Positions 1 to 19,086 of a stretch of 19,086 nucleotides of DNA are shown piece by piece. The position numbers and the translations under genes are program-made. The notes below the pieces were generated by a model, which made no database searches, was not told the DNA's origin, and was given only the letters and a program-made list of their open reading frames with translations. Origin of the DNA: Nitrospinota bacterium. GTDB lineage: Bacteria; UBA8248. The stretch is taken from positions 1-19,086 of the forward strand of contig JAYGFR010000022.1 in assembly GCA_046581755.1 (NCBI GenBank), in the 5' to 3' direction. How positions within the stretch are numbered: position 1 is the stretch's first letter; each line of letters starts with the position of its first letter.

Positions 1-2
1 TG

Positions 3-386
3 CTCGTCCTGCTGATCATATTCATGGTTACGGCCCCGATGCTCGAGCAGCACCGGAGCCAGGTCAACGTGGACCTGCCCGTCGCCGCCGCCGCTCCCTC
101 GACGACCGCCGAGGATGCCGTTGTCATCACGGTGGACATCAACCAAGACCTTTTTGTCAACGACCGCCCGGTCCTGCTGTCGGAGCTCGGCGTGAAGCTG
201 GCAACTTTGTTCAAAAGCCGGGCGCGGAAAGAGATTTTCCTGCGCGCCGATCGGGCGGTTCCCTACGGGATTGTGGTGAAGACGATGGCCGTCGTCCGGA
301 AGGCCGGAATCACCCGCCTGAACATGGTGACGGACGCTCTTGAGCGCCGGGGCGGGAAATCCCGCCGCCGCCGGCGCGGCCGCTGA
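3..386 (+). CDS. tolR: TolR/ExbD-family protein, 5'-truncated by the window edge
   Basis: The frame is open from position 3 and reads LVLLIIFMVTAP (TolR/ExbD TM motif), then VDLP and LRADRAVPYGIVVKTM. It lies directly upstream of tolA-tolB-pal. The ATG at 24 is internal to the TM segment. Confidence 0.93.
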   Translation, partial: LVLLIIFMVTAPMLEQHRSQVNVDLPVAAAAPSTTAEDAVVITVDINQDLFVNDRPVLLSELGVKLATLFKSRARKEIFLRADRAVPYGIVVKTMAVVRKAGITRLNMVTDALERRGGKSRRRRRGR

Positions 387-401
387 GACAGGATACCTCC
401 C

Positions 402-1502
402 ATGGCAAAGCGTCCACTCGCCCGTTTCCGGGAGGGAGACCCTGGCGGGAGCGCCCAGCTTGGGTTGCGGGGCGGCGCCTCGCATTTCGAGGGCGCGAGC
501 TCCCTGCTCGGCGACCGGAGGTTCCGGTGGGCTTGGTGCATCTCTATCGCTTTGCACGTCGTGTTGTTTGCGGCGGTGGCGTGGTCGCCTTCGTCCGCGA
601 ACTACCGTTTCTACGGGAGCGGGACGGCGGTCAGTCTGGTCGGGGCGGATCAGATTCCCGGCGGCTCGGCGCGCGGAAAATCGGGCGACCGGATCGAAGA
701 TTTCCAATTGCCGCCCATATCCGGCGGCCCAAAAGCGAGAAAGATAGAGGCCGAACCGGATCGGAAAAAACCGAAAAAGAAAATTCGGACCGATAAAAAA
801 CGGAAGAAAAAAAAGGCTATCCGTAAAAAGAAAAGAAAAAAGAAGAGAAGGTCGGTCCGCAGAAAAAAGAAAAAACGGGTCCGGAAGCTTTCCTTAAAAA
901 AGAAAAAACGGAAAAAGAAGCTCACCAAAAGGCAGTTGGCAAGGCGCAGGAAACTCAAAAGACGTAGGGACCGCTTGAAGCGGTGGCGAAGGCGCCAAAA
1001 AAGAAAATCGAAGAACGGGTCTCCGCTCGCTGCCAGAAGAACCCGGCCGGCTCCCGATCGGGCGCCTTTGGACAGCGGGGAATTACTGGCGAGAAATGCG
1101 GTTGGCGAACGCCCAAAACCCAGGGCGGACTATCCCGGCGAGGGGGGCGGCGACGGCCAGGGAGGCGGCAGCCTTGGCGGGGGCAGCGGCGGCGTCGCTC
1201 GCAGGGATATCGAGCGATACTATGGCCTTCTCGCGGACCGCGTGAGAAGAAACTGGTCGATTCCAAGGAGCCTGGCCGACATAAAGAGCCTCAAGACCGA
1301 GGTCATCTTCGATGTGTCCCGGTTGGGCAAGATACGCGGGCTGCGAATCGAGAAATCCAGCGGCAACCGGATTTACGACGACGCGGTGCTCCGCGCGGTG
1401 GCGCGGTCCGCGAATCCGTCCCTGCCGCCTCCGCCCAATACGGTGAAAGAAAAATGGCTCCCTTTGGGTTTCCGTTTTTGCGGGCAGACCTTTTGCCGGT
1501 AA
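402..1502 (+). CDS. tolA: TolA (TonB-family energy transducer) with a polybasic central linker
   Basis: Single TM with SxxLH motif (SIALHVVLF) and a C-terminal TonB_C/TolA-III-like domain (YYGLLADRVRRNW...KSSGNRIYDDAVLRAV...LPPPP). Position between tolR and tolB. Confidence 0.88.
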   Translation: MAKRPLARFREGDPGGSAQLGLRGGASHFEGASSLLGDRRFRWAWCISIALHVVLFAAVAWSPSSANYRFYGSGTAVSLVGADQIPGGSARGKSGDRIEDFQLPPISGGPKARKIEAEPDRKKPKKKIRTDKKRKKKKAIRKKKRKKKRRSVRRKKKKRVRKLSLKKKKRKKKLTKRQLARRRKLKRRRDRLKRWRRRQKRKSKNGSPLAARRTRPAPDRAPLDSGELLARNAVGERPKPRADYPGEGGGDGQGGGSLGGGSGGVARRDIERYYGLLADRVRRNWSIPRSLADIKSLKTEVIFDVSRLGKIRGLRIEKSSGNRIYDDAVLRAVARSANPSLPPPPNTVKEKWLPLGFRFCGQTFCR

Positions 1503-1515
1503 CAGGAAATTTTGT

Positions 1516-2883
1516 ATGACCAAATATTGTTCTGGCGGCGGATCCTCCTGCCGCCTCGGAAGGGTTTTGATGGCCGGGCTCCTTGCCGCCGGGGTTTCGG
1601 CGCCGGGCGTCCCGGGCGGGTCCGCCGAAGGAGCCGCCAACGAGCGGGTTTTCATCGACATTTACTCCCCCAACGTGAGAAAAATCCGGCTCGCCATCCC
1701 CGAGTTGCGCCCATTGGCGGGCGGCCGCAAGCCGCTTGGCCTTCGGATTGCCAAGGTCATCGAATCTGATCTCCGGCGGAGCGGGCTGTTTTTCGTCAGG
1801 GATCGGAAAGGATTTCTGGAAAATCCACTCACGGCCGGAATCCGCAAAAAAGATCAGAACTTTCGGGAATGGCTGAATGTCATCAAGGCCGAGGGGCTGG
1901 TGAAGGGCGGCTACCGGATTTTTGGCGACTCGATCGAAGTCGAAATGTATCTCTACGACACCGCGCGCGGGGTGCAGGAGCTCGGGAAAAGATACCGCTA
2001 TCCCGCTTCCAACTGGCGGCTGCTCGCCCATCGGTTCGCCAATGCGGCGCTCGAGCGGTTTACCGGAGAAAAGGGGGTTTTCGATACCCAGCTCGCTTTT
2101 GTGTCGCGCCGATCGAACAAGCATCGGGGCGAGATCTATATCATGGACTGGGATGGCGCCTCCCTCCGCCGCGTAACCCGGAACGGGCAGGGAAACAACG
2201 CCCCCGCCTGGTCGCCCAACGGCAAATGGCTGGCCTACTCTTCGTTTAAATCCAGAACGCCGGGCGTGTTTATCCTCCCCACGAACGGGGGAAGGGAGTT
2301 TCGGGTCAGCTCCAGGCGCTTCCAGGCCATCGGGGGGAGTTTTTCACCGGACAGCCGGTATTTCGCCTTTGCCCAGCTGACGGGCAGGAATTACGAAATC
2401 TACCTGTACGATATGTTCAGCCGGGTGAAAAAACGCCTCACCCGGAATTTCGGCGTTGATGTTTCGCCGGCCTTTTCTCCGGACGGGAAAAAAATCGTAT
2501 TTTCATCCGGGCGCTCCGGCACCCCCCAGATATATGTGATGAATACGAATGGCGCCGGCGTTAGGCGCATTACACGCCGGGGGACCTATAATACCGAGCC
2601 GGAATGGAGCCCCCGGGGGGATCGGATCGCATTTACGGGCCGGGTGACGGATGGGTCCTCCATCGATATCGTCACCGTGAACCCCGACGGGAGCGATTTG
2701 CGCCGCCTGACGGGGGGGCAGCGCCGGAATGAATCTCCCACATGGTCCCCGGATGGGAGAAATATTGCATTTTCCTCGGATCGCTCCGGGCGCAAATATG
2801 TTTACGTGATGACCTTGGCGGGTACCCAGTTGATGCGCCTGAAGCCCGGACAGGGGCCTTCCTGGTCCCCCGCCCTGCCGTAA
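1516..2883 (+). CDS. tolB: Tol-Pal beta-propeller protein TolB
   Basis: N-terminal IESDLRRSGLF, AHRFAN...FTGEKGVFDTQLAFVS, and repeated PD40 motifs (PAWSPNG, PAFSPDG, PEWSPRG, PTWSPDG). AGGA precedes the ATG at 1516; 1570 is an alternative start. Confidence 0.96.
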   Translation: MTKYCSGGGSSCRLGRVLMAGLLAAGVSAPGVPGGSAEGAANERVFIDIYSPNVRKIRLAIPELRPLAGGRKPLGLRIAKVIESDLRRSGLFFVRDRKGFLENPLTAGIRKKDQNFREWLNVIKAEGLVKGGYRIFGDSIEVEMYLYDTARGVQELGKRYRYPASNWRLLAHRFANAALERFTGEKGVFDTQLAFVSRRSNKHRGEIYIMDWDGASLRRVTRNGQGNNAPAWSPNGKWLAYSSFKSRTPGVFILPTNGGREFRVSSRRFQAIGGSFSPDSRYFAFAQLTGRNYEIYLYDMFSRVKKRLTRNFGVDVSPAFSPDGKKIVFSSGRSGTPQIYVMNTNGAGVRRITRRGTYNTEPEWSPRGDRIAFTGRVTDGSSIDIVTVNPDGSDLRRLTGGQRRNESPTWSPDGRNIAFSSDRSGRKYVYVMTLAGTQLMRLKPGQGPSWSPALP

Positions 2884-2910
2884 AGTGGCCCGAATTTTTT
2901 GTGATAAGGC

Positions 2911-2939
2911 TTGCCCCTTACCCATCAAGGCCTTATACT
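2911..2939 (+). promoter_or_regulatory. Putative sigma70 promoter for pal
   Basis: TTGCCC (2911-2916), 17-nt spacer, TATACT (2934-2939) in the 199-bp tolB-pal gap. Confidence 0.55.
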
Positions 2940-3082
2940 AAGCAGTCGTGTATCAAGAGCTGTGGGAGCGTTATCCCGCCCTGGGGATAGGGCGTGTTTT
3001 GCCAAAAAGGCAAATTGGCTTTATTTTCATGTTTCCCTCTCCGACCGTATTTTTTCCAGAGGGCTGCGAGGAGGACTTTTAA

Positions 3083-3673
3083 ATGTTCGCGACGGGATAT
3101 GCCAAGCATTTCAAATTCGCTGTTGTAGGTGGAGTCTTGTTGCTTGCGGCCGGATGTGCAGAGCAGACGGTAAAATCCGGCGAGGCGGTAAATACGTATA
3201 TGCCGAATTTGAAAAAGTCATCGTCAAAGTCGGCACCTCGCAAAGCCATGAGCGAAGGGAGCATGACGGAGTCGGATCGCAGGCGCAAAAGAGCTTCTTT
3301 TAAAAGAACGCTGAGTGAATTTGAAAGCGATCTCGTATATTTCGATTTTGATTTGTCGGAAATCAGGCCGGACATGCGCTCCGGGCTGGACCGCAAGGCG
3401 CAGTTCCTGCTCGAATTCCCGACCCTTCGCACCCAGATCGAAGGGCATTGCGACGAACGGGGCACGGCGGAATACAACGTGGCCCTGGGTCACCGGCGCG
3501 CCCAGACAACCAAGGATTATCTGGTATCGCTGGGCGTCTCCGCATCGCGAATCGATACTGTGAGTTATGGCGAAGAGCGTCCGGCCGATGCGAGAAGTCA
3601 CGAACTGGCGTGGGTCAAAAACCGCCGGGCGAAGTTCAACGTCATTGGCGGTGTTCCCGCGGGAATGAATTAA
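3083..3673 (+). CDS. pal: Peptidoglycan-associated lipoprotein Pal
   Basis: GAGGAGG RBS, lipobox LAAG-C, and OmpA-like motifs VYFDFD and IEGHCDERGTAEYNVALGHRRA...VSYGEERP...NRRA. Confidence 0.97.
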   Translation: MFATGYAKHFKFAVVGGVLLLAAGCAEQTVKSGEAVNTYMPNLKKSSSKSAPRKAMSEGSMTESDRRRKRASFKRTLSEFESDLVYFDFDLSEIRPDMRSGLDRKAQFLLEFPTLRTQIEGHCDERGTAEYNVALGHRRAQTTKDYLVSLGVSASRIDTVSYGEERPADARSHELAWVKNRRAKFNVIGGVPAGMN

Positions 3674-3700
3674 GGATCTTATTTGTCGCGACCCAAAGGA

Positions 3701-3733
3701 TTCTCCGGCGGTGATCCGCCGGGGAGTTTTTTT
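3701..3733 (+). terminator. Intrinsic terminator/attenuator after pal
   Basis: 11-bp stem TTCTCCGGCGG / CCGCCGGGGAG (2 G-U pairs) with a TGAT loop, followed by T7 (3727-3733). Confidence 0.7.
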
Positions 3734-3736
3734 CTT

Positions 3737-6915
<3,179 letters not shown>

Positions 6916-6924
6916 TATCGGGCA

Positions 6925-6990
6925 ATGGACGACCCGATACCCCCATCCAGTCACCCAACGGCATTTCCTGCGAGCGGGCCACCCGTATGA
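6925..6990 (+). CDS. Candidate 21-aa Pro-rich leader peptide MDDPIPPSSHPTAFPASGPPV
   Basis: The ATG lies ~10 nt after the -10 box, so it would be near-leaderless. Its TGA overlaps the galU ATG (ATGA). galU has no clear SD. Confidence 0.25.
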   Translation: MDDPIPPSSHPTAFPASGPPV

Positions 6991-7862
6991 GTAAAATCCG
7001 CAAGGCCGTATTTCCCGCTGCGGGGCTGGGAACCCGGTTTTTGCCCGCGACCAAAGCTGTTCCCAAGGAAATGCTTCCCATCGTGGATATTCCTCAAATC
7101 CAGATAGGCGTCCAGGAGGCTTTGGACGCGGGAATCGATGAGATCATTTTCATCACCGGGCGCGGAAAAGTCTCGGTAGTGGATCATTTTGACGTATCCT
7201 ATGAGCTTGAGGAGCATCTATCGAAGCGCGGGAACAAGGAGTTGCTTTCTGTGGTGAGGGAGGTGGCCGATAAGGCGCGTGTCGTGTCCATCCGCCAGAA
7301 AAACCCCCGCGGCCTGGGCCATGCGGTTCTTTGCGCCAAGGACGTGGTGGGAGATGAGCCGTTTGCGGTCATTTTGAGCGACGACATCATCCGGGGCGAG
7401 AAGCCGGCGATCGGACAGATGGCCGAAATCCATGAAGCCCATGGAGGGGCCATCGTTTCCGTAATGGAGGTTCCGCGGAAGGAAATTTCCAAGTACGGGG
7501 CCGCCGTTCCCTCGGATGAGGCTCCGCCGGGTCCGCGCCTGACGCCCTTGAAGGGAATGGTGGAGAAGCCGCCAGCGGATGAGGCGCCCTCGAATCTGGC
7601 GGTCATCGGGCGCTATATTCTTCCGCCCGAAATTTTTGGATGCCTCGAAAACGTTGTCCCCGATGCCAATGGGGAAATTCAACTCACCGACGGGATTCGT
7701 CTCCTGATGGACCAAATGCCGGTCTATGCCTACGAATTCGAGGGCAAGCGGTTTGATGCGGGAGACAAGCTCGGGTTTTTGCAGGCGACGGTGGAATATG
7801 CGCTGGATCGAAGCGACATCGGTCCGGCGTTCAGGGATTATTTGAGGAGCTTGGATTTGTAA
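6987..7862 (+). CDS. galU: UTP--glucose-1-phosphate uridylyltransferase
   Basis: KAVFPAAGLGTRFLPATKAVPKEMLP, RQKNPRGLGHAV, MVEKP, SNLAVIGRY, GEIQLTD and RFDAGDKLG. Confidence 0.98.
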   Translation: MSKIRKAVFPAAGLGTRFLPATKAVPKEMLPIVDIPQIQIGVQEALDAGIDEIIFITGRGKVSVVDHFDVSYELEEHLSKRGNKELLSVVREVADKARVVSIRQKNPRGLGHAVLCAKDVVGDEPFAVILSDDIIRGEKPAIGQMAEIHEAHGGAIVSVMEVPRKEISKYGAAVPSDEAPPGPRLTPLKGMVEKPPADEAPSNLAVIGRYILPPEIFGCLENVVPDANGEIQLTDGIRLLMDQMPVYAYEFEGKRFDAGDKLGFLQATVEYALDRSDIGPAFRDYLRSLDL

Positions 7863-7978
7863 TGTCCCCTTCGGGCCCTCCGGATGAGCCCCAACCTCCG
7901 GACTCGCGTCATCGGCGAATTCCTGCCCCCAAGTGGGAGCGGGCGGGTATGCACATCCGCCTGCGTTTCGGGGGCTAA
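7862..7978 (+). CDS. Candidate 38-aa Pro-rich leader peptide MSPSGPPDEPQPPDSRHRRIPAPKWERAGMHIRLRFGG
   Basis: The ATG overlaps the galU stop (TAATG), with GAGGAG 12 nt upstream. The ORF fills the whole gap and stops 3 nt before the in-frame GTG of the CNNM gene. Confidence 0.3.
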   Translation: MSPSGPPDEPQPPDSRHRRIPAPKWERAGMHIRLRFGG

Positions 7979-7981
7979 GCC

Positions 7982-9256
7982 GTGGAAGCGGGAATCATTC
8001 TCCGGCTCGCCGCTTTTGTCCTGCTGATGTGCCTTTCTGCCTGCTTTTCGGCGAGCGAGACGGCGTTTTTCTCCCTGAGCCGCGTTCGCGTACGAACCCT
8101 TCGTAAAGAGAGCAAGCTTGGCGAGCGGATCGGGTTGCTCCTTGAGCGGCCCCGACGGCTGATCATCTCCATCCTCATGGGAAACGAGATCGTCAATATC
8201 ATCGCCTCGGCGCTCTTTACCGGGAGCGTGGTGCTCCTGCTGGGCGAGGGGCAGACCTGGCTCGCGCCGATCCTGATGATTCCGCTTCTGATGGTGTTCG
8301 GAGAAATTACCCCGAAGTCCGTGGCGGCCCGTTATCCCGAATCGTTTGCCCGGATTCTCGCGGTTCCGTTGGCCCTGTTCACGAGGCTGATTCATCCGCT
8401 CCGCTGGGTGTTTCTCATTATCTCCAACGCGGTGCTTTCCCTGCTCGGCGCGGGGACCCGGGATCAGAGCAACATCCTGATGGAGGACGAATTTCTCACC
8501 CTGGTCGAAGCGGGCCTGGAGGAGGGCGAACTCGACGCCACGGAGCGGACCTATATCCGGAATATTTTCGAGTTTCACGACCGTACGGTGGGCGAGATTA
8601 CGATTCCACGGACGGACATGGAATGCTGGGAGGCCGGAATCCCTCTGAGCGATGTCGCGGGGCTCGTGAGGGAGGCGGCCTATTCGCGCGTGCCCGTTTA
8701 CGAGGGCGACCGCGATCATATCGTGGGCATTTTGTATCTGAAGGATTTTCTCGAAGTCTTTCACCAGACGTCTTTCGAGGCGGACCGGGTGTTGACCCGG
8801 GAGATGCTCCGCAAGCCGCTGATCGTGCCCGAGGGAACGAAGCTCGACGCGCTTTTCCGGCTTCTCCGGCAGGAGAGAACGCACCTGGCCATCGTGGCCG
8901 ACGAGTTCGGCGGGGTGACCGGATTGGTGACCATGGCGGATTTGCTCGATGAAATTTTCGGGGAGATCCGCGATGAGTTCGATGAGGAGGAAGAAGCCGA
9001 AATCGAAAAGCAGGATGACGGCTCGTTCCTGTGCCAGGCGCGGCTTCTGCTGCCCGAATTCAGGGAGCAAACGGGCTGGCGCCTTTCGGATTATCCGGAT
9101 GTCCATACGGTGGGCGGCCTGGTGTTTACCCTGGTGGGCCGCGTGCCGGAGGCGGGCGATCGGGTTTCTCACGGCGGGGTCGAGTTCATCGTCCTCGAGG
9201 CGGATCAAACGCGCGTGGTCCGGGTGCGCGCAGAGAAGATTGAGAAGGGCGAATGA
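7982..9256 (+). CDS. CNNM/CorB (hemolysin-family; DUF21 + CBS pair + CorC_HlyC) Mg2+/Co2+ transport protein, copy 1
   Basis: FSASETAFFSL, MGNEIVN, FGEITPK, YSRVPVY, IVADEFGGVTGLVTMADLLDEIFGEIRDE and TVGGLV...GRVP. GTG start. Confidence 0.93.
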   Translation: MEAGIILRLAAFVLLMCLSACFSASETAFFSLSRVRVRTLRKESKLGERIGLLLERPRRLIISILMGNEIVNIIASALFTGSVVLLLGEGQTWLAPILMIPLLMVFGEITPKSVAARYPESFARILAVPLALFTRLIHPLRWVFLIISNAVLSLLGAGTRDQSNILMEDEFLTLVEAGLEEGELDATERTYIRNIFEFHDRTVGEITIPRTDMECWEAGIPLSDVAGLVREAAYSRVPVYEGDRDHIVGILYLKDFLEVFHQTSFEADRVLTREMLRKPLIVPEGTKLDALFRLLRQERTHLAIVADEFGGVTGLVTMADLLDEIFGEIRDEFDEEEEAEIEKQDDGSFLCQARLLLPEFREQTGWRLSDYPDVHTVGGLVFTLVGRVPEAGDRVSHGGVEFIVLEADQTRVVRVRAEKIEKGE

Positions 9257-10536
9257 TGTCCACCACCCTCTTGATTTTTATCGGAATCTTGCTTCTTTTG
9301 GGCGAGGCGGTGTTTTCGGGCTCGGAGATCGCCATCATCTCGGCGAACCGGGCCCGGCTCCGCTCCCTGGCGAAGGGGGGCGATAAGGGCGCCGAGACGG
9401 CCCTTCTCCTCCTCGATGCGCCCGAGTGGCTCATGGGCACCATCTTGACCTGCCACAATACGTTTTTCGTGACCAACGTAACGCTCGCCACCTATGTGGC
9501 AATCGATATCGCCGGACCCCGGTACGGAGAGCTATTGTCGGTCCTGGTGGTCATTCCGATCCTGGTGATCTTCGGCGAGGTCGTTCCGAAGAGCTACTGT
9601 CAGGACCGGGCGGACATTCTCGCTCCCCGGCTGGCCCGGCTGGTCTGGCGGGCGAGGAGCGTTGTCTATCCCTTCGTCTGGCTTCTCAACCGCTTGATCC
9701 GGTCGGTCCTGAGCAGAAATGACGGCGGGCACAGCAGTCCGTTCGTCACGCGCCAGGAACTCGAAATCCTGGTGGAAGAGCCCAGCGAGGGTGATTTGCG
9801 GGCGGGCGAGCGAAAAATGATCGGTCGCATCCTATCGTTCGGCGGGCTGGATGTCGCGAACGTCATGGTCCCCCAGGTGGAGGTTTCCGCCGTGGATGAA
9901 GAATTGGGAATCGAGGATGTCATCGAGCGGATCAAGACGGCCGGGCATTCGAGCATTCTCATATACAAAGAGGAGATTCATCACATCGTCGGCGTGGTCA
10001 ACGCCCGGGACATCATCGCCATCGGTGAGGAAGCCCGGGGCCCCCTCAAGCTAAAACCAGAGTTGGTGCGGCCGCCATATTTTGTGCCCGAGTCCAAGCC
10101 GGCCGACGATCTCCTCGAAGAGATGCGGCGGGAAAAAATCAAGCTCGCAGTGGCCGTGGACGAGTACGGCGGCTGCGTGGGCGTCGTGACGATAGAAGAC
10201 CTGGTCGAGGAAATCGTCGGCGAGATCAGCGACGAATACGACGTGGACGAGGGCCGGCTGTATCAACACCTCGCGGACAGCAATATCCTGGTGGACGCCC
10301 GGATGGAGGTCGAAGCGGTCAAGGAAGAGCTCTCGGTCCCGATTCCGGATGGCGACTACGAGACGCTGGGAGGCTACCTGCTCGAGGTGTTCGCACGCAT
10401 CCCGAAACCGGGCGAGCAAATTTCGGTGGACGGCTGGAAATTCACGGTGACCGAAGCGACGGATCGCCAAATCGAGAAAATCAGATGCGGGCGCGAGCCC
10501 GCCCGTCCTCCCGCCGAGGACGATCCCTCCGAATAA
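9253..10536 (+). CDS. CNNM/CorB (hemolysin-family) protein, copy 2
   Basis: [48 protein letters not shown] and [12 protein letters not shown] overlap with copy 1. Confidence 0.93.
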
Positions 10537-10571
10537 ATTATCCGCCGCCGGGCCCTCCGGCAGCCCCGCCG

Positions 10572-11654
10572 TTAGCCCGAGATCGGATCGGGAACGCGAA
10601 TTCCAGTGTCGGCCGAGATGCCGCGAAGCATCTCCCACTGGGCCTCTTCGTAGGGAATGCCGTTCGCCTCGGCCTCGGCCTTTCGCCGGGCTTCCCGCTC
10701 GCCGGGCAGGAGCATATCGGGGGCCCCGTGTTCCCGGATGTCGCAGACGGTGTCGGCGAGGCGCTGGCGGGCTTCTTCTTCGGGATAAAGAAAGTCGATC
10801 CGCCAGGCTTCGAAGGTCTGCGACACGCGGCTTTTGGGCGTCTCGCGCATGGTCTTGATCCGCTTGGTGGAGCCCCCGCCGATCACGTTGTCCAACTCAA
10901 CGAGAATGTTCAGGCCCGATCCCTTGTAGCCGAAGGCTTCCCCTCCCAGGGGCAGCACCGACCCCGCCAGAAGGCTTTCGTAGGAGACAATTCCTTCGAG
11001 AATGTTGCCGTCCTTGTCCTTGAAGTAATCGGGGGGAATGGGAAAGCCTCCCCGCACGGCCCGGATGGCCGGGCTCACCGCCCGCTGGGTCGTGGCGATG
11101 TCGATGACGATGGCCTCATCGCCGCAGGGCATCCCCCAGGCGATGGGGTTGGTCCCCATGCGGATCCGGTTTCCGCCGAAGGGAATCATCCACGCGCCCG
11201 CGGTGCAGGTGGCGCGGGCGGCGAATCCCCGCGTGATCAGGGCTTCGACATAGACGCAGGCCGCGCCGAAATGGTTCGCGTCGTAGACATGAACCCGCCC
11301 CGTTCCGAACTCCTCGGCCAGATCGCCGGCCAGATGGGCGGCCTCCATCGCCGCGGGGTGTCCGAGCCCTCCTTTGGCGTTCATGGAGGCGACGGCCCAG
11401 CCCTCTTTCTGCCGAACCTCGGGCAGGGCGGCCGCGTCGATGGCGTCCAGCGAAATTCGATCGACAAGCTCACGAAGGCCCGTTCCGCCCGCCACCCCGT
11501 GGCTGGAAATCCCCCTCAGATCCGCGGCCACAAGCACCTCGGCCGTCACGCGGGCGCGGTCCGGCGGCGCTCCCAGGGATTCGGTTACTTTGGCTGTAAA
11601 TCCGATCAAATCGCTTGCCGAGATGCGGCCGGGATCACCCATTTTTGGGAACAT
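10572..11654 (-). CDS. Ldh_2-family (malate/L-lactate/sulfolactate/ureidoglycolate dehydrogenase-like) NAD(P)-dependent oxidoreductase
   Basis: ADLRGISSHG, NHFG, PFGG...GTNPIA, DIATT, PLGG...GYKGSGL and LPGE. Start is 11654 or 11642. Confidence 0.9.
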   Translation of the reverse strand: MFPKMGDPGRISASDLIGFTAKVTESLGAPPDRARVTAEVLVAADLRGISSHGVAGGTGLRELVDRISLDAIDAAALPEVRQKEGWAVASMNAKGGLGHPAAMEAAHLAGDLAEEFGTGRVHVYDANHFGAACVYVEALITRGFAARATCTAGAWMIPFGGNRIRMGTNPIAWGMPCGDEAIVIDIATTQRAVSPAIRAVRGGFPIPPDYFKDKDGNILEGIVSYESLLAGSVLPLGGEAFGYKGSGLNILVELDNVIGGGSTKRIKTMRETPKSRVSQTFEAWRIDFLYPEEEARQRLADTVCDIREHGAPDMLLPGEREARRKAEAEANGIPYEEAQWEMLRGISADTGIRVPDPISG

Positions 11655-12378
11655 TTAACGATTGGTGCGGAATCCGCAGGGTGAATAACAAGCCTCCTTC
11701 GGGCGGCATGGCAACATCCAGCCGTCCGTTCCACATCTGGACGGTCAGGTGAGTCCGGTAAAGCCCGAGGCCCACCCCTTCGAAGCCCTCTTTCTCCTGG
11801 AGGCATGTGTCCAGCCAGTCGAGGATGGTTTCGAGCTTTCCCGGCGGGAGTTTCGCCCCCCGGTTTTCGACGGCGAGAGAAATTTCGGAATCCCCGCGCA
11901 TAAGGCGGATCAGAACGGTCCCCCCCCCGGGGGAAAGCAGAATCACCGCGTCCAGCAGATCGTTGATCAGGGTGGCGAAACGATCCGGATCGCCGGTGAC
12001 GGTCAGCGGAGAGGAGGGGATTTCCGGCTGGATTCGGTAGCCCCGCAACCGGCGGAGGCGCTTGCTGATCTGCCCGCTCAAGAGGGCGGCCAGGTCGAAA
12101 GATTCCTCCTTCAGCGTCAGGTTTCCGCTTTCGATGTCCGCCGTATCGGCCAGATCCCGGACGAGGCGGTCAATCCTGTAGACGGATTCCGTGAGTTCTC
12201 CTAGATTTTCACGGAGCCGGATCAAATTGGGCTCCTCGGTGAGATCGTTGAACCGCCGGCGGAAATCGGCGAAAGACTTGCAGAGATCGCGGCTCACAAG
12301 ACGCAGGAAAAGCGAGGTGTCCCGCGGGTTGTCCATTCCGTTTTCTGAGTCGCCGGCCGGCCGATCGTCCAATATCAT
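11635..12378 (-). CDS. HisKA/HATPase_c-like protein with degenerate catalytic motifs (pseudo-histidine kinase)
   Basis: RLVRDLADTADIESGNLTLKEESFDLAALL, GDPDRF..LINDLL, G2 box GVGLGLY and EGGLLFTLRIP are recognisable. The H-box reads VSRDL with no His. No sensor or TM domain. Confidence 0.8.
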   Translation of the reverse strand: MILDDRPAGDSENGMDNPRDTSLFLRLVSRDLCKSFADFRRRFNDLTEEPNLIRLRENLGELTESVYRIDRLVRDLADTADIESGNLTLKEESFDLAALLSGQISKRLRRLRGYRIQPEIPSSPLTVTGDPDRFATLINDLLDAVILLSPGGGTVLIRLMRGDSEISLAVENRGAKLPPGKLETILDWLDTCLQEKEGFEGVGLGLYRTHLTVQMWNGRLDVAMPPEGGLLFTLRIPHQSLNVPKNG

Positions 12379-12425
12379 CCCTTCATCAAACGAAGTCCAT
12401 CGCTGAAGGTGCCAAATCGGGCGCG

Positions 12426-12454
12426 ATTTTCCGCCATCCCCGAAGGGCTGTCAA
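12426..12454 (-). promoter_or_regulatory. Putative sigma70 promoter for the pseudo-kinase/Ldh_2 unit
   Basis: On the minus strand: TTGACA (12454-12449), 17-nt spacer, GAAAAT (12431-12426). Confidence 0.5.
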
Positions 12455-12475
12455 AAACGCGGGCTGCGCGTCCGT

Positions 12476-12925
12476 CTAGAACGAGATGTTCCGGACGCGC
12501 ATATCCTCGGCGGCGTCGAGAATGACCCGGGCCGTTCCCCGGGTCATGGGCTTGAGGCCGTCCAGGTCCTCCAAGGAAACCCATCTCGCCTCGGTAGCGT
12601 CGCTCCTCGCCTGGAGGGTGCCACCCGCCGGGCGGCATACGAAATCGACGAGGACATAGTGATACTGCACCCGATCCCAATCGTCCCGGGTGATTCTGTC
12701 GAGGACGGCGCACCGAGAGACGACCTCGACGGTCAGGTTCGTTTCCTCGAATACTTCCCGCTTGCAGGCATCCTCTAAGGTCTCGCCGAGCTTCAGCGCG
12801 CCTCCCGGAACGCTCCAGTTTCCAAGGCCCGGCGAATTGCCGCGCCGGGCCATCAGAACTTTTCCTCCGCTGAACACAATCGCCCCGACGCCGACGATGG
12901 GCCGGAGGGGATATTCGCGGCTCAT
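12476..12925 (-). CDS. Nudix hydrolase (ADP-ribose pyrophosphatase-like), 149 aa
   Basis: MSREYPLRPIVGVGA, Nudix box GALKLGETLEDACKREVFEETNL and HYVLVDF. AGGAG RBS upstream of the ATG at 12925; the track's upstream extension overlaps the EamA gene. Confidence 0.93.
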   Translation of the reverse strand: MSREYPLRPIVGVGAIVFSGGKVLMARRGNSPGLGNWSVPGGALKLGETLEDACKREVFEETNLTVEVVSRCAVLDRITRDDWDRVQYHYVLVDFVCRPAGGTLQARSDATEARWVSLEDLDGLKPMTRGTARVILDAAEDMRVRNISF

Positions 12926-12948
12926 TCCGCCTCCTGGTTTCGCAAACG

Positions 12949-12978
12949 TTGACACTGGCAGAGAGCCGAACGTAGCAT
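12949..12978 (+). promoter_or_regulatory. Putative sigma70 promoter for the EamA gene
   Basis: TTGACA (12949-12954), 18-nt spacer, TAGCAT (12973-12978). Confidence 0.55.
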
Positions 12979-13039
12979 CACACCCGGTTCCGGGAAAGTG
13001 CGGCGGTGGATTCCAGGCAAAGGTGGAGCGGAGGAGAGC

Positions 13040-13882
13040 GTGCCCCCAGAGATTGTTTTCGCCCTGATTTCCATGGGATGCCTGGGAACGAGCGATTTTC
13101 TCTATAAATGGGGTCAGCGCTGGGATCTGCGGGGCGGCCCGTTCATGTTGCTCCAAAACTTCGCCTATATGCCCACCGCCTTCGCGCTTACCTTTATCCG
13201 CTCGGAACTCGCTTGGAGCCCCGGCCTGTGGTTGGGCCTGCTGAACGGCGCACTCGCCTTCACGGCGTTTCTTTTCATCCTCCTGGCGATGCGCCGGGGG
13301 GAGGCCATTTCGCTGATCCCCATCGTCCGCCTGAACTTTGCGATAACGGCCCTGCTGACGATCGCCTTTATCGGCGAGGAGGTGAACCCCCTCAAGGGCA
13401 TCGCCCTCTTCCTGGCGGGAGCGGCCGTTCTCTCGGGGGGAGTCGGCGTCATCGCGGGCGGGCGGGATCGCCGCTCCCTGGCGCTCGCTGCCGGCGCGAT
13501 GTGCCTGTTCGGGTTCATCGGGCTGTTTATCAAGCTCGGCCTGGCGATGGGGGCGAATCCGGCGGCCATGACTCTCGCTCAGAGCGTGGGCGTATTTTGC
13601 ATGGCGCTCCCCTATGCCGTTTTCTCGGGAGACTCCATGCCCCGGCGGGGCGGCGCTCTTTGGGTTCCCCTCGCCTGTGGAATATTGACCTCATCCAGCT
13701 ACGTTTCGCTTTCGGTGGGTTTCACCCACGGAGACGCGGTCGTGATCGCGCCCATCGCTCAACTCAGTTTCGTTCTCACGGGCCTTTTGGCCATCGTTTT
13801 TCTCGGGGAGCGCCTCTCCACCCGGAGGGCCCTCGGGGTGGCCTGCGCGGTTTTTTCGATCCTGATATTCGCAGCGGCCTAG
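13040..13882 (+). CDS. EamA/DMT-family transporter
   Basis: About 10 hydrophobic segments in two repeats ending in FIGEE and FLGERL, with GEAISLIPI / GDAVVIAPI motifs. GGAGG precedes the GTG at 13040. Confidence 0.9.
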   Translation: MPPEIVFALISMGCLGTSDFLYKWGQRWDLRGGPFMLLQNFAYMPTAFALTFIRSELAWSPGLWLGLLNGALAFTAFLFILLAMRRGEAISLIPIVRLNFAITALLTIAFIGEEVNPLKGIALFLAGAAVLSGGVGVIAGGRDRRSLALAAGAMCLFGFIGLFIKLGLAMGANPAAMTLAQSVGVFCMALPYAVFSGDSMPRRGGALWVPLACGILTSSSYVSLSVGFTHGDAVVIAPIAQLSFVLTGLLAIVFLGERLSTRRALGVACAVFSILIFAAA

Positions 13883-13890
13883 CTGCGCGG

Positions 13891-13913
13891 TCCGGGCGTG
13901 TTCGCCGCCCGGA
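13891..13913. terminator. GC-rich hairpin immediately after the EamA stop (no U-tract)
   Basis: Perfect 8-bp stem TCCGGGCG / CGCCCGGA with a 7-nt loop. Confidence 0.35.
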
Positions 13914-13938
13914 GCGAGGGATTGAGAGGGCTTTTGGA

Positions 13939-14114
13939 TCCGAAACGAATCTCCGCGCATTTCCGGTTGCGGTCATTCCATCCTTTGGATCTATGTTTAC
14001 CGCGCTGGCGGGAGATTCCGCCGGGAGGGGGCGGGCTGCCCCCGGAGGAAACCGGTATGCGGAGTTTGAATGGAAAAATAAACCGCAATTTTTATGGAGG
14101 TGGTCGGTTTCGGA
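13939..14114 (+). ncRNA. Candidate structured RNA of unknown family
   Basis: Five nested complementary segments plus two apical hairpins in the gap between convergent genes. G-U pairs favour the + strand. Confidence 0.25.
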
Positions 14115-14206
14115 ATATTTCGGGAGTTTGCGGGTGAACTTCGATTTGGGGTTTCTCGGGTGGTGGATTTGCTCGAGGGGTGGTTTGGAGGTCAAGCCCG
14201 GCGCGG

Positions 14207-15385
14207 TTAGATGATGCCCTCGCTCCGCAGCTCGCCCGCCCGGTCCGGTCCGATGCCGATCCACGAGGAGAGGATTTCGTCGGTGTGCGCTCCGAGCGGG
14301 GGGCCTGTCCAGCGGATATCGAGCGGGGTTTTCGACATGCGCGGGGTGACGTTTTGCATGGGGACTTCGCCGAAATCGGGATCGGGAATGTTCTTGACGA
14401 GCTCCCGCGCCTGGAAATGGGGGTCCGCCAGGATGTCCTCGATGTCGTAGACGGGCATGGCGGTGACGCCTCCCTCGGTGAAGCGCCGCATGTTCTCCTC
14501 GCAGGAGCGCGTGCGGATTTCGCCGGCCACAATTTCGTCGAGCGCCGGGTTGTTGGCCACGCGGGCGTTGTTGCTCTCGAAGCGGGGATTGGGGATGAGG
14601 TCGCTCCGGTCCAGGCATATGGCCAGGCGCTCGAACATGGGCTGGGTCGAGGCGGAAATGGCGATCCAGCGGCCATCCTTCGTCGGGTAGCAGTTCCGGG
14701 GCGAGGAGTTTTCGGAGAGGTTTCCGGTGCGCCCGTATTTTTTCCCGCTCAGGGCGAACTCGGCGGCATAGGGGCCGATGATGGTGAACAGGGGCTCGTA
14801 GAGGGCCAGATCGATGACCTGGCCCTTTCCGCCCCCCAGCGCGTCCCGGTGGTAGAGGGCGAACATGGTGGAGGAGACCCCGTACAGGCCCGCCGTCATG
14901 TCGGCGATCGGAATTGGCGGGAGGAGGGGCGGCGAATCGGGAAACCCATTGATGGCGCTGAAGCCCGAGGCCGCCTCGACTAGGGTTCCGAAGCCGGGCC
15001 GATCCCGGTAGGGGCCGCCCTGTCCCCAGCCGGAGATGCGCACGATGACCAGACGGGGGTTGATCTCATGAAGTTCTTCGGGCGAGAGGCCCCAGGACTC
15101 GAGTTTCCCGGGGAAGAAATTCTCGGCCAGCACGTCGGCCTTCGAGGCCAGTTCCTTCAAAATCTCCTGCCCGGCGGGCCGGTTCAGGGCCAGCGTCATC
15201 GATTTTTTCCCGCGCCCGTACACCTTCCACCACGAGGGCTTCCAGGCGCGGAGGGTGTCTCCCCGCCCGGGGACCTCGACTTTCACCACCTCGGCTCCGG
15301 CGTCGGCGAGGAGCATCCCGTAGAAGCCGCCGACGATGAGCCGGGTCAGATCGAGCACCTTTACGCCTTCGAGCGGCGCCGCCAT
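14207..15385 (-). CDS. Family III (CaiB/BaiF) CoA-transferase, 392 aa
   Basis: PLEGVKVLDLT, GAEVVKVE.PGRGD, RGKKS, ADVLAENF.PG, ISGWGQGGPYRDRPG, catalytic Asp in IADMTAG, and PPLGAHTDEIL. AGGGGAG RBS before the ATG at 15385. Confidence 0.95.
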   Translation of the reverse strand: MAAPLEGVKVLDLTRLIVGGFYGMLLADAGAEVVKVEVPGRGDTLRAWKPSWWKVYGRGKKSMTLALNRPAGQEILKELASKADVLAENFFPGKLESWGLSPEELHEINPRLVIVRISGWGQGGPYRDRPGFGTLVEAASGFSAINGFPDSPPLLPPIPIADMTAGLYGVSSTMFALYHRDALGGGKGQVIDLALYEPLFTIIGPYAAEFALSGKKYGRTGNLSENSSPRNCYPTKDGRWIAISASTQPMFERLAICLDRSDLIPNPRFESNNARVANNPALDEIVAGEIRTRSCEENMRRFTEGGVTAMPVYDIEDILADPHFQARELVKNIPDPDFGEVPMQNVTPRMSKTPLDIRWTGPPLGAHTDEILSSWIGIGPDRAGELRSEGII

Positions 15386-15478
15386 CGAGATCGCTCCCCT
15401 TTCGGTTTCGTCCGGCCGCCCTTTTTCGGGCACGAATCGGAGCGCCGGGGCAGGAGGGCCATTTTGCGATAGAGCCGG

Positions 15479-15487
15479 ATCATAGCA
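15479..15487 (-). promoter_or_regulatory. Possible extended -10 promoter element for the CoA-transferase
   Basis: Minus strand TG-C-TATGAT, ~95 nt upstream of the start. No good -35. Confidence 0.35.
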
Positions 15488-15629
15488 TGCAAGATTCCCC
15501 CGCCGGGAGGGCTCCGGGAAGATGTTTGGTTTCAATCCTTTTCGCGCAGCGGAATCCGGTATATATATTCGGGGCCGACCCCCCGGAATCGCCGCGGGGC
15601 ATTTCGCATTCCATAACGGGATTTTACCG

Positions 15630-16223
15630 ATGGCTGTCACACTAAAAAGAATCTGCGTATTCACCGGCTCCCGGGAAGGGAACAAAGCGGTATACCGCGA
15701 TGCCGCCGCGGGACTGGGGACCATTCTTTCGGAGAAAAATATTGGCATCGTCTACGGCGGGGGCCACGTCGGGCTGATGGGGGTGCTCGCGGACGCCGCG
15801 CTCGCGGGCGGGGGGGAGGTCATCGGAGTCATGCCGAAGGGAATCATGGACCTGGAAGTGGCGCACAATGGCGTGACCGAACTCCGGGTGGTCGAGACCA
15901 TGCACGAGCGAAAAGCCGTCATGGCCGAACTCTCGGACGGTTTCATCGTCCTGCCGGGTGGGCTCGGAACCTTCGAGGAGATGATGGAGGTGCTTTCTTG
16001 GCTCTATCTGCAGTTTATCAAAAAGCCGGCCGGTTTGCTGAACGTGGAGGGCTACTTCGATCCACTGCTGTCTTTTTTCCGCCACGCCGCCGGGGAAGGG
16101 TTCATGCCGGAGAGCTACGAGGAACTGTTCACGGTGAACGGCGATCCGCTTCGTTTGATCTCGGAGATGGAGAATTACATCCCGCCGGACGGCCCCCTCG
16201 TCCAGAGGCCTACTCCCACTTGA
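15630..16223 (+). CDS. LOG-family nucleotide phosphoribohydrolase (TIGR00730-like)
   Basis: ICVFTGS, VYGGGHVGLMG, TMHERKAVM, PGGLGTFEE and KPAGLLNVEGYFDPL. ATG 15630 preferred over 15522. Confidence 0.95.
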   Translation: MAVTLKRICVFTGSREGNKAVYRDAAAGLGTILSEKNIGIVYGGGHVGLMGVLADAALAGGGEVIGVMPKGIMDLEVAHNGVTELRVVETMHERKAVMAELSDGFIVLPGGLGTFEEMMEVLSWLYLQFIKKPAGLLNVEGYFDPLLSFFRHAAGEGFMPESYEELFTVNGDPLRLISEMENYIPPDGPLVQRPTPT

Positions 16224-16881
16224 GATATTTCAAATATCCCACCTCGGGAATATCCACCCGGACGCCGAGCCCCATCGCCTTTTTGTGCGCCTGGATGGTT
16301 TTGAGATGTGCGTAGGCCTCCCACAATATATGGCGGAAGGTGTATTCGAGGTCGAAGTGGAAAAGGCCGGGGTCGTTTTCATCCTGCCAATACCCGCTTG
16401 AATGGGCCTTCAGGGTTACATTTTTTGTCCATTCCAAGCGGTTCTCTCCGGTTGCGAATGCATCGTTCGGGTCGATGCGGCGGGTGAGCGTTTTCTCCCG
16501 CAGGCTGCCCAGCGTCTCCCCGCCGAGAATCTCGAGGGCGAGGGCGGTGGCGTCCTTGAGGGCGGTGAGCAGGTCCGGCATCTCGTGAAACCGCTTGGGG
16601 TCGAGATAGCGGTCGGTCCCGCCGGTGTCGGTGAGCGAGATGTCACGCGGCGGGTTTTCGCCGAACAGCGTCTCGCTCCAGGCCTGGAGGAACCAGCGGT
16701 AGTGAACCGAGGCGATGTGGCTCACCTGCCGGCGGATGGGCCATATCCCCCAGCTTTTTTCGGGTTGCAGGGTGTCCATCTGCCCGTCGGTCAGGCCCTC
16801 GATTTCCCGCTCGTACAGGCCGTGGATGCGGTGGTATTCGGGAAACAGCGCCCGCCCGGGTGTGCTTGAATCGTCGCTCAT
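16210..16881 (-). CDS. DinB/YfiT-like superfamily protein, copy 1 (223 aa)
   Basis: EGLTDGQMD...WPIRRQVSHIA..HYRW and C-terminal HILWEAYAHLKTIQ match the DinB four-helix pattern. GAGGAG RBS. Confidence 0.75.
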   Translation of the reverse strand: MSDDSSTPGRALFPEYHRIHGLYEREIEGLTDGQMDTLQPEKSWGIWPIRRQVSHIASVHYRWFLQAWSETLFGENPPRDISLTDTGGTDRYLDPKRFHEMPDLLTALKDATALALEILGGETLGSLREKTLTRRIDPNDAFATGENRLEWTKNVTLKAHSSGYWQDENDPGLFHFDLEYTFRHILWEAYAHLKTIQAHKKAMGLGVRVDIPEVGYLKYLKWE

Positions 16882-16933
16882 TTCAAAGTTCGCTCCTCAT
16901 GGAGGAAAGAGAATGACACCCCGTTCAGGGACC

Positions 16934-17605
16934 CTATTCCCACTTTAGAACCTTCAAATACCCCACCTCGGGGATATCGTTTACCGGCGGAAGACCCATC
17001 GCCTTTTTATGCGCTTGAATGGTTTTCAGATGAGCGTAGGCCTCCCACAAGACATGGCGGAAGGTGTATTCCAGGTCGTAATGAAATAACTCGGGGTCGG
17101 TGTCGTCCTTCCAAAATCCCCGGGAGTGGGATTTCAGGGTGACGTTCTCCGTCCACTCCCGCAGCCCGTCGCCAGAGGGCCATCGGTGATCCGAGGGGAT
17201 GCGGCGCGACTGGACTTTCTCCCGCATGCTGCCCAGGGTTTCGTTCCCGAGAATTTCCCAGGCGAGATCGGCAGCATCTTTAACGGCGGCAAGAAGATCG
17301 GGCATCTCGTGAAACCGCTTCGGGTCTATAAGCCGGTCGGCGCCGCCGGTGTCCAGGAGCGATTCATCCCTCGGGAGGCGGCCGCCGAACAGCGCCTCGC
17401 CCCAATTCCGAAGGAACCAGCGGTAGTGGGCGAAAGCGATGTGATTGACCTGCTGGCGGATGGACCAGGTTCCCCAGCTTTTCTCCGGCTGAAGGGTATC
17501 GACCTGCTCATCGGTCAGGCCCCGGACCTCTCTCGCGTACATGAGGTGGATTTGTGGATATTCGGGAAAAAGATCGCGTCCCGGCGTGGATAGATCGTCA
17601 CTCAT
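16934..17605 (-). CDS. DinB/YfiT-like superfamily protein, copy 2 (223 aa)
   Basis: Ungapped alignment to copy 1 (157/223 identical by hand count) fixes the start at ATG 17605. Confidence 0.75.
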   Translation of the reverse strand: MSDDLSTPGRDLFPEYPQIHLMYAREVRGLTDEQVDTLQPEKSWGTWSIRQQVNHIAFAHYRWFLRNWGEALFGGRLPRDESLLDTGGADRLIDPKRFHEMPDLLAAVKDAADLAWEILGNETLGSMREKVQSRRIPSDHRWPSGDGLREWTENVTLKSHSRGFWKDDTDPELFHYDLEYTFRHVLWEAYAHLKTIQAHKKAMGLPPVNDIPEVGYLKVLKWE

Positions 17606-17693
17606 CACAGGAGATTTCCTCATGCGAAAGCAATGCGGCTCAGGTTTGGGAAATTTTCTCCCGGCATTTTGACCGAATCCGCCGCGCCGCGCT

Positions 17694-18644
17694 ATGGCCG
17701 ATCCCCTTGAGCGTGCGATAATCCGGGCTCTTGAAGTTTCTCTAACTGCGGCGGGTCTTTCTTTGGCCGACCTTTTTTCCGCCATCCCACCGGAGTACCG
17801 GGCTCTCCTGGGAAGTTTTTTCTTCGCCTGCAACCAGATCATGGTCCGGAGGCTGACCGAGCGCGCCTCCCCTCTGACCGTGACCATCATGATCAATTTT
17901 TGGATGTCGGTGACGGCGTTGTTTCTCGTTCCGTTTTCGGATACATTCGATGGGTCCCTGGCCCAGGCGTTTCTTTTCTTCGTAGGGGTGGGCCTCCTTG
18001 GGCAGGGGGCGGCCCGTTTTCTCGCCTATGGGTCGAACAAACTGATCGGCGTCGGCCGGACGAACGCCGTCGTAGCGGCCTCGCCCATCGGAGCATCGAT
18101 AATGGGGGCCCTGATTTTGGGGGAGCGGCCGGCTGTCGAGGTGTGGGCCGGAATCGCCTTGATCGTCGCCGGGCTGGTGTTCCTGACGACCGACAAGGGA
18201 GAGGGCAGGTATCCTCTCCGAAGCTATTCCTATGCTTTTGTTGCCATGCTGGCCTTTTCGGTGACGCCCTACTTACGGAAAGGGGGGATGCTCGCCCTGA
18301 GCGCTCCCGCGCTAGGGGTTATTTTCTCCTCCATCGTCGCCAATTCGACCTTGATGACGGCCTCCCGTTTCCTGCCGGTTCCCCAGAAATTCCGCCTTGA
18401 TCGCTCCTTCGCTCTGGCCTGCATTCCCGCGGGCATTTTCGCCATGGCCGCTGCGCTCAACTTCTGGACGGCGCTGCGGGATGGCCCCCTGACGGTGATT
18501 TCTCCTTTGATCCGCATGACGCCCATATTCGTATTGTTTCTCTCGGCGGCGCTTTTGCGGGGACTGGAGACGATCACGGTGCGGCTAATCCTGGCCACGG
18601 GCATCATCGTGGCCGGAGCCGCGCTAATCACGGCCAATTCATGA
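17694..18644 (+). CDS. EamA/DMT-family transporter (second)
   Basis: About 10 TM segments with LILGERP, GIALIVAGLVFL, GPLTVISPL and LETITVR. The true start may be TTG 17763. Confidence 0.88.
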   Translation: MADPLERAIIRALEVSLTAAGLSLADLFSAIPPEYRALLGSFFFACNQIMVRRLTERASPLTVTIMINFWMSVTALFLVPFSDTFDGSLAQAFLFFVGVGLLGQGAARFLAYGSNKLIGVGRTNAVVAASPIGASIMGALILGERPAVEVWAGIALIVAGLVFLTTDKGEGRYPLRSYSYAFVAMLAFSVTPYLRKGGMLALSAPALGVIFSSIVANSTLMTASRFLPVPQKFRLDRSFALACIPAGIFAMAAALNFWTALRDGPLTVISPLIRMTPIFVLFLSAALLRGLETITVRLILATGIIVAGAALITANS

Positions 18645-18826
18645 CCCCCGAGGCGGGGATAGGGGGTATTTCGCGCTTTTGGAGGCCCGCCGCGCTGATT
18701 GACCGTATCCCCCAATCTTTGCGAAACTTTGGATATCCGAAGAAGAAGACTTTCCGAACAGCCGTGCCGGGAGATGCCGGTTCCGGCTTGGCGCGATTCA
18801 TTCCGCATTTCGAGGAGAGAGAATGA
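18641..18826 (+). CDS. Possible 61-aa hypothetical ORF
   Basis: ATGA overlaps with both neighbours. No recognisable motif. Confidence 0.2.
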   Translation: MTPEAGIGGISRFWRPAALIDRIPQSLRNFGYPKKKTFRTAVPGDAGSGLARFIPHFEERE

Positions 18827-19086
18827 AAGCACTCAAGATCGTTCCCGAACTGTGTACAGGCTGCATGAGATGCGAGTTGGCCTGCTCGTATGAACAGACC
18901 GGCACCTTCCAGCCTTCCAAATCCGTGATTCGGGTATCCGCATTTGAAAATCACACCAGTTACGCCCCATACACCTGTCTGCAATGCGACGAGGGGTGGT
19001 GCATGACGGCCTGTCCCGTCGAGGCCATTCTGATCAGCCCGGCGGGTGCAAAGGATGTCGTGGATGATATTTGCGTCGGTTGCAAG
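18823..19086 (+). CDS. 4Fe-4S polyferredoxin, AorA-like; 3'-truncated and absent from the ORF track
   Basis: My translation: MKALKIVPELCTGCMRCELACSYEQTGTFQPSKSVIRVSAFENHTSYAPYTCLQCDEGWCMTACPVEAI...CVGCK. GAGGAG RBS. Confidence 0.92.
   Translation, partial: MKALKIVPELCTGCMRCELACSYEQTGTFQPSKSVIRVSAFENHTSYAPYTCLQCDEGWCMTACPVEAILISPAGAKDVVDDICVGCK

Follow-up and report, generated by a model that had tools for sequence, protein, structure and literature searches.

A polybasic TolA linker in Nitrospinota as the probable extreme of a cationic exported proteome

Domain II of the TolA protein encoded on a contig of a Nitrospinota bacterium (JAYGFR010000022.1, assembly GCA_046581755.1; its 19,086 nucleotides, the whole stretch analysed, are called the window here) contains an almost purely Lys/Arg core with a net charge of +59 in 84 residues, and a polybasic linker of this kind is a trait common to most genera of the family. 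We favor, with some reservation, the reading that the exported proteome is cationic throughout the lineage and that the linker, as its extreme, otherwise remains the usual Tol-Pal spacer. Instead of pointing to a novel mode of force transmission, its charge is likely to reflect unusual electrostatics of the envelope.

The TolA Protein and Its Locus

The product of 402-1502 is TolA, as an earlier note drawn up from the sequence alone had held, and the identification rests on profile matches, gene order and the C-terminal fold (Table 1). The NCBIfam model TIGR02794 is passed only just (59.7 bits, with the cut-off at 59.45), and the gamma-proteobacterial TolA model NF007065 scores far under its own (19.8 against 213). 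The locus has the order tolR-tolA-tolB-pal-cpoB; tolQ lies beyond the contig start, which falls inside tolR, and the NCBIfam tolR model, although the best match of the partial protein, stays under its cut-off because the protein is truncated. An identity as TonB has been rejected, as TonB_C scores below the Pfam cut-off (20.2 against 24.6), the core holds 1 Pro in 84 residues, and the neighbours are tolB and pal instead of a TonB-dependent transporter. The genome's own exbB-exbD-tonB locus encodes a Pro-rich, neutral linker. Members of the TolA family bind the N-terminus of TolB and require TolQR and proton motive force, as the present protein may do too. At the level of word matches, six metatranscriptome runs contain 17-40% of the words sampled.

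Table 1. Features of the tolA locus in window coordinates.
Feature	Position	Strand	Extent or composition	Basis
tolR (ExbD/TolR family)	24..386	+	5' end cut by contig end	Pfam ExbD E 8.6e-15
tolA	402..1502	+	366 aa; coordinates include the stop codon	Pfam TonB_2 E 3.7e-16; TIGR02794 tolA_full
Transmembrane helix with S48-x3-H52	528..584	+	residues about 43-61	AlphaFold2, ortholog conservation
Juxtamembrane segment YRFYGSGTAVSLVGADQIPGGSARGKSGDR	603..695	+	residues 68-98	conserved; likely motor box
Polybasic core of domain II	762..1013	+	residues 121-204	36 K, 25 R, 2 D, 0 E
Conserved linker motif QLARRRKLKRRRDRLKRWRRR	936..998	+	residues about 179-199	homologous to ARLKxIRERRxRxxRWR of relatives
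Gly-rich hinge GEGGGDGQGGGS	1137..1172	+	residues 246-257	invariant in 45 sequences
C-terminal TolAIII/TonB-CTD-like domain	1215..1478	+	residues 272-359	Pfam TonB_2 272-359
tolB	1516..2883	+	455 aa, net +35, pI 10.6	TIGR02800 359.4 bits vs cut-off 343
pal	3083..3673	+	196 aa, net +7, pI 9.5	TIGR02802 129.2 bits vs cut-off 125.35
cpoB/ybgF-like TPR protein	3683..4744	+	353 aa, net +9, pI 9.6	Pfam TPR_6 E 2.6e-15, weak YfiO match, place after pal

The frame is intact from the membrane helix to the C-terminal domain, in line with the earlier note: the 366-aa translation is free of stops, and S48-x3-H52 lies in a predicted transmembrane helix (AlphaFold2 helix 39-61, pLDDT >90). S48, L51 and H52 are kept in at least 90% of 45 orthologs, and the protein thus has the single N-terminal helix with the Ser-x3-His part of the SHLS motif. 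Behind it, G72, S73, G74, T75, A76, V77, L79, G81, P86, G87, G88, S94, G95 and D96 are invariant in 45 TolA sequences. Judged from its sequence, this segment is likely the motor box, which in the accessible text of PMC12204202 is a predicted beta-strand in a disordered stretch after the transmembrane helix; in the AlphaFold2 monomer the region has no strand and a pLDDT <50, and its GSGTAVxLxG part is invariant. A disordered Pro/Ala/Gly-rich spacer (residues 205-265, pLDDT <50 for 207-265) surrounds the hinge. The C-terminal domain has been matched by Foldseek to the TonB-CTD 6sly and to the TolAIII structures 6s3w, 2x9a_B and 1lr0 (probability 1.0, target TM-score 0.5-0.6). A profile search against PDB sequences has given weak TolA/TonB matches (E 0.006), together with spurious TAF4 matches on the basic region. 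The protein ends in a C-x4-C element (FCGQTFCR) after the TolAIII domain, with C360 and C365 conserved in at least 90% of sequences.

Composition and Reality of the Polybasic Core

A recount has reproduced the composition first reported for the core, including its net charge of +59: Lys and Arg make up 61 of the 84 residues (73%), and Ala only 2. Among 18,535 stop-to-stop frames of at least 100 aa in the whole 4.22-Mb genome, none exceeds the core in net charge over 84 aa; the next values are +50 and +44, and the charge is far beyond chance. The underlying DNA is indeed the A-rich island in GC-rich surroundings that had been described, with 48.8% A and 42% G+C at 762-1013 compared with 18.7% A in the window and 17.8% in the remaining tolA. 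Within it, 12 runs of A5-A8 occur, among them an A8 run at 807-814, AAA serves for 23 of the 36 Lys codons (96 of 188 in 14 other genes of the window), and 14 of the 25 Arg codons are CGN. Two TonB paralogues of the same genome (C362, C290) have Pro/Lys/Glu-repeat or neutral Pro-rich linkers, which rules out a genome-wide linker bias. Since more than half of the Arg codons are CGN and the paralogue linkers are Pro-rich or mixed, the core is not a mutational artefact.

An A-rich stretch with runs of up to 8 bases is error-prone, and a frameshifted or mis-assembled segment could in principle conceal an ordinary Glu/Lys linker; the earlier note had named a shift into a Glu/Lys-balanced frame as a refuting result, and the Glu/Lys-rich frame of 762-1013 is +2. 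That frame is closed by 3 stops and the +1 frame by 2, so a frame-shifted reading is ruled out. Moreover, near-identical contigs from three runs (X1, X4, X5), which belong to three independent studies and are labelled marine, seawater and hydrothermal-vent metagenomes, span 402-1502 or 418-1502 free of gaps, at 5-8 substitutions. Seven of the 11 listed substitutions fall at third codon positions, and within the core only position 1004 differs (A>G), turning AGA into the synonymous AGG. The compensating indels across the A-tracts that had been named beforehand as refuting evidence are absent from the contigs of all three studies. More than 50 orthologous clusters share the same frame, and in a 93% identical cluster of separate origin (P0002) all differences are in frame. 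By a motif test the linker frame is open at 20 of 23 family loci, and of the other three, two are open with a motif variant and one has a stop. An artefact of this sort is accordingly close to impossible.

Linker Charge Among Relatives

A match has been found in 35 of 41 related genomes (22 of 24 within the family), and domain II charge has been scored at 20 of 23 loci. Seven of the nine Nitrospinaceae-like genera sampled have a domain II of net +36 to +65, at a locus GC of 33-68%: the 5 genomes of the same genus range from +49 to +65, and six other genera from +36 to +61. Over all loci, GC runs from 0.33 to 0.69. One genus has a net +21, and two carry the conserved linker motif in a form balanced for Glu, Arg and Lys (+7 to +13), with +7 to +13 for domain II in genus g9 and +12 for the best 84-aa window in genus g5. 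The prospect that close relatives would have ordinary linkers has therefore not materialized, as the polybasic form prevails in most sampled genera. For 146 other representatives with a TonB_2 domain, the best 84-aa window has a median of +9, a 95th percentile of +25 and a maximum of +42; that of E. coli TolA is +9.

Orthologs differ by many in-frame indels, and charge is kept while the sequence turns over (alignment A1), with Asp and Glu depleted to 3-15% of domain II. The same alignment has A180, R188, R189, R191, W195 and R196 kept in at least 90% of sequences. The ARLKxIRERRxRxxRWR motif occurs in the relatives with a balanced linker as well. These orthologs, from two genera of the same family (e.g., L181, Candidatus Tectomicrobia bacterium RIFCSPLOWO2_12_FULL_69_37, and L178), are 45-55% identical to the present protein and share its putative motor box, Gly-rich hinge and C-terminal domain, but their domain II carries 15-20 Glu in an ER/K-type pattern and their TolB and DegP are much less basic.

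Such turnover, along with the low complexity of the core, its A runs and AAA preference and a TAG within the linker of one relative (G013), would suit neutral drift, in which domain II needs only length and hydrophilicity, A-rich codon runs grow by replication slippage and composition is meaningless. This account we consider unlikely. It is opposed by the CGN share among the Arg codons, by a net charge that holds at a locus GC of 0.33-0.68, by the depletion of acidic residues and by the TonB paralogues of the same genome, which lack any such change; furthermore, slippage cannot account for the parallel charge shift of globular TolB and DegP in those same genera.

Comparison With Known Systems

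E. coli TolA (b0739) is built alike, from an N-terminal transmembrane helix bearing Ser-x3-His through a long middle domain and a Gly-rich hinge to the TolAIII fold, and its gene likewise lies between tolR and tolB-pal-cpoB. Its domain II (residues 48-310), however, contains 104 Ala, 51 Lys and 39 Glu at a net +7, so that the core, which has 61 Lys/Arg, 2 Ala, no Glu and a net charge of +59, departs from the balanced gamma-proteobacterial Ala/Lys/Glu composition, helicity itself being predicted here too. The earlier note had treated the balanced Ala/Lys/Glu helix as the norm for TolA, which holds for gamma-proteobacteria and fails as a general rule: according to the accessible text of Williams-Jones et al. 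2025 (PMC12204202), a helical TolAII is anomalous among Tol-Pal systems, and domain II structure varies widely outside gamma-proteobacteria. The non-proteobacterial ("Gracilicute") TolA described there, with a conserved motor box in a disordered region after the transmembrane helix, resembles the present one, where that box is putative, and has a domain II shorter than the proteobacterial and a conserved tol-pal order, but is mostly Pro-rich or disordered, unlike this core. TonB has a homologous C-terminal fold and motor coupling as well. The linker of E. coli TonB (Glu-Pro/Lys-Pro) includes, in its Lys-Pro half, a basic periplasmic segment (PMC10666116, PMC12204202, as far as accessible); it is Pro-rich (polyproline II), in contrast to the core.

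In a literature search that covered subscription journals sparsely, no report of a polybasic TolA has been found, and none on Nitrospina Tol-Pal. Nor do the accessible parts of PMC10666116 or PMC12204202 describe a polycationic type of domain II. Within the 282,646 characters of supplementary text accessible for the latter, KKKKK, KKRKK and RKKKR do not occur, and KKKK occurs 11 times, in 6 proteins, the TolA/TonB sequences each being printed twice and one protein being a TonB-dependent receptor. Closest in this material is a short, Lys/Pro-rich Latescibacteria TolA; the Nitrospina gracilis entry is a different, long protein of mixed composition and is flagged broken.

Linker Structure and Mechanics

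Poly-Lys/Arg alone is not helical at neutral pH. The structure prediction that had been proposed for the linker has been run with AlphaFold2 and gives two long helices in the core (126-169 and 176-205; 10-residue block means of pLDDT 90-96 for 131-160 and 181-200) with disordered segments on both sides, although AlphaFold2 is blind to ionic conditions and the helicity may come from the balanced-linker relatives in the alignment. The core has no amphipathic periodicity: its hydrophobic moment, computed for 126-169, 176-205 and 126-205 at 100, 98.2, 102.9, 120 and 160 degrees, never exceeds that of shuffles (z -1.9 to +0.5), and an amphipathic helix, coiled coil or hairpin has been rejected on this basis. 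On the predicted model, the polybasic linker likely still serves as a spacer.

Rigidity of domain II matters for outer-membrane stabilisation, where a flexible Gly/Ser/Asn linker fails (Williams-Jones 2023, PMC10666116, accessible text), and one could imagine that like-charge repulsion stiffens the chain and replaces the helix or polyproline rigidity of other TolA and TonB proteins, the more so as the missing hydrophobic stripe leaves a coiled coil or hairpin not indicated. The source runs are marine, seawater and hydrothermal-vent metagenomes, though, and by textbook physics an ionic strength of about 0.6-0.7 M would reduce the Debye length to about 0.4 nm and the stiffening to a minimum, while AlphaFold2 predicts helices. 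Extension by self-repulsion, as put forward in the earlier note, is thus doubtful, and a self-repelling polyelectrolyte rod appears highly improbable.

A Predicted Cationic Exported Proteome

The basic character extends beyond the linker. Tol-Pal proteins of this locus have pI values of 9.5-11.7, those of cytoplasmic neighbours being 4.7-6.9; all five are basic, so that there is no acidic partner within Tol-Pal. Their E. coli counterparts range from -2 to +10, with TolB 0, Pal -1 and TolR -2 to be set against +35, +7 and, for the partial TolR, +10. The C-terminal tail of TolR, compared across relatives, is itself basic (...GGKSRRRRRGR). Net charge of TolB amounts to 5.8-8.9 per 100 aa in the genera with polybasic TolA and 1.6-2.6 in g5/g9, and DegP orthologs have +16 to +37 in the former as opposed to +5 to +8. 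Linker charge correlates with that of TolB (Spearman 0.73, n=19) and DegP (rho 0.62, n=11), where the genomes are kin, independence is overstated and effectively two or three contrasts are compared. This co-variation speaks against a charge specific to the linker, and a TolA-specific, new force transmission is unsupported in the form in which it had been proposed, as TolB, Pal, CpoB, TolR, DegP and many other exported proteins are strongly basic too.

At the level of the proteome, the signal-peptide class of this genome (n=303) has a median of about +3.8 per 100 aa with 54% above +3, and the cytoplasmic class a median of -2, both obtained by a crude pipeline (a home-made ORF caller and signal-peptide rule) with about a third false positives. 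Among 20 randomly drawn members of the signal-peptide class, 7 are cytoplasmic false positives, all at or below 0, and 5 belong to classic periplasmic families with +6.0 to +10.3. The share above +3 is 8-10% in the E. coli and g9 samples; control samples comprise 20-28 proteins, and subsamples of this genome at n=30 have a 95% range of 0.56-5.90, overlapping two of six controls. Genera g7 and g8 combine a polybasic TolA and a basic TolB with a signal-peptide-class median near 0, and a proteome-wide shift is therefore clear only for the genus studied here. In the accessible text of PMC6706942, secreted proteins of other marine microbes shift towards acidity (a marine versus freshwater trend), whereas here, in a marine organism, exported proteins are basic and cytoplasmic ones acidic.

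It has to be considered whether the polycationic domain II specifically binds peptidoglycan, anionic lipids or periplasmic glycans and in this way takes part in transmitting force or position. A charge of +59 in 84 residues would suffice for multivalent binding even at high salt, and it is retained despite sequence turnover. In addition, two other exported proteins of the genome carry poly-Arg/Lys tracts, one of them between two LysM peptidoglycan-binding domains, and the tracts of this LysM protein peak within the genus (+32 to +44) and are missing from an outgroup (+9). However, sequence alone identifies no binding partner; globular TolB, DegP and binding proteins, which have no need to bind the wall, show the same basic shift; the two genera that pair the conserved motif with a balanced linker indicate that the system can do without a high net charge; and a linker held fast on the sacculus would impede TolA cycling, if one follows the model in the accessible text of PMC10666116. 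We regard a specific tether as rather unlikely, and polyanion binding as possible, going by the sequence, on top of the general cationic trend.

The linker as an extreme of a cationic exported proteome would come about as follows. With few structural constraints on it, the cationic pressure of the lineage would push its composition to an extreme. Being cationic, the linker would not adhere to the likewise cationic proteins crowding the periplasm and would be drawn only to fixed envelope anions: the carboxylates of peptidoglycan and the head groups of phospholipids or LPS. Force would pass as in other TolA and TonB proteins, from the motor box through a semi-rigid domain II to the C-terminal domain engaging TolB, and the linker would span the distance between the TolQR motor and TolB-Pal as usual. 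As a speculative extension, to which we give little weight, marine Nitrospinaceae might run a cationic periplasm in which most exported proteins, with the entire Tol-Pal set among them, are strongly positive and a domain II of about +60 moves along, or attaches to, the anionic sacculus and membranes, as an electrostatically guided transducer. These bacteria are presumably nitrite oxidisers, and the periplasm would be the compartment of their energy metabolism. That a periplasm of this kind might concentrate nitrite by a Donnan effect has been set aside, as by our own estimate the potential would be a few mV in about 0.55 M chloride.

Significance

No part of the Tol-Pal force transducer is understood less well than TolA domain II. 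Linkers of +40 to +65 across the family, next to balanced ones in sister genera with the same motifs, provide a natural comparison for the role of charge in crossing the periplasm and the wall. The combination of basic exported and acidic cytoplasmic proteins in a marine organism is possibly the more important lead. A polybasic segment must be exported against the membrane potential; if the reading of a cationic periplasm is true, the linker would be a natural test case for the Sec handling of long polybasic stretches.

Reading Frame and Composition of the Polybasic Core

The TolA reading frame translates as 366 codons without a stop, and its polybasic core contains 36 Lys, 25 Arg, 2 Asp and no Glu (Lys/Arg 61/84, net +59), in exact agreement with the coordinates and residue counts of the earlier note. 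The A content reaches 48.8% in the core vs. 18.7% in the window, and the remaining two frames contain 2 and 3 stops, the Glu/Lys-rich +2 frame being closed. Across the 4.22-Mb genome (G000), with its 18,535 stop-to-stop frames of 100 aa or more, no 84-aa window is more positively charged than this core, and the runners-up (+50 and +44) both belong to other exported proteins.

The gene has been found wholly or partly in 20 public runs, 14 of which hold at least half of the sampled words. In contigs from a marine, a hydrothermal-vent and a seawater metagenome (X1, X4 and X5; three studies), the stretch 402-1502 or 418-1502 is spanned without a gap and differs by 5-8 substitutions; a run from a fourth study (X2) yielded no contig. 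By our own count, 7 of the 11 variant positions listed in tolA are third codon positions, and the sole variant within the core (1004 A>G) is synonymous. In a 93%-identical protein cluster from another source (P0002), all linker differences are in-frame. The compensating indels in the A-tracts that the earlier note had raised are thus absent from the contigs of all three studies, the frame is upheld, and the polybasic segment is confirmed as real.

Anatomy of TolA

The C-terminal domain has been assigned to TonB_2 (Pfam, E 3.7e-16), and the full-length family TIGR02794 (tolA_full) is matched barely above its cut-off (59.7 vs. 59.45). The gene is flanked by tolR, cut by the contig start, on one side and by tolB, pal and a TPR cpoB-like gene on the other. 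An AlphaFold2 model calculated from a 45-sequence alignment (mean pLDDT 69.8) shows a confident C-terminal domain, for which Foldseek matches TonB-CTD and TolAIII structures with probability 1.0. Residues 68-98 are unstructured in this monomer model, and their sequence would fit the "motor box" described by Williams-Jones et al. (2025; PMC12204202).

Within the core, 10-residue block means of pLDDT lie at 90-96 for 131-160 and 181-200; the two-helix arrangement is tentatively suggested by this prediction, its sole structural evidence, which is weak for a polybasic sequence, since neither salt nor charge repulsion is taken into account by the predictor. Hydrophobic periodicity in the core does not exceed that of shuffles, and therefore nothing indicates a hairpin, a coiled coil or a helix lying on the membrane surface. 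The terminal cysteine pair is likely to form a disulfide loop. Neither this C-x4-C nor the GEGGGDGQGGGS hinge is a known feature of E. coli TolA.

Coordinates of TolA features and of other loci (A1, alignment of 45 TolA orthologs)
Feature	Residues	Position	Details	Basis
TolR basic tail		window 345-383	GGKSRRRRRGR	
TolA ORF	366 aa	window 402-1502 (+)		translation
Basic cytoplasmic head	1-42			A1, AlphaFold2 model
TM helix	43-61		Ser48-x3-His52	A1, AlphaFold2 model
Near-invariant segment	68-98		GSGTAVxLxG...PGG...SGD	A1
Polybasic core	121-204	window 762-1013	two predicted helices, 126-169 and 176-205	AlphaFold2
Family-wide conserved motif in core	A180, R188, R189, R191, W195, R196			A1
Disordered Pro/Ala/Gly spacer	205-265	hinge, window 1137-1172	invariant GEGGGDGQGGGS hinge	45 orthologs
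C-terminal domain	272-359	C-x4-C, window 1479-1499	followed by conserved C-x4-C (FCGQTFCR)	45 orthologs
Arg-rich ORF	368 aa	window 13108-14214 (+)	60 Arg, 4 Lys, pI 11.7; no Pfam match	
TolA of G013 (genus g4, AT-rich)		G013:C6:156308-157348 (locus L022)	TAG within linker	
Second TonB_2/TonB_C protein	550 aa	G000:C362:8823-10475 (+), locus L032:121-1773	away from tolB and pal	
Small basic protein		G000:C136:9498-10094 (-), locus L037:1999-2535 (-)	signal-peptide-like N-terminus; no Pfam family	
LysM protein	621 aa	G000:C23:37661-39523 (+), locus L036:1162-3024	signal-peptide-like N-terminus, TPR repeats, two LysM domains	
Histone-H1-like tails		G000:C136:18-860 (-), G000:C356:12392-13195 (+)	Lys/Ala-rich, KKAAKKKIAKK repeats; C-terminus of one protein, N-terminus of another	

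Linker Charge in Relatives and in Other TonB-Like Proteins

TolA is present in 35 of the 41 related genomes searched; within the family, G000 not counted, 22 of 24 members have it. Domain II, measured from the KSGD motif to the Gly-rich motif, could be scored in 20 of 23 family loci; two of the others, though open, escape the pattern through a variant of the motif, and in that of G013 the TAG means that the gene is split or mis-sequenced. The net charge amounts to +61, +58, +59, +65 and +49 in five genomes of the window's genus, +61 and +59 in g4 (locus GC 0.33-0.34), +49 and +52 in g7, +42 to +49 in g8 (GC up to 0.68), +42 in g2, +36 in g6, +21 in g3 and +7 to +13 in g9 (GC 0.69), and the best 84-aa window of g5 is +12. 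The same spread has been observed among 61 cluster representatives of a large protein collection. The low-charge genera keep the conserved core motif, as ER/K-type sequence. The window's TolA has the most extreme 84-aa window among those seen, whereas its whole domain II, at about +60, is equalled by several others. High charge, which the earlier note had proposed to compare among related orthologs, is therefore common to the family, and the polybasic linker is a family-wide trait rather than one unique to G000. In the C-terminal-domain tree, which is only midpoint-rooted and has a poorly resolved backbone, the best windows of the class-level outgroups lie at +16 to +31; this would fit a basic ancestral linker, lowered in g9 and g5 and driven furthest in the window's genus.

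An origin of the linker as a mutational by-product would suit the A-richness of the core. Its Lys codons are 23 AAA and 13 AAG, the corresponding totals over 14 further genes of the window being 96 and 92. Against such an origin, 14 of the 25 core Arg are encoded by CGN, the charge is kept at 33%-68% locus GC and the TonB paralogues differ, from which we infer that the linker is not a by-product. Of the two TonB paralogues of G000, one has a linker of Pro/Lys/Glu tandem repeats and the other a linker that is neutral and Pro-rich, unlike the polybasic TolA; in the protein on C362 the repeats are of the type EKRPKVVVKERPKVVVKKAKxAPRKVA. The Arg-rich ORF of the window, which shares its stretch with other long ORFs, may be no gene but a frame in GC-rich DNA that does not code.

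Among 146 further TonB_2-domain representatives (50% clusters), the best 84-aa window has a median of +9, a 95th percentile of +25 and a maximum of +42, the last in a Nitrospinota-like protein; +39 occurs in one unrelated protein rich in Lys/Pro. The best window of E. coli TolA is +9 and its domain II carries +7 over 263 residues, 104 of them Ala, vs. +59 in the core alone here. The polycationic domain II is thus a variant of the known TolA, of which we have found no description in the literature searched. KKKKK, KKRKK and RKKKR are absent from the supplement text of the 2025 TolA/TonB catalogue (PMC12204202), whose Nitrospina gracilis entry lists a different, long TolA-like protein flagged "broken" and no polybasic gene like that adjoining tolB in the examined Nitrospinaceae genomes.

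Charge of the Exported Proteome

All five Tol-Pal proteins of the window are basic, with pI values of 11.2 (partial TolR), 11.7 (TolA), 10.6 (TolB, net +35), 9.5 (Pal) and 9.6 (CpoB), whereas their E. coli counterparts have net charges of -2 (TolR), 0 (TolB), -1 (Pal) and +2 (CpoB); adjoining cytoplasmic enzymes are acidic or neutral (e.g., pI 6.3 for LigA, 5.1 for a nucleotidyl transferase, 4.7-4.9 for the CBS-domain transporters). Per 100 aligned residues, TolB has a net charge of 5.8-8.9 in polybasic-TolA genera, 4.5-4.6 in g2 and g3, 1.6-2.6 in g5 and g9 and, among class-level outgroups, 0.7-4.1. For a DegP-type protease, the orthologs range from +16 to +37 in g1 (the window's genus), g2 and g7 vs. 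+5 to +8 in g5, g9 and an outgroup. Correlations with linker charge (TolB, Spearman 0.73, n=19; DegP type, rho 0.62, n=11) come from kin genomes and therefore describe the pattern rather than test it. Every family TolR examined ends in 2-5 terminal Arg/Lys, balanced-linker genera included, so that this tail does not closely track TolA charge.

For a genome-wide comparison, genes have been called crudely as codon-score ORFs and sorted by a crude signal-peptide rule, with samples of about 250-400 kb besides G000 and 200 kb of E. coli K-12.

Net charge of the signal-peptide class at the stricter score
Sample	n	Median per 100 aa	Above +3
G000	303	+3.8	54%
G004 (window's genus)	20	+2.3	40%
G024 (g8)	25	0.0	36%
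G032 (outgroup)	28	+1.7	32%
G010 (g7)	25	+0.5	20%
G012 (g9)	21	0.0	10%
E. coli K-12 (200 kb)	25	-1.2	8%

With this crude pipeline, medians per 100 aa in G000 are about +3.8 to +4.4 for predicted exported soluble proteins and -2.1 to -2.4 for cytoplasmic ones (-2.4 for 2063 proteins at the stricter score; -1.3 to -3.7 across all samples). No exported basic shift has been seen in the E. coli and g9 samples, processed likewise. The excess in G000 consists of more Lys (6.0% vs. 3.7%) and fewer Asp/Glu (10.7% vs. 13.6%) at equal Arg. Subsamples of 30 from G000 give medians of 0.56-5.90 (95% range), and therefore the contrast holds with g9, g8 and E. coli, though not with G032 and G004.

Twenty class members drawn at random have been run against Pfam. 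Five are classic periplasmic proteins (SurA/PpiD-type PPIase, DegP-type protease, Peripla_BP_6, SBP_bac_5, NMT1_3; +6.0 to +10.3 per 100 aa), four others are probably exported (+2.0 to +9.1), seven are ordinary cytoplasmic enzymes miscalled by the rule (-4.7 to 0.0), one is a Band_7 protein (+1.7) and three lack a family (0.0, +4.6, +7.0). This makes the rule a noisy one; if anything, the medians understate how basic the true exported set is.

Basic tracts also occur in single proteins of G000. The small protein on C136 carries +50 in 84 aa in its C-terminal half, with KGRK/RKVRK-type repeats. The LysM protein has poly-Arg/Lys tracts between and after its LysM domains (+44 in 84 aa), which in orthologs are strong in the window's genus (+32, +35), weaker in g6 (+25) and absent in an outgroup (+9). 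Of the two proteins with histone-H1-like tails, that with the N-terminal tail reads by eye like a 2Fe-2S ferredoxin-type subunit.

Interpretation

On the most economical reading, TolA has no special device in its linker charge, which would instead be the extreme outcome of a pressure that the lineage's exported proteome is under, expressed without restraint in a linker with few structural constraints. A cationic linker would avoid sticking to cationic periplasmic neighbours, to which a Glu-rich linker might stick. The remaining counter-charges would be the sacculus and the membrane surfaces, so that some association of the linker with them is plausible; we regard the binding of polyanions, proposed at the outset for the polycationic linker, as a less probable rival reading. 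Extension by self-repulsion is unlikely, because the Debye length in seawater is about 0.4 nm. As to a different way of transmitting force, the linker charge itself has been confirmed, but it is not peculiar to TolA, other exported proteins being basic too. Force would rather be transmitted by the general TolA/TonB scheme of motor box, semi-rigid domain II and C-terminal domain on TolB; outer-membrane stabilisation is known to be affected by how rigid domain II is (PMC10666116).

Marine microbes have been described as having more acidic proteomes than their freshwater relatives, most sharply in secreted proteins (PMC6706942). The basic exported proteome of G000 is contrary to this published trend, and such a proteome in marine Nitrospinaceae is a lead worth proper testing.
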